A program made the position numbers and the translations under genes. A stretch of DNA of 64,000 bases from Selaginella moellendorffii (Eukaryota > Plantae > Lycopodiophyta), in NCBI RefSeq assembly GCF_000143415.4, contig NW_003314262.1, positions 1,477,960 to 1,541,959 of the forward strand. The letters are read 5' to 3'. This document shows, one piece after another, positions 1 through 64,000 of this stretch (position 1 is its first letter; each line of letters starts with the position of its first letter). The notes below the pieces were generated by a model. That model made no database searches. It was not told where the DNA came from and worked only from the letters and a program-made list of their open reading frames with translations.

Positions 1-1064
1 TTTCTTTTTCAATTTTCCAGCTTACCTCATCTATCCAACCAACACTTCTTTGGACTTAACTAAGTTCCCTTGCCAAGGTTCTTGCCTATGGTATTAACTC
101 CTACTTGAACTCCTACTTGGTTTCAGCTACTCACTACATGAGTTATGGAGTATTAGCCATCCATCCACAGATTCCCAAATCTCTCCCAATCCACCTCCCC
201 AGGTTAGACTAGACTTAAGGTTAAGCTACACTCCTCGCAGGCATAAGCATCCAAGCACACCAAGCCTCCAAATTTTTAACATCCCTTTGTACCACAAAAC
301 TTGATTATGGGACCCTCTAAATCCCAAGCCTTGGGTGCAACACTTGCTCCGGGATGCGGGGGGAAACATTGTGGCCTAGCAGCCCAATATGGGTACCTCT
401 ACTCCCCCACTTTCATCCCGAAGGGAAGGCCTAAGCCTCTAGGCAAGGTGAGGACCAATCAACTACATGGTACTCAAGTGAGGCACCACTCCACATGAGC
501 TGGGAGCACCACAATTGATTTCCCTTCCAGGAGTGAGAGTTGCTCTTGAGCACTTCCTAGGGTGGCCCCTCCAGCACCACCCAAGTCTATGCTCACTCCC
601 ACCTAAGGCCCCTCGGCCCCAATCTCAACCTCAAGTTAGTTTGGAAGCACCACTGGAGAGTTCCTTCAAGAATGGTTCCTAGACCTCACTATCCCTACTA
701 TACTTTGGAACCCCCTGCAACACACCTCCCCCCCCTTGGGAGACACACGCTTTGGGCTTTCACCCCTCGACCTGTATTAGTACTCGGACTTGGTCTCGGA
801 CTCGATCTCGGACTCAATCTCGGACCCAACCTCAGACTCGGTCTTGGACTCGGTCTCGGACTTGACCTTAGACCTGATCTCGGACTCAACCTCAGACTCA
901 ATCTTGGATCTCGGACTTTGTCTCGAATTCGGTCTCGAACTCGGTCTCGGAGTCGGTCTTGGACTCGATCTCAAACTCGGTCCCATCTGATGAACTCTTT
1001 ATCATTTCTGTCGTGCTTTCGGGGATCCTTTGCCTACGACACCTCAGAGAGTTAGTTCTTTACA
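1..1064 (-). mobile_element. LTR of Ty3/Gypsy chromovirus family A (5' end TGTAAAGAAC at 1064; runs off the left edge of the window)
   Basis: Reverse complement aligns along its length with the LTR at 51612-52947, including the 6-bp repeat array; it lacks the 195-bp insert present in that copy. Confidence 0.9.
780..985. repeat. Degenerate 6-bp tandem array (GACTCG/GTCTCG-like) inside LTR A
   Basis: Visible 6-nt periodicity; same array at about 51694-51950. Confidence 0.85.
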
Positions 1065-2916
1065 ATATACCGATCTCTTTGAATTTGACTTAAACATAGA
1101 AAGAAGTAGTGGGGAGACAAAAGTAATGGAAGTAGAGGTAGAAGTAGAAAGACAAAGAGGTATGGAAGTGAGGGGAATGGATAAAATATAAAGAAGTATG
1201 AGACAAGGGGGAGAAGCCTCAAAGTCACATTTGGTATGATTGCATTGCAACCAATCCATACTAAGGATGAGGTTAAAAGCTTAACTCAGCACTACTCACA
1301 ATGACTACAACCCAAGCTTGAAATTGCCTACACGCACAACTAGGTCTGCCTCATCTCGTGCACATGCATATGTATGGCTATTGCCATAAAGAATGAAAAC
1401 TAGCTCTACCGTATGACATAAGTGTAGATGGCAACGTATGGCAACAGGTTGAGTAATAGAAGATAAACTTGAACCTATATCAACTAACACAAAGAGAATA
1501 ATAGAAGACCTTTTATTATAAAAATGAACTTAGAAAGTAAATATTGGATGAATTAGTGCCAAATGAACCCCTTAATGATACTCCCGAAAGAAAAATAGAA
1601 GGGTCATTGACTTATTTATACAAGGTCTCTCTACTACTCACACAACTCCTTGTTTCCCGAAAGCATCTTAGTGTTTAGACTTTCCATTGCAGAACATTGT
1701 TGACACTAAAGTCTCTACCCAGGAAATAAAAGTTGCCACTCCAGAATACGCTTACAACGCCAATAAGTGTGACTAACTTCATCATATACCCAACAACAAC
1801 CACAACCATGTTCTCACCCTTGTTTTGGAACTCAGGCAACAGTAGCATCAATTTCCCATTTCCCACAAAAAGTGGAATTGAAGGATATGCAACAATAAGT
1901 GGAAGAGGTGACCAAATGAAAAGCATCGTCAAAAGTGGTTAGAGCAAGTATATACATAACTCCTACAAGATCTTAATAAATTGTTGGTCACAATATTCTC
2001 AATTTGATCTACTCTGACATATTTAGCTCCATATGAAGCAAAAGGCTTTAGAAATAAATGCCAAATTGCATTATGGACTCAAATGACCCTTGCCAAAGAC
2101 AATGCAATTGTTAAAAAACATCATCATAATCATTGGCATATTGAAATGCACATTTGATGACATCTAAGAGAATGCTCCAATCTGCACAAATGGTTATGCT
2201 TAAATCATTATCCCACTACAGTGTCATCCCTTGGAGACATATATGAACTTTTCATAAACACCAGACATCATCCCAATAGCAATCATTGTAAAGTGATCAA
2301 ATCAATAGTACATATCATTCTTAAAATTCTTATGGAAGAACTCTGGCCAAACACGAGGATTGACAGCAAGAGCAATAAGAACTATACCATGTGTTGTGAA
2401 TATTGCCATCAATTGAGTTTAGTTATTCAATTATAATCACATAGCATTAAACAATTGCATTAATTGCTACTCCAAAGTCAAAAGAGGAGAAGACTACTAC
2501 TCTGTTATGAAGATGAATGAAAAAAAAAGAGCAAAAGAAAAGAAATGGAAAAGACTAAAAGAAAAAGGAGATCTAAACGATGCAAAAGTTAAATTTAAAC
2601 TAAAATCCCAAATCTAAGCACTCTTTAGAAACAATCAAAATTGCCCCTCACTTTTATCAATGTGAGTGTATGGAATATTGAAATGAAATATAGAAATGTA
2701 TATATTAATTAACCCAAAAACTTCTATATAAGAGTGACTTTTATCAATGTGAGTGTATAGAATATTGAAATGAAATATAGAAATGTATATATTAATTAAC
2801 CCAAAAACTTATATATAAGAGTGAGTGGTCTAGATTAAAACCAATTTGACAGCTACCAAAATCCCATTACATTAATATTAATATATAATATTATACCCGT
2901 ACACTTGGACTTCACA
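1065..2916 (-). mobile_element. Degenerate 5' part (LTR, gag, protease region) of Ty3/Gypsy family B, interrupted by LTR A
   Basis: Reverse complement matches 45532-47400; LTR start TGTGAAGTCCAAGTGTAC at 2916; LILSMDWL protease-end motif; many stops. Confidence 0.85.
2651..2824. repeat. 87-bp tandem duplication of the LTR-end/PBS junction of the family B element
   Basis: 2651-2737 and 2738-2824 are nearly identical. Confidence 0.9.
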
Positions 2917-3005
2917 CCTCCAATTTAAATATATTATTGTTTTCTCTTTTCACTTAAAATGAATCATTTAAATCTTATACTAACAATTATGTTTCTCACT
3001 CTTCT

Positions 3006-4392
3006 TTAAACACAAGCCAAGTATCCCGCCAAGTCGCGAACACTGCAAATCCTGCCCGTCACCTCGGGCACGAACCGAGCAGCACAGTAGGGGCACGACA
3101 CCAACCTGCTGCCCGCGTAGATTGCCGTAAATGTCACCCCACACAGTGGGTTCCTAGAGAAGCTGCAGCCAAGGCGATGCTGGTCTGGTTTGGATCCTCG
3201 TGAGCTGCGCTGCCGTGGCGAAATTCCTGCACCGATACGTGGCCGACATAAGCCATGTGAAGGCTGGATATCGCAGTGCGTGAAGTAAGCCGCGAGCTCG
3301 GCCTGGCGGACAGGCTCGTCTCTGAGATCCTTGCACTTGAGCTCCATCTTGAGCGCCAGGACGTACTCCTTGCTCTTGCCGATCAGGTCGTCCACCTCTT
3401 TGCAGCTGTCCACGATGATCACCAGGACGGTGTGGAGGATGGCGAGGAAGACTTCAGTGAATTTGCCTTCGACGTTTGGAGGTCAGCCTCCAGTGAAGGC
3501 CCCGAGCGAGCTCTGGCTCGCGCGGTGGAGGTCGCAAAACGCCGGTTGCAGCGGCGCGAAGTTTTTGATCCCGAGTTGCGGAGTGAGGAGGCGCATTGCA
3601 CTGTCGAAGGCTCCAGCGGTGACGTGATCGGCAGCCAAGGAGGAGCTTTGCGTCCAGAGTTGAGTGACCAGAGCCCCTGGAGTTACACCAGCGAAGTTCC
3701 AGGTCTTCCAGCTCCCAGCCTCCCTCCTCTTCGCCTTCCTCGGCTCCGGCTCCGGCCCTTTGACCCCCCTCGACCTGTTCCACTTCGACTCTCCGCCTGG
3801 TCTGGGACAGCAACTGTCAGCTGCTCTTCATAGAACCAATGCAAGCGTTTAGAAACTAGACAGCATGACAAAAAAGAAGTTCACATACTCCACAGCTGAA
3901 CTTGTCGATCGTCAGCGCCAGAGACAACGAGTGGCAAGCTTGGATGGAAAGCAGCCCAGTTTACACCCTTGTCATGTCCCATACTTGATGACCGCATCAA
4001 AGATCGGTGTGAGCCTCGGCTGGAGAGACCGTCAGAGAGCTGATATCTCACAAACGACCAGTCTTCTGATGCAGCGATGCAGGGACCTCCAGTTCCAAGT
4101 CCTGATGGTTTGATCGTCTCTAGCACCCTGATGGAACTGGTATAATCCCCAGCAGCACCCTTGTAGTTCCAGACCTTTCAATCTTGTAGTAAGATCAATC
4201 GAAATATCGATCAAAGATGAGAATGCTGGTTCGTGACTTACCTCCCGAGACGAAAAGAGGCTGACACCGGTGAAAATGGACGCCGTGACCCATCGTGCTC
4301 GTCGAAGCGATCTATGAGAGATCCGGCCGGTGTGGAGACTGGCCAAGATCCATGGGCGCTTGGGATGGAAGCTCAGATCGAAGCGTCAGCAT
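3006..4392 (-). pseudogene. Coatomer alpha subunit (alpha-COP) pseudogene, internally deleted and frameshifted
   Basis: N-terminal LSFHPKRPWILASLHTG; WD40 pieces [10 protein letters not shown] and [27 protein letters not shown]; C-terminal ELAAYFTHC and CGVTFTAIY..SCPYC; only about 1.4 kb, in shifting frames. Confidence 0.85.
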
Positions 4393-4580
4393 CTTGGATC
4401 TAACCTGAAAGGACAAATCGCTCCCCCGATCGGAGCTCGGGGATGCCGCGGGAGAAAACACACACAAATGGCGCATTAGGGTTAGCATCCAGCCGCTGGT
4501 TTCTAGAGCAATCGGACGGTCAAAGATCCGCGCTATGGCGCGTTGTGAATATTCGGATTCCCGGAGAATTTTCTATGTGA

Positions 4581-5841
4581 TCACCTATGGACGAATCTCT
4601 CGTTGCCCTCGGCGTCAATCACAATCTCGAAGAGCTCCGACTCGGCCTCGGAGGGAGTGGGCCTGCGAAGGTCTTGCGACAGCGCCGGCGACGCGATTGA
4701 TCCCTCCAAGCGCTGGCTAAACAATTCGCCACTGTCGTACTGGATCGCCATTCGATTGGCGCCTCGATCGGGGTAGGGCCTGTGATTTCCAGGATCCGCA
4801 GTCCTCCTTGCGTTCTCGGGCAGGAATTCGAAGGCGCTCTGGCCGAGATTTACGATCGCCGTGGCGTCAAAGTTACAGAGGAACGCCGCGTGAAGAGGGC
4901 TGCCGAATTCCTCCGCCCTGGAGCAGTCGGCCTGGCAGGTCATCTCGCCATTGAGCGTGAAGAACACAATTCGCGCGGCGGGGTTGAATCCACAGCCCAC
5001 CGTCGTGTCGCCGCGAGCTGGAATCCATGGCTTTCGCTTGAACCTCTCGTCTGTGTAGAGAGCTCCTGGAAGAACCCTAAAATCTCGTGAGCAAGTACAG
5101 CAATCAATACGCTTTTCTCCTACCGTTTAGAAGGATCTGACCATTGGAGTAGTAGCCGATCGATCCGCGATCGCCAAAAGAAGAGCCTCTGACGAGTCCG
5201 ATCGCTACAATCTGCTCGATTTCGGCGGTGGAATCCCCAGAATTTTGCCTCGCATTCTTGTCAAGATCATGGTCTTTCGCTCCAAGAACTGTGATCTCGA
5301 AGTAGGATTCTTGCGGGTAGGAGTAGATTCCCAGGAAGGGGCCAGGGAGCGGCAGCGCAGATTTGAAGAACTGCGCGCTCCCGGTGGATGAAATCTCCGC
5401 GATGGGAATCCCCGGATTGGATCGAAGAATTTGCATCAGCTCGGTCCCTGGCCCGACCTCCCACCTTGTCTCCGCGTGAAATCCCTGCTTCCGATGATGG
5501 GGACGATGATCCATCCCATGATCCACCTGGGAGAGGGCAAATGCCGCCCATCCATTCTCGAGCGCCTCGGACATGAGCGCCGGGTAGTCTTTCCAGTTGA
5601 ATCCAGCGATCTTGATCGAGTTCCAGCTCTGATTCCGCGCTCTGCCGTTGACACCGCTGCTGCTGTTACCCTGATCGTGCCGCAGGTATGGAGGATTTGG
5701 ACTCTGCCGGTGCCGCCGCTGCTGATCATCGTCCCGGCCGCGGTTTTTCCGAGCCACGCAGATCCTGATGACGAGGAGTAGGAGCAAGCACGCGACGACG
5801 AGCGCGATGCCGGCAATCAGCTCCAGCCCCCAGTTTGCCAT
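4581..5841 (-). CDS. Membrane-anchored SPRY-domain protein; 2 exons (5841-5124, 5050-4581)
   Basis: N-terminal hydrophobic helix; SPRY motifs YFEITV, SIGYYSNG, VGCGFN..VFFTLNG, VNLGQSAFEF; GT-AG intron 5123-5051 keeps the frame. Confidence 0.8.
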
Positions 5842-6504
5842 CGCGAATTATCGATCATCTGGCCAGGAGAGGAAGATCGTGTCGAAGCTCTCGTGTTCTT
5901 GCTTGCTGCTGTTCTTCCTGGCTGTGGCGGTGGCGATGGAGGCGATGGATTCTTCCATCCACCGAGAAAAGAGGAAGGGAGGTTAAAGAAAACAAATTGG
6001 GCAAAGACACTGTCCAAATTCAACTCTACCGACTCGGCCAGCGGGCTTCGCCGAAGAGAAGATTGGGGAGTTCTTTCAAGTTTCCAGCCAACCCCAATCT
6101 AGCAGCGCGAATTTTAGCCGAGCGCACGCGATTAGGATGAGTGATCCAAGCGTGATGTTTGTCGTTGTCACGATTTTTGTCTTTCCAGTGCTTTCATTTG
6201 GTGGAAAAAGAACTCCGGAGTGGAACGGGAAAGCGCATTGAATTCTTAAACTAGAATATTCTAAACAGTGTACCCGAATATGCCCATCGCAGACTTTAAC
6301 TGAAAGGTTACAGGTATGGCTTTTCCTGTGTGTATTAAATTCTCTGTACAAGCAGACACTAGCACTTTGGTTTGGGTATGCTTCGTCCCAAACAAGCATT
6401 GGGAGTAAAGAATCATAGACCCCAGAGAGAATGGAATGGAAGGAAAGAGAAAAAGGATAATAGATACCTGCAATCGATTGATCGATCCACTGTGGCTCGA
6501 TCGA

Positions 6505-7523
6505 TTAATCGAATTTTTCCCAGTCGGTGGTGATGTTTGGAGTGCCTTGCGGTGGAGGAGCAGTGAGGCTGCCAACGCCGCTATCGAAAGTTTCCCATTT
6601 CGTGGTCACAACGCTGTTCCTGGAGGCCAGAGGATGTGGGATTGAGTTCTTGGTCTTGAGGTTGTCGAGGAAATCGACGTAGTTCTGGACCCTTTTCACC
6701 TGGAGTTTCGAGAGGCGATGAGAATGGATCGAGAGATGGAAGATCAAAACTCGTACCTGTATTCGCCTTTGGACTTTGGCCTCGCCATCGGCTTCGATCG
6801 CATCCAGCTTGAGCAGCTGCCGCATCATAAGCTCCGTGAGCTTGTCGAGATCTCTCTCCGGGACATTATGAGCGCTCTGAACGGCTGCTTCCAGAGCAGG
6901 GATCTGCGAAGCAATCGAAGAATCAGTAGCAGAAAAAAGAAGGAACTTTGGTACCTGTTCGGCGAGCTTGTCAGTCTCGGATCCCACTTCCGCCACGGCC
7001 CTGCAAGCCCGCTCCATTTTCTCGTTGCTCCTCATCTCCTCCAGCCTCCTCTCGCGGCTGGCCGGGTCCTCGACAAGGATGATCTTTGCCTTGTCTTTCA
7101 CACCAGCCAAATGGAGGTACTCGACATCATCCTTTTCCTTGCCTCTGAAGAGAAGCCTCTGTTCATGCGGCTGGAGGCCCGTCTCTACTGCTACCAGCTT
7201 CTTCAATTCGCCTGTTCCATCCAGGACCAAAGAAAAGAAAAATAAAAAAAAACTAGAAATCTCATGGAAATCTCCTCCCCCTCTCTGTCGATCGATCGAT
7301 CGATTTCTATCCTCTTACCGAATGATGCTTGCGCCGGAACGCTGATCTCATGCGCCTGGAGGCCATGGGAGACCCGGATCTTGATCAAAGGCCCTGCTGG
7401 AGTGGAATCGCCATTCTCTCCCTCGCCGGATTGGCGCTTCTGGACGAGCATCCCTCCCGGTCGCAGCTCCCAGGAGATGAGATCGCCAGGATCGCCGGCA
7501 TTCTCCGTCTTGGAGCCGATCAT
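6505..7523 (-). CDS. BAG family Hsp70 co-chaperone (ubiquitin-like + BAG domain, BAG1-4 type), multi-exon
   Basis: WELRPGGMLVQKR, QRLLFRGKEKD, LMRQLLKLDAIEADGEAKVQRRIQVKRVQ, VVTTKWETFD. Confidence 0.9.
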
Positions 7524-7693
7524 GACTGATAGATAGATTGCAATCAAACCCTAGAAGAATGAGCCACAGTAAAACCCTGGTACGGTAGAGCTATCCAAAA
7601 TCTCTCATAAATATGGCCAATGGATTTTTCCCTCTCTTTTCTCTTGAAAAGCCCTAAGAATGTAGCTCTTGGCTAGGGTTCTTCGTTCGCAGA

Positions 7694-10600
7694 ATGCCGA
7701 GCTACAAGCTCAAGGGCGTTGACGTGCGCTTCCCCTACGATGCCTACGATTGCCAGCTCGTGTACATGGAATCTGTGATAGCGGCGCTCCAGAAGGTAAG
7801 CTCCAGAAGATCGATTGACCGAAATATGTCTCGAATCTCACAGGGGCAAAATGCGCTTCTGGAGAGCCCGACAGGGACTGGAAAGACTCTGTGCTTGCTC
7901 TGTGCGACACTGGCTTGGCGGGAGAGTCTCGCTCCGCCGGATCGGGGGAGGAGGATGAGCGCCAGTAGTCAATCCAGTGATCTCGATCCCACTTCCTCGC
8001 AGGAGGCAAACAAGCTTCCTACGGTAATCTACGCTTCTCGAACGCACAGCCAGCTCCAGCAAGTCATTCACGAGCTCAAGGCGACGTCATACAGGTTTGA
8101 TTGATCTCGATAAAACTTTGGGAGCTTATATTCTTTGATGAACTGTAGGCCGAAGATGGTGGCTCTTGGATCGAGAGAGCAGCTATGCATTGAGAAAGAT
8201 GTGCAAAAATTGCGGGGGAGAGCTCAGAATAATGCTTGTCGTACCTCGTGCAAAGCCCGCAAGTGTTACCACCACACTCGTGTCAATGGTATTTTCCGTT
8301 TCATTCCGCAATTTTGCTCTGATATCTCTTGTTCCAGAATACCTCAAAAACAATCCGGAACTCGGGAACGAACCGATTGATATAGAAGATTTAGTTCGAA
8401 TTGGCAGAACCCATGGTCCGTAAGTGCCAATCTATCTTATGTCTTAAACGTTATGATTAAATATTTGTTGCAGATGCCCGTATTTCCTCTCTCGAGAGCT
8501 TCACGGTTCAGTAGACATGATCTTTGTTCCTTACAACTATCTCATCGACAAGGAAAACCGAAAATCGCTAACCGGAATCCGTTGGGAGAATTCTGTCATA
8601 ATATTTGACGAGGCTCACAATCTGGTATGTCCTTCGTCATGGTTCTTATCGGAAATGCTCATCTGAATTTCTTAGGAAGGTGTTTGTGCTGATGCAGCAT
8701 CTTTTGACCTTCCGACGACTACATTATCGGCATGCATCTCCGAGGCTGGCCAATGCGTTGAGCTGGCAACACTTCAGCGAAGTATCAGCAATAATGCAGA
8801 CAAGTCTGGTGATTCTGAAAACTTCGCTCTATTGAAAGGTGGTGTAGATATTGATATGTAAAGAAGCTAACTTTTGCGTCTACAGCTTTGTTGTTGGAGC
8901 TGAGCAAAAAAATTGACGACATCTCTTTTGATTCGGAAGAGCTAGGTTTCACACGACCAGGATCTTACATTTATGACTTCTTGTCGGAGCTGAAAATTAC
9001 CTGGGAAACCTCTACAATGCTAACAGATACAATTGATTCTGCTATCAGTCTCCTACAAGAAGGTGCTTGCTTCTCAAGAATTTGACATTTTAACTTTTTC
9101 TTGTAGATTCTAGCGCGCCTTCGGGAAAGCCAAAAACATCAACTTGCAAGCTTGAGTTGTTACGAGATGCGTTCCGCACTATATTCAGGGGAAAGGACTC
9201 AACTCATGCTACCTGTTACCGTGTAAGCGTTTTCAAAGTCTGTTTAGAGTAACTTTTATTAACTGGCGAATGCTAGGTACATGTACAAAACTCTTACAGA
9301 AGAGCCGAGGACAAGGGATTGAGCAAAGGTTTGTTTGTGTAATCGTTCTGTATAAACTTTGTGTAATATCTATCCTGCTCAGGCGACAAAAAATCACGAA
9401 CTTTTAGCTGGTGGTGTTTCAATCCCGGAATAGCCATGGAAGAGTTTTCAAAATTGGGAGTTCGAACAATTGTATTAACATCTGGAACGTTGTCCCCGCT
9501 TGAGTCGTTTGCCATCGAATTAAAACTGTACGTATATTTTGGTCACGTTCTTGATTGAGTTTTTATTTTTACTATGCAGACCATTCGACGTCCGGCTGGA
9601 AAATCCTCATGTGATAGGAGCGAACCAGATATGGGTTGGCGTGGTATCCTCTGGGCCTTCCGGACGGGCTTTAAATTCATCTTATCGAACTCGGGACTCT
9701 CCGGAGTATAAAAACGATCTTGGGAATACAATTGGTAACGACAACTTTTTCTTTTTTTTAACTCTCATTCTATCTATTGATTCTAGTAAATTTCGCGCGA
9801 ATTGTTCCCAATGGTCTACTTGTATTTTTTCCTTCCTACTATTTATTGAACTCATGTGTTGATTCATGGCAAACTCCGGTTAGTAACAATCTCGAGTGAG
9901 CAATTCGACTAAGTTATCGGTCACAGAATCAAGTAAATGGACACACGTTATGGGAGAGGATTTGCAAGCATAAGCAACCGGTTGTTGAGCCAAAGGAGTC
10001 GGCATTATTCAATCAAGCACACGAGGTGATTACTTTGGATTGCCATGTCCTCAAATTCAGTGTCTATGTTTCAAGGATTTTCTGGCGAAAGTAAAGGATT
10101 CAACAGGTACAGGAGCTGTGTTTTTTGCCGTTTGTCGAGGAAAGGTTGGGCCTTGCGTCTTCGTATTTTTCTTCTACGATTTTCGATCGTCCTCGTGTTT
10201 AGTCTATTGCCGTTTTCAGGTTAGCGAAGGTTTAGATTTTGCGGATGAAACAGGACGCGCGGTTATTGTTACAGGAATGCCTTTTGCAATGAAGACTGAT
10301 CCGAAAGTGAGTCCTTACAAATCAGTAACATTGAAAATAGACTTTTCCCTTTTAGGTGCGTTTGAAGAGACAGTATCTAGACGAGGAAGGACGACGAACA
10401 AAAACCAGCACCCGTAAGGTACTTGAGATGCTACAAAATCACCTGTAGTAACAAAACCTTTCCAGGTTCTGACTGGAGAGGATTGGTATGTACAACAGGC
10501 TTCACGAGCCGTCAATCAGGCTGTAGGACGGGTTATACGACACAAGAACGATTATGGTGCAATCATTCTCTGTGACGAAAGGTAGCTTGCAAAGCTTCTT

Positions 10601-11756
10601 TTAGTTGCTTTACGTTTGGCAAGTCAGGTTTGCCCAGGCTGGTGCACAAAGTCAACTGTCACTGTGGCTCAGACCCCACGTCAAGGTTTGTAAAACGTTA
10701 TAATTTTCTTGCATATTCACAGAAACATGCAGCTATATTCGAAGTTCGGGGATGCTGCTTTTACATTGACTAGATTTTTCAAGGACAAAAAGCCACAACC
10801 ACGGACAATGTCTAAAGTTCAGCAAAACACGTCAAGCTTGCCTGATTTGCCGTGTTTGAACAAAGTTCATCCATTACAAAGTGAACCAAGACAGTCAGCT
10901 GTAACGACATTCATTGCATCAGCTGGTAAGAAAACATTTCTTTTGCAAAATTCATTGTTTTTGTTACGCAGTTGCGGTACACGAAAATGTTTTCCTGGAG
11001 CGTAAAACTATTGATCCCCTAGTACGTAACATAGTTCCATGTTCCTCTATATCAAAAGAAGTTTGTTTTCACAGAGTAAGATCTTTGGGGCCTCTACAAA
11101 TGAACAGCAGCCACTGTCTGTGGTGCTTGCCGCGAAACGAAATCAGCAGCTTTGCAGTGCGGCAATCAAGCCTGCCAATCGCGCGTTTGGAAGTCGTCCC
11201 GAGCTCGTCAAAAACGCTATTAGCGTCTCAAAACAGCGAGGTTCTGATGAAGGTACCGATCGTGTGTCTTCGCCAATAGAAGCTTGCGAGGCCGGCACGG
11301 TCGGTACTTCCGCTTTCAAAACTGCTGGAAATTACATTCAAGAGGTAAGCTTTCTTAAGCTATTTAGTGAGGAGAGTTTTAACACTATGCCAGGTGAAAG
11401 CTCGTCTCACTAGCCCCGAGTATGAGCGCTTTCTGGCGTGCATGAAAAGCTTCAAAGACGGGACAACGAAGGTAGAAGATGTCTTCACTACAATGTCCGG
11501 CATATTTGCGGCTCCCGAGCGCCGTTATCTTCTTGAGAGGTTCGCTGCTCTTTATTCCATTTTCAGACTTATCACTATTTTGCAGGTTTGGTTGCTTTCT
11601 ACCCAGTCGATATCAGAAAAACTTTGATGAATACATGAGTGCAAATTCAGGTAACGCTTTTTTTATCGAAAGGGAGGCTGATGCGTTTATGCAGGTGATT
11701 GTAAGGAATGCTACTCTGGCTTTCCCTTGGGAAGTCGGAAGAGGCAAAAACCATAG
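7694..11756 (+). CDS. RTEL1: Regulator of telomere elongation helicase 1 (Fe-S DEAH helicase), many short introns, C-terminal harmonin-homology-like domain
   Basis: [81 protein letters not shown]; last exon and stop inferred. Confidence 0.9.
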
Positions 11757-11827
11757 CTGATGTATATACCGTACTATGTTTATGTACGGGCGTCTAATAT
11801 ATACCTTTCAGCCCTATAGCTAAATCG

Positions 11828-14448
11828 ATGTTTCGGATATCTGGGAGCCATTGTCGAGCGCTTTTCCAGCTCAATTCTGGACGAAAGGTGGGTGTCTGCC
11901 TGGTTGACGAGTGATTCTAACGTGTATAACCTTTTCTCAGGCGCGAATGGCAACGATCGCAAGCGCTGGTGCGAGTCAGGCTGTGCTTGACAAGATCAAC
12001 AATGCGGGGCTACTGCGAGCCAAAGGATTGATCTCTGGTGAATGGGTGTCCGCTGAAGACGGTAGAACGCTGCCTGTAAGATAGAAGATCACTTGGGTTT
12101 CGGTCGTAGGAAAGCCGGCTTTACGCCCTTTTATTTGGCCAGGTTTACAATCCTGCGACTGGTGAGTTTTTAACAGAGGTTCCGCTCATGGGGGAAAGAG
12201 AGACATTGTCGGCCATCGACTCTGCACACAACGCGTTTAAGTGTACGTAAAATCGTGATCGAACTCCAAGCTAAGTTTTTTTCTTGTCTCTTTTCTTTCA
12301 GCATGGAGTAAAAAGACATGTTCGGAGAGAAGCAAGCTTCTGCGTAGATGGTGAGGATGGCAAAGGTGTAGTTTCCCTGGGTTTTGAGACAAGCATGACA
12401 GGTATGAGCTCATACTTGAGAAAAAAGAGGAGATAGCTCAGCTTATGACTCTAGAACAAGGAAAGCCTTTGAAAGAAGCCCTTGGTGAGGTAACTCTCTG
12501 TCTAGCTTCATGGTATCGAGTTTAGTGCTCTATATTTGCAGGTCTCGTATGGAGCTGGCTTCATAGAGCTTTTTGCTGAGGAAGCAAAGCGCACATATGG
12601 CGATATTATACCATCGCCTTATCCAGACCGGCGATTACTCGTTGTAAAGCAGGTACTTCACATTTGAACTACCACGGTCGAGGCAACCTGAAAAATATCT
12701 ATTTTGTAGCCTGTTGGTGTTGTAGGTACGATAACTCCGTGGAATTTTCCCCTTGCCATGATCACACGCAAGGTAAAACTTTTCACATCCAGAAAAATAG
12801 TTATTTTTGTCTCAACCTTGTATAGGTTGCTCCAGCACTTGCAGCAGGCTGCACAGTAGTGATTAAGCCTGCAGAACTTACGCCCTTGACTGCATTAGCT
12901 GCTGCAGAACTATCCATTCAAGCTGGTATACCCCCTGTAAGTTTTTCTAACGAATGGTGGACCTTTTATATCAACTGTGTCAATGAAGGGAGTCATCAAC
13001 GTTGTCATGGGAGATGCTCCGCAAATCGGAGCTGCACTTTTGGAGAGCACTAAGGTACTTAACTTTTGTTTTTTATTCTAACACTGTAAGCTGTAGTAGG
13101 TTCGCAAAATCTCATTCACTGGGTCTACACAAGTGGGTAAAAAGCTTATGGCTGGAGCAGCAAGTACCGTAAAGCGGGTACAGCGTTTTTCTTTTCTGTA
13201 TCTCTCTTATTGCTTGTACTTTTCTGCTTGAACAGTTATCTCTTGAACTTGGTGGAAATGCACCATGTATCATACTGGATGATGCAGACATAGAAGTGGC
13301 TGTTAAAGGAGCCGTAAGTACTCTGGTTTGATTGTTTTGGTACTTTTGACACAGCCTTTTACTGATTTCTCCTGTCGTGTATCTTTTCCCCATGCAGTTG
13401 GCTTCCAAGTACCGGAATAGCGGCCAGACCTGTGTTTGTGCCAATAGAGTCCTTGTCCAAGATGGTATGCCTTTTTAGTACGACCTTTCTTGTTTCTAAG
13501 TCTCATTTTTCAAGGTATATATGACAAGTTTGCGGAGGCTTTTATTCAAGCGGTATCTGGCCTTAAGGTTGGAAATGGTTTGGAAGAAGGGGTCACGCAG
13601 GTATTGTAGGACTCAAGAGGCTTTGGCGAGCTATTGATGTGGTCTTTGATATACAGGGTCCCCTGATTAATGAAGCAGCTGTGAAGAAGGTAGTGATCTT
13701 TTAATGTTTTTCGCTATAAAATTTGTAATAACAGGTAGAGCAACACGTTGAAGATGCATTATCGAAGGTAATAACCCGATATCCGAATAAGCCATGGCCT
13801 GATTCTGTGGACTTGGATTTACAGGGTGCAATGCTCCTGGCGGGAGGCCATCGACATAGGCTTGGTGCCGCCTTTTACGAGCCAACTGTTCTCGGAGATG
13901 CAACAGAAGAGATGCTAATAATGAAGTACGTTTGCTGCCGGTGAAGTGGATCAGGGACTCCGTTTTTTTTTCTTTTCTTTCTGCAGAGAGGAAGTTTTTG
14001 GGCCTGTTGCACCCCTGATTAGATTCAAAACAGACGAGGACGCAATCAGGATTGCCAACAGCACCGAAGCTGGTGAGCTTCATTCATCTTTGGAATTTCC
14101 TGTCATTCATTTGTCACATCTTCAGGATTGGCTGCGTATCTTTTTTCGGGAAGCATCTCTAGAGCTTGGCGTGTGGCGGAGGCATTAGAATATGGAATGG
14201 TTGGTTGGAACGAAGGAGTGATTTCTACGGAGGTAGATTTACTCGTTTTTGGAGTTCGTTTGAAAAACTTTCTGGTCCAGGTCGCTCCATTCGGGGGTGT
14301 TAAACAATCCGGGCTTGGTCGTGAGGGATCCAAATACGGAATCGACGAGTACCTGGAGGTATGATCAATGAAATGAGGTTTCTCGTTTTAAATTTCTTTT
14401 TTCTTTCTGCAGATGAAGTACATATGCATAGGAAATATGTTGCCTTGA
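11828..14448 (+). CDS. ALDH5F1: Mitochondrial succinate-semialdehyde dehydrogenase (ALDH5), multi-exon; exon 1 (11828-11887) encodes a probable transit peptide
   Basis: [78 protein letters not shown]. Confidence 0.92.
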
Positions 14449-14869
14449 TTGCTTTTAAATTCTTATTGTTATATATGATTGCCAAGAAAAAAAGCTACTT
14501 GAACAATTGTTTTTTCCTGTTGTTCTTTCCTATTTCTAATAGTGTTTGTTATGTAAAAAAAAAAAAATCTTTTATTCAAGGATTTTGCTGCTTGTTTACA
14601 GAGCAAGATCCTTTACATGCCGGGAGGATTTCCGCTAAATTTCTCATTCTCTCGGGTCCATGTTTATTATTGGCGGGTGATTTCACTTTTGAAAGTAATG
14701 ATTATTCTAAGGATATTCTTGAAAAGGGGTGTAGGGTTTATTGGCCGATGACATAGCTGCTGCTGCTTCTTTGGAATAGGACGGAGCTCTTGACATGGAA
14801 TTGGGCGGATCAATTGGTGCAAGTCCAGTTTTTGTTTTCTCCAATTTCACTGATCCTTTTCTGGTCTAA

Positions 14870-15470
14870 AGGTTCTACTTTAGTGGAAGCTCAAGACAAT
14901 CGATCCTCACGTAAATGGATTGTTGGAAATTCCTCCAATGCTAAAGAGGAATGCTTTGTTTTTCAGCTTCTCCCGAGTGTAAGCGCCTCGTCGCTTGGAT
15001 CGATGGCTATGAACGCGGCGCAACGAATCTAGACGACATTGTCGCATCCGGCTTGCTTGCAGCTCCCGAGCGCCATGATCTCCTCGAAAGGTTTGCTGCG
15101 GATCTTTCAGCACATCGTATCGTTCTCTTATCGGAACACTTCAGCTTTCGTGGCTTGCTACCAAAGCGGAAGTTTGATGACTACGATTTGGCTACCATTA
15201 GCAGCGCGGATTCAGGTACTGGTGTTTGTCGAGGTTTTTGTGTGAAGCAAACGATTTACAGGTGATATCCAGGAGAGCCATGATAAGTTGAAAGCTGCCA
15301 CAGATTTCATTCAAGAGGTGATCTAGCTCTGTTAACCGAAGATTTTAAGATTGTTGGTTTGATTGCTTTCAATACGCTACCAGGTGAAAGCTCGTCTCGA
15401 CGCCCGCGATTATCAGCTCTTCATTGAAGGTCTTAAATTTGACGAATACGTGCCTACTGCAAAAGGTATG
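14870..15470 (+). pseudogene. Duplicated RTEL1 3' exons (harmonin-homology-like repeats); small gene, pseudogene or alternative exons
   Basis: SPECKRL..LAAPERHDLLE and DFIQE|VKARLDARDYQLF parallel RTEL1 [18 protein letters not shown] and NYIQE|[13 protein letters not shown], with the same splice positions. Confidence 0.65.
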
Positions 15471-15739
15471 GTCTTTTTCTTTCAAGGACAAAGAATATTT
15501 TTAAAAACAATTGCGTGGTGCTTGGCATGTAAAGCGCGGAAGAGGTTTAAAGCTACAAGCCCGACATCCAGCTGCTCATCAACATTTGCAACAATTGAGG
15601 GAGGAGTTTGCATATTGGATGTCTTGAGAGGCCTAGAAAGACTTCAGAGTTGATTTGAATGCATGTTTTGTTTTGTCTGAGATATTTCATCAACTTTATA
15701 ATAGTAACAAAACAAAAAAAAAAAAGTCACATGTTGCAT

Positions 15740-16030
15740 GTACTAATGTTTGGTTTGCTTAATAGTAGTGTTATTCTTACTTATTAATCCAATTGATCAA
15801 ATAAAGTTTATTATTATAAGCATTTTTGTAATTTATAAACACAAGATTAATCTTATTGCATATCAACCATTATCTGATAAAATAAAAAATATTATACTAG
15901 AAAGGGTTTAATAAAGTTTGTAAATTATAAATATGTTTATAAATTATACATACAAGATTAATCTAAATGAATAACAAACGTTAAATAGTAAAATATCCTA
16001 GAATATTTAAGTCTATTCTAGGCATCCCCA
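15740..16030 (+). repeat. AT-rich dispersed repeat, second copy at about 45010-45360
   Basis: Shared blocks TAATGTTTGGTTTG, AAGATTAATCTTATTGCATATCA and GATTAATCTAAATGAATAACAA..TAGTAAAATATCC. Confidence 0.7.
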
Positions 16031-16734
16031 AACCAAAAATCTCTCTTCATATTTAAAAACCTTTATTTAAATTTACAAGCATATGACTGATTTTTTAAGT
16101 ATATTCTTATTAATACTTGCTAGAATTAATGATTTAATCCGGTTTTTCCCAATTCGATGGCTCAAAAATAATTATCAGTAATCATAATATTCATATTATA
16201 TATAGTAAAATATATTTCAATTAGATCCATAATTATAAAAAAAATCAAAATATTTTTAAATCAAATAGAGTTGATTTAATCATTTTTTTCATTTAAACCT
16301 TATCCAAAAAATAAAACAGAAAACTACTAGTACTAAAATGAACACATTCACTTAATTTAACTTTAACTTTATTTAATGTTTCAAATATTAAAAAATAATT
16401 CACAAAAATCATATATATATTTTATAATTAAAAATAAAACATTTATATAGAAGAACTTTTTTTATTTTGTGTGGTTGATGATTTCATAACAATTAGTTTA
16501 AGTGAATTATTGATATTTATATCTAATACAATAAAGGGTGCATTAAAATGAGATAAAGATACTCCACCTACATTTAAATTTTTATATTTTAAATGTTTTT
16601 TTAGAAATATTAGCACTTTTATATAAAATATATTTATGAGTATATATAAAATAAATGTATAAATTATAAATTATAAAAATAGCTAAACTTACACCCTTTA
16701 AAATAATAAATTTCTAGCTCAAATAGGTGCTATG

Positions 16735-16764
16735 TAATGATAATAATAATAATAATAATAATAA
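16735..16764. repeat. (TAA)n microsatellite
   Basis: Direct reading. Confidence 0.9.
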
Positions 16765-17008
16765 TGCATATTTACATGCTATAATAACTAAAATGGTCAT
16801 ATAAAAATATATTTAAAATACAGTTATCGTTAAATTGATTTGATTTTAATTATATATATAACTAAAAAGCTTAAATAAAATTAAAACCAAATGGAAAGTA
16901 TATTCCATATTTAAGTTGAATAAATTTCAATTAATGTTTTATACTTTCTAATTAATGAAAATATATTTATATATATAGCTGACCAGATTCTTTCTAGGGC
17001 AGGAATGG

Positions 17009-18802
17009 ATGAGCAAATTCGCTCCCAAGAGCAAATGCCAGGCTCTCCTCGCGGCCCTCAAGGGCTGCCGCGATTCCAGAGATCTGGGCCGCGGCCAAGG
17101 AATCCACGCCGAGGCCTCCCGTGCGTGCCTCGATTCCGACATTAGGGTTGCCAATTCTCTCATCGCCATGTACTCCAAGTGTGGAAGCATGGTGGACGCA
17201 CGCAAGATCTTCCTTGCCATGCCCTTCCACACGCTTGCGTCGTGGACGGCATTGATCCTCGGGTATGCGGTGAATGGCGACAGTGATCTCGCGCTAGAGA
17301 TCTTCCAGAGATTGGAACTAGAGTCGAGATTTGTGGATCTTAGCTCGCAGGCTTACGTCGCGGCGCTGGTCGCGATCGCGAGCCTGGCATCGCGCGAAGA
17401 ACACGATCACGCCAAGGTTGCGTGGCTGGAGAAGGCGATGGTCCTCCACTCCAAGGCCGAGAAGAACAACTCGATCCAACACATTTTCTTCTCAAGCGCG
17501 CTGGTGGATTGCTACTCCAAGTGTGGCAGCTTGATTGATGCTCGCGCGGTGTTTGATCGAATGCCTCGCCACGACGTTGTGGCGTGGACGGCACTGATCC
17601 TGGGCAATGTCGAGAACGAGCAATGCGAGCTCGCGCTGGAGCTCTTCCATGCCATGGGCGGGATTGGGATTGTCCCAAACTCCCGGACGATCGTGGCGGC
17701 ATTCATGGCGTGCTCGGGCCTTGCCGATCGAGAGCTCGAGGAGAAGAAGAGGGTGGGCAGCTTCTCGAAGATCAAGGCTCTCGATCGAGCTATCGAGCTC
17801 CACGCTATGGCAGTGGCAATGGGCTGCGATTCCAACATCTTCGTTGCCAACACCGCGGTGGATATGTTCTCGCGCTGTGGAAGCCTGGATCGAGCTCGAG
17901 CGGTGTTTGATTCGATCAAGGAGAGGAGTGTCGTGTCATGGAACGCTCTGATTCGCGGCTATGCCGCGCAGCAGGACGATCGATCATCCGCCATAGCTCT
18001 CGATCTCTTCTCACAGATGGAGAATCCAAACCAGCGGAGCTTTTGCGCGGCGCTGGGCGCGTGCGCGAATCTGGGCGCTATCGACATGGCGCGATCGATC
18101 CACGCCCGCGTCTCCAGCCAGGGATTGCTCCAGCCGGATCCCATCCTCGCGAATTGCCTGCTGGATTGCTACGCGCGATGCGGCAGCATGGACGACGCCG
18201 AGCGCGTGATCGCATCCATGGCGAAAGAATCCCGGAGCTTCGTGGGATGGAGCTCGATCATCGCTGGCTATGGCCGCGCCGGCGATGCCAAGGGGGCGAT
18301 CTCGGCGCTGGATGCGATGCAAGGCGATGGGTTTCGCCCCAGCGCAACGACGTTTGTGTCGATCCTCCACGCTTGCAGCCATGCCGGGCAGGTGGATCGA
18401 GGGCTAGAGCTCTTCGAGTCGATGGAGCTGCGATTTGGGATCCAGCCCGAGATCGAGCACTACCACTGCGTGATCGATCTGCTAGCGCGATCGAATCGGG
18501 TCGAGGAGGCGGTGGCGATGGCGAGAAAGATGCCATTCGCGGCAAATGCGGTGACTTGGAGGACTGTGCTCGCGGCGTGCCGGAAGTGGCGGCGCGTGGA
18601 GATTGGCGAGGTTGCGTTTGAGACTTTGATCGATCTGGGCGAGCGCCATGCTGCCATCTATCTCCTCATGGCTGGGATCTACGCGGGCGAGGGGATGTGG
18701 GCGGATCGCGAGCGCGTCCTCCTGGCAATGAGATCGTTGTCATGCAATTCAATCACAGGATCCAATATCCAAACCAGTTCAACCATGTGTGGAGGAAATT
18801 AA
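17009..18802 (+). CDS. PLS-class pentatricopeptide repeat protein with E-type end, no DYW domain
   Basis: 597-aa intronless ORF; repeated NSLIAMYSKCGS/VAWTALI, TFVSILHACSHAG, EHYHCVIDLLAR, VTWRTVLAAC; no HxE/CxxC/DYW. Confidence 0.92.
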   Translation: MSKFAPKSKCQALLAALKGCRDSRDLGRGQGIHAEASRACLDSDIRVANSLIAMYSKCGSMVDARKIFLAMPFHTLASWTALILGYAVNGDSDLALEIFQRLELESRFVDLSSQAYVAALVAIASLASREEHDHAKVAWLEKAMVLHSKAEKNNSIQHIFFSSALVDCYSKCGSLIDARAVFDRMPRHDVVAWTALILGNVENEQCELALELFHAMGGIGIVPNSRTIVAAFMACSGLADRELEEKKRVGSFSKIKALDRAIELHAMAVAMGCDSNIFVANTAVDMFSRCGSLDRARAVFDSIKERSVVSWNALIRGYAAQQDDRSSAIALDLFSQMENPNQRSFCAALGACANLGAIDMARSIHARVSSQGLLQPDPILANCLLDCYARCGSMDDAERVIASMAKESRSFVGWSSIIAGYGRAGDAKGAISALDAMQGDGFRPSATTFVSILHACSHAGQVDRGLELFESMELRFGIQPEIEHYHCVIDLLARSNRVEEAVAMARKMPFAANAVTWRTVLAACRKWRRVEIGEVAFETLIDLGERHAAIYLLMAGIYAGEGMWADRERVLLAMRSLSCNSITGSNIQTSSTMCGGN

Positions 18803-19155
18803 ACCGAGCAGAAAGATCGAGCCACAAACTCCAAAATTGCAGGTCTTAGTAATGCGCAGCATGCAACCTCAGAAAATCTCCCAGGTAAAAGTCGGGATCC
18901 CAGGTGGAAAGGAAGATTCAGATCAGCAGCAGAAGTTTCTAGCTACAGTCAGAGCTCTTTTTGCAAGAAACATTCATTCATACATAACAAATGAAGTTTT
19001 TTGCAAAAAGAGCTTAACATGTACAACTTGGTTCATTGCTTCTCTCTTTAATTTCTGTCTTCTTTCTTTCTTGGTTTCGGTTATGAATAAAAGTGGCCTC
19101 ATGCTCATCCATACATTTAGTTTCTTTCAGAATTCTTCCAAGGATATAGAACCAA

Positions 19156-19228
19156 GCCGTCTTAGCTCAGCCGGTAGAGCGCGTGGCTTTTAACCACGTG
19201 GTCGTGGGTTCAAGTCCCACAGACGGCG
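19156..19228 (+). tRNA. tRNA-Lys (anticodon TTT)
   Basis: GCCGTCT/AGACGGC acceptor stem, D-arm TAGCTCAGCCGGTAGAGC, anticodon loop CT-TTT-AA, T-loop GGTTCAAGTCC; 73 nt. Confidence 0.97.
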
Positions 19229-19444
19229 AGTGTGTTCTCCCGATTTTGCTTCAGGCAAGCTTGGGTATTCGGGTTTTTTCATATTTTGCTCGAGTTTTTT
19301 AATCTTCACTGCTTATCAGTCTTAACTTCTTTTGTTTCTAGCTTTAAGGCAGAGGCTTTCCGCAAAGCCCTGGATTTCCTGCAAAGCCTGAGTTTTTTAA
19401 TCTTTGCTGCTTATCAGTCTTACCTTCCTTTGTTACTGTTATCT

Positions 19445-20599
19445 CTAGCATGAAGGCAGAGGCTTTCCGCAAAGCCCTGGATTTCCTGCAAAGCAGCTAG
19501 CATCAAACGTAGAAAACGCTCCACCTTGAGGTATCTGTCCGCTCAGCTTGTTGTTACTCACGTTAAACCACCTCAACAAGTCCAGGTTTACCAGGCTTCT
19601 GGGGATCTCACCACTTAGCTGGTTATTCTCCAGAGATAGCTGCTTCAAACTCAGCATGCTTCCCATGGACGAAGGAATCGCCCCGGAAAACTTGTTACTG
19701 CTCAGTCGCAGGATCTCAACACTGGAAAGGCTGGAAATCGTCCGGGGAATGGGACCAGATATACTGTTGCTTGACAAGCTCAGCATAGACGTGAGGAAGT
19801 CGTCTGAGTCTCGAAGCTTGAGGGTCGCCAACCATGGTGGAATGGGGCCTTGGAGACCACAGTTGTCAAGGTGGAGCTCGCCCAGGAAAGGCAGCGTGGA
19901 GAGCCCCTGGATGGTGTCGAAAGTGAGTGGATTCGAACTCAAGTAGAGAATTCCAAGCCGTCCAAGGCGGCGGAGATTCAGTGGAAGCCCTGTCAACTTG
20001 TTTTTCGCGAGATCGAGCAAAGCCAGATTGGATAAGTTGCGAGTGAAGGCGTTGGGGATCTGGCCAGCGAGAGAGTTATCATCGAGCTCCGCGTAGACGA
20101 GGCTGGAGAGCAGTCCAAACGAAGATGGAACACTGCCCGTGAGCTTGTTAGACTGGAGCCGGATCCTCTGCAAGCTGGAAAGGTCACCAATGGAAGATGG
20201 AATGCTGCCCTGGAATCCATAGTTGTAAGCCAGATCAAGCAGCCGGAGCCGAGAGAGCTTGGTAACCGTGCTTGGAATTGCCCCTGTCAGGTGATTGTAG
20301 GAAAGATCGAGCTTTTCCAGGCTCGAGAGTGATCCAACGCTCTCGTGGAGAGTTCCAGAGAGCTGGCCATTGCTGAGCATGAGATGGATCACTCGGGACG
20401 TAGTTTTGTTGCATCTTACGCCCTTCCAGCCTCGGCAGCAGTTTGGATTGGTTTTGTTCCAGCTCGTGAGGAATCCAATTGGGTCATTTGTGATGGAAGA
20501 TTTGAGGAGCAGTAGAGCTGCACAATCGAGAGTAGGTTTGGCCACTACATCACTAATACCTGTAACACAGAGGAGCACCAACACTAGAAATAACGCCAT
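19445..20599 (-). CDS. Secreted plant extracellular LRR protein (PGIP/DRT100-like, no TM or kinase)
   Basis: Signal peptide MALFLVLVLLC, LRRNT (ALLLLKSSI..WN..CC..WKGVRC), LxxLxLxxNxLxGxIP repeats, C-cap GNPGLCG then stop. Confidence 0.9.
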   Translation of the reverse strand: MALFLVLVLLCVTGISDVVAKPTLDCAALLLLKSSITNDPIGFLTSWNKTNPNCCRGWKGVRCNKTTSRVIHLMLSNGQLSGTLHESVGSLSSLEKLDLSYNHLTGAIPSTVTKLSRLRLLDLAYNYGFQGSIPSSIGDLSSLQRIRLQSNKLTGSVPSSFGLLSSLVYAELDDNSLAGQIPNAFTRNLSNLALLDLAKNKLTGLPLNLRRLGRLGILYLSSNPLTFDTIQGLSTLPFLGELHLDNCGLQGPIPPWLATLKLRDSDDFLTSMLSLSSNSISGPIPRTISSLSSVEILRLSSNKFSGAIPSSMGSMLSLKQLSLENNQLSGEIPRSLVNLDLLRWFNVSNNKLSGQIPQGGAFSTFDASCFAGNPGLCGKPLPSC

Positions 20600-20827
20600 A
20601 GACCTACCTGTACCGCTAGATAGCACTAAAGAGTTGTAGTCGGTGCATTTTATATCCTTTTTATAAAATATATTTTTCAATCTCACGGCTGTGATTTTCT
20701 TGTATTAGGGCTTGAAAAAAAGAATATTCTTAATTCCTCTTTTCCCTGCTTGGAGCGGCAACTGGTGAGTCGCGATTCCAAACTGCAGGCATGACATAGC
20801 TATGCTTCTATGGAGGGAAGCTCACAC

Positions 20828-21007
20828 ATTAAACTTTCAAAAACCTGATGGTCAGAGCACATCTTGGGCTTGCCTTCACTGCATTGTTTGATCGACAATT
20901 GGAATGCTGGCACGGATGAGCATCGAAAGTGAAGGAAGAGTAGAAAGAGCCCTGATATATCAATGCAGCAAGACGTGCTCCAAACATCAGGTTTTTGACA
21001 GTTTAAT
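20828..21007. repeat. Inverted repeat/foldback (39-bp arms 20828-20866 and 20969-21007)
   Basis: ATTAAACTTTCAAAAACCTGATGGTCAGAGCACATCTTG pairs with CAAGACGTGCTCCAAACATCAGGTTTTTGACAGTTTAAT with a few mismatches. Confidence 0.8.
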
Positions 21008-21069
21008 TCGAAATGATTTTAGTGAAGAACTTGTAGTATGTTCAATATTTAATTAAGCTAACTGCCAGT

Positions 21070-21342
21070 GTTGGTCGGAGAGCTACTATCTATGTCATCC
21101 AGAGGAACAATGTAAGGCATTTTTTGTCTGCCTCGCCAATGCTGATGTACTCTAGCTTCTTCTTCTCTAAGGAATCACCCATCTCTTACTTCATTATATT
21201 ACACACCTAGCTTTGGATTGCATTCACAAATCGGGAGTGATGAGATTTTGCATCCTCACCTAGTTAAGCTTCTTCTCTAAGGAATAACCTATCTCTTATT
21301 CCTTACACATTTAGCTTCGGATCACATTTACAAACTGGGAGG
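21070..21342 (-). pseudogene. Degenerate, partly tandem-duplicated fragment of the Syntaxin-6_N gene
   Basis: Reverse complement matches about 38215-38385 (GATTCCTTAGAGAAGAAGAAGCT, GATAGTAGCTCTCCGACC), with frameshifts. Confidence 0.8.
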
Positions 21343-22706
21343 CAACCAAAAAGAACAACTCGAGAGACAATCCATGTAAATATATATAAAAAAAAGGCCT
21401 ATAAACAAAAGTGCATCTTCTTTTCTAAATTGGTTAAGTAGGTGTCTTTGGATAAGATTATCAAAAGTTAAAATTTAGGAACTTACAATTTTAGGAATCT
21501 TAATTTAAAAAAAATGTTGCTAATATTTTATCATGAATTAAAAGTTTTAAGAGAATTTTATGGTTGATTTTATTGAGTTTTGATTGAGGAGTCAATGAGT
21601 TTATTGAGATGGTCAAATAAGCTTAACATCAAAATGCTATGATTTAAAAGCTATATATCTAAATAAATCTGCCATTTTTTTGCAATAATTATGTGCTTTT
21701 AATTAACTAAATTCTACATTGTTATCATGAAAACTCAGAGGCTAATCATTTTAAGGAGGAAAATATATAATATCATTAAGTGCTACTTTATGAAATATGT
21801 AATTTTGGAGTGAGTAAAAAAGCTAAATTTTTTAAGTATTGTAATTAAAAAAATTTATATAAGATAGTGTTTATATGAATGTTGAGCACTGTACACTAAA
21901 GAGTTTAATAGTTAATGAAAAATCAAAAAATATTTTGCAATTTTTTGCACAAATTTTAAACTTTCAAATGATACTAAATAAATTTTTTTGAAATTGCACA
22001 AATTATACAAAGAAATGAAATAGTAAATAATTGTTGTTTTTTGGATAAAAAATAAATTTAAAGATGATTTTAGTGTGCAAAGGCTAGGGTTGACAAAATG
22101 TGTTATATCCATCATAAAGCTTTAGTCTCCCTTAAGGGGAATTACTTTATGACACTTGATGATATCTTTAGTGTAAATCGTTGTGATTTTATTCAGGAGA
22201 TTAATTACAAAATTTTATGTAAATCCAAGGATTTAGTATACAATCTTTTTTCCTCCAAAAAACTTTTTTTATGCATAAAAATTATCAGTTACATTTTGTA
22301 GTGCATTCTGGAAAAATATAAGTAAGAATAACAATTAAAATTTTAAAAATAAAAAAATTTGCTATATATTATACAATATTTTAGTGTTATTTACTTTTCC
22401 ATTTGATCACTGTATAATTTAGTTAAGAAGTATAAAATAAAAGAATTTGATATAAAGTTGGATAAATATTCAACACACATTTTAAAGACAATCACTACTT
22501 AACTTTTGTAGAGATTATTTGCCAAAATTAAGTTTGGTAATGCAAAAAAAATTGATTAATCTATATATCAGAAGGTGTTTAGGAAAGTTTAGAGATTACA
22601 AACACAAGATTAAGTAACAAGATGATAGAATATACGAGAATGTTCCAATATATTTTAAGTTCATCCATTATTAACATTATAAAATAAATCTTAAATATAA
22701 ATAAAA

Positions 22707-25138
22707 TCAAAAGGTCAATGGAATTTTAATAATTTTTTCTTGGAGCAAAACCATGTGTGCATCAACTCCAAACTTAGCTTGTAACCACTCCCGATTGATG
22801 GAGAGACTGAATTCTTCTTGAAGGGCAGGTCCTCGATGGTAGACAAGATGAACTCCTCTGTGAGCATGGTCAGCAGTGAAGCACGCACACAACAAGAAGA
22901 GAAGCAGAGCTCCATGAGTAGGAAGGTAAGTGCTCTCCTCATCCACAACATGGTTTCGTTGTTTATGGTGAAGTTTGTGCACTGTCCCTCGCTGACTTGT
23001 TTCCGATTAACATGTGGATTATCGCAGTGTGTAGTGCGCTACCAGCTGTTAACAACATAGTTAAGTTGCATCATGCTTCGCCAAATCAATTTCCATCCGG
23101 ATTCAATCCTGCTGCAAATGGGATTGGGATCACAGATGCTACTCTCTGTATACTTTTTAACTAAAATTTGAAAGATTTAATAACCCTACACTATTGAATT
23201 TCCAACTAGAGGATCTAGGAGTCTAGTTCCCCAATCGGAAGAACTTAAAACGCCTGAGCTAAAATCCATTTTGATTTTTAGCTTGATTTGAACATCATCA
23301 GTGATCACACAAGAGGAAAAAATATATTGGATCCTTTTATTACAAATGAATGGGAGCGTCCTGCAAACAATTGTAACTCCATAGTTCCTGGATGGAAGCA
23401 AGCTCGTCGTCCTCGGATGGAACTCCAACTCTTTGGTAGTAAAGCAAGCTCTGAGAATTTACACTGGTGGTGTCTAGTTTACCATTAGCATTACATCGCT
23501 CCGGAAGAAATCTGCCAGGGAAGTTTACAAGCAATTTAGACATGATACTTTCTTTTGAGCAATTCAAACGGAGTACCTTGTTGATGATACTGTTGGAAGG
23601 AGAGACAAGGCTTTGGGCCTCGCCATCACAGCCCCTGAAATTTTTTTCTGCTAGACACTTTCAGAGACTGGACACTGCTAGTTACATGTCCTACTAACCT
23701 CGGATTTGGGATATCGATGCATGCATTGTTTGGCTACCAATGTCGCCAGTTCTTTTCTCCGTGAGACTCTATTCATGAAAGCTTTATGAACGTCAGGCAA
23801 ATCTTTGCGAGCGAGAGAGTGCCTGACAAGAAAAGAGTTGCGAGATAAGTTCGAAAAAAATGTGCTTGGAAACAAACCAGTAACTCTTGAAGTGCTCGTC
23901 ACTCGTTTGCAATCTTGTCGAGCAGCCAAGCACGTCTTTTAGAGTGTCAAGACGAAGGTCCGCGCCAGTTGATTTCCTATTCGCTATCTCGGTGAATTGC
24001 TTTCGTGTTACCTGAAAGTAAGAGGCATGCGAGTGCTCTCAGTCACTAGAAAAGGTTATCAACAATGTACCATTATTGTTCGTAGTTCAGTGCTCGAGCC
24101 ATCCACAGCCTTATACCATTCGTTCATAGCTAATTCGACAGCAGCGTTCGCTCTTTCTACAGCAGACTCTGGCACAAGGCTCCGTCGCCTTTTTAATCGC
24201 TGCCTGGAATAGAACTTAAAGGTTGACCACACGAAAGAATAACGAAGAGAGTGTATACCTCAAGTAAGCTTCATCTGTTACGTCGCTTAGATTGTCACGA
24301 ATCTCACCATTCACAAGGTGTGAATTTTGTAGTAACAAGGATGCTGGCTTCCTTGCTCTTATCCACCTGATCAGACCGTTTACTGTAAGTAGCATGCAGA
24401 GAAAGGAAAACTACATGCTCACCTCTGAGTTTCTGCACAAATGTTTTCCTGGGTTTTGCAAGCCTTCCACAAAGTTTTGAGCTGCTGAAGGTTTTGAATC
24501 ATTCTGCAGCCTTTATCATCAGAAACAAATCTCTGAGCTAAAACGAACTTACGTTTGATGAAACTTTCGCAAAGATACACGGAAGTTCTTTCGTTCGTTG
24601 TGAATCCGCGTTTGTGTTAAAACAACGACGTCGGGATGCATAGCTCTGCTGCAAGCCAGCTCGCCCCTGAAACGAGAAAACGACTTCTCACAGATCAAAC
24701 CCAACCGAAAACTTTAAGCTTGCCATGACGTCAAGGGATTTCCAAAGTTCACATTTTCGCCAGCCAGCAAAGCCGTGATGGTTTTCTCGATGTCACACCC
24801 CTGGGGCAGCAATCCGCACAGGTGCTCCTTTTCTAGATCTGAAAGACAGGAGTTCCATGTCTATATAACAAAGACCACAGTAAGGTGGATGCGAGGGAAA
24901 AAAAATTCCTGGTTACCTCAATTGAAAGAATTTGATGAAGATTCTCTAGCGCAAAAACTTCGTCCGGAACTTCAACCACATCAGCGAGATATTTGTGCAG
25001 CCTTTTAGCTTTTTCCACGCGGGAGGATGCTGCTAATGAGCTCCATGATAGACCAACTAGTGATTGTTTTGCCACGACTTGTTGATGCGATGAATTCCAC
25101 TCCAGTGGTACATGAGGTACCATAGAATAATCGTCCAT
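22707..25138 (-). CDS. NFRKB-like (DEUBAD/ASXH-type domain) nuclear protein, multi-exon; 3' end uncertain
   Basis: VPDEVFALENLHQILSIE|TWNSCLSDLEKEHLCGLLP..LLAGENVNFGNP matches the NFRKB N-terminal signature; chain of short GT-AG introns. Confidence 0.65.
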
Positions 25139-26033
25139 GACGCTCTTGGAGGCTTTTTAATTCACTGAAAAGGAAAAAAGAAGAAAAGAACGAAAAGAAG
25201 AATAAGAAACAAACCAAGAAGATCACTTAGAAAGAATGAAAGAACGAAAAGTTCTTTCATGCCATGGAAACGAAGAATTTCTAAGCAGGACATCGAAAAA
25301 TTACGAGAATGCCGAGCAAAATCAGGAGTGCAGCTTGAGATCCAGTGAAATTCACAATGCATACGTACCAATTGTGGGCGCAATCATCAATCGCCCCCGC
25401 AAAACACTGCCACGCACCATTGCCGCCATCACTCTCTCGCCCTGCCCTAAAATCTAAGGACACATCCCCGTCAGAGACACGTGTCTCTAACTTTAAAGAC
25501 AGGGCCGGATGTAGTCGCCATCGCCATAGCCGCGGAGGAGCTCTTGACTCCATCGCGCTCGCCCCGGGAATCGAAACCCAGACCTCCGTACAGGTTCTAG
25601 CTTAAAGTACGGAAGGACTCTTAGAATTTGCAATTTATTTTAGGGCTAGAGGAGCTGGGCGAGAGGGCTTTTCTCCGGGGGTAAGTTCGTGTCCAGTCTT
25701 CCTTGGCGAAATCCCGGCAGCGCCAGCGCCAGCGCCAGCGTCCTTCTCTCTCGCATCGTCGTCGCATCGTTCCATCGCATCAATCTGTTCTTAAGGTGAA
25801 ATATCTGGAAGGAGTAGCTGTTCTGGGGGATTGGATTGCTTTCCTGGAGTGCCGCTGCATTACACTCTCCCTCTTTTCATTGCCGGGTTTTAGGTCGCGA
25901 GGTTTTCTTTCTTCCTGTATCGACAAAATGGCAACGAGGGCTGTGTGTAGAAGCGTCCAGTTTTGCAAGCTCCCAACCGCCGTCATTTTTTTTTCTACAG
26001 GGAAAGGAAAAAAAGTTTGAAGGTTTGTGAAAA

Positions 26034-28535
26034 ATGGCTAGTGAAACAGATGAGAATTCGGTGATTGCTATGCTCTATGAGTATGGGGAACGACTTAGTA
26101 ACTCGGAAGACAAGTCGAAGGTGTGGCAATTTTTCGTTGTTAGTTCACTCCCAACTCTGGCATGACTCCTAGCAGAATGAAAGTGACTACCTCGGTATCA
26201 TAGAAGCAGCAAAGTCTAAAGGAAAGGTGAAGCAGCTCGCCGCGCAGCTGATTCCTCGCTACTTCAAGTACTTCCCCAACTTGTCGGTCCGGAGCCTGGA
26301 AGCACAGCTCGATTTATGCGAGGAAGAGGAGCTTGGGGTAAGCGTGATCTATATGTCAGCTGTTGGTAATTCTGTTTTGTTTTTGTGATTGTTTCCTTCG
26401 TTGCAGATTACTGTTCAAGCTGTCAGAGGACTAGCCACAATTTGCAAGGATTCGAAAGATTTGCTTCCAAAAGTCGCGGATGTGTTGGGGCAACTGCTGA
26501 TTACAGGTAACTTTCTTGGTTTGTCCGCTATTGTTTTAACTTACGTGTTTATCATTTTGGCAGAAGAACCACTTGAGAAGGATGCTGTTCAGAAAGCTCT
26601 CATGTCCATCTTAAGACAAGATGCCAAAGGTGCGGCCTGAGCATTCGAGTTTTATGCGTTTTGTTCTAATGCATGGGTGGTATGCAGCTACTCTTACGGC
26701 ACTGTTTAAGCACGTTGAAAACAGCGACGAGAACCTCCGCGAGAAAGTCTTGGCTTTCATCCGTGAGAAGGTTGGTTATTTTCTCACTTCGGCAACAGAT
26801 TATTAACTATGGTAGCGATGAACCAGGTATTCCCTTTAAAGAATGACCTCCTTCAACCGCAAGAAGAAATGGAGCGTCACGTAACGGATCTAATAAAGAA
26901 GGTGGGATATCTTACTAATGCTTTTTCTCAATGTTCTTATACTCACTTCGTGGTACCGATGACAGAGCCTACAAGATGTTACAGGAGCAGAGTTTAAAAT
27001 GTTCATGGAGTTCCTTAAGAGTCTTAGCATTTTTGGCGAGAAAGCTCCGCAAGAGCGCGTGCAGGAGCTTTTGGAAATTGTAGAGTCGCAGGCTGATTTG
27101 GATTCGCAGTTCAAAGTAAGGCACACTTTCGTTTCTTTTTCTGCTACTCATTCTCGAAATTCATAGGTAGAGGACACCGATCACATTGACCGCTTAATGG
27201 CGTGTTTGTTCATGTCGCTTCCTTTCTATGCGGTATGCAAAAAGACGTTCTTTATTCTTATTGGCTTTTGCTATCTGCCAGAGGGGTGCTTCAAACAGCA
27301 AGTTCCTGAACTATATCAACAAGTCGTTGTTTCCTGCCTTCGATAAGGTTTGTACTACTGTTTATAGTACTCGTATCTCATATTTTCTGTCGTGTTTTTT
27401 CAGCTACCAGAAGACAAGAAAACTGAGTTGCTAAAGAAAATTGCCGAGAGTGTGCAATTCTCGTCGGCGCAAGATGCCAGGAATCTTCTGCCTACCATCT
27501 TGCAATTGTTGAAGGTACGAATGTCGTGAGACCGTTGTAGTGCTTATATGTTTCATGCAGAAGTACATGCCGAAAAGGAAAACAACGGAAGAGTTCAACT
27601 ATCTGCATGTAGAATGCCTGCTGTATGCGTTTCACCAGCTTGCACATAAGGTAATTTCTGCTCATGTGCTTTTTTCTTACTGATAGTCTATGACAATGTA
27701 CAGTCGCCAAATTCTACAAATAGCCTTTGTGGATATAAGATCGTGACTGGCCAACCATCTGACCGTCTCGGGGAAGATTTCACCGACCTTTACAAGGACT
27801 TCATTGAGAGGCAAGTCATTGCATTGTAGACCAGACCCTTAACGTTTTCAGTGTCTGTGATCAGGCTGGAAGTTGCGGAAAGCCTTTCGAAATCCACGCT
27901 GAAAAAATTGACGCAAGGGATGACTAAAGTACCAGCTGCCAAAGACGAGAACGCAAAAGCAGAAGAAGTAAGTTTTCCAGTCTAGAAAATTCCAGCTAAT
28001 CACCGATGCGTTCTTCCAGAAAGCGAAAAAAGTAGCATTAGGGGTTGGACTGAGATCCTGCAACAACATCACGAAGCTGATAACGGTTTGTAGTTTATTT
28101 GCGTACGTGTTTGGAGCACTAAACTGTGTTCATTCCACAGCCTTTGAAACAAAAAACACCAGAGTTCCTCGGCGGCCCAAAGAACTTCAATCCCTCGTGG
28201 AAGGAGGCGGCTAAGCCCGCCGCAGCCGCAGCCACAGCAACACAGGCTTCCACGCCAGCCAATTCGGGGTAAGAAAAGCTCTCCTTCCAATGAGTGCTTT
28301 CTTGAAATGTCTTCGCCTCTCTTTTGTGCACAGAGCCAAGCGTCCAGCAGCTGCAAACAATGGAGCGACCACAAAGAGGGCTCGAGGCGAGCAACATCAA
28401 CACCAACAGCGTCAACCCGAGCAGCAGCACCTCGTCAACAAGGCCTTCGCCGGAATCTCTCGAGGCGGAGGTGGTGGTGGCGGCGGAAGGAGGCAGTGGC
28501 GAGCTGGTCGTGGGAGAGGCAGGAACTACTATTGA
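26034..28535 (+). CDS. API5: Apoptosis inhibitor 5-like protein, multi-exon, with 5'UTR intron (about 25681-26000)
   Basis: LYEYGERL, KQLAAQLIPRYFKYFP, DLCEEEELG, QAVRGL, KVADVLGQLL, VECLLYAFHQLAHK, CGYKIVTGQPSDRLGEDF, RGG-rich tail. Confidence 0.92.
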
Positions 28536-28770
28536 GCGAGGTCCGTCTTTATCACTCCTTGGTTTTTCGAAGAAAACGAGACGAGACAGGAATTTACAGG
28601 AAAGTATTCCATCCGTTAAAAGACTAACAAAGCAATCGTAGCAAGGCTTTTTCCGGTGAAGAGAAGCTGCTGTCATTTCTCTCATTTTGTATATTCCAGA
28701 TCGAAATTTCAGGCTGTGTGTTCTTCACTTGGTAAATCTCTTTACTTGATTCTATGGTTTTTCCTTCTCA

Positions 28771-30426
28771 TCACATTAGATTGATCCAGGTAGCATGGCT
28801 TGGAAGTCCGGCATGGACGACGAAGAGCATATAGTAACCGCTGGGAGCAACGCTGGCGCTGCGAGGAGCCGTGGTCTCGATCTCGTAAGTTGGGACTCGG
28901 CCAGAGATGGAGGCTGGAGCATCGTCCACGAGCGTCACATTGTGGAGTGGTAGCCGTATCATTCTCTGGCCCATGGAGACCGCGTGGCTGGCAAAAGGTG
29001 GCGCGAGCAGTGCGACGCCGGTGGTACCGGGGAAGAAGTGTCCTCGCAGGCGGTACCGCACGGTGAGCCGGGTGCCGTGGGCGGGGCTGGCGGTGCTGAC
29101 CGAGGTGACGCTGGGACGCCGCGCGGCATAGTCCGAGTCGAGATAAGGCGGAGAGAACACCTCGAGTGAGACATCGGTTGGATAGACCCCGTCGGTGGCA
29201 GTGGCAAACGAGTACCGCCCGTTTGGATTGCTACCGCCGACGAGGACGCTGGCGTCTGGAAGGAGGATGGCGGATGAGTGGTGGAGCCTCGGGCGAGAAG
29301 CGGCGGTGAGCGTCTGGAACCGGTTGTAGAGCTTCAAGTTTGGCTTGTAGAGCACTGGATGGAGTGCCGGGTTGCGTGCGCTGCGCCACCCGGCGGTACC
29401 GCGCTGTGCGCCGTTGATAATGAGTACGTCACCGGTTGGAAGCAAGAGCATGTCGCCCATGACGCGCGGCATCGGCATGGCCTCCATCGCCCAGCTCGGC
29501 GACGCGTCGCCCAATTTGATCCTGCCACAGTTTTGCGACGCGTTGAGGAAGTTCCCCCGACTGGCCTGCGCGTAGTTGTATGGATCGGCGCCTCCACAGA
29601 CGAGGATCTGCGCGTCCGAGTAGTCGGACGCTCCCTCGAGTGCCAGCATCACTGAGGAGCCCGAGGACGGGTAGTTTCGAGCCTCGAGGCCTGGCATTCT
29701 GGGAAACCTCTTGACGACTTTGCCGGTCTTGTAGTCGAGGAGAATGGAGTCGGAGTTTGCGAACACGAACAGGTTCCCATCCGGTGTGAGATGGACGAAC
29801 GGGTAGAGGTTGTCCTGCGATAGATCGTTGGTCTCTGCCAAGAACGAGAGCTCGTGGACGCCTTCGTTGTCCTGCCTGGGGACGAACTCGTAGCTAAACT
29901 GTCCGCGGCCACCGACGACAATAACGCGGTTGTCCGGCAAGAGATGGCTGCTCGAAAACCGCCGCTTCACCGCGAGCCTCTGGCGTGATTCAACCCAGTC
30001 GCATCTCTGGCAGGCGGCGAGGTGTCGCACGGTCTGTGAGCCATTGTTGAGACCACCAACCTGCACAAGCGTACCGTCTGCTATAGTGACCGCCGACGAG
30101 CACCAGGTGTCTGTGTAGATTGTTAGCGGCCGGATGGTGTTGGTAGCGACGTCGTACTCAACCGAGTGTGCGCTGCAGTCGAGCTTCCCCGGGATTCGAC
30201 TTCCGGTGTTCTTGCATTCTCCACTCGGCTGGCTGATGTTGGAAGGACCCGAGCTGAAGCCGTCGAAGAGGATCACCTTGTTGTTGTGCGTGAGAACCAT
30301 GTGCATTGCGGAGATTCCTGCATTGTCCACCAGCAGCTTCCATGTCCCGGGGCTTCTCAGCTCTGCTGATGTTTCTTGCGCGTAGACAAGTAGGAGAATT
30401 GCTAGAAGAGCTGCTACTCTTCCCAT
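28771..30426 (-). CDS. Secreted glyoxal/galactose oxidase-like protein (AA5, Kelch fold) with atypical active site
   Basis: Signal peptide, GISAMHM, TWCSS, NLYPFVHL, RNYPSSGSSVML, PRVMGDMLLLPTGDVLIINGA, VLVGGSNP, SMGQR, GYYMLFVV; intronless 551 aa. Confidence 0.92.
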   Translation of the reverse strand: MGRVAALLAILLLVYAQETSAELRSPGTWKLLVDNAGISAMHMVLTHNNKVILFDGFSSGPSNISQPSGECKNTGSRIPGKLDCSAHSVEYDVATNTIRPLTIYTDTWCSSAVTIADGTLVQVGGLNNGSQTVRHLAACQRCDWVESRQRLAVKRRFSSSHLLPDNRVIVVGGRGQFSYEFVPRQDNEGVHELSFLAETNDLSQDNLYPFVHLTPDGNLFVFANSDSILLDYKTGKVVKRFPRMPGLEARNYPSSGSSVMLALEGASDYSDAQILVCGGADPYNYAQASRGNFLNASQNCGRIKLGDASPSWAMEAMPMPRVMGDMLLLPTGDVLIINGAQRGTAGWRSARNPALHPVLYKPNLKLYNRFQTLTAASRPRLHHSSAILLPDASVLVGGSNPNGRYSFATATDGVYPTDVSLEVFSPPYLDSDYAARRPSVTSVSTASPAHGTRLTVRYRLRGHFFPGTTGVALLAPPFASHAVSMGQRMIRLPLHNVTLVDDAPASISGRVPTYEIETTAPRSASVAPSGYYMLFVVHAGLPSHATWINLM

Positions 30427-31036
30427 CTGTAGAGAAGTTAGGAAAACAGCAAGAAAGGGGTGATTTTTGGCCTACCTTGACTGGGCTTCTCGATTGAGTA
30501 TGAGTGTCGCGTTTCTTCTTTACACGCATTGCCACCATGATGATGTTTGTGTCCTCAGTGATTTAAACGCTGCTGCGATTGAGAAGCGAAGTCAATTTCG
30601 AGGCAGAAGGCAAAGGATGTTGACAGAGACCCCTGCTTCCTGATGAATTACCGCTGTAGCTGACAGCTCCGCTACAACAAAGACGAGCTAAGGCCAAGTA
30701 AGAAGCATAACAAACCTTCCCATGCTAAAGTAAAGTGTTTACCCACTGCAAGTCTGGATTGATGGTCCACCATTCCCATTCACGGACTGTCTCCTCCACT
30801 TTACCTTTAATAATAAAACCCGAAAAAAAAAAGCGAACCAGAGCTCGCAGAGTTGTGGCACATGTCCAGTACTTGGACTGCTGTAAAGCAATTGCTAGTT
30901 TGCAACTCGAAGCAATGCTTACTTTTGTTCTTCCCGCAAAACAGGAGAATTAATCTGTAAAGAATCTGTTAATCGGATAACTCCAAAGCATTGGAAATCG
31001 TTACCTGAACGTAGTACTACAGCCGCACGTACATTC

Positions 31037-33830
31037 TCAGGATTCCAGCTGACTCTCCTTTCGTTTCACCGTTTGATCCAGAATGTCTATTCTTCGACTT
31101 GAGAGTTCAATGTATTGCCCCAGCTTGTCTAATGCTTGCCTCATAGTTCGCATTTTACTCTCTGGAACCGCAAGCTTTGGGCTGTTCCGGCGCCCAGCAC
31201 TGTTAAGATCGACTTTCTTTTTGGCAACACGTTCAGCGCGCAAGGTAAGTGATTCCACTGCAGACTGTAGGATATCGACGTCCTGATTCATTTTTCTATC
31301 TGCGTCACAGAAACCGTAAGGGTCAGGCGAATATGTTTTCCGTATATATGTGTGGCATACCCAGAAGATCTTTGAACTCCCGCTCTGCGACTGTCAGAAC
31401 CTTCTGTTTTAAAGCTGGAAGCTTGTTGCATTCCCGAATTCGCTCCTGTAGCTGCACGTTCTTCTCAAATGCTCGCTGTATGCGAGTTACGAAGGAGTCC
31501 AAGTTACTTTGAGCTTGATCAAGCTCGCCAGTCACTTGACGCAGCTGCCTTTGCAGATCTTGAACAACGTGACCGAGGTACTTATGATGAGACTTGAGCT
31601 CGACGTGCACCTGTTTCGTCATATCATAACTAAAACCATGAAACATCAAACGTAGAAAAGCCATACCCTGTGTGCATACTCAATATATTTTTCGTGCAGC
31701 AGCTTGCCTTGATCGTGAAGGATGGAGCGACCTTCAACAGTATTCAAAGTAAGAGGTGTAGAAGCCGAAATCTGCACAGAATATAAGACATGCATCTCAA
31801 GGTGCGAATCAGTTGTACCAGAGGGATGTGTATATCTTTCGGTCCGAGCAGCAAATCACTGCTGATAAGCTTGAGCGAAGGTTGGTCGGAGTTTGTCGCT
31901 GGAATACTGGTGTCCTCGATAGCGACTGGAGGAAGAGGTCGATGCGGTTTCATGTGTACAACAGCACAGTTTCCCGAAGCTGTAAGAACCACCAGCCATG
32001 TATCGCCGGAAGACTGGAGAATTACAGTAGCACCGAGAAGAGGAACAGGAGCAGAGTTTCCTGTGGCCGATGTTTCGAGAACTGGAAACACAATAGGCGG
32101 TTCCCTGCTCTCACCAGAAAACGTATCTGAAAATGGTAGCCACTGAAGCTGGATGGTGTCGAGTCCCATCGCATGATGACAATATATCCGCTCGGGGACA
32201 AGAGGGTCCGAAAATATTCCCAAAGGACTGGCATTGTAAACCTCTGTGTCCAGTGCTAGATCAACCGACGCCAAATGCAAAAGGGGTGGATTCGGTCCTA
32301 TAAACTGCTCCTCTTCTTTTTCTTCCGTGTCCTCGTCAGCTGTTTGTGCGGCGTCATTTTTCTCTGCGCCCGGTTCCACGAGCATTGCCAAAGTTACCAA
32401 ATCGCCTAGATCGTCTTGGAGAAGTTTGGGGGTGTTGTCCAAGCTCCACATAGGATGGACTTCATCGGCAATCGCATAAAAGAACATCTCCCCGTTTTTT
32501 GTGCACACGGTAATGACGCTATCCTTCCCAGCGGTATTATACAGCATCCCAGTGGCATAGCTCGATATTTTGTGATCATTCTCACGTCCAGATAGTTTGG
32601 GAAGAGGCCCCTGCGCACAACATACTATAAGAACCGGGAAGTAAAGAAAAAATCAAGTGGCATACCTGCAGCACCAACGACGCATTGAAGGGAACCTGGG
32701 GACGAGCTCTAAACACTGACGAGGTTTCCAGCTCTTTTTCAGTATCACCAAGCTCCGGGAAGACAATCTCGAGCCAAACAGCTGCAAGCCTCGAGCTTTC
32801 CTTTGCCGTGGGAGAGTTGTTCGACACTTGGCCGGCCAGATCTTTAAGACTCGAACCATAATGAAGGCTGCAAAAAGCTTTTGTAAATCACTGACTTCAT
32901 ACTCTACGCATTTTTACCTTCCAAATGGCACTATGGGACAAAGAGCATAGATCGATGCATCCGTAAGAAGAACAAAAACCTTGTAAAAATTATTGATGAT
33001 AGAAGTTTCGTACCCTGAGGAAAAACCAACTTCTTACCGTAAACCGGTCCCAAAAGTGTTCACCGCCGAAAGCAAATGATACCGCGCGACAATATGGTTT
33101 GGAGCGAGCACCAATCTGCAAGTGGTACTCTTGTTCTGGCACCGTGATATCTCCAGCTAAGTTGTATAGTCTGGAAGGGAAACTCATTACCTCAAGCGCT
33201 GGCACTACTGACGAATTCATACCTGAAAACCCCGTCCGAGGATAGCACTCCAAGGTGCGTTTCACTGTAAGGATGCCAAGCGGCATGAAGTACTCGCAGA
33301 GACCGGCCATTAAACATATCCCCAGCGATCATTCCAGATCTGCCAAAAAGAAAGAAGAGTAATCAAGGAAAAACAACGCTGTGGATGATGACAAACTTAC
33401 CGGCATGGCTGTGAAGCTTGAGAGACCACATTCACGAACATAAGAGCTCTTTCACCAGCCAGTAACAGCAGCTCTCCCGTTCGATTCAGCTTGAGACTCC
33501 TCACAGCAAAGGAAACGTCTGTGCTGAGCTTCAAGGTCTATCTACATTCTCATCGATCAACAAGAACACCGAAGAAAATGGAGGAAATTTTGAGCTCACC
33601 TTGCTCTCACTCGCTGCATAGAGGGACTCCGACTGATCATCGAGGGTAGAATCCTCGATCTGGAGAGAATGGAGTAGCCGGTGCTCGAGATCCCACATGA
33701 AAATGCGACCAGCGCCATCGTACGCCAGGAGATTGAGGGGCATGAATGCCGCCTCAGCTGCTGCGAGCCCAGCAGGATCGATCGCCATCGACTTGAAAAT
33801 ACCGGCGCCTTCCAGCTTCACTCTCGCCAT
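31037..33830 (-). CDS. NUP88: Nucleoporin Nup88 (MOS7-like), multi-exon
   Basis: Beta-propeller region with WHAASSVHLGILT.., PEQEYHLQ, FAFGGEHFWDRFTV, PERIYCHH; C-terminal coiled coil (EKYIEYAHRVHVELK). Confidence 0.8.
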
Positions 33831-34023
33831 TTTGTGGAAGAACCCTAAACCCCGTGGGAGGGAAGAACTAGGGTTTGTAGAAAATGAGCGTGATCTCGCC
33901 ATACAGGGCCGGATTCCAGCTCGTTTGATGGAGTAGAATGCGGGTGCGTCGGAGATCGTTAATTTTCTTGGAAGAATCGGGCTCCAAGGGATCAAAATCT
34001 TCGCAATGGAGTAGAGATTTTGG

Positions 34024-37000
34024 ATGAAAAATGCGGGTGTGGAGATCTTTCGTTTTCTTGGAAGAATCGGGCACCAAAGGATCAAAATCCTCTTCGCTGG
34101 TCGCAATCTCTGCCATATCAAGTCGATACACATTTCACAGGTATAATCTCGCTGTTCTTCGCGTTTTCTTATCGATTTCTCTTGGTGCTCTTCCAGTGGT
34201 CTTCTGGAGAGCTTGCAAGCCGTAATGTGGCCCACGGGCGGTGTGATTCTTCTCGCGACGAGGTAAGAGCTTCTTTGCTGGCTGCTATCAAGGCATGCAC
34301 AGTGTCGAGAGACTTAGACAAGGGGAAAGTCTGTCACGCAGATGCTACAAAGACCGGGGAAGCCTCAAACTTCTTTGTGGCTAGCAGCCTTCTCAACATG
34401 TACGCCAAGTGTGGCAGCATGGAAGATGCTCGCAAAGTCTTCGACTCCATTCCTCGCCACAACGTCGTGACTTGGAACACTTTGATCCTCGGCTATGTGG
34501 AGATCGGTGAAGAACAAGTAGCTTTGGATGCTTTCCATCGCATGCAAGCTCAAGGGTGTGTTCCCGACGCGAGAAGCATTGTTTCTGCGATCAAGGCGTG
34601 CACTGGTCTTGCAGCCAAGGAATCGCCCAAGCAAGTAAGCTTTTTTCTTTTCTTCTTTCGCTTCTAGCTAACTTGGAAAATCAATAGATCGGAGAAAAGC
34701 TTGTGAAAATCGAGGCTTTGCAGAAGGGCCTGGCTATTCACGCTCAAGTTCGACGCAGCACTGGCTTACAAGACGTTTTTGTCGCGAGCACTCTCGTCAG
34801 TATGTATGCTAGATGTGGAAGCTTGGAAAACGCTCGGATGGCGTTTGAGAAGATGCCTTGTCACAACGTCGTTTCCTGGAACGCTATAATTCTTGGGACA
34901 GTGGACAACGGAGAAGCAGAGGCGGCAGTAGAGCTATTTGCGAGAATGCGGCAGACTGGAGCTCCACCGAATTTTCTTACGTTCGTCGCGGCCCTGAAAG
35001 GCTGTGCGAACCTGTCAGGGGACGAGACTCAAGTCAGTGGAAGGCCGTGTAAGCTCCGGGTTTTAGAGACGTGCATGGATCTCCACAGTGAAGCTGCGAA
35101 GTTTTGCTGCGACTCCAACATATTTGTCGCAAGCTCGCTGGTCCAGCTCTACGCAAAGTTGGGAAGCATGGTGGATGCTGGAAGGGTGTTTGAGAGAATG
35201 GCGTGCTGCGATGCCGCTACTTTCAATGCCTTGGTGCTGGGGTATGTCGAGAATGGAAAAGAGCAGCTTGCTCTCGACTTGTTTGCAAGGATGGAAGCTA
35301 TAGAGTCCGGGACCAACGCGCAGTCTTTCGTTGCGGCCTTGAAGGCTTGCGCTATTCAGGCAGCTATGGAGAAAGGAAGGAAACTAGATGGCAAACTCGT
35401 GAATAACGAGACTCTGAGAAAATGCGTCGACATCCACTCTCGAGCTGCCGAACGGGGATACGAGTCGCACATGTTCGTGGCCAGCAGCTTAGTGGATTTG
35501 TACGCGAAGTGTGGTGACGTCGCTGCAGCTCGCAAGGTTTTCGAGAAGATGGTTTGCAAAGACGTGGTTTTGTGGACGTCGATCATGCTGGGACATGCTG
35601 AAAATGGAGAAGGGGAACAGGCAATGGAGCTTTTCCAACGCATGAAGTCCGAAGGGTGTGCTCCAGATGCTCTGACGTTCGTGGCCGCACTCAAAGCTTG
35701 CATTGCTCTAGCATCGAGAGAGGAGTCCAAGGAAGTGGATGGAAGGCTTGTGAGGACCGAGTCACTGCAACTGGGAACCGAGATATACTTGCAAGCCGTC
35801 AAGAGCAACTTCCACACTGACATGCTCGTCTCAAACACCGCGATGGATTTTTATGCCAAGTGTGGGAGCATGCTGGATGCGAGAAGGGTGTTTGACGGCA
35901 TGGCTTCACGCAGCGTCGTCTCCTGGACAGTGATGATTCTCGGCTATGCTGAAAACGGGGAGGGAGAGCTAGCCTTGGAGTTTTTCGAGCGCATGAAAAC
36001 TCAAGGCTGCTCTCCAAACTCTCGGACGTTCGTTGCAGCATTTAAGGCCTGCTGCTGCCTAGCAGAAAAAGAAGAAGCCAAGCAAATCAACGGAAAGCTC
36101 GTGAAGGTGAAAACGCTGCAGAGAGGAACGGGGATTTACTCTCAGGCCGTCGAGAGCTGCGGTGACTCTACCAACATTTTTCTCGTCAACACGGTGTTGG
36201 ATATGTTCGTGAAGTGTGGAAGCATGGCAGACGCACGGCAGCATTTCGAGAAGATGGAAAACAGGGATGTGATATCCTGGACTGTGCTGCTGCTGGGATA
36301 CGCCGACACCGACGAGTTTGAGGTCGTGCTAGAGCTGTTTGCGGGGATGCGAGACGAAGGCATCACTCCAGATCCTCTCACTTACGTCGCTGCTTTCAAG
36401 GCCTGCGCTGGCCTGGCGTCGAAGGAAGAGCCGAAGCAAATGGATGGCATGCTCGCAAAGCTCGGATCACTAGACAAGGGGATGGCTGTCCATTCGCAAG
36501 CCGCTAGTGGAGGCGACGACACGAAGATCTTCGTGGGAAACACGCTGGTGGACATGTACGCAAAGTGCTGGAGTGTGCTCGACGCTCGTCGAGTGTTCGA
36601 CAAGATGGAGTCCCACACAACCGTCTCGTGGAACGCCTTAATCCAGGGATACGCCGACGGCGACCAAGGTGAGCTAGCTCTCGAGATCTTTTTCTGGATG
36701 CAAGCTAACGGGTTTGAGCAGGATCCCCGGACTTTGGCCGCGGCGCTCAAGGCCTGCGGTAGCGTCGTCGCCATGGACACCGGCAAAGCGATCCACGCTC
36801 GTCTCTCCCGTCACGGCCTGGAAGACGATCCAGTTCTCGAGACATGCCTGGTCGACTTCTACGGTAAATGCGGCTGCATGGTTCATTCCCGGCATGTCTT
36901 TGACAAGCAAACTCGCAGGGACTCGGTGGCTTTCGCGGCGCTGATCTCGGGATACAGCCGACAGGGAGACATGGAAGACGCTGCTGGAATGTTTCGGCAA

Positions 37001-37399
37001 TTGCGGCACGAAGAACTGAAGCCCGAGGCCGTGACTTTCGTGTCGCTGCTCACTGGATTCAGCCACGCCGGCCTGGCCGATCGAGCAAAGAGCTACTTCC
37101 ACGCGATGGAGCCGAGGTATGGAGTTCCTCCAGGCATCGAGCACTACGTTTGCATGGTCGATATCCTTGGCAGGAACAACGAGCTCGAATCAGCAGTGGC
37201 GATGGTGGAGTCGTCCAAGCTCTTGGAAGAATCGCCATCGAATTCTTCCGTGGCCTGGACGGCGATTCTCAGCGCTTGTCACAAGTGGAAGAATGTGAAG
37301 ATCGCGAGGCTGGCCTTCCAAAACCTCCAAAGGCTGGACGCGGCGTACGGACCGGCGTACGTCCTCATGGCCAACATCTATGGCGGAACCGACGACTAG
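34024..37399 (+). CDS. Long PLS-class PPR protein (exons about 34024-34140, 34197-34634, 34688-37399) ending in a truncated E region, no DYW
   Basis: Repeated FVASSLVDLYAKCG / VVSWxxxILGYAENG / FVAALKAC triplets; two GT-AG introns join ORFs in frame; start codon inferred. Confidence 0.88.
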
Positions 37400-37736
37400 G
37401 ATTTAATAGAGTAAATAGCGGGGCCTTTAGAAGATTCGAACCTCCACTTTCCCGGCTATTATTTAAAGGAACCAGTTAAAAAACAAAGCTAAAGGTAGGG
37501 CTCGGGGGCCCCTCCCCTTTTACTTGTCGCGCTTAAAGACCACACGAGGGCGTCTTCGTCTGGCTGGTGCCTGCTCAGCGCCATGGCGGCCATGGATTGA
37601 TCGAATACGCGCTGTTGCCTCCGATCGCTATCGATTCTCGCCTCCCCGCCGTCGCTATCGATCGGTCTAGCAAGTGCGCGGCGAGTGGAGCAGTGTGGGA
37701 ACAGGGTTTAGGGCAGGGAAATCTCGCTCTCCAGCT

Positions 37737-39060
37737 ATGGCGAGCAATCTCTCCTTCTGGGAGCTAGATCCTTTCTTTCCAGCTGCGGAGGAGGTGCAAA
37801 ACTCGACCGACAGGTAAGATTTCTTGCTTTGGAGCTCCAAAGAGTGATTGGATTCATGGGAATGAGCATTCTTGCAGGATGGAATCGATTTATCGTGCTT
37901 GGAAATACACCCAGGGCGTTGCGCAGGAGACTCCGGAAGATTCTTCGATCATTGCGGCGGTGAAAGCGAACAAGCGCGACCTTATCACTGCTCTCGACAC
38001 GGTCAGATGGCAAGTAAGTCGATTCAACCTTCTTCCCTTTTAGTCTTTCTCCTTTTCCTGGAACTTACTTTCCAGAACTTTAGAGCGTCTTTTTTCTCTG
38101 TCAGTTATTAAGTTTCGTTTCTTTCCAGTTGGAAGAATTCGCGAGGGCAGTGAAAGTCGCAACGAATGCTGCCGCCGAGCGTGTCTACCTGGGCGAGGAT
38201 GCGAAATCTCGTCACACCCAGTTCGTGAACGCGATCCAAAGCCAGGTGTGTAATATGGAGAAAGAGATAGGCGATTCCTTAGAGAAGAAGAAGCTCAAGT
38301 ACGCGAGCATTGGTGAGGCGGACAGCAAGTGCCTCGCACTGTTCCTATCGGGTAGTGACGACGTAGATAGTAGCTCTCCGACCGCCATAGCCGTCCAAGA
38401 ACGCGAGGTAGAACAGGGCAACGACAACGACGTTTTGCTCGACAGCCTTCCAAGTATTTCTATCAGAATCGACACTGTGGACGGTTGCAATGGGTTTTGT
38501 CATCACAACGAACGAAATGGTTTTTTCTCGAGTGGCAGTAGCAGCAGCAGTAGCAGTGGCAGTTCTAGTAGCAGTCGGGATGGATTGATAGAATCCAAGA
38601 GTTTTTGGAACAGCGTAGCGGGGATTCTTTTCTGGAGAGCTCGAGACCATCAATCGAAGATGCAAATGTCGGCCAGTGTGTTGAAGCGGTGGAAAGACGG
38701 CGACGCTGGCTTTCTAGATCGCGCCGAGGAGTGCATGTCAGCATTGAAGAATCGATGCCTGGTACGTAAAGAATGAGATTGCTTTCTCGCTTTTGTTTTC
38801 TCCAATGACTTTGGTGTTTACAGGGTAGAAACAATGGCAGGAAGCAGTCAAGCGGTTCCCCTCGTTTGTTTGGTCTCCTCGGTGATCACAGCGGAGCGGT
38901 GATCCAGAGAAGGTTTCTGCGAGCGAGCGAGGTTGGGGACGCTGCGAAGATCGGATTTGGAGCGCTCGTGGTGATTGGGCTCATGGGTTTGTACTTTTGG
39001 TTCTTGTCGACTCTCGTGCCGCTGGATCATCAGCCTGTCCCCGGCAGCTTCTTGAATTGA
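37737..39060 (+). CDS. Syntaxin-6 N-terminal-domain (t-SNARE family-like) protein with C-terminal TM helix; 4 exons
   Basis: WELDPFFPAAEEVQNSTDR|MESIYRAW, RDLITALDTVRWQ|LEEFARAV, RHTQFVNAIQSQV; hydrophobic C-terminus. Confidence 0.85.
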
Positions 39061-41736
39061 TTGATCAAAACTCGAAATGGGGTTTTAATAAATTTAAAAA
39101 TTATCTGTCTAGATTTTATAAGGAGAATATTTTATGTTTATGCTTTTTAAGTAAGTATATTTAGTATAAGTACATACACCTTTTCTAAAAGGCAAAAGTG
39201 TTGCGAATCAAAAGACAGTGTGTTTTACAGATTTTATTTTATTTTTGTTTCTCGAATAAGCAAGTTTCATGCGTCCTAATCTGTTGTACGATTGCTACCG
39301 CCGTACGGCTGCCATCTATGGATGAGCATTGCAAGCGAAATGAACTTGCTCTGGAAACTCTGATGGCAGACCCACTGTGACAGCAAACCCAATGCTCCCA
39401 AACCCTCTTCACGCTCGCCCTTTCAAACACTGTGCTCCATGTAGCAAGAGAGCTTCCTCGGGCTCAAGCTCCAGATTCTTGAGAGCTTCATTGCGTGGAT
39501 TCAACTTGCAAAGCTCGTGGATGGCACCCTCCAAGGCCTGGCGGCCACTGATCCTTGCAGCTTCATTCAAATCATCGTCGGCTTCGCGAGACAACGCTAG
39601 AACCATGCCGTGAGCAAGCTGGCTGATCCACATCCACCGCCATTGATCCCGATGCCTCGGTGGCCAGCTCCACAAGCATAGCTATTTCATGCCTGAAGTT
39701 GGGATCGCCACTCACCAGTTGCCGCTCCAAGCAGTGATTCAACGCGGCCTCCAGGAAGAAAATGCTCTTCAACACCAGCAACTCCGCTTCGCATCCAAGC
39801 CCCGCCAGAATGGACGCGACCTCCATCCCCACTAAGCCCTATCCCTCCCCTTATGAATAGTTCATTCAGCATCACAAGTAAGTGGAGCCATCACCCATCA
39901 GGAAAACCACAAGTGGAGAGAACTTTTGCCATACCTGACTGAGAACATCAACATTGTTCCTGCCTCTCATAAGTTTGATTGCCTCGTCTAGTCTCACGAG
40001 AAATTTCAATCATTCTTTTGTGAGATTAGTTTTTTTCTTTGGCTTCATGAGTTTCTTGTAGCCTCTTGCTCCATGCTTTAGGCTTTTCTTCCAGAGCGTC
40101 TTCTTTCTATTCAATGCGCACACCATGATCGCCCAAGGAGAGGTCTTGCGGGGATGGAAGACCTCCAACGCACACATGCACACATGACGAGAAACTCTAC
40201 CTCAGCAACACAAAAATCCTCAACGTTTACACAACGACGCAGCTCTACATTGTTAATGGCGTAGAACGGTGGCTAAACACAGGATAGGTAGCATGCCGGA
40301 CGTGAAATGGTGTGAGCACCAGCACGTCGTGAATTAACATTGATTGAGTCGCATGCCCGTCCTGCCCAATTTTGCACCTCAGGACCGCGGTTCCAGACAC
40401 GAGAAGAAGACATGCCACCATTCCAAGAAAGCTGTGGGTGGATAAACCAGTCACTGGACCACAGTGCTGCGCACCTGATTCGTGTCCTTAACCATGTCTG
40501 CCCAAGCCCAGCACAAGCCCGATTCCCTAAGTCGAAATGATGGGATGCCAAATGCTGCCGAATGCTCGGATGCGCTCGCAATCAAGCACAGGGAAAACCA
40601 TTACCGGGATTTTCAAAAGTGGGATTTTTCAAAAATCCGAATTTGTGGCATTGAGCTTCAAGATAGAGGTTGCGGGAACTGGCAGTGCTGGCATTGTGAA
40701 GATTTTAATGTCTAGAGGAGCTCTTTAGGTAGTTTCTAAAGGACTAAGCTTGTGCTGAAACTGAACGACGAGCATATGCTTTTACATTCGGTAAATCGCA
40801 GCGCATCGCTTGGCTATGATGCTGAGCAGTCTTGGATGGAGGCGCAGAGTGATCTTGGAGAGATCTTGGAGGCAGGATGAGCTTGGAGTAGATTTTCTTT
40901 GCGGAGGATGTCCAGCTCAATGATCCGGGATCTTCGCACCTCCAAGATCGCTCACCAGAGAAGTGCTCTAAATCTATGGATGACTCAACCAGTACCCTTG
41001 TTGTTCATGGAACAATCGAGGCAGCACCTGTAATACCTCGAAACTCTATCGTCCAGATCAGTCTATTCCAAGTACGCTGGATTCTCATCACTCCTGCTCT
41101 CTTGACTGATTCGCCAGTAAAGTTCTTGGAAGCTGATCGTCTGCTCAAGAAGTGGTAAAGTAAGTATGACAATCTCTCTAGTTTTCTCAAACTTCCACTG
41201 CTTCTTACGATCTTCCATGGTGTTTTGGTGACAAGCCCTAGAGTCGGAATGATGCACTTGCTTTGAGCGAAACAAAGTGTTGTCAATTGGGTTATCCTTC
41301 TCTTTTAATTATGAGCAACACACACCTTTGACAGTCGAGCGTCAGGTAACGTTCTTGCTGTTTCCATCTTAACTACAAACTTAGCAAACACTGTTCTTGA
41401 ACAGGAACGCAACAAGTCCACTGGCTTGGACGTCCCCATGACTGGAATAGGTGGTTGACGCAAAGGTATTGAAGGTTGAAGGGCTGTTCCCATGCATCCA
41501 AAAAGCCACCCACTGGAGATCCATAAGCAGCCGCCGTTCAGTGTGAGTTGTCCAGGGGTATGAAGGTTTACTTCTTGTTTTGTTGTTTCTCTACTTATCT
41601 CGTTTGCTTGCTTGTTTCAGGTGGCATGATGTCAAACACTAGACTTTTGAAGCATAGGAAATGGGCTCTCGTTGTGCTCAGCCATGATTGGTAAGTTTTT
41701 CTTCTCCCAGAAACTTGTCTTGTTGCTTTCTCATTC

Positions 41737-42140
41737 TTATGTTTCTTTGATCAGTGAAGGAACATGGTGATGATCCAGAGGCATAAGAGTCAACAAGAAC
41801 CAAAAGTACAAACCCATGAGCCCAATCACCACAAGCGCTCCAACTACAATATTCGCAGTGTCGCTGGGTTGGTACGCTTGCAGAAATCTTCTCTGGATCA
41901 CCACTCCGCTGACCAAACAAACGCGGGAAACCATTGGGTTGCCTCCTGCCATTGTTTCTACCCTGTGAACCCCAAGTTATACAATCATTCTTACGTACTA
42001 GGCATCAATTCTTCAATGCTGATATGTCTAGAGAAAGCCAGTGTCGTCTTTCCACCGCTTCAACACTCTTGCATCCCCAGTTGATGGTCTCAAGCGCTCC
42101 AGAAAGAATCCCCGCTACGCTGTTCCAACTTTTGGAACTC
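41737..42140 (-). pseudogene. Inverted, intron-retaining copy of the 3' end of the Syntaxin-6_N gene
   Basis: VIQRRFLQA..ALVVIGLMGLYFWFL.TL.PLDH matches 38866-39060; upstream part matches 38595-38830 including the intron. Confidence 0.85.
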
Positions 42141-42266
42141 GAGGCACGAAAAGAGAATATTCGTTAAAGCCCGTTATGCTTCTTATGGTCACCAAAAATT
42201 CTTAAGAAGGATTCTATGTTTGAATTTTTTATGCACGACACCAAACATTAGATGCTTACATTCTGC

Positions 42267-42273
42267 TATAAAA
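42267..42273 (+). promoter_or_regulatory. Probable TATA box of the Hog-domain gene
   Basis: TATAAAA about 70 nt upstream of ATG 42341; AATAAA at 43603-43608 follows the stop. Confidence 0.5.
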
Positions 42274-42340
42274 TGGCGTGCTCTAGAGTGTTAGTAACCA
42301 GCAGTTTCGAGCTAGATAGATATATCATAATTCTGTTCTA

Positions 42341-43588
42341 ATGGCTCATACCAATGCTCTAATCTTCCTGACTTCCTTCATTGCCTTCGCTGCAAGCATT
42401 GCAGGGGCAGGAATTTCACTTCCTCCCACGCCACCCCTTGCCTCCCCTCCCACTCTAGCCACTCCTCCAAGCACTACTCGCACTCCCCCTCCAGGCACTA
42501 CACCCCCTCCAGGCACTACTCCGCCTCCAGGCACTCCGCCTCCAGGCACTCCCCCTCCAGGCACTACACCCCCTCCAGGCACTCCCCCTCCAGGCACTAC
42601 ACCACCTCCAGGCACTCCCCCTCCAGGCACTACACCACCTCCAGGCACTCCCCCTCCAGGCACTACACCCCCTCCAGGCACTACACCTCCTCCAGGCACT
42701 CCTCCAGGCACTACACCCCCTCCAGGCACTCGACCCCCTCCAGGCACTCCTCCACCCCCTCCAGCAACTCCAGCCACTCCAGCCAGTCCAGGATGTTTCC
42801 CAGGTATGGTTCATGTGAATTCATGTTGTTTTCTTCATACAATGTTCAAGCTATTATAGGAGATGCAACTGTTCAGATGTATAATGGAGAAATTAAGTTC
42901 GTGAGGGAGCTTAATGTTGGAGACAAGGTTGAATACTTTCACACAAATCTTGTCCAAGTATAACTTTTCCACAGGTTGCAGTGGGCAAGAATATCTATTC
43001 AGATGTATATGGATTCGGCCACAAGGATGCTGATGCCATCTCCAAGTTTTTCCAAGTGCACAGCGCTTCAAACATGTTGGAACTCACTGCAGGCCACTTT
43101 GTTCCCGTTGCTGTCAATGGGAAGCTCATGTACAAGAGAGCCGAGGACCTCAAGGTTGGAGATTCCCTGTGGGAATCATCTAAAATCACTGGTAAGGAAA
43201 GCAAAAAGCATATATATTGGTGGGATGTTTCTAACAATTCTGCGCTACTTCTCCAGAAATCTCAAAGGTTGAGAAGCTAGGCCTCTACAACCCACTCACT
43301 CTCTCTGGCAGTATCATGGTGAACAATGTTCTAGCATCCACTCACAGCGAGTGGTTCTTGGACTCCATCTTTGATGCTGTCGGTGCAACCGAGTACCTGC
43401 CATACGCATACCAGGCCGTGCTTGCTCCAGTTCGCGCCATCTACAACACCATTGGCAAAGACCTCTATGCAAAGGGCTATGCTGCCATCGATTCCTTCAC
43501 CAGCATTGCTGAGTTTGGAACGAAGTATGGAGGAAGCGTTGCTCTCACTTTTGGAATTGCTGGTCTTGTGCTAGCCTCCAAGGTGTAA
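42341..43588 (+). CDS. Secreted Pro/Thr-rich protein fused to a Hedgehog-type Hint/Hog autoprocessing domain; exons 42341-42803, 42860-42927, 42975-43191, 43257-43588 (359 aa)
   Basis: Spliced frame has no stops: signal peptide, (PPGTTP)n, G-CFPGDATV..LNVGDKV, YSDVYGFGH, LTAGH, AEDLKVGD, GLYNPLTLSGSIMVNNVLAS, SRR-like YQAVLAPVRAIY. Confidence 0.9.
42478..42760 (+). repeat. 15/18-bp coding tandem repeat (CCTCCAGGCACT core) encoding PPGTP/PPGTTP
   Basis: Direct reading. Confidence 0.95.
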
Positions 43589-43634
43589 ACACTTTCAGCA
43601 CGAATAAAAATTCTATATAGACAGTGCAATTATT

Positions 43635-43671
43635 GGGGCATTCCGAGAATAGAACTCGGGACCTCTTGCAC
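43635..43671 (-). pseudogene. 3' half of tRNA-Pro (fragment)
   Basis: Reverse complement GTGCAAGAGGTCCCGAGTTCTATTCTCGGAATGCCCC resembles the plant cytosolic tRNA-Pro 3' half; 5' half absent. Confidence 0.7.
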
Positions 43672-45531
43672 TGGTTACTAACATAACTAAAACACTAAGT
43701 CTTGCTTGTTTATTTAAATATTATTTAATATAATATATTTCTCTATTATGATTTGTCTAATATGTTAATGCTATTGTATCTTTGATCTATAGTTTTCTTC
43801 TATTGTCTTGAGTAATTTTACTTCTTCATTGTGCTTTTAGTATTATAGTTTTTATATGTATATTTATCATTTGTATTGTTAAGTTCTAATAACAAAACTT
43901 AATTTATTTAATTAAGATACTTTTTAACTTTATAAATAAGTGATTATAAATATAATTTAAACACAAAATCTCAAGGTAAATGTGATGAAAGTGTCTGCTG
44001 TATAATGAAGGTGTTTTTCCACAGATACAGTTGTTTGTGTGACAAATCATGAGAAACCAGCATGGATACATCAAGTAGGATCTGCAGGAGTAAAGTTGGA
44101 AGCAGCTTGATTGCTTCGGTGCATCCTCATGCAGTGCACGAATGAGCCTCGGGATTGTGATAAAAGTTGCAATCCCATTTGTGACGTAGAAACTTGAACA
44201 GTGACTAGACTTTGCTGATGAGTTAAGCTTCTTCGAATGTCTTCACCACCTTTCCTAGCAGTATGGGGAAGAAAGACTGAATCTTGATCCAAAGCAAAGG
44301 AGAGAAAGATCCCTCCATCTCATGAGAGGAGCCTCATTCCAGTGAAGATCCTCATGAAAGCAGATAGGCACTGCATCATCTTGATTCATGTCCTCCTGAA
44401 TCTGGATCTCATTTTTAACACACCAAAAGAACTTAGAACTGTTGGTTAAGATTTTCAACCTGTTTTCACATGTGATTCACTTCCACCCAGAGAAACAACA
44501 AATCATCTGGATTGCCATGGTGAGAATATAGTCTCATGAAACTTATTGTTCATTGCTTATGCACAAGCAGAAACATCTCCTCAAGGTCATTGCTCCCAGA
44601 CTTGACTCAATCACTTGAATTTGATCAATGTGTTCCACAATCTTTGTGCACAAGTGGTGGTAAGAATCAACATAAATCTACACAAGCTAAATTCCATGCA
44701 CTTTTTATTTAATTATTTTTGTTATTCTTGTTTGTTCTTGTTTTTATTTAACATCTTTGTGTACTTTAATCTTTGTGATCCTGTTCGTGACACAGTTTTA
44801 GCAGCTTTTGCAAGCCATAAGTTGTAAATACATTTGATTCCCAACACACTATATAGATTGAAAGACAAAAGTGACCAACCAAGGAGCCTATTATACTGGC
44901 ACCAAACCTAATATTTAGACTAAGGCCAAATTTATGTGTTTAAAAAAAGGGGTGATTGCATGATAGAATATAACAAAGTGATAATAAAATAATTTGCTGT
45001 GCATTATGCAGTAATGTTTGGTTTGTTTAATAATAGCATACTGGATCTTGATCTTCGGTCATTATAGTGGCCTTCCAACTGATACTCAAGCCTCAGGTAC
45101 CTGTTTATGGTCAACATCATCTCAGGATTATCTGCCTGGATTTTCTCTCAACAGACTTCTAGAGCTTAGGCACTTGAAGGTGGTATAAAAATGTTATAAT
45201 TTATAAAAAAGATTAATCTTATTGCATATCAGTAATATAATCTAGAATATACTAGGAAGTAATAAAGTTTATAAATTATAAATACAAGATTAATCTAAAT
45301 GAATAACAACTGTTAGATAGTAAAATATCCAAAAATATCGAAGTATATTTTAGGTATATTCACTACCACCCTGAAAAAGTAGTTGAAACAACATAAAAAA
45401 TAAACCTAAAATCATTTTATATAAATATTTTAAAAACATTTATTAGTTTTCTTATATTTATAATATTTTTAGAATATACTAGCTATTTTTCTAAAAATAG
45501 TTATATTTTGTGAGTGCATGAAATATGGAAA

Positions 45532-48500
45532 TGTGAGGGCCAACTATATAGCTATGATGCTGTATAATAATATTAGCATAGTGGGATTTTGGTAGCCGTC
45601 GGATTGGTTTCAATCCGGACCACTCGCTCTTGTATATAAACTAGGGTTTTTAGGCTAATTGATATGCATATTTTCTATATTCCCCCAAGCACTCACATTG
45701 GTGGAGATGAAAGGCACCTTTCATTGTCCCTAAGGAGCGCTTGGATTTAGGATTTTGGTTTAAATATAACTTTTTCCATTTCTTTTCTTTTGTTCTTTCC
45801 TTTTAGAATTTTGATTTATATCTAGCTTTTCCATTATTTAAATCTCCTTTTCCTTCTAGTTTTCTTCTCATTTCTCTTCTTCTACTCTTTCCTTTTCATT
45901 CATTTTCATGGCAGAGCAACAATCTCCTCCTCTGACTCTAGAGTAGCAGTTGGTGCAATTGCAATTGAACAACCAAACTCAATTGAAGGTGGCATTCATG
46001 GCATGTGGTATAGTTCTTCCTGCGCTTGGTGTCAATCCTCACATTTAGCCGGAGTTCTTTCGTGGGAATCCTGGGGATGATGTGTACCATTGGTTTGATC
46101 ACTTCACGGTGATTGCCACATATCATTCTTGGGATGATGCTCGACATTTGCGTGAGTTTCCCACATGTCTCCAAGGGATGGCACTGTAGTGGTACAATGG
46201 CACATTCGGATATGTTGACGATTGTGATAATGCCTTTTAGCAATTGCATCATCTTCGTCAAGGGTCATCTGAGTCGGTGATGCAATTTGGCATTTGTTTC
46301 TGAAGCTTTTTGCTTCGTGCGAAGCTAAATATGTCGGAGCAAATCAAGTTAGGAATGTTGTGGCTAGCACTTCATCAAGATTTTGTTGGACTTGTGCATG
46401 CATTTTCTCCAACCACCCTTAATGATGCTCTTTGCTTAGCACAATGTTATGAGATGTCACCTTTTTCACTTCTCGCTGCCTATCCTTCTGCTCCACTTCC
46501 TATGGGTGATGGTCTTGTTCAAATGGAGGTTGATGTTGTTGCTGCTTGAGTCCAAGGACAAGGGTGAGGATGTGGTTGTGGCTGTGACGTTCGCTATTGG
46601 GCATGTGATGAAGTTGGTCACACTTATCAGTGTTGTTGATATTTTCTGGATTGGCGACCCCTATTTCTTGGGTGGAGACTTTGGTGTCAACAATGTCCTG
46701 TTGGTGGAAGGTTTGGACACTGAGATGCACCGGGAAACAAGGATTCGTGTGAGTAATTGAGGGACCTGTGCGAATAAGTCAGTGACCCCTCCATCTTTCT
46801 TTTGGGAGTATTATCAAGAGGTTCATTCGGCACCGGTTCATCAAGTGTTTACTATCCAAGTTCGTTTTTTATAATAAAAGGTCTCCTATTATTCTCTTCG
46901 TATTGATTGATACAGGTTTGAGTTTATTTTCTATTACTCAACCTATTACCACACGTTGCCGTTTACACTTGTGTTATGCAACGGAATTAGTTTTCATTCT
47001 TTATGGCAACGGTCGTAAACATGCATGTGCAGAGGATGAGGAGGACTTGGTTGTGTGTATGGGCGACCTTGAGTTTGAGTTGCAGTTATTGCGGGTGATG
47101 CCAAATCAAGGTTTTGACCTCATCCTTGGTATGGATTACTTGCAACGCAATCATGTCAAATGTGACTTTAAGGCTTCTCCCCATTGTCTCATACTTCGTT
47201 ATATTTCATCCATTCCTTTAACTTCTGTACCTCTTTGTCCCTTTACTTCTACTTCTACTTCCATTACTTTTGTTCCCTCACTATTTCCTTCTATGTTTCC
47301 GTCTTGTTCTACTCTTCCCTTTTTTCAATCCCTCCAACAATCTTTGTGTTGCAGCAGTTGACTGGCTTATGAAGGAGTATTCTGATCTCTTTGAATTTGA
47401 CTTATTATCTGGGGCCAAGATTGCCTCATGTCATCCAATTCCAACTGGGGATGTTTGTCCAATCAAGGTTCCTGTTCATCGTCGGTCACCCAAAGAGATC
47501 AAAATTTTACATGCAAAAGTCAAGGAGATGTTGGAGAAGAGTGTTATTCAGAAGTTATGGAGTCCTTGGGCATGTGAACCTCATCTTGTGATGAAGTTTG
47601 ATAGAAGTATTCATTTCTGCATTGATTATCATTTGTTAAACGAAGTGACGATCCCAGATGTGTACCCTCTCCCTCATACTGCTGATCTCTTGAATCGTCT
47701 GAGGCGAAGTTGTTGGTTCACCAAGCTAAATCTTGCTTCTGGGTACTGGCAAGTACCGATAGATGAAGAAGATATTCCTAAGACTACTTTTCGTACACCG
47801 TTTTGTTTTATATAAGTTCTTGGTGATGTTGTTTGGTTTAAATAATGCTCCAATAACTTTCTAGCGGATGATGGATGAGGTTCTTTGTGATATGTTGAAG
47901 GTGATTACTAACTTCATTGATGATGTATTGATCCACTCGGAGGGGACATGGGACGAGCATGTTTGTGATGTTTGTAAAGTGTTGGATCAGCTATGGGATG
48001 TTGGTTTAAAGTTGAAGCAATCAAAGTGTGTGTTTGGGTCTAAGGACACAACTTATCTTGAGTATTGTATTTCTCGTGAGGGTTTACAAATTGATCCTAA
48101 CAAACTTATGGCTGTTCTAAATTTCCCTACTCCGAAGTATGTGAATGATGTGCAACACTTCTTGGGCAAGGTGCAGTATCTCGATCGTTTTGTGGATCAT
48201 CTTTCTGATTGCACTACATTATTGCGAGTGTTGATGAAGTCATCAATGTCATCTTTCATCTAGTCTCCAGATTGTGAGTAGGCATTCGTGGATCTCAAAG
48301 TGCTATTGACAATTCCTCCGGTTTTGGAATATCTTGACTACATTTGATTTTTATTTTGCACATGGATGCTTTTGATATTGGTTTTAGAGGTGTGTTGATG
48401 CAACGAGCTTAAGTGTGCTTGATCAACACCATCCCATTGTGTATATAAGCCATATATTACAACCAGCAGAAGTGAACTACTCCATAACAGAGGAGTGTTT

Positions 48501-50375
48501 AGCAACAGTCTGGGGCTTCAAGAAACTTCATGTATATCTACATGGTTCTCAGACATTACTTAAAGGTGACCATGCTACCATTACTTCATTATTGAAGTGA
48601 AATAACCTAGTTGGTTGTATTGCTCAATAGGCTTTGAAGCTTCAGATATATAATTTTGATGTTGTTCATCGCCTAAGGAGTTCTATGGCTAATGCTGATG
48701 CCCTTTCTTGAGCTCGTCTTCCTTCTCCACTCTCTTCTCATGATTTTGATGAGCCTATTGTTCCAGCATCTGTGGATTTTCTAGACAAGGATTTTGTGTC
48801 ACCGGTGGTTGCTATATTTGACATTTAGTGTCCACAAGGCACAAAGCAAGATCTACCTTCTCTTGATGAGGTTTGTGAGGCTTAAAATATTGAGCCATAG
48901 ATTTGAAGGCTTCGAAATGGGTTTGAGATGCCTTTTTGGCATTTACATTCTCAATATCACCTTGAAGACGGCCTTCTTTATTTTGTGAGGACGGATCTTG
49001 ATGATCATTTACAGCTGGTGGTGCCTTCTATTTTTATTCTATAGTTCCTCCATGCCTACCATAATTCTTCTATTCTAGGTGGGCATATGGGACATTGTTG
49101 TGTAATCGAAAAGCTACACAGGTCTTTCTATTGGCTGGAGATGCGACATGATATTATCTAGTATGTGCGTAGTTACATTTAGTGCCAAGCTCATAATACT
49201 CCCCCTTGTGTTGTAGAAGGATGGTTGGAGTCAATTCCAGTTTCTCGTCTGTTTAAGTTGGTGGCGTTTGATCTTATGGGACATTTTTCATAGTCGATTG
49301 CTGGCAATGAGTATGTTATTATTGTTTTTGACTACTTGATTCATTGGGTGGAAGTTGGTGCTCTTGCTAGTGCCTCTACAACTACTATTGGATACTTCCT
49401 CCTCAATCAAGTGGTGTTCCAACATTCTTGTCCAAAACAGATTCTTCCAGATAATGATCCCACATTTATGGCTGAGGCATTTCATGTTTTGACATCTCAG
49501 TTGGGCATATACCACACTTTCATGAGTGCTTATCATCCACAATTAGACGGTCTGGTGGAATAGCTCATTCGGATGTTCAAAGGGATGATCGCAAAGTATG
49601 TGAACTTTCAGCATTTAGATTGGGATGGTCATTTGCCATCTTTTCGGTATGCATATGTCACAGGGGTGTAGAGTTCTATTGATGCTTTACCATATAAATT
49701 CCTATATGGTCATGATCCAATATTACCAATGGAGCTGGGTTTACCTTCACGATTGCCACGAGCTACCGATGCTTGGTCATGGGATTAGTATTTGACGAGC
49801 ATTCTTCCACTTGTCCAAGCAGAGTCTACTGAACACTTAAGCCGTGTACAAGTGGGACAACAACGGCGCTTCAACTCCCATCATCATCCACCTGCGAAGT
49901 ACAAAGTGGATGACTTGGTGTTGGTCATCTTACGGTACATGGTTTATCTAAGGGGCTCCTTGCTCAGTGGAAAGGACCATATGGGTGTTGCGGCAAGTGG
50001 GACCACAAGTTTATGAGGTTTGGCATGACGTCCAGCAAGCTGATCCTCTAGAGATTATACATGTGCAACGGTTGAAACACTTCATATAAAGGGATCAGGA
50101 GTAGTTAATACCACCTACAGATCCACCAATGCCTCCTCTTGATGTTCCTCTAGATCCCGGCCCATCTACAAGAGAACCCTGATAGTCTTACATTATTCCA
50201 AGAGGAGGGGATGATGAGGGCCAAGTGTACGGCTACAATGCTGTATACTAATATTAGCATAGTGGGATTTTGGTAGCCGTCGGATTGGTTTCAATCCGGA
50301 CCACTCGCTCTTGTATATAAGCTAGGGTTTTTGGGTTAATTAATATGCACATTTTCTATATTCCAAGCACTCACA
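45532..50375 (+). mobile_element. Full-length but decayed Ty3/Gypsy element, family B (about 165-bp LTRs 45532-45697 and 50212-50375; PBS for tRNA-Ala; PPT; 4-bp TSD GAAA)
   Basis: TG..CA LTR pair; PBS TGGTGGAGATG 45699-45709; PPT AAGAGGAGGGGA; protease-RT (FCIDY, LASGYWQV, FIDD)-RNaseH-integrase (AYHPQLDG) order with many stops. Confidence 0.93.
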
Positions 50376-51611
50376 GAAAAGGAATATAGAAAATGTGCAT
50401 ATCAATTAGCCCAAAAACCCTAGCTTATATGCAAGAGTAAATGGTCTAGATTAAAACCAATTTGATGATTATTAAAATCACACTACACTAATATTAGTTT
50501 ACGGCATCACAATTATATAATTGGACCTTATATTATCCCCTCCTCTTGGACAATGGAAAACCATCAGGGTTCTCTTTTAAATGGGTTGGGATTTAGAGGA
50601 ACATCAAGATGAGGCATTGATGGATTTATAGGTGGTACCAGTTGTTTCTGACCCTTTATACGAATCATTTCAACCGCTGTATATGCACAATTTTTGAAGG
50701 ATTGGCTTGCTGGACATCATGCCAAATCTCATAAACTTGCGGTCCAACTTGCCACAACACTTGATATGGTCCTTTCTACTGAGTAAGGAGCCCCTTAGAT
50801 AAACCACATATCGTAAGATGGGGAAAACAAACTAACACTAAATCATCCACTTTATACTCCATAGGTGGATGATGATGGGAGTTGTAGTGTTATTGCTGTC
50901 CAGTTGTATGTGGCCCGGATGTTCGGCAAACTCTACTTGGACAAGTGGAAGAATGCTAATCAAATACTGATCCTATGACTTAGCATCAGTAGCTCATGGT
51001 AATCACAAAGGTAAACCCAACTCCATTGGTAATATTGGATCATGACCATATAGGAGTTTATATGGTGAAACACCATTAAAACTCTGCACCCCTGTGATAT
51101 ATGCATACCAAAGAGATGGTAAATAACCATCCCAATGAATGCTAAAAGTTCACGTACTTCGCAATCATCCCTTTGAATGTTTGAATCTGTCTATGGATGA
51201 TAAGCACCCTTGAAAGTGTGGTGTATCCTCAACCAAGACATCAAAGTATAAAATGCTTCAGCCATAAATGCAAGACCATTATTTGAAAGAATCTGCTATA
51301 GACAAAAATGCTAGAACACCACTTGATTAAGGAGGAAGTACCCAATAACAGTTGTAGAGGCGCTAGCAAAAGCACAAACTTCCATCCAGTGAGTCAAGTA
51401 GTCAAAAGTAATAATAACATACTCATTGGCAGTAGTTGATCATGGAAAAAATCCTATAAGATCAAATGCCACTAACTCAAATGGATGAGAAACTACAATT
51501 AACTCCAACCATCATTCCACAATATGAGGGGGAGTATTACAAGCTTGACACTAAACACAATTATGCATATACCAGATAATATCATGTCATATCTTTGGCC
51601 AATGGAAAGAC
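50376..51611 (-). mobile_element. Older family B copy in opposite orientation (3' LTR, PPT, integrase); its last 23 bp lie at 45509-45531
   Basis: Reverse complement of about 49130-50365; truncated at 51611 by LTR A. Confidence 0.88.
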
Positions 51612-52569
51612 TATAAGGAACAAACTCGCCGAGGTGTCATAGGCTAAAGGAACCCCAAAAGCATGACCAAAATGACAAAGAGTTCATCGGATGGGACCAA
51701 GTCGAAGATCGAGTCCAAGACCGACTCTAGGACCGAGTTCGAGATAGAGTCCGGAATCGAGTCCGAGACCAACTCGGGGACCGAGTTCGAGTCCGAGTTC
51801 GAGACCGAGTTCGAGACGGAGTCCGAGATCCGAAATCGGGTCCGAGACCGGGTCCGAGACCGAGTCCGAGGTCGGGTCTGAGATCGGGTCCGAGACCGAA
51901 TCCGAAGTCGGATCCGAAATCGGGTCCAAGATCGAGCCAGAGACTAAGTCCAAATACTAATACGGGTCAAAGGGTGAAAGCCCAAAGCGTGTGTCTCCCA
52001 GGGGGGGGGGGGCTGCAGGGGGTTCCAAAAGTATAGTAGGGATAGTGAGGTCCAGGAACCAGTCTTGAAGGAACTCTCCAGTGGTGCTTCCAAACTGACT
52101 TGAGGTTGAGACTGGGGCCGAGGGGCCTTGGGTGGGAGTGAGCATGGGCTTGAGTGGGGCCGGAGGGGCCACCCAGGGAAGTACTCAAGAGCAGCTCCCA
52201 CTCTCGAAAGGGAAACTGACTGCGGTGCTCCCGGCTCATGTGGAGTGGTGCCCCACTTGAGTACCTTGTGGCTCATTGGTCCTCGCCCTCCCTAGGGGCT
52301 TGGGCCTTCCCTTTGGGATGGAAGTGGGGGGGTAGAGGTACCCATACCAGGCCGTTAGGCCACGGTGTTTCGCCCCGACGTCCCGAAGCAAGTGTTGCAC
52401 CCAAGACTTGGGATATAGAGGGTCCCATGATCAAGTCTTGTGGTACCAAGGGGTGTTAGGAACCTGGAGGCTTGGTGTGCTTGGCTGCTTGTGCATGCGG
52501 GGAGTGTAGCCGAACCTTAAGTCCAGTCTAACCCAGGGAGGGGGATTGGGAGAGATTTGGGGATCCGTA

Positions 52570-52764
52570 TGTAAGCAACCAAAGGGAACGACTCGAGAGA
52601 TGATTCATAGGGGTTCAAATATAGAGGGAAAGGGCCCATGAATAAGAGTGCACCCCCTTTTCCAATCGGTTAAGGGTCTTGGGATATTTGGGGTTAAGCG
52701 TCCTTGGGTTTGAATAGTACTGGGATGGGTGACCTCCTGGGAAGTCCAAACTCAGGAGCTTACA
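52570..52764 (+). mobile_element. 195-bp Cassandra-like solo LTR carrying a 5S-rRNA-derived segment (52693-52747); 5-bp TSD CCGTA
   Basis: TGTAAGC..GCTTACA termini; CCGTA at 52565-69 and 52765-69; GTTAAGCGTCCTTGGG..TAGTACTGGGATGGGTGACCTCCTGGGAAGTCC matches the plant 5S internal control region; absent from the LTR copy at 1-1064. Confidence 0.9.
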
Positions 52765-53006
52765 CCGTAGATGGATGGCTAACACTCCGTTGCTCGTGCA
52801 GTGAGTAGCTGAAACCAAGTAGGACCAAGTAGGAGCTAGTACCATAGGCGGGAACCTTGGCAAGGGAACTTAGCACAAGCCAAGGCAGAGTTGGTCGGAT
52901 AGACGAGGTAAGCTGGCAAATTGGAAAGGAAAAATTTGTGGCTTACAATTTGGTATCGGAGCCTTTTCCTCAGTTCTAGCGAAGGATAGAGGCGGATTGC
53001 TGGGAG

Positions 53007-56000
53007 ATGGCAAGGGTAGGACATAAGCGAACCCAAGTAGAGATGGAACCTCCTCCAGAGCTGGAGCCTCCGGTCGAACAGGAGGCTATGGATGAGGAAT
53101 CCTTGCATGAGGAGGACTCTAGTGAGGCAACTTCCAAACAGGAGTCTGGTGGTGAGGTTCGGTCGTCCAAGGCTCGATTGGATGTTCTAGAAGGACAATT
53201 GGCACAGACCAATGCCTTGCTAGAGACTCTCGTACGCAAGCTAAAGCGTGATGAGAAGCGGAAGAAAAAGCGAAAGACTGCGGATGCTGGCAGCGCAGAA
53301 GGTGCGGACCCTTTGGCAGGGACTGAGGCAAAACCAGACAAGGTCGAACAGACCGAAGTGGAATCAGTCCCTCAGGCAGTTCCCAAGTACAAACCAAAGC
53401 CCCCACCGGTCTTCAAGGGAGTGAACGACTATAAGGTGGTGGAGGATTGGTTTTACGATATGGAGAACTACTTCTGAGCGCTGCGATTATCGAGCTTGGA
53501 GAAGGTCCCATATGCAAAACCATACTTGGCAGATAATGCCAAGTCTTGGTGGAGAACGACAGAGGCCAACGAAGGACCGGTGGCCACTTGGGAAATGATG
53601 AAGGCGAGGATCCGCGCAACTTACGTTCTTCCAAATGCTACTCTGCATCTAAGGGACGAGCTGAGTAGGCTGAAGCAGACCGGAACCATTCAGGAGTATG
53701 TGAATGGGTTTATGGCAAAGAGGATACTTGTCACGGACATAGGGGATATGGATGCGTTCCATGCCTTCATATCAGGTTTGCAAACCTGGGCTCGCGGTGA
53801 AGTGATGCGGTGGAACCCGACTAACTACAAGGAAGCGTTGGATGCGGCCATCAAGGAGCATTTCAACGATAACCTGCGAAAGGGGAACACGACGGGGTCG
53901 GGATCCATGTTTAGCAAAGGGGCCAAACCAAGGGGAACGTTTAGTAGAGGGAAATTCAAGAAGAGTTTCTCTAAGAATGAGTCCTCGGGGTTCTGAAAAG
54001 GCAAATCCAGTGGCCAGCGAGCAAGTACGTGGGGGAGTCAAGCGAAAAGAGACAAACCCACGGATAAGAAGGTCAAGTCGTATAGCAGCATGGGAAACAA
54101 CGTATGCTACAACTGCGGTGAAGCGGGACACTTTTCGAGGGAATGTCCCTACCCGAAGAAGGCCAGAGCCAATATGGCCATCAAGTCGGGTGAAGTCCAA
54201 ACTGAGGTATGTGATCCAGTCCCTAACTCAAAGTTACTCATTACACGAGCAACTTTGGTAGTGAGTCGTTCGCGACATCTATTAGCCCTCCGAGGGAAGC
54301 TCGGAGGTAGCTTTGTTAAGATCCTTATTGACATGGGTGCTTCGGATAATTTTGTGGCTGCAGACATAGTCCGGCAAGCCGGACTAACGGTGCAGCGGCT
54401 AGGCGAACCAAGGACTATAGAGTTTGTTCAAGGTAGCCAAAGCACCAATGAGGTACTTCGACAAGCGAGAGTCGAAGTGGGAACTTGGAAGGTGGACATG
54501 GATTTCACCGTGTTGGACATGGCGGGGTTTGACGTGATCTTCGGAATGGATTGGTTCAATCGGTTCGTGGTAGCCTTGCATGGACAAGGTAGGAACCTTG
54601 TGGTACTGGCAAATGCCCAAGGAAGAAGATTTAGGGTGGAGGCCCAAGATCTAAAGGTAGGGCAAAGCAAGGCCAAAGATTCCTGCTTAAACCTTGTGTC
54701 CACGAGAGGACAACTCACTAAAGGAACTAAGGCAGCCTTTTTGTGTTTACTCTCGGTGAAGAGTGACAAAAAGACAAGAACGGAAGAAGTACCTTTAGTG
54801 ATCCAGCGGGTGTTGGACCAATTCTAGGATACCATGCCGGAGGAGCTACCGGCGGGGCTACCCCCAGCACGACCGATAGAACATAAGATTGAGCTAGTCG
54901 AGGGTGCTGAGGCGGTGGTTCGCCCCCCTTATCGTTTGAACGAAAAAGAACTCAAGGAGCTCAAGTGCCAACTAGAGGAGTTGGTGGACAAAGGGTATGT
55001 TAGGTTGAGCAAGTTGCCGTATGGGGCACCGGTGTTATTTGTGAAAAAGAAAGATGGATCTATGCGCATGTGCATAGACTACCGGTTGTTCAACAAGTAT
55101 ACAAAGAAGAACAAGTACCCTTTGCCAAGGATTGAGGACCTATTCGATAGGTTGGGAAAGGCAAAATACTTCTCGAGGATTGACCTAAGGTCAGGATACT
55201 ACCAGATCAGGGTAGCCGAGGAAGACGTCGAGAAGACAACCTGTCGAACGAGGTATGGGAGCTTTGAGTTTCTGGTGATGCCCTTCGGGCTATGTAATGC
55301 GCTAGCAACGTTTTCGGCGCTAATGAACCACATCTTTGTACCCTATCTAGATCACTTCATGGTCGTCTATATCGACGACATCCTGATCTATAGCGAGACA
55401 CTAGAGGAGCATGCCGAACACTTGGCGAAGGTGTTTGAGAAACTAAGGGAACACAAACTGTATGCTAAAGAGAGCAAATGTGACTTTGCTCAACAAGAGG
55501 TAAAGTTTCTCGGGCATGTGGTGGGCCAGGACGGGCTCAAGGTGGACCCGGAGAAGGTCCAAGCGATCCAGGAATGGGAGCGACCATCAAATGTACACGA
55601 GTTGAGGGAATTCTTGGGGCTATGCAACTACTATCAAAAGTTTATCAGACACTATTCGAGAGTAGCCCTACCCTTAACGGACCAAACAGGAAAAGGGAAG
55701 ATGGTGTGGACAGCGGAATGCGAGGCGGCATTCGTCCACCTCAAAGGGAAGTTGAGGAAGGCTCCCGTATTGGCATTACCAGACTTTGGTAAGGACTTTG
55801 AGGTAGAAACGGATGCTTCAGACTTTGTGTTGGGCGCAGTTTTGAAGCAAGACAACCATCCGGTGGCGTTCTTCTCGAAGAAGTTGGACAAGGCTCAACG
55901 GAAGTGGCCTGCCCATGAGAAGGAATTGTTTGTAGTGGTCAAGGCGCTCAAGGAGTGGCGACACTACCTTGGGAGACACTTCAAGGTTTACACGGACAAT

Positions 56001-57778
56001 GTGGCAATAAAACACTTCTTGTCACAGCCCGACCTGAGAGGGAAACAAGGTTGGTGGGCTAATGCCTTGGCCGAGTTTGATTGCGAGATTCTGTACAAGC
56101 CTGGGAAGAGCAACATCATGGCGGATGCGCTAAGTCGAAAAGCGAGCTTGAGGTTGGCAATATCCAGCGCAACAGCAACCTTTTGGGATGATGTGCGGAC
56201 AGCATATGAGAACGATGGTCTAGCACAAGAAGTGTTGCTGAGGAATCTAGAGGCGCGGGAAGCTCACCAGAGAGGTGAGCTGCCAATGGAAGAGAAAACG
56301 GGCTATGCAGAACGCAACGGACTCATCTATTACAAGGAAATGAGGGTGTATGTTCCAGAAGGGGAACTAAGGAAGGTGGCCTTAGAAGAGTGTCATGACG
56401 GACCTCTTGCAGGACACGGTGGAGTGCCCAAGACGATGGGCTTACTCAAGAGGAAGTACCATTGGCCAGATATGGCTAAGGACGTCCAAGACTATGTAAA
56501 GACATGTCTAACATGTCAGCAGGTAAAAGCCATGACTAAGGCTAGTGGGGGCTTGTTGCAAAGCATCCCAATTCCAGATCGTCCGTGGAAATGTCTTACG
56601 ATGGACTTCATCACGGGACTCCCCCCAAGCGAGGGGTTTGATGCGATATTCGTGGTGGTGGACCGATTTTCAAAAATGGCACATTTCATACCCACCACAA
56701 CGGAGGTGGATGCGGAAGGTGTGGCAAAGCTATTCTTCGAACAAGTGGTTCGAGTGCGGGGAAGACCGGAAGAGATCATCTCAGATCGAGATAAGATCGT
56801 CACCAGTAGGTTCTGGAGGACTCTCCTGGAACAGTATCGCACCAAGTTGAAATTCAGCATAGCCTATCACCCACAGACAGGTATGGGGTATTAAGTCAAG
56901 TTGTTGGCACTAACACTTCTTGACAGACGGACAAACGGAAAGGGTGAATAGGCAGCTGGAGGATTATTTGTGATGCTATGTCTCGGGAGACCAGACCGAT
57001 TGGGTAAGTCATTTGGGACTTGCGGAAATGTGTTATAACAACTCACCACATTCGAGTATCGGGGTGAGTCCATGGGAAGTCATCAATGGGCGAGCTATTG
57101 AAGGTCCTGTGGAACTCGGCATGGCCGAGTATCATGGAGAGTTGCCTGTAGTGGAGGCATTCACGGCAGAAAGACTCAGCATTTGGAATCTAGTGAGGGA
57201 TTCCTTGGAACGGGCTCAACAAAGGCAAACCAAATACGCGAACCAGAAGCGTCGGGATGTAGAGTTCCAAGCTGGGGAGAAGGTGTGGCTGAACACCAAG
57301 AACCTCAAACTACCAAGTGGGATCAGCCGAAAGTTGACCCAAAGGTAAAGATGCATGTATTCCTGTAAATGAATTGATCGTGAGTTCTCTAAGCAGGTTT
57401 GCGGGGCCTTACGAGATTGAGGCACAAATCGGTAAAGTGGCTTACCGACTCCGACTTCCTCGAGAGATGGGGAAGATGCACCCAGTGTTCCATGTGAACT
57501 TACTCAAGCCGTACTTTGAGGATCCGCTTCGCAAGGACCAAGTAAGACCTTTACCTGAGGTTATCCAAGGGGAAGAGGAATACGAAGTCGAGGCCATCCT
57601 CAATGCGCGCAAGAGCAAGCGACAAGGACACGAGGTGAGAGAGTTCTATGTGAAGTGGAAAGGATTTCCACACTGCGAAGCAATATGGGAACCGGAGGAG
57701 AACCTAGCGAACGCGCGAGATCTAGTGGAGGAATTTCTGCAAGGCAGAACTCTATGTACTTATGCAAAATTCAATTAA
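53007..57778 (+). pseudogene. Single-frame gag-pol of chromovirus A with four nonsense codons and two intron-like insertions (56881-56926, 57345-57396)
   Basis: ORFs at 53007, 53496, 54090 and 54834 share one frame; removing the GT-AG inserts restores HPQTDGQTERVNR and KLTQRFAGPY. Confidence 0.9.
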
Positions 57779-58289
57779 AAATATCAATTTGCAAAGTTGA
57801 GCAAGTGGCACATGTTGGGACCCGAAGGCGCGCCGAAGGTAAGCTAATTAGCATGGGTTGGATAGGTCGACCAGGCATAGGGCACTACGCCCGACTCCCT
57901 GCGGAGATGTCGAATCCGTAGACGTATTCTATGGAGGTTGGGTTCGAGTCCCAACCCCCTAGTAAAGCAAGGCTGGGTTCAAGTCCCGACCCCATACTAG
58001 GGCGTGGTGAGGTTTAGGGTGTAGGAAATTTTTAGAGGAGGAACAACATTTGGTTTTGTTGTGAGCATTGTGAGAAGACATTAATGCTTTTTCCTCCTGC
58101 CAGGAGTCTCTTGAACAATCTGGTGGTTCATATTTCTGGGAATAAGCACGAGAATACTGGCCGAGAAAGAAACATAAGTTGCAAATACTGACAATAAACA
58201 AGGAAACCTCCTTAGCTATTTCACACGAGGTAAGAAATTGCATTCTAGTTTTTGTAAAGTTAATAATATGTGTCATTTAAATTTTTGTA

Positions 58290-61200
58290 GGAAAAAGAGT
58301 CTTGTCAAGCAGTTCTTCTCAAAACTTCATAGCATCTCCAGATGAGTCTTCAAGTAAGTAGCATTTCATATGCTTTACATAGTGTGATTGCTTATATAGT
58401 ATGATTTGTTATATGTTGATAGGAATTGAAAAACTTTGCTTTAGATACTAACAAAATGATTACAAATATGGCTTGAGTTCTGTAAATGTTCATCCTTTTC
58501 TCCAAGATGTAAAAGAAGGAGGTTGTTGGTTCTATGATCCAAACTTCAAAGCAACAGTAGATAGTGTTGTTGTCAACAGAACATTCAAATCAAAATAGTG
58601 TTTGAAAGTGACAAGCAACATTTGTGGATTCAAGAGCAAGTAGTGCAAGTTTTGTATGACAATACCAGCTTGTAGTGACTTCAAAGAATGTGCTTTACGG
58701 GAAAGCAAAGCGACAATACCACGAGGACAAAGATTGAAGAGATGTGGAATGAGACTTGACCACATGACTATAGTTGAGCACATAGATAGCAATAGGCTAG
58801 GCTAGTGCAAGCAAAGAATAGAAGGCTGGCATTGGAACTATCGACCACAAGATGCAAGATAGCAACTCTTTCAATTCATTACTGGAGCTTAAAAGAAACT
58901 TTGAAGGAAAGCACCATTCATAAGGATATCAAAAAATTCATCTCTAACCTCAAACAAGCTTGGCAACAAGGCAAATTCAAGGGCAAGGAGACGGTTCTTT
59001 ATGTGATGTAGGGTTTGCTGCAGGGAATAACTAGGAAAAAACAAGGAATGAGGTATTTTTTTATTTATTCAAAGTTATTTCCTTACACTCTTAACAGGTA
59101 CCATGAAACCACGAAATGGATTTTCTGAGTAACAAAAATATGGGGGGGGGGGGGGGGGGGGAAAAAGCTTAAAAACTTCCTTCCCTTGAACCTTGGATTG
59201 CCAAGTTTGTTGGCCACAAATCCTGGCCTGGGAACAAATTTCAAAAACCTAACAGGGTTGCCAACCGAAAAATTTTTGAACTTTTCTAAGGTTTACCAGT
59301 TCCAAAAGGAAAGTTTACCGCTCAAGCTAGGGAGTGGGCCTGTTTTGATTGCAGAAGATGAACTTGTTATTAAAAGGGTGATTAGATGGATTGCTCATGA
59401 TGATGCTTTGCTTGGGTTTTGTGGAAAGAAGGGGGAGGGTCACAAGTGTGTGAACGGTTTTGTTGTGCAGGTTGGCAATGGAGAAGCGGTTATCAACAGA
59501 TCACTCAGGATTTTCTAGACAATGAGAAAGCTCACTATGCATGAGTGTTGATGGATAATAATCCATTGCATAGACAGTTGCCGTGCTTAGTTCTCTCTAT
59601 TCAGCTTACTTGCAATTGGTTTACAGCTTCAGATGTTCAACAACAATGGAACTTGGTCCATCAAATATGGGGACAACACCTTCACAATGTTGTTGGCCCC
59701 TTGATTGGCCATTCATTGGATGGAGATTAGAGATGGCATAAACTAATGCTTGAAGACATGAGTCTAGGGGATACAATAATAGGAACTTACTCTATACCTT
59801 GGTTAGGGTGGCTATTCTCTGGAAAGTGGAACTCAATAGGGAACCTTTGATACATGATCAAGACTATGTGCATAATGGGAAGAAGTTGATCAATCCATTG
59901 CATAGTGCAATAAGATAATTGTTTCTGGGAGATGAATTTGTGCATTTGAATGAAATTTGGGAAGTTTTCGAAAACTTTCATGGTAAACACAGACTGCAAC
60001 TTGGGGATGTTAGGCACTATAATAGAAAAAATTGGGGTGCTGCTCAGCGACTTTGTAGCAGGCCAATGCAAGTTTGTCTTTTGATTATGTGAGAAACAAC
60101 ATATAAAAGACCTTCACGTATGCTGGGAACTGAAACTTATCTTGCTATGGTGGCAACATATATTGATATCTTTTTGCACCCATACTTGAGCCTTGGAGAG
60201 TGAGTGAGAGCTGCATCAATGGTGTCCTTCTTTTGTTTATGGAGGTTGTGGATTCTGAAGGAAAGCAATTGGAACCTAAAACACAACCTCATTAGCAAGG
60301 AAACCTTTTTGGACATTCAATTACCATGTCACTTTGTCATCCTTCTAATCAGGTATGTTTCATATATATTTTTCTTTTGTTAATTTTTCTTTTGAGATAA
60401 ATATTTCCGGGATCACCATTCACATTTGCCAATCCCATTTAGTAGAACTAGATCTAACTTTTGCGAGAACTTTTTCTCCAAAATAGGAGGAATGATCGGA
60501 AATGGACGGTGTTATGATGGAGCTAACATTGTTCACAATGCGACTAGTATGAACATGCTAGCAAAATGCGAGGCAGCAGGTACATTGCTTTTCTCTAAAG
60601 CTCATTGCAAATAGGAAAATATTTAGGAAAAGATAGAGCATGATGGGAAGAGAGTAGTAGCTGACTTAGGGATTACAGTTCAGTGGAGACAGATGCTCTA
60701 ATAGTTAATGAGCTGATTCAGGGTAAAGCCAAAGCACAAGAACTTCTTCATGGCCTTGGCATATCTGGAAGAGATTTGTGGGATAAACCTAAAGATTTTG
60801 AGGATTTTCACAAGGTTTTAGAAAATTCTGGAGAGCATAAGAGGAACATATAGTATGAGAAGACGCTACTGAAGCAGCAAGTGAACTAAGGCATACTTTT
60901 GATGCTGTTTTGGATCATATTGAAGATTCTGAGTCATTAAAAGTGGAAACAACAATTTTGGTTGATAGGAAGAAAATCTCCAAGTCAACCATTGTTTCTC
61001 AGCTAAATGGAAATCCATTTCTCTCCAAAGACTAGCTCATATGGGTGAAGAATAACTTAACAGTTTTTGAACCAGGAAAAAATCTTAGTGCACAAACAGC
61101 TCTTGGCGTTAGGAGTGATTGTGCCTTGTGGTTTGAAGAACAGGAAGGAAGTAATTTGAAGTTTGTTTGATATATTGGTTGAATTATTTCCATGAGGAAA

Positions 61201-61520
61201 AGTGAACAATACCTGGAAGAACACAAGGGAAGTGATTGAATTAACCAATCTTCTAGTTGATTTTGCTGATTTTCAAATGAGCTTATGCTACTATAGGGAA
61301 TGTGATACTCCTGAAGCTGATGACAAAGGGAATTTATGGTATACATACAACCTTCCTAATAATATACTAGTGGAATTGACAAGTTTGATTGCTTTGGCAT
61401 CATTATCATATCATCCAAAAGTCAAGAGATATTTGCTTCCATAACACAATAGGGAAGTTTTTGATAATTTCATCAAAGATAAAAGCAGGAATATCAATTG
61501 TCGTAGAAGGGTGAAATAAT
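58290..61520 (+). mobile_element. Decayed DDE transposase relic, P-element/THAP9-like
   Basis: Collinear fragments IAEDE, IGHSLDGD, DQDYVHNGKKLINPL, NRKNWGAAQRL, GTETYL, SNFCENFFSKIGG; many stops and frameshifts; termini not found. Confidence 0.55.
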
Positions 61521-61709
61521 TTTTTATTAATGGAAATAATGCAAAAGTAACCAGAATATTCCATGTATATATAAGAATTAGGGTTTTATTTAAGATTTGC
61601 AAAAATGCATATATGTAAGGGTATGGGGCAAATTATGAACAACAAAAAAAGTATACTAGCCCCCCTATTATAAACTTCCAAAATGTAGATGATATATAAT
61701 GCTTATAAA

Positions 61710-62790
61710 GAGTGATTACCCCGAGGTAGTCACCTTTAGCATATTGCAAAGAACATTATCCATCATTTGTTAGAAAATCACTAGGCATTGTTTAAACCAA
61801 ACGGCATTACCAAGAACTCGTACAAACTAAATGGTATATGAAAAGAATATTTTTTTTTGGCCATCAATATTTTCCAGTATCCAGAAGCAAGATTTAACTT
61901 GGTGAACCAACGACTTCTCCCCAGATGATCCAAAAAATCAACAGTGTGAGGAAGAGGGTATACATCTGAGATCATCACTTCATTTAATGAATGATAATTG
62001 ATGCAAAAACAAATACTCCCATCAGACTTTATCACAAGACGAGGTTCACATGCCCAAGGACTCTACGACTTTCGAATAACACCCTTCTCCAACATCTTCT
62101 TAACATTTGTATATAAAATTTTAATATTTTTGGGTGACCGACAACAAACAGGAATCTTGATTGGACGAGCATCCCCAGTTAGAATTGGACGACGTATGGC
62201 AATCTTGGCTCTAGATAATAAGTCAAATTCAAAGAGATCGGCATACTCTTTCATGAGCTAGTCAACTATTGTAACATAAAGACTATCGGAGGGATTAAAA
62301 AAGGGAAGAACAGAACAAAACAGAAATATAAGAGAAAGTAATGTGGACACAAAAGTAATGGAAGGAAAGGTAGAAGTAAAAGGACAAAGAAGTATGAAAG
62401 TGAGAAGAATGGATAAAATATAAAGACGTATGAGATAAGGGGGAGAAGCTGCAAAGTCACACGTGGCATGATTGCGTTGGAACCAATCCATACCAAGGAT
62501 GAGGTTAAAAGTTTGACTTGACACCACCACAATGACTGTAACTCAAGTTTGAGATTGCCCACATGCATAACTAGGTCCACCTTATCTTATGCATATATGC
62601 ATGTATACGGCCGTTGCCATAAAGAATAAAAACTAGCTCTGCCGCATGATATAAATGTAGATGGCAACGTGTAGCAATAGGTCGAGCAATAAAAGATAAA
62701 CTCAAACCTATATCAACCAACATGGAGAGAATAATAGGAAACCTTTTATTATAAAAACAAGCTTGGAAAGTAAATATTAGATGAATTAAG
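61710..62790 (-). mobile_element. Family B fragment (protease to N-terminal RT)
   Basis: [30 protein letters not shown]; matches about 46845-47910 in reverse. Confidence 0.9.
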
Positions 62791-63476
62791 CTCTATTTCG
62801 TTAAAGTGGGATTTATTCAGTAAAATGGGACTAGGTACAAATTTTCAAGTATTTGAAAATGACGTGAAATTATATGTTTTTTGTCCAGGGGCTAGACATA
62901 TCTGGGGCATGGTGACTAGCGCGGTGACTTTGTGTCCAGACTGAGTCCATCTGGTTGTATAATAAATCTCATTGTCAAGGTGAACAAGCCGAATCTGAAG
63001 CTAAAGAAGAGCGATGGCATGCGCGCACACACTATTTGTTTGTTCATTGAGCGTGTGGTGAGCTTTCCAAGATGAACGTCATTCCTATTAGCCAGACATA
63101 TAACTTAATGGTGAGAACATTTAGATATTATTCAATGTTATCTTTTTCTAACGAATCTAATTGTGAAGGTGTAGCAAGAGGCATTGCTAGTCTGGAGAAG
63201 TCATTTAACTCATTTGACCCTTAGTGTATTTTCATGAAACTAAATAACATTCATATTATTAAGGAATTTCTCTAGTACCTTTTTTTTACGACATAGAGGC
63301 TTGCATTTCTTTCAAAGGTGATTTAGTAAAAGGCCTGAGGGCACATGCCATTCTATTTCTCAGACCAGTATTAAGATATACTAGTGCAAAGGGCCACATG
63401 CCATCACGCCTCCTCTGATTCAGATTCGGATTGTTCACCTTGAAATAAAATACATTAGAAACTTAGTAAAGGAATA

Positions 63477-64000
63477 TTAAATCTCACCTTGAACCCGGGT
63501 TATGAATGCTCTTGCTACATCTCTTGCATGGTCTGGCAAGGTGATGGTGGCACTCTGCTTCCGCATCCAACCATGCACAACATTATCCACCGATATGCTC
63601 ATGCTAGGATCCCTTGGATTCAGCACCCATCTCTTTTCTAGGCAATCCTTCGTATATCCGGAACTTGGCTTGAACCACTCCACAGTTACATTGAAGGAGT
63701 TAGTTTCTGCGTCCTCCTCTGCATCAGTGATGCAGCGCCCCACCCATATCATTTGTTTTTTATTACTGGGTCTGACAAGCACGACCATTCCTTTGCAGAC
63801 CTGTACTGGATTGAATGCTGAATCCGGCTTCTTGTTCCTCGGCCCACAATAGTGATCCTCAACATCGTTATCTGTCACTGCATTTCCAGAGGACATTGTT
63901 CCGCTACTATCTGGTGCTCTGGGTTCTGGCCAAAAGGACTCTTCCAATTCTTCATATACAACCGGCCCATTTTGGATAGCAGATATAATCTTCTCCCAGT
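63477..64000 (-). CDS. 3' end of an unidentified gene entering from the right edge (possibly transposon-associated; beta-rich C-terminal domain)
   Basis: 156-aa open frame with protein-like composition (VVLVRP..IWVGRC..VTVEWFKP); family not recognised. Confidence 0.4.
   Translation of the reverse strand, partial: WEKIISAIQNGPVVYEELEESFWPEPRAPDSSGTMSSGNAVTDNDVEDHYCGPRNKKPDSAFNPVQVCKGMVVLVRPSNKKQMIWVGRCITDAEEDAETNSFNVTVEWFKPSSGYTKDCLEKRWVLNPRDPSMSISVDNVVHGWMRKQSATITLPDHARDVARAFITRVQGEI

What the first reader, a model, noticed from the sequence alone, without database searches (positions are those of the whole stretch)
42341..43588. Plant cell-wall-type Pro-rich peptide fused to a Hedgehog autoprocessing (Hog) domain: candidate sterol-anchoring system
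Seen: four exons, split across the ORF track, splice into an intact 359-aa protein. It has a signal peptide, about 125 aa of PPGTTP repeats (HRGP-like), then Gly151-Cys152 (GCFPG), Hint block-B LTAGH, the C-terminal GLYNPLTLSGSIMVNNVLAS motif, an SRR-like YQAVLAPVRAIY helix (compare Hedgehog AHxAFAPxRL) and a hydrophobic tail. TATA and AATAAA flank it. Established: in Hedgehog this module cleaves at G|C and ligates cholesterol to the N-terminal fragment. Hog proteins are not known from angiosperms but have been noted in scattered non-animal eukaryotes, so the domain itself may already be catalogued for this lineage. Inference: the product is a hydroxyproline-rich glycopeptide esterified at its C-terminus to a phytosterol or another nucleophile, a GPI-independent way to tether or cross-link wall proteins.
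Basis: partly seen in the sequence, partly recalled or inferred. Interest (0 to 1): 0.9.

Follow-up and report, generated by a model that had tools for sequence, protein, structure and literature searches.

The report
Selaginella Hog gene with proline-rich cargo
This is a real, expressed gene of the spikemoss Selaginella for a secreted protein that joins a proline/threonine-rich wall-protein-like peptide to a Hedgehog-type self-cleaving domain; the family has been catalogued in this plant since 2008, and whether it attaches a sterol has not been tested.

Summary
Four GT..AG exons (42341-42803, 42860-42927, 42975-43191, 43257-43588) splice into an intact 359-aa protein. RNA contigs from three runs show all three junctions.

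The protein has four parts:
- a signal peptide;
- a 128-aa Pro/Thr/Gly repeat (81% P+A+S+T);
- a Hint/Hog module starting at Gly151|Cys152;
- a C-terminal hydrophobic anchor.

Pfam Hint matches the exon pieces colinearly. An AlphaFold model of the 99%-identical allele finds the Drosophila Hedgehog autoprocessing domain as best PDB match. It also aligns with animal Hedgehogs through their sterol-recognition helices.

The gene is not new. The window is an allele of a Selaginella moellendorffii locus that RefSeq names "warthog protein 4" (301 aa, fewer repeats). Bürglin (2008) already reported Hog domains in Selaginella and Physcomitrella. Relatives occur in a moss, a liverwort, another lycophyte, a fern and a green alga.

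The catalytic set departs from animal Hedgehog. His replaces the general base Asp46 in 43 of 43 relatives. Thr replaces Cys143, and that position is variable across the family.

Self-cleavage that releases the Pro-rich peptide is well supported by inference. Sterol esterification is plausible but untested, and cross-linking of wall proteins has no support. This scan also holds notes on two other Hog genes in this genome and one on this same stretch.

The parts
42267..42273 (+). TATAAAA box, about 50 nt upstream of the first base covered by RNA contigs (42322)
   Evidence: position; contigs start at 42322
42341..42409 (+). Start codon and signal peptide (aa 1-23, hydrophobic core LIFLTSFIAFAASIAGA)
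   Evidence: Kyte-Doolittle 19-mer up to 2.1. The cleavage site is inferred, not predicted with a dedicated tool.
42410..42793 (+). Pro/Thr/Gly-rich low-complexity cargo (aa 24-151): 49% P, 25% T, 14% G; 15 TPPP; ends in Gly151
   Evidence: No Pfam family. Repeat number differs from the reference allele.
42794..42796 (+). Cys152 codon (Hint Cys1), the predicted nucleophile of the N-to-S acyl shift; invariant in 43/43 relatives
42804..42859 (+). Intron 1 (GT..AG, phase 1)
   Evidence: joint seen in X1, X5 and X6
42860..42927 (+). Exon 2, Hint N-terminal strands
   Evidence: Pfam Hint profile positions 17-38
42928..42974 (+). Intron 2 (GT..AG, phase 0)
   Evidence: joint seen in X1 and X6
42975..43191 (+). 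Exon 3, Hint core. His193 (43020-43022) lies at the position of Hedgehog Asp46; Thr215 (43086-43088) and His218 (43095-43097) form the TxxH block B.
   Evidence: Pfam Hint 46-92; alignment to 6TYY/1AT0; family counts
43192..43256 (+). Intron 3 (GT..AG, phase 1)
   Evidence: joint seen in X1, X5 and X6
43257..43360 (+). Exon 4, first part: last Hint strands (GLYNPLTLSGSIMVNNVLAS). Thr278 (43340-43342) lies at the Hedgehog Cys143 position and is followed by the nearly invariant HS-x-W.
   Evidence: Pfam Hint 132-163, 30.4 bits; alignment to SHH 7E2I
43361..43501 (+). Helical post-Hint region (aa 285-331), SRR/ARR-like, with nearly invariant D, YQ, P and R
   Evidence: AF2 helices 146-192 of the model, which align with the C-terminal SRR part of animal Hedgehog models; conservation
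43529..43588 (+). C-terminal hydrophobic tail (GGSVALTFGIAGLVLASKV) and stop codon: a membrane anchor (transmembrane, or possibly a GPI signal)
   Evidence: hydropathy, and 30/43 relatives have such a segment, usually followed by K/R
43603..43608 (+). AATAAA hexamer in the 3' UTR; RNA contigs continue to about 43741

Best explanation
The region is an expressed allele of a Selaginella moellendorffii Hog gene that RefSeq names 'warthog protein 4'. It encodes a secretory-pathway precursor made of a signal peptide, a 128-aa Thr/Pro/Gly-rich cargo, a Hedgehog-type Hint module, a conserved helical adduct-recognition (SRR-like) region and a C-terminal membrane anchor.

Proposed mechanism, inferred from Hedgehog and intein chemistry:
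1. In the ER lumen, Cys152 attacks the Gly151 carbonyl in an N-to-S acyl shift, helped by Thr215 and His218 of the TxxH block.
2. The resulting thioester is resolved by a hydroxyl nucleophile. That nucleophile is activated by His193, which occupies the place of Hedgehog's general base Asp46.
3. This cuts the probably hydroxylated and O-glycosylated Pro-rich peptide free from the membrane-anchored Hog domain.

The nucleophile is not established. A membrane sterol is the best single candidate, water is about equally likely, and the two are weighed as rivals below.

Shown here: the gene model, its transcription, the Hint fold and motifs, and family-wide conservation of the catalytic positions. 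Inferred: cleavage, glycosylation and any adduct.
For: - Gene model and splice junctions.
- Pfam Hint PF01079 matches the exon 2, 3 and 4 pieces colinearly (14.3, 19.8 and 30.4 bits). Paralog P0001, 93% identical over the Hog part, scores 94.3 bits, E 1.1e-26.
- The 99%-identical reference allele P0152 and about 20 other Selaginella gene models (two haplotypes, so fewer loci) carry precomputed PF01079.
- The AF2 model has pLDDT 88.9 and pTM 0.83. Its best PDB matches are Drosophila Hh-C, 6TYY and 1AT0 (E 5.7e-11 and 1.2e-10, TM by target 0.79-0.80).
- The best 30 Swiss-Prot models are all Hedgehog or warthog proteins. Many of these alignments run over model residues about 10-192, so they include the post-Hint helices.
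- In 43 full-length relatives: Cys1 43/43, His at the Asp46 position 43/43, Thr/Ser69 43/43, His72 43/43. The post-Hint motif is nearly invariant.
- The Drosophila D46H (D303H) mutant keeps its structure and cholesterolysis activity and accepts more sterols (PMC9163320).
- Exons 2-4 differ at 2 of 609 nt from the reference allele, against about 2.3% mismatches in the surrounding alignment. dN/dS against paralog P0151 is about 0.36.
- A C-terminal hydrophobic anchor is present in 30/43 relatives.
Against: - No biochemical evidence exists for any plant Hog (paper searches).
- Cys143, required for processing of animal Hedgehog and forming a branched thioester (PMC12054796), is Thr here. In relatives it is A, S, T, V or C, so the animal mechanism cannot apply unchanged.
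- The Pfam Hint profile stops matching at position about 163 of 213. The SRR part is therefore not recognised by sequence, only by comparison of predicted structures.
- Sister paralogs carry cargos of only 6-7 residues (P0153-P0155). This raises the question whether the N-terminal product is the functional part at all.
- The full spliced protein could not be submitted as one query, so the whole-domain tests rest on a 99%-identical allele.
Confidence: 0.8

Rival explanations
1. Sterol ligase reading: the thioester is resolved by the 3-OH of a membrane phytosterol. The product would be a Hyp-rich glycopeptide esterified to a sterol at Gly151. It would be anchored in the outer membrane leaflet, functionally like the GPI anchor of classical arabinogalactan proteins.
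For: - His is invariant at the general-base position, and D46H Hedgehog still transfers sterols, with wider tolerance.
- The post-Hint helices are strongly conserved and superpose on the Hedgehog SRR in predicted models.
- The C-terminal anchor holds the domain at a sterol-containing membrane.
- Bürglin 2008 found motifs J and K in moss and Selaginella Hogs.
Against: - No adduct data exist for any non-animal Hog.
- Cys143 is missing.
- The SRR is not recognised by the Pfam profile.
- For nematode Hogs, the literature renamed the region 'adduct recognition region' precisely because sterol use is unproven.
Confidence: 0.3
2. Release-only reading: the Hog module is a self-cleaving membrane tether. 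The thioester is hydrolysed by water that His193 activates. The free Pro-rich glycopeptide, or in the paralogs a tiny peptide, is secreted into the wall, while Hog-C stays in the membrane or is degraded.
For: - Thioester hydrolysis is the default side reaction of Hint domains.
- The cargo is a fast-evolving, length-polymorphic repeat (359, 301 and 281 aa forms). It is reduced to 6-7 residues in paralogs, which suggests little constraint on what is released.
- Cys143 is absent.
Against: The post-Hint helical region is not needed for thioester formation in Hedgehog, yet it is among the most conserved parts of the family. That is hard to explain if no adduct is recognised.
Confidence: 0.35
3. Other-nucleophile reading: the acyl group is transferred to a non-sterol acceptor, such as a wall polysaccharide hydroxyl, a glycolipid or sphingolipid, or a protein amine. 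The peptide would then be covalently tethered to the wall or the membrane.
For: - The conserved adduct-recognition region differs in sequence from the animal SRR.
- Cargos in relatives include carbohydrate-binding modules, such as hevein/chitin-binding in P0021 and B-lectin in P0050. This hints at an extracellular-matrix context.
Against: Purely speculative: no Hint-family precedent was found here for transfer to a polysaccharide. The membrane anchor points to a membrane acceptor.
Confidence: 0.1
4. Inactive relic: the Hint domain no longer processes, and the protein acts as an uncleaved membrane protein with a Pro-rich ectodomain.
For: Asp46 and Cys143 of animal Hedgehog are both replaced.
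Against: - Cys1, His at the 46 position, Thr/Ser69 and His72 are invariant across 43 relatives, from a green alga to a fern.
- The gene is expressed and its coding exons are conserved between alleles.
Confidence: 0.05

Closest known systems
Plant Hog proteins of Bürglin 2008 (pSm, pSl and pPp Hog; PMC2362128) and the RefSeq/UniProt entries for this locus (XP_024531827.1 'warthog protein 4 isoform X1'; EFJ27964.1 / D8RJU0 'Hint domain-containing protein')
   Same: Same species and the same locus as L001 on GL377581.1. The Hog part is 99% identical (206 of 208 residues). It has a signal peptide, motifs J and K, and a replacement of the Cys in motif J, as that paper describes.
   Different: This allele has about 58 more residues of Pro/Thr/Gly repeat (359 against 301 aa). 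In what I read of the 2008 paper, it notes a conserved upstream region shared by its moss and Selaginella sequences and no Pro-rich cargo. The older GenBank model (427 aa) wrongly fuses an upstream ORF.
Animal Hedgehog C-terminal autoprocessing domain (HhC; PDB 1AT0, 6TYY)
   Same: Gly|Cys-Phe cleavage site, Hint fold (TM 0.8), the TxxH block, the 'VLAS' last strand and a helical region after Hint. The protein is a secreted precursor.
   Different: His replaces the general base Asp46, as in the engineered D46H mutant. Thr replaces Cys143. A C-terminal membrane anchor is added. The cargo is a low-complexity repeat, not a Hedge signalling domain. Sterol transfer is not shown.
Hoglet (choanoflagellate) and nematode T-hog / Short-hog proteins
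   Same: A Hog domain fused to a low-complexity, probably O-glycosylated N-terminal stretch (poly-Thr) or to very short N-terminal peptides. Bürglin attributes the repeats to replication slippage.
   Different: The repeat here is Pro-rich with TPPPG units of the plant HRGP composition type. The lineage and the catalytic residues differ.
Classical arabinogalactan proteins and other hydroxyproline-rich glycoproteins
   Same: A signal peptide, a domain with more than 50% P+A+S+T (81% here), and a C-terminal module that is removed and, in AGPs, replaced by a lipid (GPI) anchor.
   Different: There is no AP dipeptide and only two SP. There is no SPPPP extensin motif and no Tyr cross-link motif. The C-terminal module is a Hog domain, not a GPI signal. 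Hydroxylation and glycosylation are untested.
Inteins and bacterial intein-like (BIL) domains
   Same: The Hint fold (Foldseek E 1e-7 to 1e-4) and N-terminal Cys thioester chemistry.
   Different: There is no C-extein and no terminal Asn, and the similarity is weaker than to Hedgehog. The domain sits at the C-terminus of a secreted precursor.

Membership tests
Hog (Hedgehog-type Hint + SRR/ARR) autoprocessing proteins | Match to the Hint module profile (Pfam PF01079) | tested here: met
   Exon pieces hit colinearly at profile positions 17-38, 46-92 and 132-163 (14.3, 19.8 and 30.4 bits). Paralog P0001 scores 94.3 bits against a cut-off of 29.7. Allele P0152 carries precomputed PF01079.
Hog (Hedgehog-type Hint + SRR/ARR) autoprocessing proteins | Hint beta-fold closest to Hedgehog rather than to inteins | tested here: met
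   AF2 model of P0152:82-301, pLDDT 88.9. Foldseek against PDB: 6TYY and 1AT0 rank first (E 5.7e-11 and 1.2e-10), and inteins and BIL follow at 3.6e-7 or weaker.
Hog (Hedgehog-type Hint + SRR/ARR) autoprocessing proteins | Small residue followed by Cys at the cargo/Hint boundary (G|CF) | tested here: met
   Gly151-Cys152-Phe-Pro-Gly. Cys and Phe are invariant, and the -1 residue is G or S in 35/43 relatives.
Hog (Hedgehog-type Hint + SRR/ARR) autoprocessing proteins | Block B TxxH | tested here: met
   LTAGH aligns to T69 and H72 of 6TYY. T/S is 43/43 and H is 43/43.
Hog (Hedgehog-type Hint + SRR/ARR) autoprocessing proteins | General base Asp46 (Asp303 in Drosophila Hh) | tested here: not met
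   His193 occupies this position and is invariant in 43/43 relatives. The engineered D46H Hedgehog is active, so the function may be kept with a different residue.
Hog (Hedgehog-type Hint + SRR/ARR) autoprocessing proteins | Second catalytic Cys (Cys143, motif J) | tested here: not met
   Thr278 aligns to the Cys of SHH 'VLASC'. The position is A/S/T/V/C in relatives. This agrees with Bürglin 2008 for moss and red-algal Hogs.
Hog (Hedgehog-type Hint + SRR/ARR) autoprocessing proteins | Sterol/adduct recognition region after Hint | tested here: inconclusive
   Four conserved helices follow Hint and align with the C-terminal part of Hedgehog models (query residues to 192). However, both structures are predictions, and the Pfam profile does not match beyond position about 163.
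Hog (Hedgehog-type Hint + SRR/ARR) autoprocessing proteins | Autoproteolysis with transfer of cholesterol or another sterol to the N-terminal fragment | not testable with these tools
   Needs biochemistry. No published test on any plant Hog was found.
Hydroxyproline-rich glycoproteins (AGP / extensin / PRP) | Signal peptide plus a domain biased to P, A, S and T (50% or more) | tested here: met
   Hydrophobic N-terminus. The mature cargo is 81% PAST and 49% Pro.
Hydroxyproline-rich glycoproteins (AGP / extensin / PRP) | Class-defining motifs (SPPPP for extensins, clustered AP/SP/TP for AGPs, Tyr cross-link motifs) | tested here: not met
   SPPP 0, AP 0, SP 2, Tyr 0, Lys 0. Instead there are 15 TPPP and 16 PPG. 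No Pfam family matches exon 1. The cargo is HRGP-like in composition only.
Hydroxyproline-rich glycoproteins (AGP / extensin / PRP) | Prolyl hydroxylation and O-glycosylation | not testable with these tools
   Needs protein chemistry.

The most novel reading that the evidence does not exclude
Seed-free land plants use a Hedgehog-type Hog domain with a natural His general base to esterify a phytosterol onto the C-terminus of a hydroxyproline-rich glycopeptide. This would be a sterol-anchored, AGP-like surface molecule in which the Hog domain takes the role of a GPI signal. It would be the first protein sterylation outside animals.
Probability: 0.25. Interest if true: 0.85.

Novelty: new member of a known kind. 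Interest (0 to 1): 0.45.

Why it matters
Covalent sterol modification of proteins is known only for animal Hedgehog. Whether the widespread non-animal Hog domains do the same chemistry has been open since they were catalogued in 2008.

This locus gives a compact, expressed and easily cloned test case of about 210 aa of Hog. It carries a natural version of the engineered D46H general-base swap and lacks Cys143. A simple in vitro cleavage and sterol assay would therefore answer two questions at once: what plant Hogs do, and which catalytic residues are dispensable.

If a sterol or other lipid is attached, this would add a new kind of membrane anchor for plant wall glycoproteins. If not, the gene is an ordinary member of an already catalogued family.

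Tried and rejected
- **Whole protein as one query.** I therefore searched the exon pieces and used the 99%-identical allele P0152 for whole-domain tests.
- **Exact-protein look-up.** P0152 and P0001 are not on record. The older models P0165 and P0151 worked.
- **First homolog search.** I repeated it with the repeat-free paralog P0153. No seed-plant protein appeared, but this is not a proof of absence.
- **Original D46H paper.** PMC7106946 is not held. I used the review PMC9163320 instead.
- **Phytosterol data.** The 2026 SHhC paper has no mention of sitosterol, phytosterol, plant or ergosterol.
- **Second Hog copy in the window.** tblastn found none.
- **tRNA-like stretch in the 3' UTR.** ARAGORN found no tRNA and Rfam gave nothing meaningful.
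- **Collagen-like reading of the PPG units.** Rejected, because Gly recurs every 5-6 residues, not every 3.
- **Extensin reading.** Rejected, because there is no SPPPP and no Tyr.
- **Pseudogene reading.** Rejected on expression, the intact ORF and the conserved catalytic positions.
Full report
**1. The observation**

Reading 41900-44100 and splicing the four proposed exons gives canonical borders: CAG|GTATGG...TTATAG|GA, AAG|GTTGAA...CACAG|GT and CTG|GTAAGG...TCCAG|AA. The exons are 42341-42803, 42860-42927, 42975-43191 and 43257-43588. Together they give an uninterrupted 1080-nt reading frame of 359 residues plus stop (my first attempt mis-set two borders).

- a hydrophobic N-terminus;
- Pro/Thr/Gly repeats;
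- Gly151-Cys152 in GCFPG;
- LTAGH;
- GLYNPLTLSGSIMVNNVLAS;
- YQAVLAPVRAIY;
- the tail GGSVALTFGIAGLVLASKV.

Tandem Repeats Finder sees the array at 42480-42750 with periods 18 and 33. TATAAAA lies at 42267 and AATAAA at 43603.

**2. Transcription**

Public RNA runs hold about half of the sampled words of 42250-43650, as expected for a spliced mRNA. I laid contigs of X1, X5 and X6 on 42100-43800.
- All three joints appear as GT..AG skips: 42803|42860 in three runs, 42927|42975 in two runs and 43191|43257 in three runs.
- Coverage runs from about 42322 to about 43741.
- Raw reads of X21 gave one read only, so expression in that sample is low.

The same contig sets carry two further forms.
- One has GGATGCTTCCC at the end of exon 1, which is the sequence of the reference allele.
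- One has AAATACA after the third joint, which encodes the E-I-Q-K of paralog P0001.
- So both alleles and a paralog appear to be transcribed. The contigs show presence only.

The transcript extends at least 133 nt beyond the AATAAA, so that hexamer is not shown to be the poly(A) signal.

**3. What the protein is**

The spliced protein has no reference, so I searched the exon pieces.
- Pfam Hint (PF01079) matches them colinearly. Exon 2 hits profile positions 17-38, exon 3 hits 46-92 and exon 4 hits 132-163. Exon 4 alone is above the gathering score.
- phmmer against PDB aligns exon 3 to Drosophila Hh-C (6TYY, 1AT0) and exon 4 to human SHH.
- An exhaustive phmmer of the exon-4 piece against 1.84 billion representatives gave 462 proteins at E<=1e-3 and 101 at E<=1e-10.

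Named relatives show the organism. The nearest proteins are Selaginella moellendorffii entries that NCBI names 'warthog protein 4', 'warthog protein 6' or 'indian hedgehog B protein', and UniProt names 'Hint domain-containing protein'.
- P0152 (XP_024531827.1, 301 aa) is 206/208 identical over the Hog part. It differs mainly by about 58 fewer repeat residues.
- The older model of that locus, EFJ27964.1, begins with the translation of the window's ORF 41764-42084.
- Its genomic locus (L001, GL377581.1:2366962-2389413) is collinear with window 30840-52765.
- Exons 2-4 differ at 2 of 609 nt. The surrounding alignment shows about 2.3% mismatches plus indels.
- The window is therefore the other haplotype, or another accession, of an already annotated gene.
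- A paralog, P0151, lies about 70 kb away on the same scaffold, with dN/dS of about 0.36 based on few changes.

**4. Fold**

I modelled P0152:82-301 on a 43-sequence alignment (A1). The model has pLDDT 88.9 and pTM 0.83. It shows:
- a beta-rich Hint module;
- four helices (model residues 146-192);
- a lower-confidence terminal helix.

Foldseek against PDB ranks the Drosophila Hedgehog autoprocessing domain first: 6TYY at E 5.7e-11 and 1AT0 at E 1.2e-10, with TM by target 0.79-0.80. Inteins, BIL and Vint domains follow.

Against Swiss-Prot AlphaFold models, the top 30 are all Hedgehog or C. elegans warthog proteins. Many of these alignments run from model residue about 10 to 192 and reach within a few residues of the Hedgehog C-terminus. 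They therefore cover the sterol-recognition region. Both sides are predictions, so I treat this as suggestive only.

**5. Catalytic anatomy**

From the alignments and the column counts:

| Hedgehog position | This protein | 43 relatives |
|---|---|---|
| Cys1 | Cys152 | Cys 43/43 |
| Asp46 | His193 | His 43/43 |
| Thr69 | Thr215 | Thr 27, Ser 16 |
| His72 | His218 | His 43/43 |
| Cys143 | Thr278 | A 14, S 8, T 7, V 7, C 7 |

- After the Cys143 position comes a nearly invariant H-S-x-W-x-x-D, and further on Y-Q-x4-P-x-R.
- The engineered D46H (D303H) Drosophila domain keeps its structure and cholesterolysis activity, and accepts more sterols (PMC9163320).
- Cys143 is required in animal Hedgehog and forms a branched thioester (PMC12054796).
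- The plant family thus keeps step 1 and a general base, but cannot use a Cys143 intermediate.
- Bürglin 2008 already noted that moss and red-algal Hogs have motifs J and K, with the motif-J Cys replaced (PMC2362128).
- An earlier scan note on this same stretch (s1-353661) made the His/Cys point. My alignments agree with it.

**6. The C-terminal tail**

The last 19 residues are hydrophobic (mean Kyte-Doolittle 1.5). Of the 43 relatives, 30 have a hydrophobic 15-mer in the last 60 residues, usually followed by Lys/Arg. This looks like a single-pass anchor with a very short cytoplasmic tail. A GPI signal cannot be excluded for the Selaginella forms, which end in SKV or SKA. Animal Hedgehog has no such anchor.

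**7. The cargo**

After the signal peptide, the 128-residue cargo is 49% Pro, 25% Thr and 14% Gly, or 81% P+A+S+T.
- It has 15 TPPP and 16 PPG.
- It has no SPPP and no AP.
- It has no Tyr, Lys or Cys, and no N-glycosylation sequon.
- No Pfam family matches it.

It is HRGP-like in composition, and contiguous Pro would be expected to be hydroxylated and arabinosylated (established plant knowledge, not tested here). It is neither a canonical extensin nor a canonical AGP, and it has nothing to cross-link with.

The cargo is also unstable. The allele has 58 fewer residues, RefSeq isoform X2 has 281 aa, and paralogs P0001 and P0151 have 279-281 aa. Other Selaginella paralogs have cargos of 6-7 residues (P0153-P0155) or a small Cys-rich module (P0157, P0004).

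Outside Selaginella the cargos differ:
- Hogs of a moss, a liverwort, a fern and another lycophyte carry a shared N-terminal domain of about 230 aa.
- Unnamed sequences from sequencing-run and metagenome assemblies carry hevein (P0021) or B-lectin (P0050) modules.

Poly-Thr cargos (Hoglet, T-hog) and very short cargos (Short-hog) are precedents in Bürglin 2008.

**8. Distribution**

Named relatives come from the following:
- Selaginella and Diphasiastrum (lycophytes);
- Ceratodon (moss);
- Marchantia paleacea (liverwort);
- Adiantum (fern);
- Raphidocelis (chlorophyte).

No seed-plant protein appeared in the searches. These searches were not designed to prove absence.

**9. Mechanism and rivals**

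Best supported is a secretory precursor that self-cleaves at Gly151|Cys152 through a thioester. His193 activates the resolving nucleophile, and the Pro-rich glycopeptide is released from a membrane-anchored Hog-C (confidence 0.8 for cleavage).

The nucleophile is open:
- a sterol, about 0.3;
- water, about 0.35;
- another acceptor, about 0.1;
- no processing at all, about 0.05.

The strong conservation of the post-Hint helices and of the His favours adduct transfer. The missing Cys143, the profile's failure to see an SRR and the tiny cargos of paralogs counsel caution.

**10. Novelty and verdict**

The gene, its Hint domain and the presence of Hog proteins in Selaginella are already in RefSeq, UniProt and the 2008 paper. 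I found no paper that tests the chemistry of a plant Hog or that discusses the Pro-rich cargo.

I therefore file it as a new member (an allele with a longer repeat, and an undiscussed cargo type) of a known kind. Interest is moderate, carried by the testable but unproven sterylation hypothesis.

The scan holds notes on two other Hog genes in this genome (s1-337333, s1-361231). They fit the multi-gene family seen.

Noticed in passing
window 42480-42750 vs L001 (GL377581.1): The Pro/Thr/Gly repeat differs in length between the window allele (359 aa) and the reference allele (301 aa). RefSeq also lists a 281-aa isoform X2. Contigs of runs X5 and X6 show a 3-nt insertion at 42698.
   Followed up: partly
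window 42773-42858 and 43191-43264 (joints with letters between): RNA contigs of the same runs carry the reference-allele spelling (GGATGCTTCCC) and the paralog P0001 spelling (AAATACA, encoding E-I-Q-K). Both alleles and a paralog therefore seem to be expressed.
   Followed up: partly
window 41764-42084: The old GenBank model EFJ27964.1 (427 aa) fuses the translation of this upstream ORF to the Hog gene and drops the true signal peptide. It is a mis-modelled 5' end. The RNA contigs start only at about 42322.
   Followed up: partly
window 43634-43690, minus strand: The 3' UTR holds a stretch that reads like the T-arm and acceptor 3' strand of a tRNA. The reference allele has CCGAG-TTCGATT-CTCGG. 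It may be a SINE or tRNA-derived fragment. ARAGORN and Rfam found no gene.
   Followed up: partly
P0153, P0154, P0155, P0157, P0004 (Selaginella paralogs): Sister Hog genes have mature cargos of only 6-7 residues (for example ATNTTG before the Cys) or a small Cys-rich module. Several of them lie together on one 459-kb scaffold.
   Followed up: no
P0021, P0050, P0005 (relatives): Hog domains fused to a hevein/chitin-binding module (P0021), a B-lectin (P0050) or Cys-rich repeats (P0005, from the moss Ceratodon). P0021 and P0050 are unnamed sequences from sequencing-run and metagenome assemblies. These are carbohydrate-binding cargos on the same autoprocessing module.
   Followed up: no
P0010, P0011, P0012, P0016, P0018, P0024: Hogs of a moss, a liverwort, a fern and Diphasiastrum share a conserved N-terminal domain of about 230 aa with no Pfam match. 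It is probably the 'conserved upstream region' of Bürglin 2008.
   Followed up: no
P0163, P0164 (Selaginella): Degenerate gene models with scrambled Hog fragments fused to unrelated sequence. They are probably pseudogenes or mis-annotations of further family copies.
   Followed up: no
window 30840-39317: This stretch is 97.8% identical to the reference scaffold and holds the neighbours annotated there as Nup88 and a PPR protein. Identity drops to 87-91% with indels closer to the Hog gene and downstream, where repeats and LTR elements lie.
   Followed up: no
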